Source: Podospora anserina
Lineage: Eukaryota
Direction: 5' to 3'
Length of the DNA stretch: 64,000 nt
NCBI GenBank assembly: GCA_017654855.1
Contig: CM030338.1
Coordinates: forward strand, 3,720,001 to 3,784,000
Positions 1-64,000 of this stretch are shown one piece after another. The position numbers were made by a program, and so were the translations under genes. How positions within the stretch are numbered: position 1 is the stretch's first letter; each line of letters begins with the position of its first letter. Below the pieces are notes generated by a model, which ran no database searches, was not told where the DNA came from, and worked only from the letters and a program-made list of their open reading frames with translations.

Positions 1-40
1 ACGCCGTCGTGGTAGTCCGCCGACACCATACTCGCCAGCA

Positions 41-1726
41 ATGGCATTTTCCTTGCTCCTTTCCGCATCCGTATTGCTCCTCTCCTCGACTTTTAGCGGC
101 CATGCGGTAGCTTCCTCCTTGCCATTCACAAACACCACGATACCACCAACAAATGTCTCGATACCGCACACACATGCCCCGATAAAGCTCATAAACTCGT
201 CGGTAATAGCGCATGACGACGGCTGCGTTCATCTGCCCATCGTTCACTCAACCAATGCCAACCACTTTTCCAAGAAGCGTGGTGTTCAGCTCCAGTTAGC
301 TAACCGGTCTGACATCGCGTACTACGCCCAACGTACATACGCCCTGTGTTCTGTGAGGTGACCGTCGTGAAGCTAACAAGTCTCTAGTGAGCATTGGTAC
401 ACCACCACAGCCGGTTTTCGTGCAGTTGGATACAGGATCATTTGAGCTGTGGGTGAATCCAGATTGTACCACCGTCCAGGGCGCCGACGCAGCATTCTGC
501 CAGCAAGTCGGCCGGTACGATGGCAATACATCTTCGACAGCCAAATCGCTGGGGACCACCAAGACGTTGAAGTATGGCATCGGTACTGCCAACATCACGT
601 ATTTTGAAGACACCATCACTCTTGCCGGGACAGCCACCGCCCTCCAGGCCGTCCAGTTTGGCGTGGCCACCGCAACAGAAGATACCTTCTCGGGTATTCT
701 GGGTATTGGGTATGGGAAGGGCATTGCCACCAAATACAAAAACTTTGTCGATCAGCTTGTTGCCCAGAACGCTATCAGAGCAAAGGCATACACCCTCGCG
801 CTGGGTAGTAAAGAAGAGAAGGAAGGAGTCATTGTGTTTGGTGGTGTTGACCCCTCGAAATTCGCCGGTCCCTTGGCCAAGCTGCCCATTATTGATGCCA
901 ACAACTCACCGGACCAAGTGCCTCGTTTCTGGGTCGACATGAATTCGATTGCTATCACGCCACCCAACAACGATACGAAAGTGTACGAGGGCAGCAAGAT
1001 GCCTGTGTTCCTGGACTCCGGGTCGACAATGACACTGCTTCCACCCGATCTTGCAGCGACGATCGCGAAGGACTTTGGGGCCGACAAAGAGGATGACAAC
1101 GGGTTTTACCGCATCGACTGCGGTTTGACATCCATGAACGGAACCCTGGACTTCTCCTTCAATGGACTCAACATCAGAGTCCCGTACAAGGAGATGATCA
1201 GAGAGGTACCCAGCAACCCGCCTGCGTGCTTCTTGGGCATTACACCAAGCAAGAAGTTTACCCTTTTGGGGGACACATTTCTACGGTCTGCTTATGGTAT
1301 GTTTTCGGTCCGCCACAGTGTTATACACGGTCACACTAACGGGGTGAGACAGTCGTGTTCGACCTCGAGACAAACTCTATTTGGATGACGCAAGCTACAA
1401 GCTGCGGTTCCACCCCTGCGGCACTTGGTAGCGTTAACGATCTGTCCATGGTGGTGGGCGCGTGCGGTTTGACAGCTGAACCAGCGGTGACCGTTTCGAG
1501 TGCTGGCGGCACAACGGCGACCCCTGGTGTTGGTGTTGGTGGTGGTGGTACTGGATCGGATACGAACGGGGCCTCTGCGACAGTCTCCACGGTTGTGGTG
1601 CCTGAATCGCCACCAGGTGCAACCTCGACAGCAGGGTCACCAGTTACTTCATCAAGTTCAAGATGTCATCCGATGGCGGTCGTTGCCATGGCTTTTGCCC
1701 TCTTGGCCCTGGCGAACATGGGTTGA
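41..1726 (+). CDS. Secreted, probably GPI-anchored A1 (pepsin/yapsin-like) aspartic protease; 3 exons (41-332, 388-1296, 1353-1726)
   Basis: Signal peptide; KKR maturation site; catalytic motifs VQLDTGS and FLDSGST; LLGDTFLRSAY motif; introns 333-387 (gtacat..gctaac..ctag) and 1297-1352 (gtatgt..ctaac..cag) join the frames; Ser/Thr-rich tail ending in a hydrophobic C-terminus. Confidence 0.93.
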
Positions 1727-2155
1727 GAAAATAACCCGTCGAATTTTTGTATATACCCTTTCAACTGTGTTTACTAGAAGGGTGCCTGGCTGATGAAGGA
1801 GCCATGGCGCCGATTTAATGACATGATACCTACTGGTCTGTCTCCGTCCACGTGTTCCATCAAGTATCTAGTAGAAATGGCCAGGCCGCACCGAGTCACA
1901 TCTGCTGTACGGATACACATATACCTTGGAGGATAGTTATTAGGCTTTGAAAGATACCTAATTTACAGGCTCGAGGGTATAATAAAGTGAATAGGATCAC
2001 ATCATAAGATTCTTAGTCTACATGCTCTATTACACTCCATCTTTAACACGCCTCCTCATTCTTCCCTACAGTGTAAAGTATCGACATCCGCGTCCTTAGA
2101 CCTAACGCCTCCTTCCAGGCCTTGGTTCATACAAGGGGATTCCCCTGTATGAGCA

Positions 2156-3595
2156 CTACCTTACATGACTTGGATCTGGTTGGGGCAGTGATTCATCATC
2201 CCAGTTGATCACCTTTCTCTTCCGGCTTCTTTTTGGGCTCTCATCTTGCTTTTCTCCAGCCGTATCCATATTCACATCGCCCTCCCGGTCCTGCCCATAC
2301 CCCACCCCATCATCATTCCCACCCCCGACAGCCTCGGAGACGTCTTTCATCTCAGCGTCCCTGTTATCACCACCATCTTCACCCGAGCCGTCACCATCAT
2401 CAGCAATACCACCTTCCGCATGCTCGTAACTCGCCCGCCGACCGGTCAACACGCCCAAAACCCACACCCTCGCCTCCCCAATCTTCTCCACCACTTCATC
2501 CCTTCTCTTCTCCGCCTCAGACAGCTTCTCCTCCGCATTGACAACCCTTCTCTCGGCAGCAGCAACGCGTCTATCCACCCTCGACATTCCCTCCCCCGGA
2601 CCTGACCGTGTCGGATACTCCCGCTCCGTAGCCCTCGCCGCGCTGGCTTCCGCTCTCTTTTGCGCGCGGTTCTTCCTCTGTTTTTCCTCGCGCACAGCAG
2701 AGGAACATTCCCCGACGTGATCCTCACATAGTCTCAGGTGCAGGTGTAACAACCCTTGCTTTGGTTCATCATCTGGGTTTGCGTCGGGGAGGAGCCAAGG
2801 GAGGGAGACAGGCGTGAACAAGTCTTGTATCTTGGCCAGCCGCTCGCCGTATCTCGAAATGATCCAGCAGTTGCCCTGGCAGGATTCCTGGGTGAGCTTT
2901 TGGTGGATCTGGGCAGTGTAGAGCGTCGAGGGGTGAAGACAATGGGCGCAGGGAGGCCGAGGGTCGCGGGGCCCAGGCGCGGCGGAGGACTGGTAAGTGA
3001 GGGGTTTGCTGCTGGGATGGAGGGTGGTTGGACGCTGGGATTGTGGGTGATCTTGTTCGTCCACGGAGAAGGGGCGCGAGGAGAGGAAGTGTGGTCGTTC
3101 GCAAGCGCAGCACTGGATGCCTGCTGGGGTGAGCCGATTGGGGATCAGGTTCACGCCAGAAAGGGTGCAAATTGGATTCGAAAACTTGTTGAGAAGGATG
3201 CAAGACAGAATCATCGGTTTTTTGCAGTTCCAACATGTCGATGGTTGCAGCTTGGGTACCTTGTTCTTCTCAGGCTTGTGTGACGCTTTCTGCTTTGTTG
3301 GCTTCCAGTCTTTAATGTTTGGAATATCCTCATAGTCAGAAGACGAGCTCTCAAGATAGGAGGAGAGGATTTCTTGCTGGCGAACAGGTTGGACAAGAAT
3401 CGGGGGTGATATTAGAGGGTTGAGATGGAGCTCGTAGGCGTTGCAAAGTGTTTGACAATTGCAAGACTGACATTGCCACCGACGGGGAAGAATTATTTCG
3501 TGTGCGCCGAGGGATATGATGGGTGGAGGTGGGCGTCCTAGAGGTTGGCTGAACCCTGGGATGCCAGATATGGCCAGAATACACCTGTCCGCCAT
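2156..3595 (-). CDS. Hypothetical 479-aa protein with Cys-pair (zinc-ribbon-like) modules, a coiled coil and an acidic/basic tail
   Basis: Intronless long ORF; WQCQSC..CWNC..C and QCCAC..CAHC..CQGNC motifs; E/K/R-rich helix; PKRSRKRK putative NLS. Confidence 0.75.
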   Translation of the reverse strand: MADRCILAISGIPGFSQPLGRPPPPIISLGAHEIILPRRWQCQSCNCQTLCNAYELHLNPLISPPILVQPVRQQEILSSYLESSSSDYEDIPNIKDWKPTKQKASHKPEKNKVPKLQPSTCWNCKKPMILSCILLNKFSNPICTLSGVNLIPNRLTPAGIQCCACERPHFLSSRPFSVDEQDHPQSQRPTTLHPSSKPLTYQSSAAPGPRDPRPPCAHCLHPSTLYTAQIHQKLTQESCQGNCWIISRYGERLAKIQDLFTPVSLPWLLPDANPDDEPKQGLLHLHLRLCEDHVGECSSAVREEKQRKNRAQKRAEASAARATEREYPTRSGPGEGMSRVDRRVAAAERRVVNAEEKLSEAEKRRDEVVEKIGEARVWVLGVLTGRRASYEHAEGGIADDGDGSGEDGGDNRDAEMKDVSEAVGGGNDDGVGYGQDREGDVNMDTAGEKQDESPKRSRKRKVINWDDESLPQPDPSHVR

Positions 3596-4232
3596 GTTGC
3601 CTGGGTAGGTATGCCAAAGTCAGGTTGTGGATGAAATTTGTGAAGAGGGTTGGTGGTGTTAGGTCTTCTGTCGTGGTCGTGGTTGAAGAAGGACAACGTG
3701 GGAATTCTGGAGTTTCAGTAAACAAATTTACTTCCATCCTTGGGTGCCTACCTGCCGGCTTTGAATATGGGGCGGCGACAGTGGCAGCGCTGCTAGGTGC
3801 TCCGCTCCGTCGTCGTCTCGACGGAAGACCTGGTGACACCCAGCCACCATTCGTAACCTACCATAATAGGTAGCCGATAGACTTATAGACAAGGTCTTTG
3901 ACAGTTCTCCATTGTTCAGTGGCAGCAGGGATCGATTGTATTTGTTATTAATGGGGACATCACAATATCTTTGAAGAAAAATGGGATAGCAGTTTCAGTG
4001 ATAGACCCCTACTGTTTCTGTACATGTAAGCCATTTGTGAGTGTAATTGCTTCTGAGACTTTTCCATCGCGTGTACATGTAGAAACAAAAAGCTAAGACC
4101 ATGTGTACCGTGGTATATTGTGAAATGGTTATGTTTGCTTCGAGACTAAACATATATCAGGTTCAATCCCTATTTGCCTTCTGACCCTACTACTCAGGTG
4201 TGGAACACATTCATGAGTATCAGCATTGTCAA

Positions 4233-5304
4233 TTAGCAATCCTCGTCTTGGTTCTCTTCATCTCCCGTTTCCTGATTGTCATTCTCCTCATTATCTTCGT
4301 CTTTGTCACCAACATCTAGGATCTTCATTTGAGACAGTTCCATGACACCTTGAGACTTTCTTCTCGTCTCTGGCTTTGTACGAGCCATGCCTCCACCCAG
4401 GTTCCGTGCCATCACGGCTACAGCACTTGTATATGAATCCATCTGGATATGCCACCCTGTGATAAAGAGTATCTTTGGGAGATGGGGCACTAAAGGTAGC
4501 AATATTCCAGGCAGCGCGCTGCTCATTCAAACTCGAGAGGAGCTAAGAGTATTCGGGTTAGCTGTCGAAAAGACCAACTGGATCTTTCCTTCAAGACTTT
4601 AGAACATGAAGTCTCAACTTACCTGAATGGCAGGAGCAGGCAGATTGACCATTAGCCCCTTCATCAAACCTTTTATTGCAAAGTCCACAGATGCGAAGAC
4701 TGGCATCATCGTCGTTCCTCTTTCGCTTCATACCTATACCAGCATCCGGCTGTGTGGCAACTGTAATCTTGTCCTGGGGCCTTATGAACCCCAACTTCAC
4801 AAGGCTTTGCATCACCGTCCCCTTTGCAGCACGTCCAGATGAACCCCTCAGGATGTTCATCTTTCTCCGCCAATGTCATCGGTCCCTCTCGCCACTCTTC
4901 CCATTCTTCCCATATCTCGGCGTCCTCGTTTTGCTCACACTCCCCTGGAATTGTTAACCGGACTGATGGAAGTACATAAAAATGGGTCTGATAGACATAC
5001 CATCGTGGTACTCGCACTCTCCGTGCTTGTTTTCAGAGTCGAAAAATGTCTCTTCACATCGCTCACATAAATGAAATTCCGACTGGAGAGAAATTGGTGC
5101 GGTTATTTTGACTGCTGGCTTGAAAGTTCCAGCTGCATCTACTCTGCCAAGCAAAGGAATGGTGCATACTTGGTGAAGGGTAGAGAGATATTCGGTGAGG
5201 GTCTTTTGCACGTCGCCGTTCTTGCTGCATAGCACTCTGAGCGCTGCCTTGATATGATCTGGTGGTGCATTTAGGATGTCGCTGATATTGTCGAATACAG
5301 CCAT
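4233..5304 (-). CDS. Paralog A of Cys/His (CHORD-like) tandem array; possible intact 180-aa single-module protein (5304-5001, 4944-4706) followed by a frameshifted, decayed second module
   Basis: MAVFDNISDILNAPPDHIKAALRVLC..CERC..N..CEYHDG, intron 5000-4945, then GECEQ..WEEW..PEGFIWTCC..PC..H; second module (ICGLC..N..CSCHSG, donor at 4622, YPDGFIYKCC) lies in other frames. Confidence 0.7.
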
Positions 5305-5620
5305 TCTGCTCGAGGTGAATCGCTTTCAACTTGGTGCTTGTTTGTAATGTGTTGTGTGAGTTTGGGGACCGGGCAAAGGGTGAACGCGTCTGGGAAATTA
5401 CAAATGGCATGGCAAGATGGCCCAAGCCACCCCTAAGCACAGTGTGAACTTCTCTAGGTTTGACAGCTCGAAAAATAATTATGCTAGTTTTTTTACAAGA
5501 TTGTATTAGGCTCCTGCATGGGTGACAGAGGTAGAGCCTGAGCCTAGAGATGAAGTAGTTAAGTGAAACACAACGTATCCCCTGTCCCTTTTATGTCCTC
5601 TGCTTATTGCTCCTCTCCCT

Positions 5621-6340
5621 TCACCTTCTTATCACCCTTTGCTCTGTGAGGCCCTGTGGTACATCCAGAGACACCTCCATTAGTGTCACAAACTCACAAG
5701 TGTGATAAGTGCGAGCATCGTTTGAGTTGTTGGCATCAGTGAATGCCTGGTCGCAGCGCTCACAAATCTTCAGGTCGTCATGCTCTTCTCTCTCACGCTT
5801 GACTGAGATGCCGGTTCCTTGAGCAGAGGAATGCTGAAGGTGATGAAAGAGGTGCAGAGGGTTCATGCTTTTGACTCTTGCACCGTTGTTCCGTAGCTCG
5901 CCTGTCGCAACATATCCAGAGGAAGCCCTCTGGGTATTCCATTTGATTGTCTGGAGTGTCCATAGGTCCATAGTGATCTTCTTCATAACCATTCCAAACA
6001 CTGGAATCTTCAACTACCATACATTCTCCAGTATTAAGCTCAGTATTAAGCTCTTAACACGTGCTGCGTTTTGTCAGAGATTGCTGCTCAGGGAGGGGGG
6101 CTTACCATCATGAAACCAGCGCGCGCCATCTTTATTATCAGTTTCTAAGAATGGATTTTTGCAATTGTGCAAAAATTGCAGCTCGGCCGATCAGTCAGGC
6201 TTCTGTTCTCTGACAATGGAAAGATATTCGGCAATGGTATCGCATGCTTCTTTGTTCTTGGTGCAGAAAATGCGCAGAGCAGTACCTAGATGCTCTGGCG
6301 GTGCATTCAGAATGTCGTCAGGTTTCTAGGAGTTTTCCAT
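5621..6340 (-). pseudogene. Paralog B of Cys/His (CHORD-like) tandem array, pseudogene
   Basis: ATG at 6340 reads MENS*KPDDILNAPPEHLGTALRIFCTKN.. with in-frame TAG and TGA; intron donor after WFHDG (6105) but acceptor reads ctg instead of cag; YPEGFLWICC..C..H; frameshift before second module ICERC..N..TYHT. Confidence 0.8.
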
Positions 6341-6624
6341 GGTTCTTCTTAAATGACTATTGGGCGTTGGTTGTGTTTAAGTTGGCAAAGTGAACATTGC
6401 AATGTGAAGCGATAAATGCTATCCTCAGAAGTCGCGTTTGGACAAACGCGTCCGGTAGAGCTGAAGTCTGGGGTTATCTATCATGCCGGACACTTTTCCT
6501 TTTTCATTAAGCCGTTCATGGCCCGAGGCCACTGGCATCACTATCATAAGATTACAAATAAATCTGCCAAAACACTAAAACTCAGAAATGTACCTGGTCA
6601 CTATTTACACACTCCAAACACAGT

Positions 6625-7763
6625 TCATAGACACTCTTCCTGATTACTCCCGGGCCTCATCACAGCCTTTGGAATCGTCTTCTCCCTCGTATTCCGCTTC
6701 CTCATGCTCCGGCTTAGAATCCGACTTAAACCTTCCTCTCTTGGAGTTCTTGCCCTAATGCCTCCTAAATTTACAATCACGTTTTCTCGCCGGGTGTCTT
6801 TCCTATCCCTAGGCTCGTGAGCTAGCTCATCCCAGTCATACCAGACATATGAGTCTTCATCAAGCTCTGACAGACCCGATATATATTCTTCTGATGTCCT
6901 GGATACAGACAGTACCAATCCAAAAGCCGGCCAAGTTTGTTTGCCACAGAACACGATGTGAAGACTGGATGGTAGAGCTACCTCCTATATCTCACAAAAC
7001 GGTTGGATTCAGGTGCCTGATAATCTGAGTGCTCCCTCTTCCGCTTCATCTTTCTGAGAACGACAGCCTCCATGTCTGATATCTTGCGATATATAGGCTG
7101 TGTTGGGTCCCTGGCTTGATGATGCCCAAGTGTACAGCCTGACCGGCCGCCTTCTTTGTCGCAATAGGTGTACTTGAAGCCAGCAAGGTACAGATCCTTA
7201 TTCCTCTCATCATCACGAGGATCCCCCGCATCTGAGTCCCAGTCCTCCCACTCCCCCGCTTCCCAGGCGCATTCTAGTTCGCCTTCATGAACAGAAGAAA
7301 CTATTAGCAACACGGCAAGTCAAATTCGAGCGGTAGACAACTTGAAGGGCGATTACCAGGATGATATCGGCACTCGTTTGCTTGGTGCTTTGACACAAAA
7401 AAGCTAGCCTCGCACTGTACACACTCAATATAGTCGTGTTTGACCCTAGGCTTCGGTGCAGGGGCGGCGGCGCGAACCGGAGCCGGAGCAGGCGGGCGGC
7501 CAGAAGTAGAGGTGCGAGTGGAAGAGGAAGTATGACTAGAAGTAAAAGTACGACTAGGGAGTAGGAGCCGGAGCACGTGGAGGACCAGGGGCGGGAGTGG
7601 TCACGGGAGCTCGCAGTGGGCGTTTCTTCTGGAGATTTTTGAGATGTCTGACCAGCCGAATACTGACCACCTCATCGTTATTGCACAAAGCATACATTGC
7701 ATCGCGCAGATGCTCTTCCGGCGCATTGAAAAGGTAGTCCAACCTTTCCGCATGCGTAGCCAT
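6625..7763 (-). pseudogene. Paralog C of Cys/His (CHORD-like) tandem array, frameshifted
   Basis: MATHAERLDYLFNAPEEHLRDAMYALC; +1 frameshift near 7557; CVQC..N.CRYHPG, intron 7356-7283, WEDWD..GFKYTYC..GC..H; degenerate second module (*LYHP..VWYDWDE) at 6625-6980. Confidence 0.75.
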
Positions 7764-7958
7764 GATGAAAGAGAAGATAAAGTCGGGGAACATGAGGATG
7801 AATGCCGAAAAGATTCAGAGCTTTGAATTTTGAGCAGATATAAACATGCAAACAGAGTGCGCTCGTGGGATTGCAATTTCCCTATCTGAGCCCCACCGAC
7901 TTGGCAACTGTTGACACCCCTTTTTTTCTCTATTGACACCAAGTCTTTGTACGCCTTC

Positions 7959-8520
7959 TCACTCTTTACTGATCTTCGAGACCGACCTCTTTCTTTGCCT
8001 TCTCTTTTCTGCCAAGGCTTTGTCTTCGAGTAATTGGTGTTTGCCATATGTACAACCTCGTGCGCTCGCAATCTTGTCGCAGCACATGTGTACCGAAACC
8101 CTCCAGGCTTGTTCTCACGGTTTTCGGGAGTGTCTTGGAGACCGTTATCTTCCCAAACCCAACCTTCCCAAGTGTATGATGAATCATCCACCACAAGAGA
8201 CTCTACGATCCGGTTAGTTGAGGAAACTGGAATGTTGGAAAAGGAAGTAGCCTGCCAGGATGATAGCGGCAGTCTCCATCAAGGTCATAATCTCGGACCC
8301 AAGCCTTGTTACATTGGCAACAGATATCAACTTCAAATGCATCCCCATCTTCCTCGCTCTCCTCCCCCTCCCCATCATAGGACTGAACCGCCTCCAAAGC
8401 TTGCGTCAAGCGTTCCCGGAGCTTCACATCAACCTTGCATTGTGCTTTCAAAACAGCACGAAGTTGACATTCAGGTGCCTTGCGATCCGTTCTGCGCTCC
8501 ATGTCTCTTGATATTCGCAT
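7959..8520 (-). pseudogene. Paralog D of Cys/His (CHORD-like) tandem array, frameshifted
   Basis: KAPECQLRAVLKAQC..CCQC..DCRYHPG; non-canonical gcaggc donor at the conserved intron position; WEGWVWE..PGGFRYT then a 2-nt shift into CCDKIASARGCTYGKH. Confidence 0.75.
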
Positions 8521-9358
8521 TCACTGACCGATTCCTCTTCCGAGTCCATCGCTGGGAATGATTTGCTGAGGTTGGTGGGTTTGAGGTGAAAGTTGGGTCA
8601 ACTTGAACAAACTGGTAAATAGTGTCGAGTTTAAATCGAACTGCACTCGAGCTATGCCCAAGAGAGTTAGTTAAATGAGCCTCATATTCATCTTGGTATT
8701 TGTCATTATCGAGAGCCTGCCGAGGTTATTGCTAGTTTACGAAGTGAAAGTTGCAGCACCATCTCTACAGTAAATCCTTCCTTGCACAGTGGTCGCCAAC
8801 ATGGAGTTTTGTGTGAGACGTTGAGGTCTGGCCCCAATCCCGGTTGACCGGAGTCACTCGGCCCGACCATGTGGTGGTCGCCAAACAGTCAACGACCAGA
8901 CCGGCGGTTTCGGCCGCCGTGTTACCGAGATTCGTCCCACTGCTCGGAGGCCGGGGCCACGGAGGAGTCCTCTTGTCAAAAGTTGAAGTCAGGGAGGCCG
9001 GTGACACGTTGAGCCAGACACGACTGATATTTGTCAGGCAAAAGTCATGAAACACACCAAAAGACCACTTTCAGCTGCGATCATCAAATGTTGTTTCTGC
9101 GTTTCTGCGTGTTCTCCACAGCAGGCCAGGGAAGTGGCCGTTGGAATGGCTAAAAAAAGGGGGCCATGGGCGGGGTACCGTTGGATAGCTCCGGCTCTGG
9201 GAATTCCAGCATCTGGTTCCAGGTTTTCCAGAGGTGGGGCCTTTTTCAGGGGGACCACCTTTTGCCAGTTGCCGCCAATTCCCGGAACGCGCGGATACGA
9301 GTGAACACGAGCGAGTTGGATCATGACAAACGGATGAACCATGCCGGCGGACCACAAC

Positions 9359-9363
<5 letters not shown>

Positions 9364-9389
<26 letters not shown>
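9364..9389. repeat. (CA)13 microsatellite
   Basis: cacacacacacacacacacacacaca read directly. Confidence 0.95.
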
Positions 9390-10082
9390 GTTCCAGGTTG
9401 GATCACCACCTCGGCGCGTGGGTAGGTAGTTTGTGCTGCTGTTACCAGTCACCAGCATGGAATTGTCCCATTCGGTTTTTGATGGCAACATGTGCTCACC
9501 TTTTTAGTGCAAAATTGATGCATGTTGTGCCTGGGCAGAAATGGGGCACACTGGGGCATCCTGTCGATCGGCAGTCGCCAAGAGATGAGATGACTTCTTG
9601 GGGCTGTGCTCAGCCGCCCTGGCATTGGACATGGACCTGCAGCATGCAGCAGCACCGGCCAGGGGTTGGTTGACAGCCCAGGGCTGCTGTGTGGCCCCGT
9701 GGCGTCGAGAGCCCGTAATAATAATTTCGCGACCCCAGCCAGGCCATCGTGTGGTGTTCCTCTTTTTTCTTCAAGACATCTCGACCTTCCTTCGCCGTCA
9801 CACCGAACACCTTCTCTTGCTCCTTCTTCCTCCATTCTTTGCTCATCCAACCGTCTCCCGAGACGACCACGTTCTTTCCCAACACAACCTCTTCTGACAC
9901 TCGCTCACAAGTCACAACCGATTTTTACCGTTTTTAAACAGTTCTCGTGTGACGCAATCGCCAAGTCTGACAGTTGCTGCTCTACTCGCGCGTTTGCCAC
10001 TGCTTCAGCATCATTTAAAACCTCGAGGTCGAAGTTTAGCTCACCACCAGCTTCCCCTCACACCACACACACATCTCTCAAC

Positions 10083-11300
10083 ATGCGCGCTTTCACAACT
10101 CTGGCAGCTGTGGCTGGCGTCCTCGCCTCGGGCGCCTCCGCTGAGAACTATCTCGGTTTCAACTCGGGATCCACCAAGGCCGACCACTCGGCCAAGTTCA
10201 AGGCCGACTTCCTCCAGGAGTTCAAGACCGCTCAGAACCTCGAGAGCGCCCCAGGAACATTCAACGCTGTGCGTTTGTACACCAACATCCAGGCCTACTC
10301 CAAGGACGACCCCATCTCGGCCTTCGAGGCCGCCGTCGAGACCAAGACCAAGATCCTTCTCGGTGTCTGGACCTCGGGCACCGATAGTATCGCCAACGAG
10401 CTCAACGCCCTGAAGAAGGCCATCGACAAGTATGGCAAGTCTTTCACCGACCTGGTCATCGGCATGTCCATCGGCAGCGAGGATCTATACCGCATCTCCG
10501 AGACTGGTATCAAGAACGAGGCGGGCGTTGGTGCTGGCCCTGACGTCCTGCTCAAGTTCATCAGCGATTACAAGAAGTCGGTTGCCGGGACTGCTCTCGC
10601 CAAGGTCCCCATCGGTCACGTCGACACCTGGGATGCCTACACCAACGCCACCAACAAGGCCGTAGTCGACGCTCTCGACTGGGTTGGTGTTGATGAGTAC
10701 CCCTACTATGAGAGCGGCAAGGGCAACCACATCAAGAACTCGGGCAAGCTTTTCGACCGCGCCTACGATGCCGTTGCTGCCGCTGTTGGTGGCAAGCCTA
10801 TCTGGATTACCGAGACTGGTTGGCCCGCTTCCGGCCCTGACTGGGATGAGGCCGAGGCCACCGTCGCCAACGCCAAGTATTATTGGCAGGAGATCGGCTG
10901 CCGCAAGCTCTTCAACAAGGTCCCCACTTTCTGGTACAACCTCCGTGACTCCAACCCCGACAACAAGATGCAGTTCGCCATCACCAAGGATCTCTCCACC
11001 AAGCCTCTCTTTGACCTCACCTGCCCCACCACTTTTGACACCCCCACCGGTACTTCTGCTTCCTCTACTGCTAGCGCCACCGGCTCCCAGACCAGCGTGA
11101 GCGCCCCCGGCAGCTCTGCCACTGGCGGTGCCGGCAGCACTGGTGGAAGCACTGACTCCGGCTCTTCCGAGACTGGCACCGACTCCGAGGCTTCCAACCA
11201 GGATGATGTCGTCGAGGGCAGTGCTTCCCTCGGCAAGGGCCTCTCGGCTGTCACTATCGCCGGCCTGGCTCTCGTTGCCGGTGTCTTCGCTCTCTTCTAA
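10083..11300 (+). CDS. eglC: GPI-anchored glycoside hydrolase family 17 beta-1,3-glucanase/transglucosylase (EglC/Bgt2-like)
   Basis: Signal peptide from ATG 10083 (MRAFTTLAAVAG); AVRLYT, IGSEDLYR, GHVDTW, DEYPYYE, WITETGWP motifs; Ser/Thr/Gly-rich tail and hydrophobic GPI signal; strong C-ending codon bias. Confidence 0.92.
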   Translation: MRAFTTLAAVAGVLASGASAENYLGFNSGSTKADHSAKFKADFLQEFKTAQNLESAPGTFNAVRLYTNIQAYSKDDPISAFEAAVETKTKILLGVWTSGTDSIANELNALKKAIDKYGKSFTDLVIGMSIGSEDLYRISETGIKNEAGVGAGPDVLLKFISDYKKSVAGTALAKVPIGHVDTWDAYTNATNKAVVDALDWVGVDEYPYYESGKGNHIKNSGKLFDRAYDAVAAAVGGKPIWITETGWPASGPDWDEAEATVANAKYYWQEIGCRKLFNKVPTFWYNLRDSNPDNKMQFAITKDLSTKPLFDLTCPTTFDTPTGTSASSTASATGSQTSVSAPGSSATGGAGSTGGSTDSGSSETGTDSEASNQDDVVEGSASLGKGLSAVTIAGLALVAGVFALF

Positions 11301-12127
11301 ATTTTGGGTAGCAGTCAGTTAGAGTGTGGGTTGGTGGATTTGTCAACAGTCTATAGAGGAAGGGATTTCATTGCATAGCATGGTTGTATGTACATACCAT
11401 CTTGGGAGTCAACATTTTGGGATTTCTTTTTTCGCGCCAGCTGTCTTCATTGGTCCAGGATAGCTATACCTGCAGTTTCAAGAATACCCTTTTGGCATTT
11501 CCTTCTCAAGCAGCCCCTTGTTTTCGTCACGGTGAAGAGTGTCCTGATAGCTGGGCTTGTAGGATGATTTACGGATAGGCATCATTTAGTTTATGAGAGG
11601 ATACCATAAAATATAGACAGGGAAATGTTTTGGTTTATGCTAGATACTGGCCACCTGATCTGCGCAGTCCCACTACCGTCGACCATCGATAAGGATGTTG
11701 ACAACAAACAAAAAAAAGAGTCAGCGGTGACGTCACTGATATCGAACATGTTCTCCAACTGATCACCTATCGCGGCTGCCCCCTCCCCTCAATTAAGCTC
11801 CCGTCCCTTCGTACCGAAAGCGGCAAAAGTGAATCCCGCCAAGAGGTCACGATAGAGTTTGACTTTCGGCCGTTGAAGACAGCTGTTTATTTGTTTGGGA
11901 CTGTCTTGCAACTTCCACAAGCCTCAACCGTCATCATCGGCCGCCTGCATGAAGGGGTCCCTTACGTCATTGCCCAGGCAGTCAGCTTTTATACCACTCC
12001 GCTCGCTGCGCATGCACCTCCTTCTACATCCAACACACAATATCCCATACCTTGCAAAAAAGACTTCAAGCACACTTCCGGACGAGATTTAACTCCAGAA
12101 CAGCCATCAGACCACGGACCAGTAACC

Positions 12128-12760
12128 ATGTCACACCCCACCTCTGGCCAGTCCCCCTCGGGCTCCGTCCCTTCCCAACCCCCCAAATCAGAAGCATACA
12201 ATGCCGGTGCCAATGCCAACCCCAGCGCCGCCCCAATGCACCTCCGACATCCCATGACACGCAACCTCTCCGAGTTCGCGGTAGGCGACACACCCCTCGC
12301 AACGGCCTCTCCCACGGCTAACGCCCCTGGGACTGACTACCTCACCTGCCGCCGCAACCCTTACAACGAGGCTTCTGGCAAACCCATGGCGGGGTCCCTC
12401 GGGCGAGGCGTTCACGGCGGAAAGCCCACTAGCGAGCGGGAGAGAAGAGCTACACACTACGAGGGCGAGGGTGGGGAGGCGGTGCAGAACGAGAATGAGG
12501 ATGCTCAGGGCAAGATGGAGACTTGTGGCGAGGGCAAGGTTGCTGATGCGGTGGAACGCACGAGACGTAGGGATACGAGTGGCGAGCCGCATGGGCGAGT
12601 GAGGGGGGAGGTGAGCTTCTTGGGGGAGGACGGCGATTTGGAGAGGATGAAGGCAAGGCAGGAAGTCGAGCGGACGCAGATCAAGAAGATGAGGGAGAGG
12701 GGGGAGGATGTAGATGGTCGGGGCGGAAAGGAGGAGAGGAAGCCGAGTGTGGAAGTTTAA
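12128..12760 (+). CDS. Hypothetical hydrophilic protein (~210 aa)
   Basis: ATG in accATG context; open to TAA 12760; low-complexity charged sequence; no family recognised. Confidence 0.65.
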   Translation: MSHPTSGQSPSGSVPSQPPKSEAYNAGANANPSAAPMHLRHPMTRNLSEFAVGDTPLATASPTANAPGTDYLTCRRNPYNEASGKPMAGSLGRGVHGGKPTSERERRATHYEGEGGEAVQNENEDAQGKMETCGEGKVADAVERTRRRDTSGEPHGRVRGEVSFLGEDGDLERMKARQEVERTQIKKMRERGEDVDGRGGKEERKPSVEV

Positions 12761-13195
12761 GGGCCACGCTGACATGCAGTGGAAAAGAGGATGGAGGATT
12801 GGAAGGGTGATGTGTATCTTTCAGAGGACGGGCTTAGACTTTTTATGGATCTATTAATGCCGGCTGATGCCTTTTATTGTGTGGTGCCCTCTCCCTGCTC
12901 ATGTTGCAACCTTGCTTACTGTAACCCTTAGCAGTCAGCATGAAGAACGAGACGCTCCACCAGCGACCAAACCAACATTAATGACTCCTGGCAGGATCTT
13001 GTGTACTCCACAGCACTAATGGGGAAATTATCACCACCACGAGCGCATATATCAGACTGATGACCTTGGCATTTCTCAAAAGGGGACCTGTTCCCTTGTA
13101 TTATCCTCTGTGCTATGCTAGATATTCCTGAGCTAGCAGCATCTATGTATGATCTGGGTATCTAAAACACACAAACGCCTATGCCATACAACGTC

Positions 13196-14977
13196 TCAAA
13201 TCCAAGGGTTCGGAATCGTTGTCTCCAAGACAGTCCCATTCGCGAAGATGGTGCCGTTACGAAGAATAGTTGTGTGGCCAGGGTGGAGCTCGGGGGAGGG
13301 ATGATCGATCGACCTGCCGTCGGCGAATATGATACCATTCCAAGACTTCTCCCCTCCCGCCGACTCAAGATCCCTCGTCTTGACCAACGGACTCTTCAGC
13401 TTGTTCACGTCACAGTTCTCACTGATGACGTACAAGTTCATCCCGATGCCCAGCCAGTACATCTCGGCGCTGAGCATGTTCCAACTCGTCTGGTCCCTTT
13501 GCTGAACGCCAATGTAGTCCACCATCATGACGTTCGGCCACGACTCGGGGCTCATCCCGGCCACGCCCGCCCAGTACAAAGCTGGGTTGACCTGCTGTAT
13601 GGCAAAGCCCTGGAGGCTATACGCCGTTGACGCCACCGCGTTCGGGGTGGCGAGCCACTGGGCGATGTGGAACTGGCCAAAGTCCTTGTCCCCGCCGCGC
13701 TTGAGGTCCTTCCAGTTGCTGATCTGATCGGGGGCCAGGGCGTTGATGTCTTGTATGTTGGACCAGTGATCCCTGACCCCGATCCTGTTTTGGGCGTACA
13801 GCCCGTCGCCGACGGCTTCCTTGGGCACGTCCTTGAGGTTCTGCCCGTTAATCAGGAAGATGACGCAGCCTTTGCCGTCGTTGCGGTCCATGAAGTAGGA
13901 GGCCGGTTGGTTCTGGAAGGGGACCGAGGTGTCGAGGTTGGGGCAGCGGTTGTTGACGCCGCGGATCTTGGAGAGGAAGTCGTTCCAGAGCTGGGCGTCC
14001 CAGTAGATGGGGCCGCGGTCGGGGGTTTCGTAGCGGCCGATGAGGTAGCGGACGCTGAGGAAGATGAGCTCGCCCGGGTTTTCGCGGGTGAAGAGGTTGA
14101 TCTCGGAGATGACTTCGTCGAGGGACTCGCCCGAGTTGCCGATGCAGACCGTGGCTGTTTCGTCGTTGACGTGGAGGGTGTGGAAGCCGAGGTTGCGGGC
14201 TGGGTTGTTGTCGTCGTGGACGGAGCCGACGCGCAGGTCGAACCAGCGGGCGCCGGCGCGGAGCTGGTCGTAGATGTTGATGCCTTGGTTTTGGGTGTTG
14301 AACGAGTTTCCGATGCTCCTGATCTTGTTGGTAATCTTGGACATTCCCGAGTCGTGGGTGCCTGGGAGGAAGAGATGGCGGACAAGCCTGTCTTTGATGG
14401 TGTTGTATATCCAACGCATCCACCCGCCTCTGTCGTGGCGAAGGGAGGCATAAAAGCCGTATTTGGAACTGCCGGTTATGACCAGAGTGACCGAGGACTC
14501 CCCGCCGGGGAACTGGTAGATGCGTTGGCCTAGGTTCATCCCGGAGAGATCGAGCGTGACGGACCGCTGATCTACCAAGGGCCCAGTCCCCTTGACGCGC
14601 AGAGCAAACTTCTTGTCGGTTCCGTCGATACGGTAGTAAGCCTCGCCAGCATCGTCTTGAGTAGCAATTCTATTGCGATACTTAATCGCGTTCTGTCTGC
14701 TTTTGCCCTGGGGAACGTCGCCAAAGTCGAAGGTGCTCATCTGGTATGAGTGGGTGTTTTCAAGAATGAACCGGTGGGGAGTCAGGTTCACGACCGAGAT
14801 GTAGAACTTTGGCGAGAGCTGGCTGGCCGGGCTCATGAAGACACTGGCAGGCTGGTAATTCCCGGCTGGTGTCTGCTCGGTGCTGAAGGTGCGGTCTTGG
14901 GGCTTGCAGGCATCTTGAGCATTTACCAGCAAGCCGGCGAAGCTGGCCACGAAGGCCAGCGACTGGAGGATTCTCAT
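13196..14977 (-). CDS. Secreted PI-PLC X-domain (PLC-like phosphodiesterase) protein
   Basis: Signal peptide; LPGTHDSGM, TQNQ..IYDQLRAGARWFDLR, LHV, ENPGELIFL, PNVMMVDY motifs; intronless 593 aa. Confidence 0.88.
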   Translation of the reverse strand: MRILQSLAFVASFAGLLVNAQDACKPQDRTFSTEQTPAGNYQPASVFMSPASQLSPKFYISVVNLTPHRFILENTHSYQMSTFDFGDVPQGKSRQNAIKYRNRIATQDDAGEAYYRIDGTDKKFALRVKGTGPLVDQRSVTLDLSGMNLGQRIYQFPGGESSVTLVITGSSKYGFYASLRHDRGGWMRWIYNTIKDRLVRHLFLPGTHDSGMSKITNKIRSIGNSFNTQNQGINIYDQLRAGARWFDLRVGSVHDDNNPARNLGFHTLHVNDETATVCIGNSGESLDEVISEINLFTRENPGELIFLSVRYLIGRYETPDRGPIYWDAQLWNDFLSKIRGVNNRCPNLDTSVPFQNQPASYFMDRNDGKGCVIFLINGQNLKDVPKEAVGDGLYAQNRIGVRDHWSNIQDINALAPDQISNWKDLKRGGDKDFGQFHIAQWLATPNAVASTAYSLQGFAIQQVNPALYWAGVAGMSPESWPNVMMVDYIGVQQRDQTSWNMLSAEMYWLGIGMNLYVISENCDVNKLKSPLVKTRDLESAGGEKSWNGIIFADGRSIDHPSPELHPGHTTILRNGTIFANGTVLETTIPNPWI

Positions 14978-15638
14978 GGCCGTGGTGAGGTGAAACTGGC
15001 TGGCTGGAGGTGTTCAAAAGGAGCGACTGAGAGAGAACAGAAAATATAAAGAGATGGATAGCACTGCCAGATCATGGCCATGAGGGACAAAATACCTGCT
15101 GGGAGCAAGTGGATTGAGACGGGATGGGATGAAGTAAATTCCATGTTTTATATCAGCTCCCCCCTCACCCACAGTGAATCAGACCCAGCTATTGCTGAGA
15201 AAAGGGGGATGGATGACCCCTGGAGCATTCAAGGAGGCTGGCCATTGTCTTGAATTTCCACCCAGATGTCCAATTCGGTGGTCGACCACCTCATGTGGCC
15301 GACTTTTTCCACAACTCCAATGGAACGTATCGCCTCAATCCCGTCCCCTGAACAATTTCTTCTCGGCTCTTGGATGACTTTTATGGAAGGAGTTCTGCTT
15401 GGTGCCAGCAGCAGATCGTGGGGAGGTCTCAGTGTCCAATCACCTGCCATGTCGTCTCCAAGTCCTGTGACGCTAACACCCGACAGGTTCCTGGAGTTGC
15501 TGGAAGGCGCCAAAGTGGCACAGATGCCGGCCGAATCAGAGGCCTCGGAAGGAGCTGTCAAGCGGAAGGTGCAACGTGCCATTGGGTACTTTTGGCCGAG
15601 TGAAATAAAGTGAAATCCTACACCGACTCCCACAAGAT

Positions 15639-15678
15639 CCTACCCACTGATACCTACCCACTGATACCTACCCACTGA
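15639..15678. repeat. 14-bp tandem repeat (CCTACCCACTGATA) x ~2.9
   Basis: Read directly in the intergenic region. Confidence 0.9.
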
Positions 15679-17611
15679 CTACAACTCCTATCCCAGACAC
15701 TTCACATGCTTTGTGATATAGATTGAATGTCTGCCTACTCTCTGTCTTTTGAACCTTTCCAACTGCACAGTTTGATAAAGCATAAATTTCCCCTCGAATT
15801 TGAGGTGGATAGATATTTTCTCGTGAACCAGAACGGGAAAATGGAATTGTGCACTGCTGCAAGCAGCGCCAGCCACCATGCATGTTCGGAAACCTCCGTG
15901 CCAATTATACGACAGGTGAAGTCTTCAGCACAATGGTGCTGAAGCCCTGTCACCAGGCACTTTCTCGGTTGATGTTGTCTCTGGCTCATCGAAAAGAAAA
16001 GAATATGACAGACAGCTCCCTTTTCAAAATCCCGTTTTGAGGGCACTTTGATTTTCGAATACATCACAACTGATGCACCATATGGTTCTCCGTTGACAAT
16101 GGCAACATATCAAATCCCCGGAAACCAACAGGACCCCGCAGGAGACTGGGAAGCTCTGATCGTCTGCCCAAGTCTACATGATGACATGCTGCCAAAATCT
16201 TCCCTTGGGTACTCGCATGCGACTCTCGCCGCAGTCCCTCAAGAAAATCCAACAAAATCAGCGGTACACGACGAAGGCGTATATCGGGATTGTTTGATGA
16301 GGCTTGTTCAGGCCAACTTGACGACGATAATTCAAATCAGCATGGGTTGACACCGCATACAGGGGCCTGTTACCCGCTCACCTTCGACAATATGGAACGT
16401 TGGACAAATGCTTCGGGGGCTGTGTCCTGCTCGATCCAGGTTTGGATGGAACAGATGAACTCTCTTCCATCCCTAGTATTGAGGCCAACCCCAGCAACGG
16501 CTACATCGCAAGAGCCAGAGCTCGACATTGCAAACATCCCAGATCTCTTCAGAGGTTTAGCGCCAATTGGGTCATCAGCTTTGCGAAAACCTGCTTTCAT
16601 CTACCCAATGACGTCAGATCTAGAAGTTGAGGATCCTGGAGGTGATGCAGTTGAGTCCAAGGATGTTCAGATGCCACCACCAGCGACAGCTCAGGCCAGC
16701 TCGAAAAATCTGAGACCTTCAGAACCAGCCACTACAATAGAAAATTCGTCTCGCAAAGATGAGTCTGGCTGGGACAATCGGCTCACAGATTCAAGCTATG
16801 CCTCCGCAGTTCATCAAGGGAGCCAATCGTCTCTTCATATCAACAGCTCAGCATCTGGGAATTCTAGAGTCAATCATCCAGCAAGCTCACCGACACGCTC
16901 TTTATCATCGATCAGTGTTAGGCATGTGTCTAACCTGAAAGCGAAAATGCTTGACTTGCAACATGGTCCTGTCGATTCTTGGGTTGACACTTCAAAGCTT
17001 GCAGTGTTTATATCGTCTATGACTGGGTAAGTGTATTTTCTAAGCCCTCGCGTTTTCAATGCTAACATCAGCCACTCCAGCAAACCCAAAACCTTTTTCA
17101 TCGTAAACTACAAGAGGGTCAGTGGACGAAAATGCCTGAGCCGGCTATTCGAGTGGATTATCTCATACGTTCACATCAGTGAGACGAAATGCTGGATCAC
17201 GGAGTATCCGAGCCCACGGCTGTCGTCAATCATGGAACTGTCACACTTCTTTCGGGTACCGAAACAGTCACCAACTCAAGGCCATCTTGCAGATTTTACC
17301 GCCAAATGGACCACATGGGGATCGCATACTAACTGTCCAGTCCATCTCAGTTTCGAAGCATCGTCAATACTGAAAGGTCTTGCATGCTTGTCCCAAATTG
17401 CTGAGCACCCGAGTCTCAGGCAACACCACTCGTACGCCCTCGGCCCCAGGATGAAAATCCTTGGCGGATCCTCGAAAGGCATAAACTCCCGAAAGGGCCC
17501 ATATGGATTGACCAAAACTCTGGGCAGTTTCTCTCCTCCAGAAATCCCTTGTGTCTCGAATAATCATGAAGAGATCTTCTCCTGGCTTCAGACATTGCCT
17601 AGCTGCTGGCG

Positions 17612-19288
17612 GTGGAGTTCAAATTAGATCCTTCTTTTCCAAACACCTCAGATCTGAGCGCGGCGCACTTCCTGATTGATCCACGAAGCAACTCAGACAT
17701 CTCTTCATATTCATCAGAGATGACGATTGATTCTTACATGCTATCAATCTCAGATACACCAAGCAGTGAGGCTCAAAACCTTTCCTGCCACATGCACTCT
17801 GGCAGATACCAATCGCTCACTGGGTGCCTTGCTACTCTGCTCTACAAGGTGTTCATGGATCAACTATCTCGGAATATCTCGGTGTCTTCCCGCCCCAATG
17901 CTACCGGAAAGCAGCCTCGGAACGGCTGTGATTCTGGACACCCACAAGACGGAGGAGATTCCACCCAAGTAGCAAATGGGGAAGCACCCAATGGGTCTTC
18001 AGTGTCTCGAGAAAGCGCGATATCTAGTTCCGAGGCTCCTGCTTCACAGCCGCTTAAAAGAACCCGTGAAAGCGACAGCAACGAAGACGACACCCCTGAC
18101 GGCAGACGACCCCGGCGAACTAAGGTCCAACTAGGGGAGCTACTCAACTCGCCGAAGTTGCTCGCCTGTCCATTTTGGAAGCTTGATTGTCAGAAGCACC
18201 GAAAATGCTTCAAGAGTGAACTACATACGGTTAGCCGAGTTAAACAGCATCTTTCTCGAAGACACAGGCCGACGTTCTACTGCGATCGTTGCATGGTAAT
18301 CTTTCCCGACAAGACCAGCCACAACCGCCATCTGACGCAGGTATGTATCCTGGATCCGAATGCCTCCCTGGACGGAATTAGCCATCTCCAACAGTGGGAG
18401 CTGTCGAGGCGATCAAACCGAAGTCTCAGTGAACAGGAACAATGGTTCGCAATTTGGGACATTCTATTCCCCAATCAGACCAGGCCCATGTCAGCCTATA
18501 TGGACCATCGCTTGTCCGAAGCAATCTGCCAGTTTCATGAGTTTACGCAGCGTCAAGGCCGCGTCATAGCGACAAGGGACCTTCAGAAAAGTGGTGTTCT
18601 ACGCGATATCTCAACTTCTGACAGCAAGAACCATCAAAGCTCAAACGACACAGCAAGCGCAGTTACTGAAGCAGTCGTTCAGTGTGCCTTGGGTCGTGCT
18701 CTCGACCTGATATTCGAAGACTGGCTGGCGGACGCACCGGTTGAGGCGTTGCAGAGGTCGGAACTGTCATCAACAGAGCCCAACGGATTAGAGGTCCCAA
18801 ACCTCGTAGCTTCCTCCAGCTCCGTGGCTGATAGTAGTGTGACACTGGTGAACAACCACACACAACTGACCCAACCCGAACAACCGGCACGCAGCCCCCA
18901 TGTTGCGCCCTTGCAAGATGACGCCCCGGTCTTCCTTGATGCCAAAGGTCTTTTGTCGGAAGGCGCTCTTGTTGTTGCAAGCAATGCTAGTCTAAGCCAA
19001 GGGTTTCCAGAGCCGACAATGATCAATCACACTCAACCCCTAGACAACACAAGGGCATGGGAGAAAGACACAAACGTTACGCTTGACATTGATCGCCATT
19101 TACTTGACATAGGCGTACCCATAATGGGCGAACTCGCTTTGGGTACACATGTTAACAGAAGCCCGGACTGGAAGGGTTCGACTGGGTCATGGGAACATAC
19201 AGACATGCTGAACACCGCCCCATGCGATGAGGCAGGGATGGGACTATTTTTCGATATACAAGCCTTCAGTAACCAACAGTTGTTTTGA
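17612..19288 (+). CDS. Fungal C2H2-type/ACPF-motif zinc-binding protein; 5' structure uncertain (upstream ORF blocks from 16099)
   Basis: LACPFWK..C..VSRVKQHL.RRH..CDRC...F..HL..C and QWFAIWDILFP motifs; upstream ORFs 16099-16350, 16290-17026 and 17072-17627, the last two linked by intron 17027-17071, with two frame breaks. Confidence 0.7.
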   Translation: MEFKLDPSFPNTSDLSAAHFLIDPRSNSDISSYSSEMTIDSYMLSISDTPSSEAQNLSCHMHSGRYQSLTGCLATLLYKVFMDQLSRNISVSSRPNATGKQPRNGCDSGHPQDGGDSTQVANGEAPNGSSVSRESAISSSEAPASQPLKRTRESDSNEDDTPDGRRPRRTKVQLGELLNSPKLLACPFWKLDCQKHRKCFKSELHTVSRVKQHLSRRHRPTFYCDRCMVIFPDKTSHNRHLTQVCILDPNASLDGISHLQQWELSRRSNRSLSEQEQWFAIWDILFPNQTRPMSAYMDHRLSEAICQFHEFTQRQGRVIATRDLQKSGVLRDISTSDSKNHQSSNDTASAVTEAVVQCALGRALDLIFEDWLADAPVEALQRSELSSTEPNGLEVPNLVASSSSVADSSVTLVNNHTQLTQPEQPARSPHVAPLQDDAPVFLDAKGLLSEGALVVASNASLSQGFPEPTMINHTQPLDNTRAWEKDTNVTLDIDRHLLDIGVPIMGELALGTHVNRSPDWKGSTGSWEHTDMLNTAPCDEAGMGLFFDIQAFSNQQLF

Positions 19289-19775
19289 ACCTATCTAGAA
19301 ATTGAACAATTGTTTTGTTATCAGATATGGGAATTCCAACGAACGCTCATTAGCGACCACAACGAGAATTTCGAGATGCCGCCTTGCTCCTTCGAAACAG
19401 GACTTTGATAATGACTGGTTATTGGTGAGGTTGAGAATGCTCCGGCGATTATCAGCGCAAACTCCGCGTTCAAGTTGAAACCGCAATCTATCATCATAAT
19501 CCAAATTTCCATCTCGAACGATGGATTTCGTGGTGGTTGGATGTCGGTGGTCTGACCCCTTACGACCAAGTGGCGTCATCAGACCACTGGGTGCCAACAC
19601 ACAACGCACCTCGCCAGCAACAGCGAATTTCAACATGATGATGCAAGCAGTATAAAGGTCGGACCCAGGGTCTCCATTTTATTTTATTTTGGGCCAAAAG
19701 TCCATCGAGCTATCAGAAAACACCCATTCTTCAACCCAACGCAGGAAAAAAAACGCAACCCGCGATCAAGTGCCA

Positions 19776-21578
19776 ATGACCACCGAACTGCAAGTTGATG
19801 CCGAGGTGACACTCTCACCTCCATCCACCTTCCTATCACCATGCTCAAAGTTCCGCATCCTGGTGCTGGGTAATCCAGAATCTACCAAACAGGAGCTGTT
19901 TTCCAAGGTTTTTGGAGTCGAGCTTGAAAAGGTGTGTCGACCCCTGCTTACCCCTTCTCACCTCTTTCGATCGAAGCGCTTGGCAAAACTGACCATGTAT
20001 ACGAGCACGCAGAGACTAGTCTCAGACACATTTGATCCCAAACACAACATCGAGTCCGAGTTGGATCTCCAAGGCCAGAACGACCGTCTGGCTGTTCACG
20101 CCTCGCCAAATTTTCTGAACGGCGATCAGAAGAATTACAACCGAGTGCTTGAGTTCTTGTCCAGGAGCTCGGCCTCCGCCGACCACACCGAGCATGTACA
20201 CATGATTTGGTACTGTGTATCAACCAGCGAGGAAGATCGAGGCATCTCGGATCTGGAGAAGCACTTTTTCACACAAGACATCACCTCGGTCCACGTCCCA
20301 GTCGTGTTGGTGTACACCAAATACGATGAGTTTGTGAGCCGGGTCATGTTGGAGTGGATGAAAGGGGCTGGATCTACCGAACGCGGTGTTTCCAAGGTTG
20401 CGGTTGGCCATATTCTCAAAGACATATCTTCCAAGAAGTTTGAAGAGGATATTGGCCGCCATTGGAACATGATACTCCCGTTCTCTATTCCGAGAGTCTG
20501 TGTGTCTTCTGGTGACGAGGATGATGATATTCGCAGCTTTCAACAGCTGGCAAACAGTATATTAGCCAGCTTAAAGGGAGAGGCGGACGTCAAGCTTGCT
20601 TTTGCCACGGCACAGAGAAGTTCCCCCGTCATCTCGACCCAATGTAAGTTTCTTACTTCAGTATTTCTCAGCATCCACGCTGACGCTCTCTCAGTCTGCG
20701 CCGAAGCAGCCACAGACTACTACGAGGTCGACACTGGCCACGCCCGCAAGATCCACGGCGTCGACATGCGCGACATCCTCCCCAACTTCTTCGCCAAAGC
20801 CGCCCAGATCTTCAACCTCCGTGACCCCTCCTCGGTCCTCACCGACCCCTTACTCCTCAACCGCGTCCTCGACTCAACCTTTGGCACCCACCAAAAGCCC
20901 CTCCTGGCCGAGTCCCTCCGAAGAAGCGGGACCGAATCCGGCAGCATCCTGCTCTCGCTCTCCCCTCACGAACGCGCAGTGTTGCTGACCCAAGCCCTCG
21001 CCGGTATCGTTCTTTTCCTACACATGCTCGCCGACAGCCAATGGCCCCACGCCGAGACGTTACCTACATCAGCCCCCTTATCACCAGGGTACACCTTTTC
21101 CACGCCCACAACCCCCCACTTCCCATCCCACTCCGGCTCCGTCAACACAGACCTCAGCCAGCGGCAAATCTCGCGCGAGCTGGAGGATCTCCGGCTCGGG
21201 ACGGGAAAGTCCATCCTGCTCGACACGATCGAGTCCTCGTCCATCTTCACCGAGTGTCAGCTGAAGCAGGACATCTCCGAGCTAATCCTCAAGGCGGTCA
21301 CGCTGGCGGAAAAGTCAGAGATCACCGGCGCGGGGGAGAATAACTACCGGTTTGCGTACCATCAGCATCATGACGCCATGTTCTTGGAGGGGGGCTACGG
21401 GGGTGATGAGGATGGGGTGGGGAAGGGGACGGCGATGGGGGATAGCTTGAGCGCGGCCGACATGATTAGGGATATGTCCATGACGTTTGTGAATGATAAC
21501 ATTGAGCTCAGGGAGGGGACGGCGGGGGAGGGGAAGGTGAAGCTGGCGTGTGGGTTGACGATTTTGCCTTTGAACTGA
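19776..21578 (+). CDS. G-domain (P-loop GTPase-like) protein with degenerate G1/G3 motifs; 3 exons
   Basis: KFRILVLG.., HVHMIWYCV and VPVVLVYTKYD match a fungal G-domain family; introns 19932-20012 and 20644-20694. Confidence 0.72.
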   Translation: MTTELQVDAEVTLSPPSTFLSPCSKFRILVLGNPESTKQELFSKVFGVELEKVCRPLLTPSHLFRSKRLAKLTMYTSTQRLVSDTFDPKHNIESELDLQGQNDRLAVHASPNFLNGDQKNYNRVLEFLSRSSASADHTEHVHMIWYCVSTSEEDRGISDLEKHFFTQDITSVHVPVVLVYTKYDEFVSRVMLEWMKGAGSTERGVSKVAVGHILKDISSKKFEEDIGRHWNMILPFSIPRVCVSSGDEDDDIRSFQQLANSILASLKGEADVKLAFATAQRSSPVISTQCKFLTSVFLSIHADALSVCAEAATDYYEVDTGHARKIHGVDMRDILPNFFAKAAQIFNLRDPSSVLTDPLLLNRVLDSTFGTHQKPLLAESLRRSGTESGSILLSLSPHERAVLLTQALAGIVLFLHMLADSQWPHAETLPTSAPLSPGYTFSTPTTPHFPSHSGSVNTDLSQRQISRELEDLRLGTGKSILLDTIESSSIFTECQLKQDISELILKAVTLAEKSEITGAGENNYRFAYHQHHDAMFLEGGYGGDEDGVGKGTAMGDSLSAADMIRDMSMTFVNDNIELREGTAGEGKVKLACGLTILPLN

Positions 21579-21939
21579 TTTTGTGAAGAAGGGGTTCTTT
21601 ATTGGGGGTGTGGGTTTGGGCTTTGGGATGGTATTACATCGCAATGGCATTTCTTTTGTGGGGTTTGGATAGGGTTTAACGGTACATACATCCCTGAGAC
21701 TAGTTTCGTTTCATACATTCAAAGGAGTTTTGTGATCCAAACTGGTGTCAAGAGAAAATGTACCTTGGTCCATCACTGAGCTCGCAGTGAAGCTCACTGT
21801 CATTCATCTCATGAAAATGTATACACTGATCTGAACATCCTCCATATACGCTGCACTTTTCGCGCATCCCTTCCACCACTCCTGCCATTATCATCTCACA
21901 TCTCTGGGGTATCACATCCATTCAGTCTTCCCTCTGCAT

Positions 21940-22672
21940 TTAGCAAGTGTTGATCATGCTCGTAAGAGCGCTCTTCTCAGCGCTGGTGATGCTCAGACCA
22001 TAAGAGTACTTGACGGCGACCCAGCTCTTGGCGTAGGTGCAGTAGAAGCTGGTGAGGGGAGGCTTCCACGAGTCGGGGCTCTTGTCGCTCTTTGCCTGGT
22101 TGACGTTGTCGGTGACGGCCCACAGCTGGGGGGTGTTGAGGTCGTTGGCGAACTGGGTCCGCTTGGCGGCGGTCCACTGGTAGGCGCCCGAGATCCAGGC
22201 GTTCTTGAGGGGGACCATGTGGTCAATGTCGACGTCGGAGGCGGCAGTCCAGGTGGCGCCGTCAAAGGGAGAGTACCATGTTCCCGAGGTGGAGGCGCAA
22301 GCCGAGTTGGTGACGACGTTGGTGCCGTCACGCTTGAGGACGGTCTCGCTGTGCAAGGGTCAGTATACCTTGATCAAACATGAGGGGTCGGACAGCGTTG
22401 AGATGGTGCCTACCGAGTGTTGCAAGCGCCTGAGACGGTGTTCCAGTGGGGGAAGAGGTCACGGTTGTAACCGCCGTTGTCATAGTTGGCCTTGACAGTC
22501 AAGGCGTTGAGCTGGGTCTGGGCAGTAGACTTGGAGGGGATTCCAGGCTGTTGTTCTTGTCAGTTGTCTTCTCTTCTCATGGCAGAGACCATCGACATAC
22601 AGGAGCAGGGGCGGGCATGGGGATGGCAGACGCCACCACCGCGAGGACCGAAGCGAGAAGGAAGGACTTCAT
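21940..22672 (-). CDS. Secreted DUF1524/HNH-type nuclease; 3 exons (22672-22601, 22547-22414, 22348-21940)
   Basis: Signal peptide MKSFLLASVLAVVASA; YNRDLFPHW, CNTRETVLKRDG, DIDHMVPLKNAW, LWAVTDNVNQAKSD motifs; canonical introns. Confidence 0.9.
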
Positions 22673-23975
22673 GTTGACTGATGGAATGCTGGAAACCGAG
22701 AGATATATTAAATGCAGGAACCGGTGGACAGCGGGATGATGCAGTGTGAATCTCTTCCCGAATCTCAGGAACCACGAGGCCCTCTATATACTCTTCAGAT
22801 GCCACAATGAGCCACGGCCGATCTCCCTCGGTACCTTTGGACAATTGCACATTTTCGTAGGGATCCCGAGTCGCGAGGGCACAGCAGCTGTCGCTGCTTC
22901 GCTGACTTCCCGCATCCCGATGTATGCTCAGGACCAATCCACAGTCATAGGAACTCCTAAATCATCAACATGTTACCCCATGGCTCGCGATACGTGTTAC
23001 ACCCCAGACGGGACCGTGTTCCCTTTCTGGAAGGCGATTGGGGGTTTATGGTCGATCGCCCAAAGTCTTAGCACATATCCCAAGTACCGCCAATTGTCTC
23101 AGATGTAATTCAGACCTATCCCGGCGGACCTGTAAGATCCAAGAAACCCCACAGAGGGGGGCTCTCCCTCAGCTGCCGCCCAATTCCAACCTCTTCCCAG
23201 TGGTAACCAACACCGATATTGTCCACCCCTGTTCATCCCAACTGTGCAACCCCCCTCCCCCAAGTCAGTCTAGACTTGACATCCAGTCAAGATGCAAGAT
23301 AAGCCCACGTCGGGAAGGTTGTGGTGGGGGAATCCAAGAAAAAAAAAGATTCTACGGCTCTTATCAAGGGTCCGATAACCCCTGGCATCCCCCCGCAATC
23401 TTGGTGCTCCAACTGCCATCCATGATGCATCACCAACTGCCTATTCGGGAACTGCCGAGCGGGAACCAATGGAGCCCCAAACCACCAATCACCCTCCTAT
23501 GCAGCACAACGTTGCCGCGAGTGGTAATCTTTTTTGTCTCCCATTTCCCACTTCCCGCCGCAACGGCGAGCGGAAAAAGAAACACCAACCAGAAAGCCAT
23601 GCGGGAAATTCCCTCGCCAAGACCACGCCTTCACCTGCAGCATGCACGAGATGCCGGACTAGGTATCGTCGGACGGGGTTGCCAAGCTTGACTTAAGAGA
23701 TTCAACGTTGTAGAGAAAGCACGAGCTGTAAAGATAGGCTGCTGTTCGTAGACTGATCTGCTATCACAAGCCACGTTTTTGTTATCCTGATGGCTGCTGG
23801 CGCGGAGACATTTGGGCACTTGGGTGATAGCTGACGACGCAGGTACGCAAGATACAACCCCCCCCAACTTGCTATGAATAGATAACCTAGCTACAGATCA
23901 AAGATAAGCATCATACAAAAGACGGAACCCGCCGTATAACGAAATAGAAATTCGTGGAGGTGGCCGACACAACCA

Positions 23976-25972
23976 TCACTTTGGCACCGTGATCCCATCA
24001 CCACCTGCAACTGGACCGACGACCCCTGGTTGAGCCCCCCCGCTGCTGGCATCGCCATCACTTTCGTCATTCTTAGCTTCGCCAACCCCTGTTGGCATGC
24101 CGCCGTCCTCGGGAGTCTTGGGTGCGATCGTGGACCCGGTATCGGACGACTTCTTGGACGCAAACAAGTTGATTCTCGTGGGTATCGACATGCTGGGCAT
24201 CGGAGGCATACTGGGCATGCCGACACTGGGCATGGTCGGCATCGACATCTTGGGCATCTCGACCGATGGTAGTTTCGACGGCAGATACGACCGCAGAGTG
24301 GTGCTCGTTTCTTGAGCAACGCCGAACAGATGCCGCAGATAGGCCTTCTTTTGCTCGCTAGCCTCGGTCTTTTCCCCGCCCTCGTTGCCGTCCAAGTCAT
24401 CCGGTAGAGGGACCAGCGTGGCGGCCGCGGCGATGTCGATGGGCGATTCATCAGGGACATCGTCGTCTGCCATCTCTTGGTCCTCCTCGCCTGTGGCTAT
24501 CTCAACCGCCTCCTCGGGTGGTTTCGCTACTCCCTCCTCATCGACGGCTTTGGCAATCTCCTGCGTCTCTTCCGACTCGGCCGGGATGGGCTCTGCAAAC
24601 TTTGGATCGTCCCAGATCTCGGCATCATCATTGAACCAGTTGATAACAAGCTGTGCGGCGTCGTTGGTCATCTTCTCATACTCCTTGTTCTGATCGGGTT
24701 TGAAAAGATTGATGTGTGCTACAATCTCGTCTTTGGCCCCTTCGATAACATGTCTCGTGAACAGATGTTCCGCCGGGTGGTCTTTGGCCGGTATGGCACA
24801 GAATGTTCGCTCCGGCACGAAGTAGCCTCCGCTCCATTTCCCATTTTCGCCGAGAGACGCAAACACATCCGAAAAGCCGACCCCCCTCAGGGAAGCGAGC
24901 CGCTCGAGTCGACGATTGAGCTCATTCTGCTTCAGCAGAGAGCCTACAAAGGTGAAGTGGTCCGACAGGTACGCAAAGGACTCGCCAATGTTGCCCCTGT
25001 TGACGTACGCGAGCCCCTGGCCGAGCGCATCAACGGACTGCTGGTAGCCCTGGATCACGTCCTCCTTGGTCAGGCTCCGCACCGTACGCATGCCCTCGAT
25101 GATCTTTTTGCGGTGCATGTAGGCGGCCACTCCGCCAGCAGCAATGACGCCGACGGTTCCCGTGCGCATGGCGATGAGCTGCCAGGCCTTCCACGCGGGA
25201 CTGGAGGATCTCTTGACGATGCGGCCTGTAGCAACGCTAACGGCACGTTTGGAAGCGAGGCGTGAGAGGGTGGCTGGTGCGGCAGCCGAGAGAGCCGTCA
25301 TGACGTTGAACACACTGCTCACTCTCTGGTAGTTGGAAAAGGCGCCGTACACAAACATGGAACGCGCAAGGCCGTTGTAGGGCGTGTCGAATGCGAGTAT
25401 GCCTTGAATCAGGGGAAACATGGGACCGGACGCGTTCTCATCTTGCCGTCGTTCATCGAGGATGCGGAAGAGGCAGTCGCTGGCGACAAAGCCACTGTAG
25501 TTGTGTGAGCAGGTATGCAGGCCACGAAGATACGATGATAGAACATACCCCATGGAATGAGCCACCAGAATAACACCAACGCTACGATCGTTGGGCGGCC
25601 ATGGATTGTCGAGATGGGTCTTGCGCAAGTCCATCACGCGCTCCTTGAGCCTATCAAGGGGTTAGTCTTGGCACCTGGCGTGTCGCGTCGTGGTCGACAT
25701 ACCATTCCAGAAAGGCAGCGGTGCTTTGCGCAAGCTCGCCTTTGGTCTCATATTTGGGATAGACAACAGAGGCAACCTCGTGATCCGGTAGGTTGTTGGT
25801 GATGATATCTTGGAGGTGTTTGGGGAAGTTGCCAAACGTGTCGTCGTCTCCCTTGAGTCGCGCGCAATGCGTCCGTCAGCTTTGAAAACAGCAATAGAAG
25901 ATTTCAAAGTCAAAGAAATGGGGCACCGACCTTGAAGCCGTGAATAAAACAAAGCAGTAAAATCCTCTTCAT
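23976..25972 (-). CDS. DUF676-like alpha/beta-hydrolase (lipase-like) protein; 4 exons
   Basis: MKRILLLCFIHGFKG; nucleophile elbow VAHSMGG across intron 25547-25496; LAFDTPYNG; other introns 25930-25852 and 25702-25651. Confidence 0.85.
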
Positions 25973-26489
25973 TGCTATAGCAGAGCTTTAGATAAAAGAG
26001 AGACGGTAATACTGATGTGTCTCCGAGATGCCAAAAAAGATGTTGCAGGATGAAAGTGGATCAGAGTTCCAGCTCCCGCAAGCGAAGAGACAGTTTCTTT
26101 CCTCTCAGTCCTTAGTCCCATTTCAGGTTTCTGGCATTCCGCTCTAAAAGATGGCAGTCGCGTCCAGGGTCGAGTGGCGTTTATGCCGCGTTTGCAGGAG
26201 TTACCCATCAGAGAAAAAGGTGGTGGTGCAAATACGTCATCTTTCACGTCATGCGCGCACCAAGTAACCACCAGCTTCAACTTCATCCAATGAGCAACAA
26301 CTTGAACACAGATAAACAGCACTCGAGATGGCTTCATTTTAAAATGCTTTTATTCTTGTTTTTGATCATATCATGAATTCATAAACCCATAAATCATACC
26401 CGTGTGCTTTTGGTCTACCACCATTCCCATTTTCCATTGCCGTGATTGTCCTTTTTCTCCCATCGTATACCTTTGCGTGTCATCATTCA

Positions 26490-28236
26490 TCACTGTTCAC
26501 GGCTGTACTTTGAGCACTGCCGCCACTTTGAACCATATCTCATCATCAGAATCGGGATGGGCGCCAGCATTAGAGTGCCACCCGCCAGGATGCTGAAAGC
26601 CCACCCGTACCCAAACCTCTCCATCAACGGAGCCGTCGTAAGAGGAAGGAAGGTGCCGCAGAGACACCTCGTCACCATGACTCCTGTCAGCGCCGAGGCC
26701 GAGTATATGCCAAAAGCGTCAACAATATATGTCATGAGGGGGATCATGGCCAGCATGAGGCAACTGCCGAGCAAGCTGACTGAAAAGAGCAACAAGAGAA
26801 GAGGGAGCTTCCACTCGGGGATCCAGCCATAAGCTGCCACCGCGACGGGGAGAGCAAAAGCTCCAATGATGGTCAATGGAAGGCGGAATTCCGGCTTGCC
26901 AACTCCCTTGTGGGTGTGTCGCATGCGGATGTAAATTCTGTCAAGGCAGTGATTGCATAGCAGGACACTGACTGTAGATCCGATTGCTGTAGGATGTCTA
27001 GTTAGCATCAACGTGTATAAGAATAGTCTGAGCAGGGCCAAACTCACTGAAACTGGCATAGCAGCTCCCAACCGCCATCGGTGACAACCCATAAACATCC
27101 TGCAAAATATCCGCCAGCGTGGTGCTCATCACATAATAAAACGCAAAAACCACCGCTCCAAACAAGCTCATGGCCATCAGCACACCGCTCCCAAGAAGAA
27201 CATGGGCCGGCCTCATGACCGCATCACCTAGCTTCTTCCACACCCCCTGTTGGCCAGTGAGTCCTTTCTGTTCTCCTTCGACCCTGAGCTTAACTTCCTC
27301 TTCGTAATCCACCGCTGTCTTGTACCTCTTGCCCCATCTCTTTGCCCGTTTCCTCAAAATGGCCACCTTGTATGTCTCCCTGAAGCACAACAGGAACATG
27401 AGTTCTCCCAGCGACGCCAGTCCAGCTGTCATCCAAATCACCTTCCTCCACCCGATCATCTCAGCAAGCGCACTGCCAATCAACGGGGCTACCGCTCCGC
27501 CGACAAGCGGCGCCAGATAAACCAACGACACGGGACTTCCTCTCTGCTCAGAAATGAACATGTCGCCCACAATGGCCGGGTTAAGCACGTTGCCAGCAAC
27601 CACACACCCCGTCAGCATCCGCGCAACAACCAAGCTCGTGACAGACTGCGAGGTGGCCGTCATGATGGTGGCCAGGATGAAAATGATGTTGCAGACGTTC
27701 ATGACCGGGTACCGGCCGTACATTTCCGAGAGCGGTGCGATGAACAGCGGGCCAGCGGCTTCGCCCAGCTCCCAGATCGTCACGAGAAGGACAGAAGATG
27801 ATTTGCTGGGCGTGCTTCCTGGTGGCGAAAGGTCTGCGACAATCTCGGTCGCCAGAGGGACGAGTGAAATGCAAGTCATTGTGCTGCGTCTGATGTTAGT
27901 TTTGATTCGAAAGAGTGGCTGCGCGGAACCTGGTAAAAAAAAAAAAACATACACAGTAAAAGCCATAAAGGCCAGAATAAACACAATAGCCCATTTGAAC
28001 GGTGTCGGCCATTCCAGCGGGTTTTCTGGGTCCCCAGAGGGATCAAAATCGATGATTATCGGCTCATCGTTGCCCCTGTTGTGATGGTTATGAGACCCGA
28101 GGAAGGCGTCATCTTCGTCGGCGGAATCGGCAGGTGAGTCCGACGTAGCAGGTAGACAGGTGTGATAATGGTGACCTTCGTCCGTCACACTGATGAGTAG
28201 AGGTTGAGTTTCCGGGGTTCCGAGGCGTACGCTCAT
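26490..28236 (-). CDS. MFS transporter, drug:H+ antiporter-1-like; 3 exons
   Basis: DPENPLEW, GPLFIAPLSEMYGRYP, FRETY, PEFRLP, YIVDAFGIYSASA motifs; introns 27952-27884 and 27047-26987. Confidence 0.92.
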
Positions 28237-29450
28237 TTTCTCGCTGTTTACAACTCTTCCCCCTATCAAAAGAAGCGTTTTGAACACGAACACAGCCCAG
28301 AGGAAGAAAGGGAAGAGGGAAAAAAAAGAAGAGAGACCTGATCGGTCTTTTTGTCCTTGAAGGATTGGTGATAACGATTTCCACCCTACATGTACGCATA
28401 CCCCTCCTGTCCTTTTTTGAACATGGACAGGCGGTTCGGATCCAGACTTGAGTCTTCCCCGAATCGATACAACCGTCAGCAGTGGCCGGTCTCGCCGTGT
28501 AACCCCTGCCGTGGTGGTGGTTGAAACTTTTTTTTGTGCTTGTCGCTATGCAGCCAAGAGCAGGGGGATCGCTGAAAGGGCGCCGCTAGTGGAAATATCT
28601 GGGAGAAAAGGCGCGGGCGTTGCGACGCTGATGACCAAACCAATTCACAATGGCAATTGACACTGTGTTTTTGGGCCACAGCAGATGGTCTTACTTCTGA
28701 GATGCTGTGCCTCCAGTGTCTTCAGCGGGTGTTCAGTGGTCTCGGATGGCGGATATAACGTCGACTGGATACTGTATTGAACTGTGTTCTGCCCATTCAT
28801 CACCCCACATTCTAGCAACTTCGAGATTTTCTCCAATGCCCAGCCTCCCCCTCCACTCACATGAAGATTCACCCCTCTCTACTGACCATGTTTGGTGACT
28901 CCCGTGTTCCGATATGCCGTCCTGTTGCGGAACTTCCATCCACCGTCTGCACCTCAAAAAGACCCTTAATCCAATGCACGGCGCCCTTCGGATAACAGCG
29001 GCAATCCAAGGTATTTTCCCCAACAGATGCTTTAAAGCAGTGGCAAATATGTCGTCAAGGTGGCTCGATGCTTTCAATGGTGTGCTTCCAGTGTCCCATC
29101 CACGATAGTTATATCGAAGGGTTCACACCCTGGATACCCAATTCTGTCGATCAATTGGTGAAGCTCAATGGTTGGTGCTGAAGGCCGATCTGACCCAAGG
29201 GTGGCGCACCACCGAATGCAACCCCAATCTTCAGCGCTTGTTTCCCCCGCACCAGAGCGACGTTGGCCGCTGGGAAATGGAAACCTGGCATGTCACGGCC
29301 TGTCACGGGTTAGGGTTTTTCAATCACCCCGCCCCCTTTCCCAGCATTCTCCTTGTTGACAAACCCCTGAAAACAAAAAGAGGAAAACTTTTGTTGGTCG
29401 GGTGATGTTCTCCCGCAGGAGTCCATTTTGAGGGGTTTAAAGTGTATTCA

Positions 29451-30965
29451 TCATGAGCCCCTCATGCCACTCTTCTCCATAATCCACTGCTCAACAACCT
29501 CCATCCCCCTACTAATCTCAGCAACAGCCACAGTGAACTCATCCACCTCGTCCGGAGACGCATACTCCAACACCTTCCAAACCTCCAGGCTCTGCATCAA
29601 CGCCCAAGGCGACATGGCACCTTCACCATCCTTTTGACCGCGCAGCGTATTCCCCTTCCTGAGAGCCGCGCACCACTCCTTCCCCGTCGTCGCATCCCAC
29701 AGCCCATTCACCCCACTGAAAAGAGCGCCCCCAGGACACACCGACCACTGCGTCTTGATGGTCTGATACACAGACCGGACAAAACTGACAGAAATGTACG
29801 TCCGCCTCACCGACTCGGCAATCACCCACACCTGCCAGAGTGTGTGCGGTGCTGGGTTAGGAGGGAGGGCGACCGGGTTGTGCGTGCTGCTCGGCGGGGT
29901 GATGGCACCGACAGACGTGTTTGAGCTGGTCCCTGTTTTGCTGCCCCGTATCAAGTCACTGTTGCCAGACGGCGACGAGCCAGATGAAGACGCGGACGAC
30001 GCATAGGCTTCAAACACCTCGCCTGTGGTGCAATCCAGTCTTGCGCTCTCCAACATCTGGCACGCCCAACGGTGCAGCGTCTCCATGTACGATTCTGCTT
30101 GGTCTCTGGAGCGAATGTCCCCGTCAAAGAGCTGAGTTAACTCGTAAACGAAAAGAGATTGCGTCCGGGCTAGGTGGTTGAAAGTGCCCAGCATGATGTT
30201 TGATGCATCGAGGCTTCCCAGAGGGAGATTCGTGTTTGTGTTGTTTGTGTGGTCAAGATGAGAGTCTGGCTGGCTCTGAATGAGGTCTGCTGCTCGATCT
30301 TGAATGATCCGTAAGGACAGTTCTTTGGCTGCTGGGGTGGCCGCCAGATCATAAGCTGCTCTCGCCGTGTAGGCATCTCGTATGCACTCGGGCATCAAGT
30401 CCCGGTAGAGATGGCGGTGCATCAGAGGACTGTGGCCCTCTTTTACCCACAGTTGGAGCCATTGTTGGTGCTTGTCGATAAAGTTGGGAAGAGAGTCCTG
30501 GCTGATAGCTACCTCGAGCTCGGGCGGCAGGCTCATGATGTGCGCATCCAACAGGGTGGAACGGCGCCAAGATCCAGGAGAAAGAAACCATTGATAGGGC
30601 GACAACAGTGGTGGGCATCTCGGATCGAGGTCTGTTCGTGCTTGTGATATGTCTGGGTGCTTGCCTTTTTCTGTACTGAACCAGTCACTGGTTAGAGTTG
30701 AGGAGGCTCCCGGAGCTCTCTCAGGCTCAGTCAGTAGCCGTGAGACAGCCTCATCGTCGTCAGCAATTGGTAGTGACGTTGCTCCGCCACGACGAGGTGG
30801 ATAGACGCAGACTATCTCTTTTTCGACGCATCTCCTGCACCAAGGCGTAGACTGGTCGCATTTCCTCTTCGACTTCGCACAGGGGATGCATGTTTTTCTT
30901 TTCCGATTACGCCGGAGCCGTGGCCTTGGTGGTGATGTTGCATCTGATGAAGGCGACCCGCTCAT
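29451..30965 (-). CDS. Zn(II)2Cys6 binuclear cluster transcription factor
   Basis: CIPCAKSKRKCDQSTPWCRRCVEKEIVCVYP; C-terminal WVIAESVRRT motif; start taken at ATG 30965. Confidence 0.92.
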   Translation of the reverse strand: MSGSPSSDATSPPRPRLRRNRKRKTCIPCAKSKRKCDQSTPWCRRCVEKEIVCVYPPRRGGATSLPIADDDEAVSRLLTEPERAPGASSTLTSDWFSTEKGKHPDISQARTDLDPRCPPLLSPYQWFLSPGSWRRSTLLDAHIMSLPPELEVAISQDSLPNFIDKHQQWLQLWVKEGHSPLMHRHLYRDLMPECIRDAYTARAAYDLAATPAAKELSLRIIQDRAADLIQSQPDSHLDHTNNTNTNLPLGSLDASNIMLGTFNHLARTQSLFVYELTQLFDGDIRSRDQAESYMETLHRWACQMLESARLDCTTGEVFEAYASSASSSGSSPSGNSDLIRGSKTGTSSNTSVGAITPPSSTHNPVALPPNPAPHTLWQVWVIAESVRRTYISVSFVRSVYQTIKTQWSVCPGGALFSGVNGLWDATTGKEWCAALRKGNTLRGQKDGEGAMSPWALMQSLEVWKVLEYASPDEVDEFTVAVAEISRGMEVVEQWIMEKSGMRGS

Positions 30966-31451
30966 TTCGATAACAGCTGGAAACCTAGGTAGCCTTAGAT
31001 AAAAGCCAGCATATAGTCGGGTGGTTGGATGAGCGGGGGTAAATCTAGAGCGCTCCGGTACTCGAGAACTATCAACCCGGTAAGCCACATGATGTGTGAT
31101 GGATGAGAAGTAGTCGCCGCTCACCCGCGCCAAGTGCTGACTGAGCAACCTGATCTAGCAAGGAGCGGGCCTAAGCGGGTCAGACCCAGACACAAAGGGG
31201 CCCCCTGAGAGGCTCTGGTTTGCTTAAACCCGCTCTCGCCCGCAAGTCATCTGGAACAACGCCAGATTTTTCATCAAACTCATAATCATCGGCGATTGAC
31301 GCACAACTCGTCCGCTCACTCGGCCACAGAAAGCCCGCAACTAGTCCATCGCTTATTAAGTTGTGCTGGTCTTGAACGCCTTTGTCAGCAATGGAGTCGA
31401 TGATGGGGTTATCTGAATTTCTTAGCCGGTGTAACGATAAAAGCTCATGAG

Positions 31452-31457
31452 TATAAA
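31452..31457 (+). promoter_or_regulatory. TATA box upstream of SDR gene
   Basis: TATAAA about 120 nt before ATG 31572. Confidence 0.5.
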
Positions 31458-31571
31458 GGGAGGCATGTGGCTGTCTGATACAAGAGAAGATAATCATTCC
31501 TAAAAAGCAAGCACAGCAAGCAGTGCCCATACCGCATTCCTTTACACATATTTGGCTCCAAATCTAAAACC

Positions 31572-32594
31572 ATGGCTGTTAGTCTCTCACTCAACTTTCC
31601 TCCCATCAAGACCTTGCATAGAGAGTCTTACCCAGCAATTTCCCCTCTCGAACCCGAAAACAATCAAGCGGGCAAAACAGTCCTCGTCACCGGCGGCGCA
31701 GGTGGCATCGGGTTTGCTATCGCGACGGCCTTTGTCCAGGCCTCGTCCTCGCATGTCATTATCGTTGGTCGGCGCCAAGGATTCCTCCAAGACGGCGTCA
31801 AGCGACTTGAAGCTGAGGCTCGGACTGCGGGGACCAACACCAAAATCAGCGGCTACTCCTCAGATGTTTCGAGCCTGGAAGCAAGCGAGAAGCTGTGGGC
31901 TGAATTGAAGGAGGATGGGATTGTCGTGGATGTCTTGGTGCTCAACGCCGTAGCTCTGGGCCCTGGCGGGGCACTGGTGGAGGCCAACTTGGAAGTAGTA
32001 TGGAAGGCATATGAGGTCAACGTTCGCTCGCTTCTGGACCATACCCAGCGATTTTATAACCAGCAAGGTAAAAGGCAAAAGGTAAGCGACATCATCCAAA
32101 CCATGATCAAACCTTCTCGCTGATGTTCTATGTAGTATCTGGTTAGTGTCTCTTCCTCCATGGTGCATAACCTGGACAATGAAAACTCCTTCTTGTCCGC
32201 GTACGGGGCAACGAAAACTGCGGGCCAAGTTTTGTTTCAGCAAATTGCCAGGGATGTAGACCCAGCAAGGCTGCAGATGATCAGCTTTCACCCTGGTGCC
32301 ATCTACTCAGATGGGGCCCGAGAAGGTGGCGTCACCAAGGACATGATCGATGTGTGGGATGATGGTATGTTCTGTCTCTCCAGGTCTTGGATCAATGAGG
32401 GCGTCGAGGCTAACTTGGCAACAGCGGCGTTACCTGGTAACTTTGCCGTGTGGGCGGCCACACCCGCGGCCAAGTTCCTGCATGGCCGATTTCTGGCAGC
32501 CTGGTGGGATGTAAATGAGCTGAAGCACGATGCGCTTCAGGAAAAGCTCAATTCTGAGTGGCACCTGCTAAGAGTTGGTGTGAAAGGACTCTGA
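31572..32594 (+). CDS. Short-chain dehydrogenase/reductase; 3 exons
   Basis: VLVTGGAGGIG, DVLVLNA, YGATK (YxxxK), SFHPG, FLHGRFLAAWWDV; introns 32082-32135 and 32365-32424. Confidence 0.92.
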
Positions 32595-33743
32595 GACCTG
32601 GGTGGTGGCACAGGCCTGTTCGGTGTGTTTGTTCCTGTCAGAAACGTGGTCTGCGGGCTTCGGAGGAACTCTTGTTGTTGAAATTGAATCATATGACTAG
32701 AGAGAGTTAGTCTGACCTGCTCGAGACGGTTTGCGTTTAATAAATGGCCTGAAGTCCTTTGCTTCAATATCGATATTCTCATTTGTTGCTCTTCGGAGGA
32801 AGACGTTTCTGAATCGAGTCAGAAGAAAAGGAAACCAGCGCCCTAAACGACAAGAATGGCTGGCCTTACTTGTAGGGCTGATGAAGTCTTATTCAAAAAG
32901 CGCCTAGTGGGCACAAGGTGGCAGCATACACCTGCACCCGGGATTGGCTGTTCAGTATTTTGTGCTGTCTCTCTGCTCCCACGCGCCAGGTTCGAGACCG
33001 CAGTAGCTGCCTGCGGGGAGCCGGTAATGGAGACGCCACGAGTGGCAGGGCTGATTTCGACTGGACCATGAAGGGTGTGGTTGACTGTGATTGCTGTCGA
33101 GGTTCAGAGTGGCTTTGTCGCACAAGCAGTGATCATCCAATCTCTGTCTCTAATCCGGCTTGCTTCGCCATCCCGACGCTTCCTGAACCAATCACATCTG
33201 ACCTCGACCTCAATTCTCCCGACGCTGATTTGAAAAGCTGTCGACCACGCCGCCGCTGCGCTTTTCTCTCCACCTCCTCGGATGCCCCTCCAATGTCCAC
33301 CGGGTGGCAGAAGCTGAAATGGGGAGGACGAGACAGCTGTCGAAGCCCAATGCGAGGTATCTCGTGTGCTGCGGGATGGGGTGTCGGAAACCGGGGTGCC
33401 ACGACATTCGGAGTGAGCATCTCTGCAGATATCAATGTTTCCGGGGCCTTGTTTTCCGGATCAGGTCTTTCCATACCCTGCTGTGCTTGTGCCTATCTGT
33501 CGCGTTTTCTCTCCACCTTACCGACGACGTCTTCTCGCTTTGTGGCCATGTGTTGAAGCGTTTGTTTTTCTATTTTCCTTCGAGCGATAACCCGGAAGTC
33601 GCACAACCTAGACTTCCCTCCTTCCTAGTTCCTACCCACGTACTTGCCTCACTCAGGCTTTGCCTCTGCGCGCCTTCCCTTCTCGAACTTCGGACCATCG
33701 GCCCCACCGGCTCGGGCGGCCGCTGACGTAAAGAGCAGGAGAG

Positions 33744-35879
33744 ATGCTTTCCCGACGGCTTCAACCTCTCGTCTTTCTCTTGTTGATATCATTCTTGTCC
33801 CTGTCAGTTTTTGCACAGTATGATCCAATCAAGGATTTCTGCCGACGCCATGGACATCAGTCGGCCGTTGTCGACAATCGACTGTACATAGACGGCGGGT
33901 TGGTGAACTGGAAGCCATTCACCTCGTCGTCTTCAAATTACACAAGTATGTTTGATCTGCTTTGCTCTTAACAAAATGGACCTCTTCTGATGCCTACATA
34001 CCTACCATCCAGATCCGTTCCTTATCTTTAGCGATCTCAGCACTGAGACCAAGGATATGCCCACGCTGCATGCCAACCTTTCCAAAAATGCGACAGTTCC
34101 AAGCGTCATGGGCGGCAAGTTGTGGGAGGATTCGGTCAACAAAAGATTGTACTTGTACGGCGGCGAAACCTACCAGGCACCCCCAACCAACTTTCTCCTC
34201 TACGTCTATGACATTCTCAAGGACAAGTGGGATTCTTTCGGCCCGCCAACTGGAACGGCAGCTATCATTCCAACGAGCTTTGGAGCCGGTGTATCGATCC
34301 CGGCACGAGGAGAGGCGTATTATTACGGCGGCTTTCATAACAATGGCTCCGTTCCGGGCTGGACAGGGCCGCCGCGTGCATCTAACAGACTGATCAAGTA
34401 CGACATGGACAGCAACGCATGGAGCAATGTGACCGGCCCTGATGACGTGAGAAGGGCCGAAGGCGAGATGGTCTTTCTTCCCGTTGGTGACGCCGGCATG
34501 CTTGTCTATTTTGGTGGTAGTCAAGACTTGTACGGCAATGGGACCTTGACACCCGAGCCTTTGGACACCATCTTTCTCTACGACCTTGCTAACTCGAAAT
34601 GGTATGCGCAAAAGGCAACTGGAAGGATACCAGAGAGTCGACGTCGATTCTGTGGAGGTGCTACCTGGGCTCAAGATCAGTCCAGTTACAACATGTTTGT
34701 GCTTCCAGCTACTCCCAAATCTGTATCACCTAGAGGCTGACAATCTGTAGCTACATTTATGGCGGTTCCGGCTTCCCTCCAAGCACGGCAGGATTCGATG
34801 ACATCTACGTCCTAACCATCCCGAGTTTCCAGTGGATCAGGGGTCCATATCCAAAGGACAGCAACGTCACCGGTCCGTTTCCAAAGAACATGATGAGCTG
34901 CAATGTTGTCAATAATGCTCAGATGGTCATCATCGGCGGCTCGAACTCCAACGCAACAGGTTACGAATGTGACGTAGACACGGTCGGGGGGCAGCACAAC
35001 ATGAATCTTGGTGAGGAGAACCCAGAGAATGCCATTTGGGCAAGATATCAACCAAAGCTTACGACATATGCCGTGCCTACTTTCATCATGTCGGCCGTGG
35101 GTGGCCGTAACACCGGAGGAGCTAGGGTTCTCACACCGTCCGGCGGCTTCAACGCGCCAGATCTCTCGGTGTTGATGACCAGGAAAGCCGTCATATCAAC
35201 TCGAACACCTACACGAGACGTCGGTCCTGCCACTTCCTCGCCTGCCCCGACCGGAGAAGGCGAACCCGCACCACCGTTGAGCCCCGGAGCCATTGCAGGG
35301 ATTGCCGTCGGAGGCGCCGTGGTTCTCATCGCCCTTCTCGCCGGCTGCTGCTGTTTCATCCGTTATCGCCAAAAGCACTACAAGGGACCTCGCCAGCCAA
35401 ACCAAGCCATCCCGCCTCACGGTTGGGGACCATCCGGGCCCCTCACGCCCGCATCTCCAGCCGTCACGCAAATTTCCTACGCTCACACCGTTCCGACCCA
35501 ACCGCAGTCGCCGGTAATGCTCCCATCTGTCCCGGTATACCCCCCAGCAGAACTCGGCGTCAATGACAATGCCCATTATCGGACAGCGAGAACAAGCCCA
35601 GCGAGTATGGCAGCGAAGCACGACAGCTCACCCTGGGGCACGCACGCGTCAACGCCGCAGACATTGGAGCCACCAACTCCGGCAAGCGGGCCTTATCCGG
35701 CACGATCCCCGTCGTACACGGAGCGGGATCCGAGAGATGTGCAAACGGGTGCTCCGTACTGGTCTACGACTCCGCCACAGGTACAGCAACCGCAGTTTCG
35801 ACCAACGCAGGACGCTCAGGGTGGGAACGCGTGGTTGGGTATTCAGCAGACATGGCACAGGCCAGGATCATCTCATTGA
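33744..35879 (+). CDS. Type I membrane protein with kelch-like beta-propeller ectodomain; 3 exons
   Basis: Signal peptide; LYIDGG, LYLYGG, YYYGG, LVYFGG, IYIYGG repeats; GAIAGIAVGGAVVLIALL TM helix; Pro-rich cytoplasmic tail; introns 33946-34012 and 34695-34750. Confidence 0.88.
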
Positions 35880-36274
35880 GAACCGAGTGTTGTGATATAT
35901 CTGAGAAGAGAAAGGGAGGTGTTATGTTTCATGATGTCGTGCATGAGTTTTGGTATATGGGTTTCTTGGTTTGGATTTCACACATTTTATCGTCATCTTG
36001 ACCCGGAGGTATAGGGTGTATGCTGTATAGTAGTAGCACATATGGCTTTTTATCAATGGAGAGACGGTTGATGATTCACCATTACGATTGCAGAAAAATC
36101 CCGCCCTAAAAATAGTTCCCACGTGTATGGAAATGTCTCTGGAGGTGCCAAATTCGAGAATCAACTGTTTTTGGTAACCTGTGTCGAGAAATCGGTTGGG
36201 TAGAACATGGATAGGAGCAAAAAAGGGGTTGATTGGCCTTGGCAGGTGGAGAAAGGTAAAAAGCCAAAAGTGTA

Positions 36275-36358
36275 CTCTCCCGCCGGGAATTGAACCCGGG
36301 TCTCGAGCGTTGTTGACTGGATGACAAGCTCACATACTGACCACTATACTACGGAAGA
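36275..36358 (-). tRNA. tRNA-Asp(GTC) with a 12-nt intron
   Basis: TCTTCCG TA GTATAGTGGTCAGTAT G TGAGC TT GTC A [TCCAGTCAACAA] C GCTCG AGAC CCGGG TTCAATT CCCGG CGGGAGA G folds as a cloverleaf; T-run terminator follows. Confidence 0.95.
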
Positions 36359-37135
36359 TGTACAGGTGTTGAGCACCTGTCGTAGTGAGAGGATTGGTTG
36401 CAAGGGATGGGTGGAGGTAGTGTATATAAGGGGAGTATACACGATCCCATCCCTTGAACCACTTTGCGATCCACTTCCAGCTCAGGCCTTCCTCGTCAGA
36501 TATGGAGTGAAGCAGTGCAACCTTTCAGCGATGAAGTGCGCTGGACACAATACATAGGCCGGCACTGGGGTTTGGTGGCCCAGTTGTTGCCTCCGAGTTA
36601 TTATCGCCAAGTGGATCCCTTTGTCTTGACGTCATGGCGCCCCATTCTAGACTTTCTATCAAAGCCAAGGGTTTCGATCAACAATAGTGACGACGGGTGA
36701 CGGGTTGAGTCTCGGAGCCACGGAAGAACACCTTACTGTTGATGATGGTAAGCAGTGGCGGTTACTGTCGTCATCTAGTTGAACGAGAGTAAACTGGGGA
36801 CGTCGGTTTGTGTTGGGGGAAAAAGTGAAACGCCGCAGCAAGTAGCTGCTGCGATATATATAGGAGAACCCTATCTAAATCTACCTGGTAGGAATAATTG
36901 AATATCTTGTATGCTGAAATTATATCCGTTAAAGCAAATAGCCCCTCAAAATCCCTCCAAAAGATGCCATATATCCATATGGTCAAGTCATCGAGACCCA
37001 GAAAAAGAAACAAAACCCAAAAAGTCGCACCGTAGACCCGGGGCTGACGTTGGAGACCCTATAAACTCCAACGCTTCCAACTCGAAAAAAGACGAGTCAT
37101 TACAAAGCCGTGTGGCATGTATTATCTTTCGGACA

Positions 37136-39009
37136 CTAAGCCCAGGCTCCAACTAAACTCATGCAAATGGCGCCAAAAAGCACAAGGAAGCAGGCCGCAA
37201 CCCGCTTGCGACCGCGGAGGGTAGCCCAGCTGTCATCACTAAGAAAGTCCTCCGCGAGCAACTCGATGAGGGCGGCAAAAACAAGCAGTCCCGATGAGAT
37301 GGCGTTCATGGTTCCCACCAAGATCAGGCCAAACTCAGAGTCGGGGGCGTAAAGAGTGTGGGTGGCTAGACCAATAGCTTGACCAATAGGTGTCCTGAAG
37401 ACGGCACCGTTAGCTTCATCTTCTGTTGAACACACCGGCTGTTTGATAATAACACTTACGTGCATCCATAAGCCAACACCATGAACCATGGCTGCAACAT
37501 CCCCTTTTGCCAGTTGATAGAGGCAATACGAGCTCCCAATGCGAGACCCTCAAACGTTTCTGCAATGATATGTTAGCATTCTTGTAGTTTTGAGACAAAC
37601 AGGAAAGCACTTGCTACTCACGGTGAAAGGCAACAGCAATTAACAAGACGACAAAGTTGCCGCCGACGGCGACACTTAACGCCATACCAATGAAAATACT
37701 GTGAAACAAGATGCCGACCTCGAGAAGCATGCACTGCAAGATCTTCTTCTTGTGTAGCTGCTCCTCAGTAAGGCCGACTTGCTGGGATTCCACAGCGCTC
37801 CCAAGCAGTTCCTTAGACCTCATCTTCTCATCTGGGGAAACGGCCGGGGTTTCACGCCCAACCGCCACACTCTCCTCGGAAACAGGCTCAACAACAGCCT
37901 GGCTTCCCCGGCGAGTGGTCCCCGAAGGCCTCGTGATAGCAGCCAGTACTGGTGCCTGGGAACAGTGGCCACCAAAGGACGTAGACCGGTGACGATGGGG
38001 AAGCTCCTCTTGCGCCTGTGACCCATCACTGTCCTCGGCTTGTCTCCCAGGACGAAGGGTGTACTGACGAGCAGGGCTAAACACCATCTCGATGACGGCC
38101 ACGAAGAAAATTCCAAGCAGGGCAATAGCCCCCGGCATAGCGGGGTAGTCATCAGTCCAGAAGCTGGAGAGGCACGGGTCGCCAAGAGAGATGAAAGCCG
38201 TCGGGAGGAGATGCACGAAAGCGGTGGCGAGCAGGACACCGGTACCAAAATGACGAACAGCGAAAAAGAAGCGCTCGGGGATGCGAATGATGGGGAACTT
38301 GAGGGCGATCATGGGCAGAGCGCAAGCCAGTCCGGAGACGGCGAGGATGATAACCAGGGCGCCCACATGAAGCGGCATGTTGTAGTCGGCGGTAGCATTG
38401 TCATTTGTACCGCAGCGACCATTGTCCTGGCGCTTGGTGAGCTGCTTCAAGAGCAGAGAAGATTCGCGGGGAACAACAGCACTGGAACTGGCGGTGGTCG
38501 TCTCGACGGGATGACCACCCGAAAACATGACCGGTACACCGTGTCCGGCGACATGCACCATTGTCGACACAGCGACAACAGAGAGAAGCCATCCAATCCA
38601 GCCCGAGGGGGGCCGGATCAGAGGCTGGGAATGACAGGCTCGGCCTTCACCACCTAGCACTGTCTGGGGGGCTGCAATGGGCGGATCTGTGGTGATTTTT
38701 GTGTCAGTGACGTTGAAACAGGACGCCAGCTGTGTCGAAAAAAAGGGACAACTTACGACCGCTCATTGCAGAGGGATTGCGCCCCCAAGCGCGGGTTTGC
38801 TTGTCGCAATTTTTGATAAAACTCCCCTTCTCGTCATTTAATACCCCAAATGCACTGGCTGCCCCTCCTGATGCGCCATTGCGCTGCTCGCGGGCGTTTG
38901 CGATGCCATTGAGGTCCTCGCAAGTGGTGAGGTCGGGAGCGAGAAACGGCGGGTTCTGGTTCCAATCAGGATGCTCAAAGTCATCGTCTGTTCTCGAAGG
39001 GCGGTTCAT
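37136..39009 (-). CDS. ZIP-family (Zrt/Irt) zinc/iron transporter; ~4 exons
   Basis: RHFGTGVLLATAFVHLL, LEVGILFHSIFIG, FHQTFEG, TTPIGQAIG, ELLAEDF; introns ~38756-38660 (acceptor uncertain), 37621-37560, 37459-37395. Confidence 0.92.
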
Positions 39010-40899
39010 GATTGGTCTTTTGGTAGGGTCTGCTGTGGTTTCCGTATATCAATGGGCGGCTCTGTTCGAGCGGTCTGCTACACAAAACAATCGCACGGCG
39101 GAGTATGAGAGACTTGACGGATTGTGGCTTCTTTATGTACTTATGTAAACGAGGAAAAAGACCAAACAGTGGATGACTGACGAGCTGACTGGGTTTATTT
39201 CTTGATGAACAAAAATCGATCCGCTTGCAATGACAGCAGGTGGGGCACGGCTGAAGGGCCAGCCCACGCTGCCCACCCGTGGCAGTGGTGTCCTTGAAAC
39301 AGACCCGCTTGCAAGGACGCATCCGACAGCAATACGCCCTTAAAGCGAGCTCCCTATTGGGCAGCTCCTCGGGACCACAGCGGTGAGGTGTGGGGTCGGA
39401 ATGTTACGGAGCGTGTGCCAAGATCGATACGAACTGCTGCGACACTCGCTCTATGGTTGGCTGTCTTGTCAGGTTCTTGGAGGACGACGGGATGCAGTCG
39501 TGAGTGTGGGTAGGCGAGGTGCCCAGCCCTGGTAGAGGTGCTGCGAAAATTCAAAAACCTTCTAGAGCGTCTCAGTGGATTCCAGGCCTTGTCAGTGCTA
39601 AGAATATCGAAGCACCTTGATGGCTGCCCCAAGCCCCAGACCAAGCGGCATGTGATTGGATGCCCCGGAATACGCATGACAAGCATCTGGTCATGAGACC
39701 AACACAAGCTGCAAGAAGGTTGTCCGTGCCCAATCTCCACCGGGTTAGGGTTTTCAGTGCGCTTCTCCGCATTGTGGCAGCCACTTACACCGATTTTTTG
39801 CTTCACCCGAGACTGACAGGACTGCCCGCGCTTATTTATATTATTATCCCCATACCAATACACCATGGCGCCATCTTCAACCATTTGAGATTTTGTCTTA
39901 CACTATCAGTGACAATAAGATGAAATGGGGGCAGTCCGTCTCTCTGCCGTTTGCGCCGTCCCCCTCCCGCCTCTGCAACAACCAAACTCCATGGTGGACC
40001 TCGGCGTTCCGTAGGGCTGTTTCTTGCAATTGCGTACCCACCACGGGATCGCCGTCGGCAAAGGGCCAGCACCTTTCCCCATATCAAATTTTCTGGGGTA
40101 ACGGGGGCGGGAATGGATCCCCGGCCAGCTCCCGAGATCCCCCGGCCAAGACCCGATGGCCGGCATGTGCTCGGCAACTCTGCAGCCCCTGTTCCGGAAG
40201 CCACCGGTGACACGGATGTCGTTGAGGCTCGTCCACAAATCACAGCTGCGTCCGGAGGAGTAGTCGGCGGATGCCGGAATCACATCCTGCAAGCTTCCAG
40301 GTCGCCTTATCGTTGCTGCATCTACCATGGTTTCCGCCGGTGCTGCCACAAAGCTTGTAGCCAGGCACGATAATCAGGGCTGATTGGTGTGTTACATTGT
40401 CTATATCCTATCATCGTCTATGTTTCGATTGCCGGGTAGTCTATCTGGCCACATGACTTAGTTTCGGAGTGGTTTGCCGCCATTGTCACACTAGCAGCAC
40501 ATTGTATTCAACGACGGCAATTCCAAAACCTCTACTATCTTCAAAAACAAGCTATGCATTAACAAAGTTATGATTAGGATCCTACGCTGCAGTCTCCATT
40601 TGTTGTTCAACAATGCGATTAGCAAGCTTCCACTTGTATGTTTGCTGGCCTTTGCCTGACCAGTTGTTTAGTAGTGCATCATGGTCTACCCCCCCTTTGC
40701 CTCGTACTGGTCGATCTGTCTATATGACTTTTGTCATCTCACAGGTCCTCACACTCAACGATATTATCCTGCCAAACATGGGCAGCAAAACAGACTGATA
40801 TATGAGTCCGGTATATGACTGGTATCAAGACATCGGTAGTCTCGGCGTTCATCCCAGTTTTCTTTCAGGGCTTTCTATGAATCTTTCATATCTCCGAGA

Positions 40900-41990
40900 T
40901 GTTTCTTCTTGACGTATATGGTCGCACAGAAGGCAGAGATGTATAGAAAAACACTTTGAAGTCAAAGGGTAGCTCCGAAATGATGGTCTATGCCAAACGA
41001 GTTTTGACTGAGGCCCTCCTGGCTATGTGATGAGACATGGAGAGATCTCGTTGGGTGTGATGATTTGGTCTCGGCATACCGTAGGTAAATCGGCACAGCA
41101 ACCGCGTCAGATGAAATTTGGTGCAGGTGAGTCGGCGCAACACACATACCCACTGTGCAAACTTTCATTGGATTTCTCGATTGTGGCTTGTTCTTGCTGT
41201 CGACCACAATTCACACTTTGACTCAGCCACTGAGCCAACCTACCAGAATTGGCCGTGAGAACCGATACTGAAGAAGTTTACAATTCGATCAAAACTCTTC
41301 TCTCAATCATGAGTCACTGGACCAGGTGGCCAGGAAATACCAGAGGCCTGACAATTGGATATCGGCGTTGAATCACCCAGTGACGCTCTACACCACTTCA
41401 AGTACATGGGAGCAGGTGGAACGACTCTTATCTTCACCTGAACACGATCCCTCTCATGGCTGGGTTCTTGCTCGACAGGTCTCGCCGCCACCACCCGGAA
41501 CCCTCCTGATGCTTTCTCAGGGGCCCTACTCCTTTTCTCACCGAATGAGCTCTCTTCAGCAAGAGGCGCCTCTTGTCTTGATTGTAACAGCTCTCAAGAT
41601 CCGGCGGCACACTCGTCTGAGTTGGAACTCGTTCAATCTAGCCTTCATCATTCATCATCTGACCCCCCGGGTCTACAAGAGACTCTTTACGAACCATGGA
41701 GAGGATGGAGCGACAGGCGGCGCGGGCCTGGGTTGACCGACTGCTTCCCAGCCATGATATCCCATGTTGCTTCTGTTTCGTTTGCGCGTAGCGAGCAGAA
41801 GCTGAAATCGCTGGTTCTCTTTGAGGATTCGAGGGAAGTTTACGTGGAATCGAGCAGGGCGGGAATGCGACATCAGATCAGCCACAGCCACGTGCTCGCG
41901 CAGACGGCCTACTATCTTGGCTTGGAGCATATGGAGCTGAGGACTCGAGTCATTGATCCGGTTTCGCAGGCTTAGATCAAGTTTGAGGAT
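40900..41990 (+). pseudogene. Degenerate DUF6546-like fungal gene
   Basis: Fragments LSLDFSI, LQETLYEPWRGW, LKSLVLFED, LEH and RVIDPVSQA*I in several frames with stops; family recognised from memory of motifs; boundaries approximate. Confidence 0.5.
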
Positions 41991-42110
41991 GGATTGAAGA
42001 TTTGGAATGTGGAGTATGGAAGCTTCCCTTGAGTTTTAGGATGGTAAAGAGGTACCTAGTCCTCTATCTGGTATACATGTAATTCATATCATTCTGATCA
42101 TCTGGCCAAC

Positions 42111-43238
42111 TTACACCACCCTGGCAAAGAAACCCTCCACTTCATCAAGACTATCCCACCCCAACACACTTCCCCCGGCCACCAACAGAGCCCAGAGCTC
42201 TTCCATACTCCCCCCGTGTTCATTGTCTCCCACAGTTTCTACCCTGAGGCTCGACCCATAGGCCAGCGCCCCGACAATAAACGCCAACGCGAGGATCACA
42301 TACCCCTCCGCCTCAGCAGCAACCACGCTCCCAGGCGGCTGTCTGAACTCGATCGTGCCCCGAGGCTGCCGCTCCCCTTTATTCACCGGCGCCGACAGCA
42401 TCCCAGTGAAGTCCCTATCTCAACCTTGTTAGCCACATCATGCATCTTTCACGGTACAGCGGGCAACACAAACCACTTGTACACCTTCCCCCTAACCCTA
42501 TCCTTCTTCCACCCATGCGCCCTCGCATAAGCAGACTCTTTTGGAAACAAATTCATCGCCTCCACCACACCGTCTCCGTCCTGGTAAGCGCCGTCAATGA
42601 CAGACATGCACTCCCCCAAGCTTAGCCCCGCGAGGGCGGGATTCAACCGATTGGATTGGCACCAGTAGCCCTCCCCGCGGGAGGAGGGGAAGAGCCGGTC
42701 GAGACTGGCTTCAAAGTAGAGGCAGGATTTGGCAAGGGATGCGAGGTCAAAGGGGGTGAAAGGGGAGGGGTAGGACTGGGAGAGGTGGACGTGGGTTGAG
42801 CAGTGGGGGGAGGGGAAGACGGTGTAGTGCGTGTGGAGGAGGGAGAAGATGGTGGCGAGGGTGGGGGAGAAGTTTGTGGAGAGGGGGGAGAGGACGGGGG
42901 AGACTAGCTCTATGCCCCCTTTTTTGTGTGCATTGTTAGTAGGCACGGACGGGGATGTACAGGGGGTTTGGGGGAACCGAGAACATACAGAGGTTCTTTC
43001 CTGGCTGACTGGGGATAGTCACTTCCTGAGTGATGGACCACTCGCGGTAGTTGTGAGCGGATTTGTCATTGGAGTCGTTGACGTGGTTTGGGATGCCGGC
43101 TTTGGCTAGGCGTTTGCTGAGGTCTTTGGCAAGGGACTTCCAGCTGGAGTGAGAGGGACCTTTTTTGCGAGGGCCGAGGAGAAGTTCAATCTCCAAGCCA
43201 AAGCGGAGGGTCGGGGTTGGGTTGGCTGCGTGATTCAT
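42111..43238 (-). CDS. Putative amidoligase (Amidoligase_2 / COOH-NH2 ligase-like) enzyme; 3 exons (43238-42989, 42918-42474, 42414-42111)
   Basis: RFGLEIE, WGIELVSP, CSTHVH, WCQSN, GTIEFRQPPG motifs; both introns canonical with ctaac branch points. Confidence 0.85.
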
Positions 43239-45309
43239 AATAGAGTAAGAAAAAGTGAGGATTTGTGTGATGGCAATCATGTACAAAAGGGTGTTCCAAG
43301 ATAACATTCCAGAGGTGATATATCTTTTATATTTGATTCCTGATCATACAACCTCCTATCCAAGGTAGATACCTCGCGGGTCTGCTTCTTGAAACAGCCT
43401 CATGTTCGTCGTCCCATGTTGGATGTCAGGCCATTCCTGTCCGACACAGTGGACATCACAATGCTGCAACAGTGGAACAGCTGCGTGAGAGCTTGTACCC
43501 AATGGAACCACCATCTTCACAAGAAGCCCAAAACGAAGCGCGACCGGCCTGCAGTTTCGGTGTCTCCTTGACCGCATACTAGGTAGTCCTGTGATGAGAC
43601 GACCAGCGTTGCGCCCATTATCATATGGGCTTGAAGACACACTAGGATGCTGTCAACGAGACTTGACCGAGAGGTATTGGAAACAAGAAATTCAAGCGGT
43701 AATGCACTAGCGGCGAAGCTAAACATCTTCGGCGTCACGCCCGTGATGTGGGTGCTAGTAGGGGGCTAGAAGAGACCAAGACAGTGCCGACAGCCATGAG
43801 GACATTGTATACGCCGACCAAATCACCCTGTATTTCTCGGTGTAGAGTGTGGACCTTGGGGCCGGATATGTGATCCTGACAGATACGAAAGGGGCCGAAG
43901 CAACGTCTCAGAGCGCTTATTAGGTAGTTACCAAGACCCCAACGCCACGAGGGTTACTATATTTGATGTTGAGAAAGGAGCTGCAACTGCTGTCAGATTC
44001 GGCAAGCTGGATATCTCTCCGGCACTTGGACGCATACAAGCAGCCTTGCCAGGCAGTCATGAAACCTTGATCCCGGGGGCTGGGTCTCTGCGGCCGCATA
44101 GAGGTGGGCGGCCGCCATCAAAGGTGGTGTGGTGGGGAGAACAAGAGGCCAATCAGTATGAGTTTTTGAAGATGAACATGTGCGGCGGCTGCCACACCAT
44201 GTCGAGGGCTGTTGGTACTCGACAACGTCGTCAGCAGAGCCGCAGGATTGCTCTCGGTGAGAACCAAGGTGAGGGTGTGATTGGGATTGCATTGGAGGTG
44301 GTGTTTGCAGCCACTGAGGCGCCAATGATTAGAGGCCGTCTTGATTGGCCGTGACTATATCAGCATTGCCAAAAGAACAGTGGATTTCTTCTTCCAAGAC
44401 ACCGTTGAACCAGCGAGCATGGAAGGTGGAGCGCGATAAGCGCCGAAGAAACGCAAGTGTCGCCAGGATCAACCAAATAAGCCTCGTGATCGGACCACAG
44501 GAAAGATCGCCAATACTAGGATTTGATATGGTTTTGTCCTAACGATGTTTGAAATCTGGACTTGATCATAAGCTGTTGCAACGCTGATATTAAGCCACGA
44601 GGTAGCCCGGCGTGGAAGCTTGAATCTGCTCGCACTGTGAATCTTCCCGTGACAAAGCTGTCAGTGACTTTCGATAGTGAATAATGATATCAAGCGAGTG
44701 GATAGATATAAAATGGAAGTGAAGGGGACTGGGTTTTCCCGCGGAATTGAATAAGAATCCTGCATTGAGACTTGGAAATGGCCCACGATACGGTCTCTTT
44801 TGTGATGTAGCGACCATTGGAGGCATCTTGGAAATAACTTCATCTTGGACCCCACTTACAGGTATGTAGAAGTGGTTTATTTAGATTTTGGCACAAGAGT
44901 TACAAGTTAAGCGTTTTGGCGTTTTCGCATAACCTTCCAGGTTGGCTGTTGAGAACTAAAAAATATTCTATACCGGTATATAAGAGTAACTTACTCCCAC
45001 AGAGAACCCAGTCCCAAGAAGAATCCTTCACCCTTTGATTCACAATCAGTTTCACCATCCATCCATTCACAACAAACTCACTATTCAACCTTCAGACAGA
45101 CAAAATGATGCGAGGACGTGGTGCCCCACAGTCTGAACAGAGACAACCCCACTCTCCAGGAGCAGGGGTAAAGCGGTCGCAACCCCGCAATGGTATGCCC
45201 TGCTGCTGCTGCTGCGAACTTCCAAGGCGCATCCCACTCAATTACTCACATCACCTCTCATAAAACAGGCAAAGATCCCAATACAGCTTCAGAGGGAAAA
45301 AAGACCGGC

Positions 45310-46527
45310 ATGCGATTCGCCTCACCTCGCCAGACGGTGGCCAGCATAGATGAGACCGAGGGGGTCGGCCTCATCATCACTGAGCCAGAGGATCTATGGC
45401 ACGCCAACAACCTCATCGCAATTGGCGACACCGTCTATGCCCCCACCAACCGCAAGGTCGCCACCGAGACTCTCACAGGATCAACATTCACTCAAAAAGT
45501 GCGCATCGAGCTGGCCGTCAAGGTCACCGACACCTCTTTTGACCCGCGCGCCTCGGAACTTCGCGTGGCGGGCACTATTGTCAACGAAAATGAAATCGCT
45601 GCCGTGGGACAGTACCACACCATCACCCTCAAGCACACTGATCGCGACATCAAGTTTACCATATGGAAGGAGCAAGGCTGGGACTCGGTGGCCCGCGCCC
45701 TGCTCGCAGAGGCTGTCAGCGAGACGGCCAACAAGGACGTGGTGTTTGCAGTGGTGATGCAGGAGGGAATGGCCAATCTCTGCCTGATCACCGAGTCAAG
45801 AACATTGGTCAAGCAGAGGATCGAGCACACCATCCCCAAGAAGAGGTCGTCGCGCAAGGAGGCCGAGGGAGGCATGTCAGACTTTTACGGGAAGATTCTG
45901 TCAGCCATACTCAGCGCCATCGACTTCAACGAGCGCTCCGGCATCCCCAAGCAACTACTACTCGCCAGTCCTGGCTTCGTCGCGCATAACTTTCGAGATT
46001 ACATGAAGGAGTATGCCGAGAAGAAAGCGAACAAGCCACTGGCACGGTTGGCTACCGAGGCGGCCGTGATCCACACGAGCACTGGACATGTGCACAGTCT
46101 CAACGAGGTGCTCAAGAGCCCCGAGGCACAACGAACCATGCGAGACTCCAAGTTCACCAACGAGACAAAGCTGATGGACAATTTCTACCAAAAGCTTCGG
46201 CAAGACGATGGGAGGGCGTGGTACGGTGTTCAGCCAGTCGCGAAGGCCATCAGAGAAGGTGCCGTGGGCCGTGGCGGCGGTGTGTTGATGGTGAACAGCG
46301 CCTTTTTCAAGAGCATGGACGTGGCGGAGCGGCAGAAATATGTTGCACTTGTCGACAAGGTCAGGGAAGATGGCGGCGACGTTAGACTGCTCAGCAGCGA
46401 CCACGAGAGCGGCCAGCGGTTGGATGCATTGGGCGGGATCTGTGCGCTCCTGACATACCCGTTGCATGATCTTGACGAGGAGGATGAGGAGGAAGATGCG
46501 TCGGCGGCGGGGACGACAATAATATGA
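45310..46527 (+). CDS. dom34: Pelota/Dom34 ribosome rescue factor (core CDS; probable upstream exon from 45105)
   Basis: EPEDLWHANNLI, GQYHTI, AVVMQEG.AN.CLIT, LLLASPGF, HSLNEVL, RAWYG, LSSDHESGQRLDALGGICALLTYP. Confidence 0.95.
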   Translation: MRFASPRQTVASIDETEGVGLIITEPEDLWHANNLIAIGDTVYAPTNRKVATETLTGSTFTQKVRIELAVKVTDTSFDPRASELRVAGTIVNENEIAAVGQYHTITLKHTDRDIKFTIWKEQGWDSVARALLAEAVSETANKDVVFAVVMQEGMANLCLITESRTLVKQRIEHTIPKKRSSRKEAEGGMSDFYGKILSAILSAIDFNERSGIPKQLLLASPGFVAHNFRDYMKEYAEKKANKPLARLATEAAVIHTSTGHVHSLNEVLKSPEAQRTMRDSKFTNETKLMDNFYQKLRQDDGRAWYGVQPVAKAIREGAVGRGGGVLMVNSAFFKSMDVAERQKYVALVDKVREDGGDVRLLSSDHESGQRLDALGGICALLTYPLHDLDEEDEEEDASAAGTTII

Positions 46528-47260
46528 AGCTGAGTCCGGTGTTTATCGGCAGACGTTGGCCTGCGGTGGGTTCCCGGCTCGGTAGCTGGTGGTTCTGATG
46601 GCGCTAGCATCGGGTGCTGCCGAGGGTTTACAGTTCGCTTAACGACCTGGAACTTGGTACAACGTCATCAACATGACATATCTAGGATAACCAGGACCTA
46701 AGGGAATGCGGCATGAAGTTTGATGTACAGGTATAGATAGACAGAGTGCAGATTTTAATATCCAACAGCAAAGGACAATCGATTGTATCTTTGTTTTTAT
46801 ACATTATTCTGTCCTTGATGACATTTACAGAGTAGGTACTCGCGGCGCAGATCCACAGGGACGGGTTTCGGGGATTGAGCTACCGTTTGCGAGCAGTTGA
46901 AACCCATCGACGTTGATGATGTAACCTGTTGAACCACTGTTGAAACAAACAAACATCACACCATCCTCAAGTTCTCTTTCTGTTCCGCATATACGCCTGA
47001 TTGCCACACAACGGCCATTGTTGGTAGAGACCTCGTCATTCTCATTCTCGGATCGATCGGTACGCGTATACGGCCCCATCCCGATCGCCTGCGTCATCCA
47101 GTCTCCGCTCCCGCTCCCCGCAGTTCAGCTTTCCTTGCCCCGCCAAGCTGAGGTCGGACACGGACACACGGACAACTGTCAAATCCTCCGCTTGCTGCCG
47201 GCTCCCCTCATCCAACTTCACCTTTACCCACCGTGTTCCAGGCTAGGCCAGTCAAGAAAA

Positions 47261-47295
47261 CGGTAGACGGTAGATGCTAGACGGTAGACGGCAGA
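47261..47295. repeat. Imperfect 7-bp tandem repeat (CGGTAGA) x5
   Basis: CGGTAGA CGGTAGA TGCTAGA CGGTAGA CGGCAGA. Confidence 0.8.
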
Positions 47296-47585
47296 CCACG
47301 GACGAACCGGGCCGACGACGTTGAAGGAAAGAAAGAGCAGCAGCCTTACACTGTCGCACAAAACACTGCCGCATAGTAAAAAGTTCGTTGCATGTGCCAG
47401 CGTGACAGGGCTGGTTATAGCCTGCAGATCGGCATCCGGGCCCCTCTCTTGAGTCCGATCAAGCTCCATCCATGCCTCCTGCGAAACGGCATGCCCAACA
47501 TTTGTTACACGGTAGGCGTGTTGAGGTGGTGGTCAGCAGCAAAGGCTGAAATGCCAGAACAGTGTCACTTGAACACAACGCCGAC

Positions 47586-50500
47586 ATGGCAAGCATTTGG
47601 TCTACCATAAAGGCGGCGGCCCCCTCTCGCACGCGGGCGCCGGAGCAACAGAACCAGCCCCAGTCCCAGCACCAGCCAAGCGAAAGTGAGCCGTCGCCAA
47701 TACCGCCGGTCCGGGGTGTCGCTAGCAGGGCCTCATCGTTGTCACGATCCAGGGTCCCGGGAACAACGCCGCCGCCGCCGCAACAGTCGGTGCCAAGATC
47801 AACCAGCATCTCGGGTGAAATCCGAGGTAAGTCGCCTAGCCCTCCATTTGTGGATATCATCAAAATTACGAGTACCCCCAAAGGAGTAATGCCATATCAT
47901 CACGTTTCCCCTGACCGTTTCCCCGTTCCGTTCTCCCATCCCACCATTGTCATCGCCCGTTGGTAGTTTGTCCAGTCGCCAATCGCAAGGTCGCAGCTTG
48001 CAGCTCGCAGGACTGCTTGTTTTTGTTTGGTTCGAGCAGTCGGCGAGACATGCAAAGGCGAGGCCCTGGCAACTGGCATACGCGGCCGTGACGTTATCCT
48101 CCGTTTCTTCATCTGCTCCTCCCTTGCTTTCGGCAGCAGCCATGGCTACAAGCTTAGGAGCTCACGCGATGGCAACAGGCAGCAATAGTAGCAACCAACA
48201 GAGCCGTTCCTCTCCGATTCCGTCCCCCAGTGCAGCCAACACCTCGACTACACAGCCCCCAAGTACCAGCAAAAAGACTTCGTCTAGGCTTTCGCGGAGC
48301 TACACTTCCATTGGGCTAACCGGCAAGGAGAAAGAAAGGGAAAAGGAAAAGGAAAAGGAAAAAGGCCGGGAACAAGACGTCGATGATGAGAATGCAGACG
48401 ACACTGGCGACCAAAGCACCGCCGCCGGTAACGGGACAGCTGGGCCGGGCATCACCATCGGAGTGAACCAAAGCGCGCACACACCCTCACCAATACCGAG
48501 TCCGGCTCTCGATCCCCTGTCACAGGTGAGTAGTGGTAATGGCCGTGGCGGTGGGGTGGACGCTTCACTGTAGCCTGTCTAACCGTATACGCGTATAGCA
48601 AATCTACCTACGACGCAACAGCGAGGTTCCCATATCAGGTCGACGTTCGATGCATATGGCCGAAGGGCTAGCACGATCCAGTTCGGACTTTTTGAGAGCT
48701 GTCACACCAGCAGGAGATGTGAGCAAAGACAAGAGGTAGGCCAACAGACTGCCGTGGCGAGGCAATGGGATTGAAGAAAGACACGGCTAACGGAGTGTGT
48801 TGAATTTATACAGCAAGAAAGGAGGTTCATTTCTCAGTCGTTTGAGCATGCGCGGTGGCCGCAAGAAGGACACAGCCGACTTTGATTCAGACTCGGAATT
48901 TGGTGTCGAGGCCCGGATGGACGGCACCAATGCCCGAGTCTTCAGCCAGACGTTAAGCAACCCAGTCATGGGCGGAGGCTATGTCCCCCATCACAAGGAA
49001 CCGCCACGATACATTCGAACCAAGGCGACCAACAAAAAAGCAAGAGAGTTCAACCGCATGTTTCTGGCCCAAGAATTGGTCGGCACAAGACCTCCCAAAG
49101 ATGAAGAGAAGGCCGACGCGAACAAGGCACCTGTTGTGACAGTCAGCGTGGCTGGTGGCGGCGATCGCAAGACAGCGAGGTCAGGCGGAGCAATCTGGGC
49201 GACTGAGTTCAGCAGAGACGGGAAGTACCTGGCCACGGGCGGGCGAGACCACATTGTCAGGATATGGGCAGTCTTGACGACATCCGACGAGCGCCGGGCA
49301 CACGAAGAGGATGAGAACGCCAATGGCGGACCTGGAGAACGGCTTAGTGCGCCGGTATTCAGGGACCGGCCGCTGATGGAGTTTGAGGGACACACCGGGG
49401 AGGTCTTGGACCTCAGCTGGAGCAAGAACAACTTTTTGCTGTCGTCCTCGATGGACAAAACTGTCAGGCTATGGCATCTTAGTCGAAGAGAATGCCTCTG
49501 CACGTTCAAGCACAAGGACTTTGTCACGCGGTTAGCCTTCCACCCCCGGGATGACCGCTTCTTCCTGGCCGGCTCCCTGGATACCATGCTGCGATTATGG
49601 AGCATTCCGGACAAGGCAGTGGCCTTCTCGGCCAACCTTCCCGATCTCATCACTGCGGTTGCATTTTCCCCAGACGGAAAGATAGCGATTGCCGGCCTAC
49701 TGAATGGCCTCTGCGTCTTTTTCGAGACAGAAGGACTCAAACAACAGACACAAATTCACGTACGCTCATCTCGTGGCAAAAATGCCAAAGGAAGCAAGAT
49801 TACAGGGATCCAGACCATGCTTGTGCATCCACCAGCCCCGGCCTACCCAACTCATCAACCACCAGGTTCCAGTGCGGCCTCGCATGCTTCCACTGACGTG
49901 CCCAGTAACGCCGAGGTGCGAGTGATGGTCACATCCAATGACAGTCGAATCCGAATCTACAGTCTACGGGATCAGACCATGGAGGTTAAGCTCAAAGGGC
50001 ACGAGAACTCCTGCAGTCAAATCGCAGCCACATTTTCAGACGATGGAAAATATGTGGTCTGCGGAAGCGAGGATCGCAAGGCTTTTGTTTGGAGTGTGAC
50101 GGGCAAGGGGGTGCCGCTGACCACGGACAAGGACAAATCGCCTTGCGAGTATTTTGAAGCACACGGCGAGACCGTCACGACGGCTCTTTTTGCGCCAACA
50201 CAAACGAGGATGCTTCTTGGTCAGAGCGGAGATCCGATCTACGATCTATGCAATCCACCACCTGTGGTTTTGCAGAGCCTGGATGAGGTTGCCAGTGCCG
50301 CAGCAAGCACCACCGGGTCTCAACTAGCACCTGCGTCAGAACACCTGGTTAAAAGGCCGGAGCCGAGTCCCGCTTATATTGCCAGATCTACCCATTACGA
50401 TGGTAACATTCTCATCACAACAGGCGATACCGGCATCATTAAGGTCTTTCGCCAAGATTGCGCCTTCGGCAAGCGCAGACACGAGAGCTGGGAGACAGGA

Positions 50501-51595
50501 AGCACGTTCAGTCGGAAGCTGGCGCCCAGCAACGGATTCATGAGTGGAAACGGGCTAGGTCGCAGTGGCAGCGTGATGACAAGAACCAGCGGTGGCAGCG
50601 TCACACGTAGCCGAAGAGGGTCTCTTACCCAGCCATTCTCACCACAGCTTGGCCCAGTTGGCGGCAGCTCCGACCGAATTCTCAGCTGGCGCCAGGGGAT
50701 CGAAAACGGAGGCGACAAGCGATCCAGCGCTCTATTAAATGGGAGCGCGACGCCAGCAGCTAGCGAAAGATCGATGAGCCCGGCCAAGGTCATCCGGACG
50801 CCCCTGAGTTCACAGGTGAACTTGGCAAGCGAGGCCAGAAAACAGCCATATGCGAACTCGACCGTCGCGTCAAGAAACAGGGCTGGCAGCACCCTGACGA
50901 GCCCAACGGCCAGTGTGTTTAGTAACGCACCCTCGCGTGTCCCCTCGAGGCTCCTCAGAGAAAGACGCATGTCAAAGGAGCCGGAGGAGGAAACGTCAGT
51001 GCCGCCGACTCCGAGCTTTACCTACATGTCAGCAAGTGAGAATGATCCGCCCGATTCTCCTGCAGGAACAGGGGTGGGTTCGGGGGGAGGCAGCACCACA
51101 TCGTCATTTTGGAATCTGAACCGATGGCGAGGGATCACGGCCTTCAAAGTCAACGCTTCGTCGCCCAACCAAAGCGGTAGCGGTGTGGAGGGACACAAAC
51201 GCAGCGACAGTCGCAGTTCTATAGTGAAGCGGGTCCAAGGGGACGCCGGTCCTGGCGATGAGAAGGAACAAGGCAGCCCAGAACAGCGCGTAGGAACATC
51301 AAGGCGACAGAGCACAGGCACGGGGCTGTTACCAGCTGCTCATGTGGTGAGAAACAGCACTGATGGGAATGGAAAGGACAAGAAGCATCAGCGCATGTCT
51401 CTCCCAGCTGGAGCAGTCTTGAGCCAGGCCGACAGCGAGGCTGACGTCCGGTCCATCCCAGCGAATGGAGGGATGGTAGCGCCCGTCAACCCTCTGCAAG
51501 TGCGTCGAGATGGCTCTCCATACCGGCACCTCTGGAGTCGCGGAAGCTCGTCCCATGGTAGCGGAGGGAGACCTGGCTCAGATTTGGGCAGTTAG
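47586..51595 (+). CDS. WD40-repeat protein, WDR44/Rab11BP (yeast YMR102C/Dgr2)-like; ~4 exons
   Basis: FLAQEL, AIWATEFSRDGKYLATGG, GHTGEVLDLSWSKNNFLLSSSMDKTVRLWH, FHPRDDRFFLAGSLD, GSKITG, VTSNDSRIR; introns 47827-48136 (inferred), 48526-48598, 48736-48813. Confidence 0.9.
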
Positions 51596-52009
51596 AGATG
51601 TCTAGGGGATTGTAACTATACTACTACATAAGAGCGAGCGTTTTGTTAGCATGGCGTTGGATAGGTTGTGACGCAATTGGATGAAAGGGGGTTCCGGGAC
51701 AAAATCGGAGCATCAATGCCGTGTTGCATTGGGTTCCCTGAGAATATACCATGAACCAAAAGTGAAGCAATACTCCGTCATTCATGCTTGCTGAAAAGAG
51801 GATATCCAGAAGTGCGCCACACAAGCCAGAGACAAGCTGGCCCACGGCCAACCCAGCGGCCAACCGTTTGTATCTCCAACGACATACCACCACTTGCTTG
51901 GTGGTGGCTGCTGTATCTCTCTTCCCTGGTCTCTGTGCCAAAGCCTCATTCGACCATGTCTGACCCATATCATATCGTACCAAATTCTGCACTCCTTTTT
52001 CAACCCCTT

Positions 52010-52587
52010 TTAAGCAGTGGCGGCAGCCTCCTCCTCCTTCTCCTCCTCCTTGGGAGCCTCCTCAGCCGAACCCTCGGCACCCTTCTTGGCCAGCCCGCCC
52101 AGCTCGTTGGCCAACAGGGTCAGGTTCCTGGGGTCGGCGCCGCGGATCTGGACGACGCGGTCGGCGCTCTCGCCCTCGCCGAGCTTGACGCCGCCGCCGA
52201 GCTTGCGGCCCTGGACGTCGATGCCCTTGCCCACCTGGCCGTCGACGACGAAGACGAAGGAGGGCATGGCGGTGATGCCGTACTCCTTTGCGATGTCGGC
52301 CGAGGCGTCAACGTCGATTTTGGCGAAGGCGAGCTGGCCTGGGACGGAGTGAGACTTGGAGAGCTTGGCGAAGAGGGGGGCTATGGCTTTGCAGGGTCCG
52401 CACCTGGGGGGGCGAGATAGTTAGTAAACGGCCGGGGGAGGGGGGGGGGGGAATATTGTAGTTGGTAGAAAGTAAGTAGAGGGGGGACAACATACCACTC
52501 GGCCCAGAAGTCGAGGATGACGTATTTGGTGGAGGTGATGAGCTGGTTGAGCTCGTCCAGGGTGGAGATTTTGATTGGCTCGGCCAT
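52010..52587 (-). CDS. Thioredoxin; 2 exons (52587-52496, 52403-52010)
   Basis: DFWAEWCGPCKAIAP formed across the intron; AKIDVD, ITAMPSF, IRGAD. Confidence 0.93.
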
Positions 52588-53111
52588 TGTAGCGGTTTGT
52601 AGCGGGAGGAACTAAAAATGTCGTTGGTATAGGTGTGAGATATGAAAATTCACGATTTCAGGGGTCGTAGAAATGGATATTTCATGATGCGCAAAGGGTT
52701 CACTGAAAGGGATTAATAATGGGGGTGCGGGGTTTATGGCAGAGCTGCAGGACAGGGAGCGGGATTGCAATGGCGGGGTCTTTTCCACGCGTGCTGGGGA
52801 GCGCGATGCGGGGCAGTTTGGATCAATCGAGTCTGTACCATGTCTTGGCTCCATGTCCCACGGTTCACGGGCTCAACTCAGATGCCAACTCACCTCTGCA
52901 ATTCATTTGTCACAGCTTGGGGGTCCTGCAAGCCGCCATGACAGCTGCTCGAAAACGGAAGGTGCCACTGTCGCTGATCTGCCGAACCCAGCCTCTCGCT
53001 TCTCACTCTGCGATTCACCATTGCGGAGATTCCATTTAAGCTTAAATCGCCAGACCTTGCGGTGTCTCATCAGTCAAGTTCACTAAAGAAGCCATCTTGT
53101 AAACAGACAAC

Positions 53112-53831
53112 ATGGCCAACCTTGCCTCTGCAGAGATTAAAGCCCGCCTGGAGCGCTCATACGACGCGATAGCAACCACCTACAGCACCTGGGCCGTTAA
53201 CCATCCATGTTCGCTGAGGTTCTCCTATCTAGATCGCCTCCTCAGTCTCTTGCAGACCGAAAACCCAACAGATGACTCAGAAGCACCAACCAAGTCGGCG
53301 CTGGAGCTGGGCTGCGGCAACGGGTACCCCATCCTCCAACGCCTCTTTTCCGCCGGTTTGTTCTCTTGCATTGTGGCAAACGACCTCTCCTCTGTACAGC
53401 TCAACTCGGCCAAGTCGGCACTAGAAGCGAAACATGACAATGTCCAGGCAGACTGGAGACAAGGGGATATGACATGTCTGTCGTTTAACCCCTGCTCCTT
53501 CGACATCATCATTGGCCTCTACACGCTTATACATCTGCCACGCTCCGAACAGCTGCTCATGCTGGAGAAGATCAGTCTCTGGTTGAAGCCGGGCGGGCTT
53601 GCCCTTGTCAACTTCAGCAAAGAGGACACGGAGGCCGAGGTCATTGAGGAGTGGCTGGGTCGCGAAGAGGGCTGGATGTTCTGGTCCGGGTACGGAGCCG
53701 ATAACATGCCGCGTCTGATCCAACAGGTGGACGGTTTGGAGATGGTGGTGGGTGAGCTCAGACCGGAGGACGAAGGCTCAGCTAATGTTGAGTTTTATTG
53801 GGTTATCCTTCGCAAAATCCCGACACATTAA
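53112..53831 (+). CDS. Class I SAM-dependent methyltransferase
   Basis: ALELGCGNG, ANDLSSVQL, QGDMT.L.F, YTLIHLP, WLKPGG. Confidence 0.9.
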   Translation: MANLASAEIKARLERSYDAIATTYSTWAVNHPCSLRFSYLDRLLSLLQTENPTDDSEAPTKSALELGCGNGYPILQRLFSAGLFSCIVANDLSSVQLNSAKSALEAKHDNVQADWRQGDMTCLSFNPCSFDIIIGLYTLIHLPRSEQLLMLEKISLWLKPGGLALVNFSKEDTEAEVIEEWLGREEGWMFWSGYGADNMPRLIQQVDGLEMVVGELRPEDEGSANVEFYWVILRKIPTH

Positions 53832-54220
53832 AACCGAGCACGACATTCTCATAAAACGACCATTAAATTCTACACACCATGATTGAACTTCGTGCGGACC
53901 ATCTCATCCGCTGGGCGCCAAGGGAAAGTTCCTTGCGTACGCTATTGGATGACAGAAAGCCTCACTGATTGCCTTGCAATGCACCGTCGTCATGCGCCCA
54001 AGTAATCGAAACCGATTACGAGGAGGGGAGGCTGCAAGCGCGCGGCGAGCTCTTCAACACTTAGAGTCAGAGGCCTCTGGGGCTGAGCTGAGCTGAATTC
54101 GGAATGAAACAACACCGAATTTCCAGTTCAGAGCCTTATCAGCTGCTACATAGCTCCAAGCCGTGTGACCTCGATGCAGGGGAAATATCGAAAGAAAGAT
54201 AAGAATTTAACACAGCCCTA

Positions 54221-54240
54221 CCCCCCCCCCCCCCCCCCCC
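54221..54240. repeat. Poly-C homopolymer (~20 nt)
   Basis: Read directly. Confidence 0.9.
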
Positions 54241-54507
54241 AAGAAAAGGGAAGCCCTGCCTAGACGAAAGAAACGTCCGCCCACGACGCCACTAATCTGT
54301 CTGGTCGATTCATCTAAGTGTGTCATGTGGCCAACAAAGGTCATAACTGGACTGTGGCTTGATGCGTATAGCTTTCGGGATGCCGCACATCCTGGTCTAG
54401 AAATTATAATATATCTTGCATGGGACGCAGACAGACAACCGACTGTCATGATCATCACCACCCTTCCACTACTACGCTGGCATAGCACTCATATAGCTGG
54501 TTATATT

Positions 54508-56408
54508 ATGGATGGAAATATCACTCTACGTTATGTCGGCGGGTTCGGTTTTGAAGGGCCTTATACATTTCTCCAAGAGGCGCTTGCAAACACAACTGAC
54601 CCCCTGGCAAGCCCGTACCTCCAACTGGCCCACGATGGAAGCTACATCTCCATTACCCGTGATGCCTGCCTGGCCATCACAAACATGACAGCCGATATCT
54701 ACACGGCGTACGATAACCAGGGGATATGGAATAGACTTGTGAGTTTTTCTCATCATGTACTGTGGAAAAGATGATAAACTGACGACAACAGGTCACCTGG
54801 AAATTCCCCCTTGTCTCCCTCCTCTTTCACTTCTCCCGTCCTCCCTTCCCCCTCCGAGTATGGACGAACACCAGTCTTTTCATGCTGATCCACCTCCTGG
54901 GCAGCCCTGTAACAAATATCGCGTCCCTCTTGCACACGCTCTCTTCCTGCCGGCACAGCGCAAAGAAGATGCAAAAGAAGCTACGAGATATCCAAAGAGA
55001 CATCAAGGACGAGTTGGCGTCCTGGAGGCTGGAAAGCCCCCTGGCGAGGGAGTTGGTACACAGCCACTCGGGAAAATCCACCAGCGAGCGAAAATTCACC
55101 AGCCTGTGGAAGCAGCTGTCTCTGATCAAAGTCTCGTACGATGAATGGGGCGTCGAATCCTCCGAGTTCCTCATGCGTACGCTTGACAGCCTCTTCCTCG
55201 ACCCTCTGCCCCTTCGTTACGGGTCAAGATCACTCGTTCAAAGAAGGGAAGTACTCGCCCAGATTAAAAAGGCGGCTGACATGCTCGCTGCTGATCGGGC
55301 GACGTATGTGCTTCCTATTTTCATCGCGCAGTTTGTGTTTATCGCCTCCATCAGCGCGGCGTTTTGGAGGGTGATTGGGGTTTTCCCTGAGGATGGGGAG
55401 TGGACGAATGTGGAGGCTTATTCGATCGCCATGTCGGCGCCGTTTTTGTACATGGTGCCGGCTGTGTTTTTGAGCGCGATTATCGGGGTAAGTCAGACGG
55501 AGAGGAGTGTGGTGAGGGTGTTGAATGATTTGGGGGAGAAGCTGATGAAGGAGGAGTGGGTGGTTGAGAGGGGGGTTTCTTTGGGGACCGAGGGTGAGAA
55601 GGAGAGGGCGGTGGTGGTTTCGGTTGGTGTTGCGGCTGGACGTGGGGCGTCTCCAGTAACGAGTGATACTGAGAGGGATGAGAGTCCTGGGAGTGAACAG
55701 TTGCTGCTGTTGACGCCTCGGGGCCAAGCGACAACTGCTGAACCGACAACAAATGTCAGCGCAGAGGCTGTAAAGAGGGAATCGGTCAGGATACCGGTCG
55801 TGGTGGAGAAACAGCCCATCTTTCAGAGGGTGTGTCACGGGGGAATCTATGGCTGGAGGCCCGAGATCCTCACAGCACGACAGATACGACAGACATGGCG
55901 CCACGTTGTTTTGGCCTTGAATCTCGTCATCATGTCTGTGGTTGTGGCATCATGGATATCTTACCGGGTGCCTCCGGAAGGATTCGACTGTCGTAACGCA
56001 GGGCAGGCGGCGCTGTTGATAATGTGGTTGCTCAGCTTTGTGCTGGACTGTGTCTTTGCATACTACATGGACCGCTGGGGCCATCTCGAGAGTGGGAAGG
56101 GCTACTGGTATGAGGCTGTGTTTATCAAGGACTTCATCGTGGGATGGGCGGCCGTTGTCATGATTTTGGTTGTCCAAGTAGGCATCTTCAACCGGTGCGA
56201 CTGCTTCTCACTTTGGGGAAAGGTCCCGGTTGCTCTGCCGCAGATTCCAGAGGTTGCTGCTGTGTTGATGCATCGTATTTCATTTGAGTGGCCTGCGGTG
56301 ACATTTGGATGGATTGCTATAGAGCTCGGCATTTGCGCTGTGATTTGGTGGACGTATAGAGATGCCTTTAGCGTGTATAACCAAGAGGACGGGGGTGAGG
56401 AGAAATGA
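54508..56408 (+). CDS. Multi-pass membrane protein of unknown function; 2 exons (54508-54738, 54792-56408)
   Basis: Intron gtgagt..ctgac..acag joins WNRL to VTWKFPL; several hydrophobic helices; GFDCR and GIFNRCDC Cys motifs. Confidence 0.75.
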
Positions 56409-56997
56409 AGCCCGCCACCTGTCGGTCATTTCGTGGACGATGTAGCTATGCGTACAATGCAGGAGATCAATACGCAACTATTTTGCTGTCATTATGGCCG
56501 TGCCAGGTGTGTTAACTGTCATTGAAGCCCTGTTGGCTCTAACTTTGAAGGCCATAAGATAATACAAAGGTGCCCCATTATCTTAAAAGGTCTTAAAGAT
56601 ACCTAATCGCCAAGTGTTGGCGGTCAGTTTTGTCAAATCGTATATGGGGGCCAAAAAAGGTGTCAATTCTGTTGTTGTACGAGGGTGAGTTGCCCGGGTG
56701 GCTGGAAAAAAGCCGAACCCAGTGGCCCAGGTCCCACTGCCAAGATATTAATTCCTTAATAGTGGGCCCGGTTGACTATTCTGACAAGTTCAAAGCTGCC
56801 ACAGAATAGCGCCCCCTGAGAATGCCGCCGGCATTTTGCCCCTGTCGCGGTCCATCGCCAAGTCAGGCAACCAGCGGTGGTTTCCACAACGCTAACATTT
56901 TGATCATAACCTGGCATTCGGGTATAAATAACGACATGCACCTTACCTACCTAACTACCTACCTACCTACTCTTGAACCCAGCTCAGTTCTACCATC

Positions 56998-59502
56998 ATG
57001 GCCCGTACAACTCAGATACATAGAGCCCGACGTGATGCTGCCAAGATCGCCCCTCGAACTTGTGTCGTTCAGCCAACCACACCCAATCCGGAAAGGCAAC
57101 AGCCGTACCAGTATCCCGGCATTAATGTCGACCTCCGCCACCTCTTGCGGCACTGGACTCTCGAACCGGGCGTCGACTATTACCGTGTGGGGTGTTTCGA
57201 GGTATCTGGTACCCACAGCGAGACACAGCCCATCATGGTTCGGGAGGTGGCCATGACGCTTCTCATGGACCGCTTGACCGACAAACCTGGCTGGCATGAA
57301 AAGGTCTTTGACGAGGAAATCGTTGCCAAATGGAAACAGGAAGCTCTGAGAGCACCCGAGGATGACATTTGGAACTCCATCATCACCGATCAAATCTTGC
57401 AAAACCTCGAGGAGATTCGGCAAGTACTGGCCAGTGGTGATCCTGACGAAATCGAAGGTTATCTCTGGCACTATGCTTACTATCCTCAAAAACCAGCGCG
57501 CCAGAGGATCATATCAGAGCAGGCGTTTGATTACGTATGTATTCTTTTCCTCATCAGAGTTGCGGCTTGGTACTCATACGACTCCAGTGTATTGCTGAGC
57601 TTCGCTGCAAAGCTGTCGAGTTCAACAAAAGTGGCCTGATCTTTACGCTCAACACAAACGAGAACATGGCCATTAAGTCGGACTCTGTTGTCACCGACGA
57701 GCTTCGTGAAGACCTCAGAGCCGCCTTCAACAAACTCGTGGCTGAGCAAGGCTCTAACCCTGACTGGCACCCACGGGCTCAAGAGATGGTCCAGGACCTT
57801 GTTCACCCGTCCATGCACCCCTTTGTCTACGGGAAATCCCCATTTTTCCAAGACGAGGTTGTGGGAGTCGAGGATGCCGTTGAGAAGTGGGCTGGCAAGG
57901 GCCAGGTCATTGAGAAGCCGCTCACCAAACCCCGCGAAGAAATGAGCGACTTTCATGACTACAACGGCCAAGAGTATGCGTTCTGGTCTGAGAAATACCA
58001 ATGGCTTCCTGCCAACCTAGCCTTTCAGGACGATGGTACAGTCAGGTTCACCAGTTACATCAACAACCTGCACCCAAAGAGACACCCCGAGATCTATCGT
58101 ACCATCGAGCGGCTCATTGACACGGCTATTCCGGCATGGGAACGGGTCTTGAGCGGAAAGGCCACCATCGGTGAACCCTACATCGAAAGGAGGTCCTCCA
58201 GCTATCGGAAATGCGGAAAGAAAGTCGTCCCAGTGCAACAGCGGTTTGGGCCCGCTCCAGTATTCTGCAGCGAATATGACAACGACGCTTATGAGGCTCA
58301 GCCGGACGATTTGCGGCCCGGACTTATCAGGGAGTGGGAAGAAAAGAATGGCAGGCCTGTTCCATTGGATGATCACGAGCTATACGAGGTGGAGAGCTGG
58401 ACAGGGCCAGATGAATGTACCTCCAACCCAGAGCAGTACGAGGGTCTTACTCTGGAAGAGCAGAAAGAGAGACTTTTGCTCAATTACAAGTGGAAAGAAA
58501 TTCGGGATGTTATCCTTCCAGAACCCCTGGGCTTTCAGCCAGTCACATACACCACCGAGCACAAACTCAGTGAGAAGTTTAAGGAAACCGGTCTTCAGGT
58601 CATTGTGAAGATGGCTACGATTGAGCTTACCCCGGAAAAGCCCGACTTCCCGGTTGGAGGTTGGCACGTAAGTGAACCCCTATCTTTACTCCCTTCTGGA
58701 TAGGTACTGACACCAAGCCTGGGGCTAGATTGAGGGCATGATGAGCGAGCACATTGTTGCCACAGCTCTGTACTACCTTGATTCAGAGAACATCACCACG
58801 AGCTCCCTTGAGTTTCGCATGAAAGCAGATGAGCACCCGGATTTGGAAGATACTATCGGGCAGGATAACTATCGGCCCAATCAGGTCATGTTTGGTTGTC
58901 TGTTTAAGGACGGAGAAGCTCTGCAGAAGCTCGGCAACGTTGAAACGCGCCAGGGACGCCTTCTTGCCTTCCCAAATGTTTTGTGAGTGGATTCAATCCG
59001 AGGTAATAACCTGTTTTGACACATTCGTCTAACCTACCATCTACAAAACAGCCAGCATCGCGTCTCTCCCTTCAGTCTCCAGGACCGGACCAAGCCGGGA
59101 CATCGACGCTTCATTGCTCTTTGGCTCGTTGATCCACACCAACGAATCATCTCCACTGCCAACGTACCACCGCAACAGCTGGACTGGTGGGCAGAAGCCG
59201 TCTTTGGGGGCAAGGACCAGGTGGCAAAGGGTGAGCTCCCTTCCGAGGTGTTTCAACTCTTGCTCGAGCAGGGGCTCGCCGACACAATCTCCCCGCCAAA
59301 GGAGGTGCTTGACAAATTGAACAATCGGTTGCCGCCTGAACTTATGAACATGGTGCGCAAGCAGCGAGTTATGCCACAAGCTCTGATGACGAGAGAGGAG
59401 GCAAAGGAGCACAGGTTGAAGTTGATGGAAGAGCGGAGCACGTTTCACGAAGAGGCAGAGTCATCCTGGACGGGGGTGAAGTTCAACTTTTGCGAACACT
59501 AG
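56998..59502 (+). CDS. DUF4246-like protein (probable double-stranded beta-helix oxygenase-like fold); 4 exons
   Basis: LTDKPGWHEKVFD, DWHP..VQDLVHPS, YQWLPAN, SYINNLHP, LQVIVKMATIELTPEKP..GGWHIEG, GRLLAFPN.FQHRVSPF, WLVDP; introns 57535-57587, 58668-58728, 58983-59051. Confidence 0.88.
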
Positions 59503-59853
59503 TCATATCCCCGTTATCTTAGGTAGTTATGGAAGTCATGCAGGTGCTTGTAGGTGTTGTCCAATGGTGGTGGTTATTCCCTGGAACGATACGACGCTGA
59601 CCAAGCTATTTTCACCAAAGGAGATAGTTTGTGATCATGAGCACAACAACGAGCAAGGGGCTGCCCCTCACCGGCGGTTCATTTATATCCGTTGCAACTC
59701 TTATATCTTAACTGCCTGCATCGCACATTGCGGCCGCGTTGACTATGACACCCAGGTAGCAGGTCTCCCGCGTCGCTACCAGACAGTAATAAATGAATCC
59801 CGGGTGCTTCCCGCACTTACGCAACTAATAAGAGTCTCTTCATAGCCTCCACC

Positions 59854-61640
59854 ATGGCAGCAGAGGTAGACTCGGCTCTGCCCGCAGAAGACGCAATCCA
59901 TACCGAGAAGGCCCTTGGTACACTTCCTCATGAGGAGAACCCCCGGTTAGACAAGATCCTTAACCGGAAGTTTGACCTTCACATTCTCCCTTGGTTATTT
60001 GGTATCTGGTCAGTGGAATCATATTCACATTCTCACATTCTCACATTCTCACATTCTCACATTCTCACATTCTCACAACCCCAGGCTCTTCTCCTTCATC
60101 GACCGCTCCAACATAGGCAACGCCCGCCTCGCCGGCCTCCCCGAGGACCTCGGCATCGCCGGCGTCGGCACCCAGTTCAACCTCGCCCTCCTGGTCTTTT
60201 ACATCCCCTACATTCTCGTCGACGTCCCCTCCAACCTCCTCCTCAAAAAGTTCCGCGCGGGCGTCTACCTCCCTTCCCTCATCACAGCCTGGGGCGTGGT
60301 GTGCTTATCCATAGGGTTTGTCAAGTCCTATGCCGGGCTGATCGTCTGCCGGCTGTTGCTGGGGTTGTTTGAGGGTGGGATTTTGGGAGGGGTGATCATT
60401 TACCTGGCCATGTTTTACAAGAGGCATGAGATGCTGTATCGGAGTGGGCTGTTTTACTGTGCGGCGCCGTTGAGTGGTGCTTTTGGGGGGTTGCTGGCGG
60501 GGGCATTGGGGAATATTGAGGTGGGGGGGTATAAGAGGTGGCCGTGGATCTTCTTTGGTGGGTTGAAAATGTCTGATGATTTTGTGTACCTAGGTGGGAA
60601 TGATACTGACGATGTGAACAGTCGAGGGGGCGGCGACGGTGGTGTTTGGGATCGTTTGCCTCTTCTTCATGCCTGATACGCCGGCCGCGTCACGGTTTTT
60701 GACAGAAGAAGAACGGGACTGGGCACTGAAGAGGATGAAGATCGATGCGAGCGGCTCTACGGCCCTGGAGACAGTCGATGAGGAGAAGTTTGACTGGTTT
60801 TGGGTGTGGATGGCCATCAAGTCACCGCAGATGTGGTTCTGTGCTGGTGTTTGGTTCTTTTTGCTGGTGCCTCTCTACGTATGTCATCAAGTGACAGGTT
60901 GCCTAAACGTTTACTGACAAGAACAGAGTTTCTCGTTGTTCTTGCCGTCAATCGTCGCCGGCATGGGCTACACGTCAACCACAGCGCAGCTCTTTACCGT
61001 GCCACCCAACATGGCCGGCTTCGTCGTGGTCATTCTCACTGCTCACTTCTCTGACAAGGTCAAAAATCGAGGCGGCTTCATTGCTGCCGGCACTGTGGTT
61101 GGGATAGCGGGTTATGTGATGCTCCTTGTATCTGAGCAGAATGCAGTCAAGTATGCCGGCACATTTCTGATTGCTATGGGGGTGTTTCAAGCTTCACCTA
61201 TGCTGATGGTAGGTGTTGGCATTTGGCCAGATCTTCGGATGATGCTAACTTGGTTTCCAGGGGTGGGTTGCCAACAACCTGGCTCCTCACTACGTCAGGG
61301 CAGTGGGAGTGGGCATTGTGATATCCATCGCCAATTGCTCGGCATTCATTGGAACGTTTATCTACTTGCAACGAGATGCGTATGTCACCCGCGGTAGCAC
61401 TTTCTACTGCAATGGTCCAAAAGCTGACATTTTACCTCTCTGAACAGGCCAAAATACGCCCTGGGCCATTCCATCAGTCTTGGTGCCTTGGTCATCACAC
61501 TCTTCCTGACGGGCCTTCAGGTGGCATATCTCAGTTGGGAGAACAGAAAGCGTGATAGCGGAGAAAGAGACGTTCGATTGGTGGAAGGCAGTGTGCATCG
61601 GCTCGGGCATCGTCATCCTGCTTTTCGCTACACACTGTAA
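59854..61640 (+). CDS. MFS transporter, anion:cation symporter (allantoate/nicotinate permease-like); 6 exons
   Basis: FIDRSNIGNARLAG, DVPSN, RLLLGLFEGG, SGAFGGLLA, WPWIFFVEG, AQLFTVPP, HPAFRYTL; introns 60009-60084, 60558-60621, 60879-60926, 61209-61260, 61380-61447. Confidence 0.92.
60026..60076. repeat. 8-bp tandem repeat (CACATTCT) x ~6 inside intron 1 of the MFS gene
   Basis: cacattct repeated, read directly. Confidence 0.92.
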
Positions 61641-61793
61641 AAAGGAATCGACTGTAGAGAGCTCCAGGCACTATACTTACCTAAACAGCACCAAGTGTTG
61701 ACTATGCATGAAGGTGTGTTAACCAAAGGCACTTGCTCCCTGTGCATCATCAACTTTGTGACCGCTGCACTTGATCCCCAGATCCCCACAGGT

Positions 61794-61860
61794 TGGCGCC
61801 AGTAGGTCTCGAACCTACTCTGGGTTCAAATACGGCCTCACTAATTCTATTGCGCACCCC
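61794..61860 (-). other. tRNA-like fragment (T-arm plus acceptor 3' strand)
   Basis: Minus strand GTAGG TTCGAGA CCTAC TGGCGCC A; no convincing D or anticodon arm. Confidence 0.4.
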
Positions 61861-62733
61861 CCCTTTACTCCCTGTGCATCCCATCATCGGGGCTAGGGCT
61901 ATAGATGTGAATTTCAGTCAACGGCAACATGGGAAAGGCTGCTCCTGGAACAACCTGGAGCAACCAAAGGCCACCAAAACTGCGTTCAGCCATGCCTTCA
62001 ACGAACTGAAGTTCTCGAACACCCTGTTGTTCACCAAACTGAGCACTCAGTTGGCCAACCCCCAGTTGAGCACCCAGTTGAGTGCCTAGGTACCTAGGCA
62101 GCACAATGGCCTACACTTGTTCACAAGATCAAGGTAGCCTTTTATATTGGGCTCTGGGGCAAATAAAGCGCAGATATTTCTTCAAATTCACTCTCTCGTA
62201 TGCCGATCCCAGATGTCACCATCCGCGCCCAAGAGGATAGTGCCGCCGCACTCGGCAGCTTCCCCAATGCGGAAGCTCGCTCTCATTCAGGCGGCCAGTT
62301 CCGAAATCCGGGGTGCATAATCCACTGCCGCCGATGAATACTACCGTTACCCAGTTTTTATTTCGTCACAATGCCCACGTCGTTTCATTCTTATTGCAAC
62401 TGTCCACTGGTCTTTCGGCGCGGATGAGCACCGAAAGCAACAGCAAGCGGCATAGGAACGTTCGGGGGCGAGAGCTCCGAAAGTCAGTGGGCATTGACAT
62501 AAATCCCACGAATGATCAGGTCGTGTTTACAAGAGGCTTGTTTAATATCGCCGGTAATTATACCCGTAGAGCAACCATCCCGGCTCGGCAGTCCGCCGGG
62601 TGATTTCTGGTGAACAGTATAAATCTCTCCGTTCACCTCTCCGTCAGGTCCATATACCTCTTTTCTCGGTATCAACATCCAACTCCCAATCCCTGTGCTG
62701 ACCGTCATCGTCTCTGGGATCACGCTGCCCAAC

Positions 62734-63273
62734 ATGCGTGTCCTTCTCCAGCTCTTTACCCTCCTCTGGGTCTACACATCCTTCGCCACCGCAGCCATCA
62801 GCTGGAGCCTCCAGAAGGCGAGCAACCCGACCTCTGACCAGAACGACGCCTACGCCCGTATCGAGAATGCCATGCGTCTCGCCGTTGCCAGGTACAACAG
62901 GCTCGCTCCACGGGCAAACAAAGTCGTGACAGTCCAATACGTCCCCTCTGTCCAAACCGCTGACGGCAACTTCAACGGCAACATCCGCTTCGGCTCAAAC
63001 AGGTCCTATATGAATGAACGAGTTGCGCTACACGAGATCTCTCACACGCTAGGTGTGGGTACCACCAACGGGTTCAACCAGCGCTGCTCTCAAAACAACT
63101 GGCCGACAGCCACCCCCCTTCTGAAGAGCTGGGATGGGCAAGACGCAAAGATTAACTGCGGAGGCTCACACGTGTGGCCTTATGGTCTTAACCAGAATTC
63201 AGAAATGAGTGAAACGAACGCGAACAGACATTGTCAGCTCGTGAACGCGATGATCATTGATGGCATGTTTTGA
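62734..63273 (+). CDS. Small secreted protein with an HExxH zincin-like metallopeptidase motif
   Basis: Signal peptide MRVLLQLFTLLWVYTSFATA; VQTADGNFNGNIRFG; ALHEISHTLGVG; HVWPYGLN; intronless 179 aa. Confidence 0.82.
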   Translation: MRVLLQLFTLLWVYTSFATAAISWSLQKASNPTSDQNDAYARIENAMRLAVARYNRLAPRANKVVTVQYVPSVQTADGNFNGNIRFGSNRSYMNERVALHEISHTLGVGTTNGFNQRCSQNNWPTATPLLKSWDGQDAKINCGGSHVWPYGLNQNSEMSETNANRHCQLVNAMIIDGMF

Positions 63274-63383
63274 TGGGTTAGGGTTGTGAATTGGGTTAGG
63301 GTTAAGGTTACTTGGAGTTTTGCACACAGCATCCTCACAGGGGCTTTCCCCTGTCACCGGCTCAGAGAAAGAAAGAAGAGCAA

Positions 63384-64000
63384 TTACTCATCCCATCTGC
63401 TCTCCAGTCCATTGACCCCCCTCGGCCTTTCTGCCAGCGTCGTGATCCTGAACCCATGCCTCAACCCTTCCTGGGGCACGTGAACATTGTAATCGCTGAT
63501 AGCAGTGTGACTTGTCACCCTATTATCCCAGAGTGCGACCGTCCCCTCCTCCCACTTGACCCTCACTTGAAAGTCCTGGCCAAACGTGATGTGGTGGAAA
63601 AGAAGCTTCAACAGCGCCTCGCTCTCCTCATCCTTCAGCCCCACAATCCTCTTGGTAAAACCCGGGTTGACAAAAAGTGCCTTTTGGCCTGTGGCAGGGT
63701 GAACCCGAACGATCGGGTGCTCGGTTTTCACTGGTTCGCGGCGCACAAACAGGCCGTCACGGCGGGCGCCTTCTGCTTGGGGAAAGCCGGAGTGCTCAGC
63801 GCGGAGGTTTTCAAGAAGCGCCTGGATGGGAGGGGAAAGACGGGCATAGGCGGCAGTTTGGGACTCCCATGCGGTGTCGCCTCCTGTAGGGGGCACCGAG
63901 AGCAAAGTCAGGATGGTGATCCCGGGGGGTTGGCGCTCGTAGGAAACGTCCGAGTGATAGCCGGTCGTGGTGAGACGGTTGCCTCGGCGGCGGTTCCTGT
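63384..64000 (-). CDS. TauD/TfdA-family alpha-ketoglutarate-dependent dioxygenase (5' end outside window)
   Basis: YHSDVSYERQPPG (HxD), GGDTAW, HPIVRVHPATGQKALFVN, WDNRVTSH. Confidence 0.93.
   Translation of the reverse strand, partial: RNRRRGNRLTTTGYHSDVSYERQPPGITILTLLSVPPTGGDTAWESQTAAYARLSPPIQALLENLRAEHSGFPQAEGARRDGLFVRREPVKTEHPIVRVHPATGQKALFVNPGFTKRIVGLKDEESEALLKLLFHHITFGQDFQVRVKWEEGTVALWDNRVTSHTAISDYNVHVPQEGLRHGFRITTLAERPRGVNGLESRWDE

Follow-up and report, generated by a model that had tools for sequence, protein, structure and literature searches.

The zinc modules closest to the one considered here are the CHORD domain (PF04968), known from Rar1, CHORDC1/Chp1/morgana and melusin, and the BTK zinc motif (PF00779). 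The BTK motif follows a PH domain and has the ligand pattern H, CC, C; a 2018 study by Kaur and Subramanian, whose title reportedly links CHORD and Btk, may already list the family described below. A comparison for the helical part of these proteins is Cut8 (PF08559), in which a segment with the pattern L-x-x-x-L-x-x-L-C has a dimerisation role. In Rar1 numbering the CHORD spacing is C-x4-C, H-x14-CC and CC-x15-C, the ligands have been assigned to two interleaved zinc sites, and the Hsp90-binding patch is made of A185, F187, W194, F204, F207 and M208 with His188/Asp189 (PMC2935968). A single CHORD is carried by the Rex3/REXO1/GOR exoribonucleases (PMC12129344), and the layout of Sts1/Cut8 consists of a cargo-binding region, a linker and an NLS (PMC12979645).

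The window analysed here, 64,000 nucleotides of Podospora anserina DNA, had been described in an initial annotation as carrying four paralogous head-to-tail units on the minus strand, each with an N-terminal helix and a Cys/His module. We built helix and module profiles from 106 outside relatives and ran them over the window. The module profile matched 14 module fragments (E 1e-16 to 0.03), every one within 4233-8549, and gave no match at E<=1 in the rest of the window; the helix profile matched the N-terminal helices of copies A, B and C (E 8e-7 to 2e-6) and of D (E 0.03), and elsewhere in the window found two short chance-level pieces alone (E 0.68 and 0.95). These results bear out the four paralogous units and the helix common to all of them, although the motif part F-x4-N does not hold in C and D, and the 5' limit is likely the original start of D at 8549 instead of 8520. 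Protein searches of the same genome gave no other credible copy among the matches listed; three matches fell outside the cluster (E 0.01-0.13), and those inspected were not family members. The cluster is very probably an old tandem array, decaying in this lineage, whose four divergent members belong to a mostly fungal family that is large and unstudied. Combined with a dimeric nuclear adaptor function for the intact relatives, this is our best explanation of the locus as a whole, and we would give it roughly two chances in three.

When a profile of the family was searched against the PDB, two matches alone came under E 0.2, namely 2YRT (E 5.2e-7) and 2XCM (E 1.2e-4), and Foldseek and VIA-align both placed these CHORD structures first, so that the resemblance to CHORD noticed earlier is upheld. 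The structure predicted for relative P0009 had a pLDDT of 85.5, with 96-98 in the module. Of 151 proteins, 115 show the CHORD ligands in the order C, C, C, H, CC, C, H, and the family profile aligned to 2YRT and 2XCM. These comparisons place the predicted module in the CHORD fold. With the PF04968 model none of the ten window pieces matched at E<=10, and neither did P0001 or P0002; the cluster was not among the matches of a genome search with this model, and 20 of the 106 relatives gave weak matches (E<=0.05, best 9.6e-5). A Pfam search with the window pieces found nothing under E 0.01, and a single-sequence PDB search with P0002 found no matches at E<=10. The spacing of the 121 modules examined (C-x2-C in 115, H-x38-42-CC in 118, CC-x8-C in 104) differs from that of CHORD at every step, with C-x2-C in place of C-x4-C, about 40 residues instead of 14 between H and CC, and CC-x8-C in place of CC-x15-C, where the Hsp90-binding helix is deleted. 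The family also differs from CHORD proteins in having no CS domain, in its N-terminal helices with a predicted dimer role and in usually having one module. By homology to Rar1, the module would bind two zinc ions, one through C, C, C and the last H, and the other through H, CC and C.

In its C-terminal lobe the family has the H...CC...C site of the BTK motif. However, the N-terminal part of the family consists of three predicted helices and not of a PH domain, and the window modules have a second zinc site. Among the Pfam families shown there was no BTK match for the window pieces, P0001, P0002 and the 106 relatives, and no PH match for P0001, P0002 and the 106 relatives. No BTK chain was listed by the profile and fold searches, Foldseek and VIA-align listing no BTK, KIX or Cut8 folds, and Atlas feature scores for BTK of 0.79-0.80 are leads only. 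The P0009 structure matched a cluster of DUF8254 (PF26782; TM 0.43, 83 aligned) at a level that reaches the naming bar of the Atlas. This domain is carried by 14% of one near ascomycete cluster, the two nearest clusters being without a common Pfam family; it was not reported from the Pfam copy searched, which may not hold it, and a literature search found no paper by the name DUF8254.

True CHORD homology suggests in turn that the proteins could be Hsp90/Sgt1 co-chaperones for fungal NLRs in the manner of Rar1/Chp1, and the tandem pair found in A, B, C and 6 of the 151 relatives would agree with this, as would the equivalent of W194, which is W in 92 of 106. However, A185 matches Leu, and F204, D205, F207 and M208 fall in a 7-residue stretch missing from the family profile, so that three of the six hydrophobic Hsp90-contact residues lie inside the deletion; by an ungapped mapping, the position equivalent to the invariant His188 is Asp/Asn in 97/106 (D77/N20). 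Rar1/Chp1 co-chaperones combine their tandem CHORD pair with a CS domain in cis or Sgt1 in trans. Across the 106 members, the 25 Pfam families shown include no CS domain, nor was one seen in P0001/P0002, and a canonical CHORD-CHORD-CS gene lies on another contig of the same genome, at about 4148.3-4150.1 kb. On these sequence comparisons the Rar1/Chp1-like role put forward in the initial annotation is not supported, and we consider it quite unlikely. If the homology without this role is correct, the CHORD scaffold has been reused without Hsp90 in a further case beyond Rex3/REXO1.

Automatic annotation labels these proteins 'C2H2-type', and such source names, together with the NLS-like motif and the single CHORD of the Rex3/REXO1 ribonucleases, could point to a nucleic-acid-binding zinc finger. 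This is scarcely probable: for P0001 zf-C2H2 reached 11.9 bits, short of its cut-off of 25.2, and P0002 gave no match, the fold is CHORD-like, the surface of module 1 is strongly acidic, and there is no nuclease domain. Rex3/REXO1 has a C-terminal DEDDh nuclease whereas the intact counterparts of our genes end shortly after the module, and Atlas structure matches to Rex3/REXO1/GOR clusters stayed below its naming bar (TM 0.31-0.43). None of the genome's four RNase_T matches lies within the window; our searches did not find the genome's own Rex3, though this does not show that the gene is missing. For hundreds of clusters of fungal proteins the annotation is corrected from C2H2 to the CHORD fold.

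The family comprises 576 clusters (E<=0.001) and is present in Sordariomycetes and Basidiomycota. Helices with one module make up 98 of 151 proteins, and 11 are repeats of the C-terminal lobe alone. Among 8000 candidates scored in a search for fusions in proteins of 507-2000 aa there were none, which is weak evidence, and no viral structure matched at E<=0.001, the best match having E 0.02 and TM 0.25. A literature search found no paper on uncharacterized fungal CHORD-like zinc proteins, nor under FOXG_01120.

Three helices were predicted in the N-terminus of P0009, and the helix profile had no significant PDB match, so that nothing links them to the KIX-type triple helix of Rex3/REXO1. A homodimer of P0009 residues 1-148 was predicted with a score of 0.61 in three runs, against 0.00 for the best of three controls; the score mark used was reached by 17/29 eukaryotic solved homodimers and 0/30 single chains. 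The runs agreed in at least 96% of contacts with pLDDT of at least 86, and the predicted interface covers residues 4-48, using the conserved hydrophobic positions 19, 22, 23, 26, 27, 37, 40 and 41. A likeness of the helices to F-box/BC-box, judged by eye, was dropped, as no such family was among the Pfam families shown. The module insert has a mean net charge of -9.6 (-5 or lower in 112/121 modules), and a basic cluster lies within 22 aa upstream of the module in 88/121, compared with 439/3020 random windows. The three helices would homodimerise, and a one-module protein would then present a pair of CHORD-like domains like the tandem CHORDs of a single chain; the KRK cluster would serve as a nuclear localisation signal, and the conserved acidic, Trp-rich insert would replace the Hsp90-binding helix as a binding surface, most plausibly for basic protein segments. 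Our leading suggestion, still tentative, is that the intact proteins would act as non-catalytic, dimeric, nuclear protein-binding adaptors with a two-zinc CHORD-fold module, and not as Hsp90 co-chaperones. What this offers is a testable model of dimer helices, NLS and a new binding surface.

The same architecture fits the Sts1/Cut8 layout of cargo-binding region, linker and NLS (PMC12979645), and perhaps the dimer helices and NLS recruit importin, with a large cargo bound to the zinc module, as a nuclear import or tethering adaptor. Two of the 106 members gave weak Cut8 Pfam matches (best E 0.006), the helix profile scored 12.8 bits on the genome's own Cut8, and a similar short L-x-x-x-L-x-x-L-C helix pattern is found in both. 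The similarity is not significant, however, and the rest of the protein is unrelated; hhalign against one Cut8 sequence gave a probability of 0.8% (E 0.07, 16 columns), the six matches of the helix profile to PDB sequences were all at E>0.4 with no Cut8 chain, and the genome has its own Cut8 while the family is dispensable in P. anserina. We regard this as highly unlikely. In the most speculative form of the adaptor model, which we doubt, the family would be a third, very large CHORD-fold branch hidden by the name 'C2H2', its dimer helices standing in for the tandem and its acidic, Trp-rich insert for the Hsp90-binding helix. Since members recur as very divergent paralog clusters in unrelated fungi, they might then form combinatorial homo- and heterodimers that read basic nuclear proteins, with spliced, truncated copies such as C, which has the helices only, acting as dominant-negative decoys in a fungal microProtein system.

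At the level of single genes, the ancestral A and B genes encoded three helices, a linker, zinc module 1, a KRKR linker, zinc module 2 and a tail, and C probably did likewise. Sequence comparison supports such a two-module form as probably ancestral, and it is intact in Triangularia verruculosa KAK4198048/KAK4198049. The second modules reported earlier for A-C were found, with 6/8 ligands in A, about 45 codons deleted in B, a remnant in C (E 0.002) and none in D, but the damage had been understated, since B, C and D also have a broken first module or start. Module 1 keeps 8/8 ligands in A, 8/8 across a frameshift in D, 7/8 in C and 6/8 in B.

Splicing was read from putative RNA contigs, in which the RNA label is a guess, none of the listed runs being on record as RNA, and whose depths cannot rank the copies. 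On this basis copy A (4233..5304, minus strand, as all features below) is transcribed and spliced, and has an open frame of 180 aa, with its stop at 4708-4706, containing the helical domain and module 1. Its N-terminal three-helix segment (5167..5286), the predicted homodimerisation domain, has counterparts by profile matches at 6194-6325 in B, 7620-7751 in C and about 8385-8481 in D. Intron 1 (4945..5000; 56 nt, GT-AG) interrupts the Gly of HDG in phase 1, and intron 2 (4543..4622; 80 nt, GT-AG) is at the same position in module 2; both were skipped in run X15. A frameshift near 4780 cuts away module 2, itself frameshifted once more, and the acidic tail, in another frame, terminates at 4233; read through, A is 58% identical to relative P0001 and 47% to P0002. 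Copy A can still encode a family-typical one-module protein. However, it is probably also under relaxed selection, because among four non-identical close relatives of its exon 1 the first Cys is missing from one (C80Y) and the conserved Asn from another (N92Y).

Copies B, C and D are pseudogenes in the P. anserina genome. B (5604..6340) has stops at codon 5 and at 6193-6191, a frameshifted linker and a module 2 with most of its second half deleted; it is the counterpart of the intact relative P0004 (46% over 256 columns). The remnant of its intron 1 (6030..6105) has an intact donor, the homologous acceptor is without AG with a 12-nt tandem duplication directly upstream, and the intron was unspliced in the sole putative RNA contig covering it (depth 2.2). 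Copy C (6644..7763) comprises the helical domain, a Pro/Thr-rich linker, module 1, a KRKR linker, the module 2 remnant (about 6770-7016) and an acidic tail. A linker frameshift near 7558 leaves an open frame of 69 aa with the helices only, and the putative RNA contigs are continuous over 7356-7803, therefore no hidden intron restores the frame. The intron of C (7283..7356; 74 nt, GT-AG), which interrupts the Gly of HPG in phase 1, was skipped in runs X16 and X18, from two studies. Copy D (7959..8549) is a one-module gene with a basic tail. A frameshift near 8485 stops the frame from ATG 8549 after 33 aa and a second one near 8087 lies directly before the CC pair; starting instead at ATG 8520 or 8502 gives an open frame of 288 or 282 aa, from which CC, the last C and the last H are missing. 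The intron of D (8203..8255; 53 nt, GC-AG, phase 1 after His-Pro) was skipped in a contig of run X15 and retained in X16 and X18. The introns seen skipped (A1, A2, C1, D1) are each in phase 1 after His-x; the Gly of HxG proposed earlier as the common site holds for A and C, but not for D, where splicing across the GC donor yields HPE and not HPG, and in B the acceptor is lost.

Perhaps the truncated products still work, and A is a one-module gene that is still alive, while the 69-aa product of C and that of D from its second ATG are dimerisation-only decoys, pairing with A or with each other and tuning A, like plant microProteins. Module 1 of A scores 80 bits, compared with the relatives' 5th percentile of 76, although its module 2 is decayed, the transcripts of A, C and D are spliced in the putative RNA contigs, and the open frame of C terminates just past the predicted dimer helices. 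The losses seen in exon 1 of A in sister genomes speak against this, as do the Pro that A has in place of a near-invariant Gly (G in 101/106) preceding the seventh ligand and the identity of only 28% between the helices of A and C, and we find it unlikely. The decaying array remains our preferred reading. The locus itself is mainly a gene-death record, the relatives' intact genes are the ones to study, and P. anserina, where the family is lost or nearly so, offers a clean background in which to express intact members.

Assembly or sequencing error was rejected as the source of the frameshifts: all 499 sampled words were present in 14 of the 24 listed runs, from four studies, eight of them flagged as possible sources, and a contig of run X13 was identical over 3900-8900. 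RIP was also rejected as their cause, with TpA/ApT of 0.63 and a substrate index of 1.42 for the cluster, inside the window range. The long ORFs neighbouring the cluster are intact.

The co-chaperone reading also included fast turnover as a conflict or immunity locus, and the initial annotation proposed birth-and-death evolution. The gene death in this cluster, the family clusters in other fungi and one likely recombination between neighbouring genes in the tree analysis, seen as a mosaic gene in T. verruculosa, agree with birth and death. The 23 long ORFs of the window contain no NLR or HET domain, so that a conflict locus is not supported. Rapid recent turnover is not supported either. Module identity among the four copies is 21-36%, the branch splitting A and B from C and D has an SH-aLRT of 97, and the split between A and B predates the genera compared; the shared intron position is family-wide and is therefore of no use in dating the duplications. 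A recent duplication at the DNA level was rejected, the longest shared stretch being 32 nt at 78%, and a Fusarium member of the family is 93-99% identical over 11 sequences.

The four paralogous minus-strand genes reported in the initial annotation are present, with copy D at 8549-7959, copy C from 7763 to about 6644, copy B at 6340-5604 and copy A at 5304-4233. Profiles of 106 outside relatives matched four N-terminal three-helix segments and 14 fragments of the CHORD-like Cys/His module inside this cluster, and the module profile had no match elsewhere in the 64 kb. Our searches of the same genome (36 Mb, 9 contigs) found no other credible copy, which sets a lower bound. The closest named relatives of copy A belong to Apiosordaria backusii, Triangularia verruculosa and T. 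setosa, and a Podospora pseudocomata model is 96% identical to its exon 1, which places the host in the Podosporaceae. The cluster had been read as an immunity locus, and this is not borne out, since none of the 23 long ORFs of the window has an NLR or HET domain. The surrounding genes are ordinary and intact (aspartyl protease, GH17, MFS, Zn2Cys6, Kelch, ZIP, Dom34, WD40 and others). Directly downstream of copy A, a minus-strand ORF of 487 codons (2156-3619) has a basic/acidic tail and contains a number of Cys-x2-Cys and His motifs; it matched neither Pfam nor the family profiles.

The proposed relation to the CHORD domain was supported, and the modules are predicted to adopt the CHORD fold. 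A role as Hsp90 co-chaperones was not. Where Rar1 has CC-x15-C the family has CC-x8-C. The difference removes seven residues, among them F204, D205, F207 and M208, which belong to the Hsp90 interface. By ungapped mapping, the position of the invariant His188 holds Asp or Asn, and no CS domain was seen in the family. A 40-residue insert takes the place of the Hsp90 helix; W, D, G and P-E-G-F are conserved in it, and its net charge averages -9.6. A canonical CHORD-CHORD-CS gene that keeps the Hsp90-binding helix lies on another contig of this genome (G000:C1, about 4148.3-4150.1 kb; L018). According to a report on Rex3/REXO1 (PMC12129344), CHORD folds also occur outside the Hsp90 context.

Two copies of a modelled relative (P0009, residues 1-148) were predicted to form a symmetric dimer via residues 4-48, with a score of 0.61 (three runs) against 0.00 for the best control; in eukaryotic tests the mark for this score was reached by 17/29 solved homodimers and 0/30 single chains, and by 1/7 without an older solved relative. 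At least 96% of the contacts were common to the runs, pLDDT was at least 86, and the predicted contacts are the conserved hydrophobic positions of the family. A basic cluster lies upstream of 88 of the 121 modules, compared with 14.5% of random windows, and a hydrophobic stretch sufficient for a membrane or signal segment occurs in 5 of the 151 proteins. From the predicted dimer, the basic cluster and the few membrane or signal segments we infer a non-catalytic, nuclear, dimeric adaptor that would present two zinc modules. Its acidic insert would bind basic protein segments, and module 2 of the A and B genes, which is without this insert, may bind something else.

Contigs of putative RNA runs skip four introns (4945-5000, 4543-4622, 7283-7356 and 8203-8255), all of phase 1 and located after His-x. 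The last of these, in copy D, is a GC-AG intron whose splicing yields HPE; it was spliced in one of three putative RNA runs and retained in two. The copy B intron has lost its acceptor. This intron is family-wide: among the 49 of 80 metagenome loci with a recognisable N-lobe (31 could not be classed), the donor at the shared position is GT in 45 and GC in 3, the latter (L038, L039 and L062) as in copy D. In each of the three RNA runs, the putative RNA contigs that cover copy D (minus strand, 7799-8900 and further; records of 1261-1503 nt) extend beyond 8900, which suggests a long 5' leader in the direction of the GT repeat near 9370 and of the divergent GH17 gene.

Read from the first ATG after splicing, copy A encodes 180 aa, copy B 4 aa, copy C 69 aa and copy D 33 aa, and a later ATG in copy D gives 282-288 aa without the last four ligands. 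All eight ligands are retained in the first modules of A and D (in D across a frameshift), seven in that of C and six in that of B. The second module retains six in copy A, has lost about 45 codons in copy B and is only a remnant in copy C. Around its frameshift (7459-7610), the Pro/Thr/Ser linker of copy C is enlarged by short GC-rich and 18-nt imperfect repeats. We regard the lesions as real because all 499 sampled words were present in 14 of the 24 listed runs (8 flagged as possible sources), which may all represent one laboratory lineage, and because the window sequence agrees with the run X13 contig and with those of the RNA runs. The cluster carries no RIP signature. Copy A too is probably under relaxed selection, since the first Cys is missing from P0156 and the conserved Asn from P0158, two of four non-identical exon 1 sequences from close relatives, and module 2 of P0012 shows the same two ligand losses as copy A.

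Birth-and-death evolution, as initially proposed, is seen; the rapid turnover proposed with it is not, as births are old and deaths recent. Module 1 is 21-36% identical among the four copies. Outside the cluster, module 1 of copy A shares 71% identity with A. backusii P0001 and that of copy B 49% with its intact counterpart P0004, and module 2 of copy A is 69% identical to that of T. verruculosa P0002 (KAK4198049.1). In a module tree of 33 rows and 84 columns, in which most forks are open, a branch with SH-aLRT 97 parts A and B from C and D. In P0002, B-like helices and a B-like module 1 are joined to an A-like module 2, a mosaic that points to conversion or unequal crossing-over between tandem neighbours. 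A Fusarium member (a 49-member cluster; 11 aligned sequences of 182-183 aa) is 93-99% identical, and this speaks against an arms race across the family.

The fold is known, and databases already contain the family, though mislabelled: its members are called hypothetical or 'C2H2-type', the latter a label that falls below the Pfam cut-off. We found no paper on the family in the literature; Kaur and Subramanian 2018 may cover it, and DUF8254 may overlap with it. A search with P0002 gave 576 clusters (50% identity) at E<=0.001, the best 150 of which form our sample. The 25 proteins looked up come from Sordariales, Coniochaetales, Xylariales, Hypocreales and two basidiomycetes, and a foraminiferan data set contributes a form that has the C-lobe only. 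Among 151 proteins, 98 have helices and one module, 4 have helices and two modules, and 11 have C-terminal-lobe repeats alone. These stand-alone, BTK-motif-like repeats have one H, CC, C site each (L050, L075, L095, L103; P0020, P0072, P0113), and at least one such protein is from a protist data set. The ancestral two-module architecture proposed initially was confirmed by two intact T. verruculosa genes with consecutive accessions, KAK4198048.1 and KAK4198049.1, whose contigs are equal in length. L080:61-1577 has three modules that combine the C-x4-C spacing of canonical CHORDs with the family's insert, and is intermediate between the family and PF04968.

Clustering is a habit of the family, given the multi-copy metagenome loci: 20 of 80 (about 13 once near-identical loci are merged) have more than one C-lobe, in separate genes in 5 of the 10 inspected. 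In the T. setosa gene model P0005 (KAK4178029.1), an A-like gene is fused to the end of a B-like one, which shows the same B-then-A order, and its locus is probably mis-predicted or decayed. A stretch of 5.3 kb at L078:2053-7386 carries five family genes, divergent and apparently intact, in both orientations; it is a better locus for the study of a living cluster.
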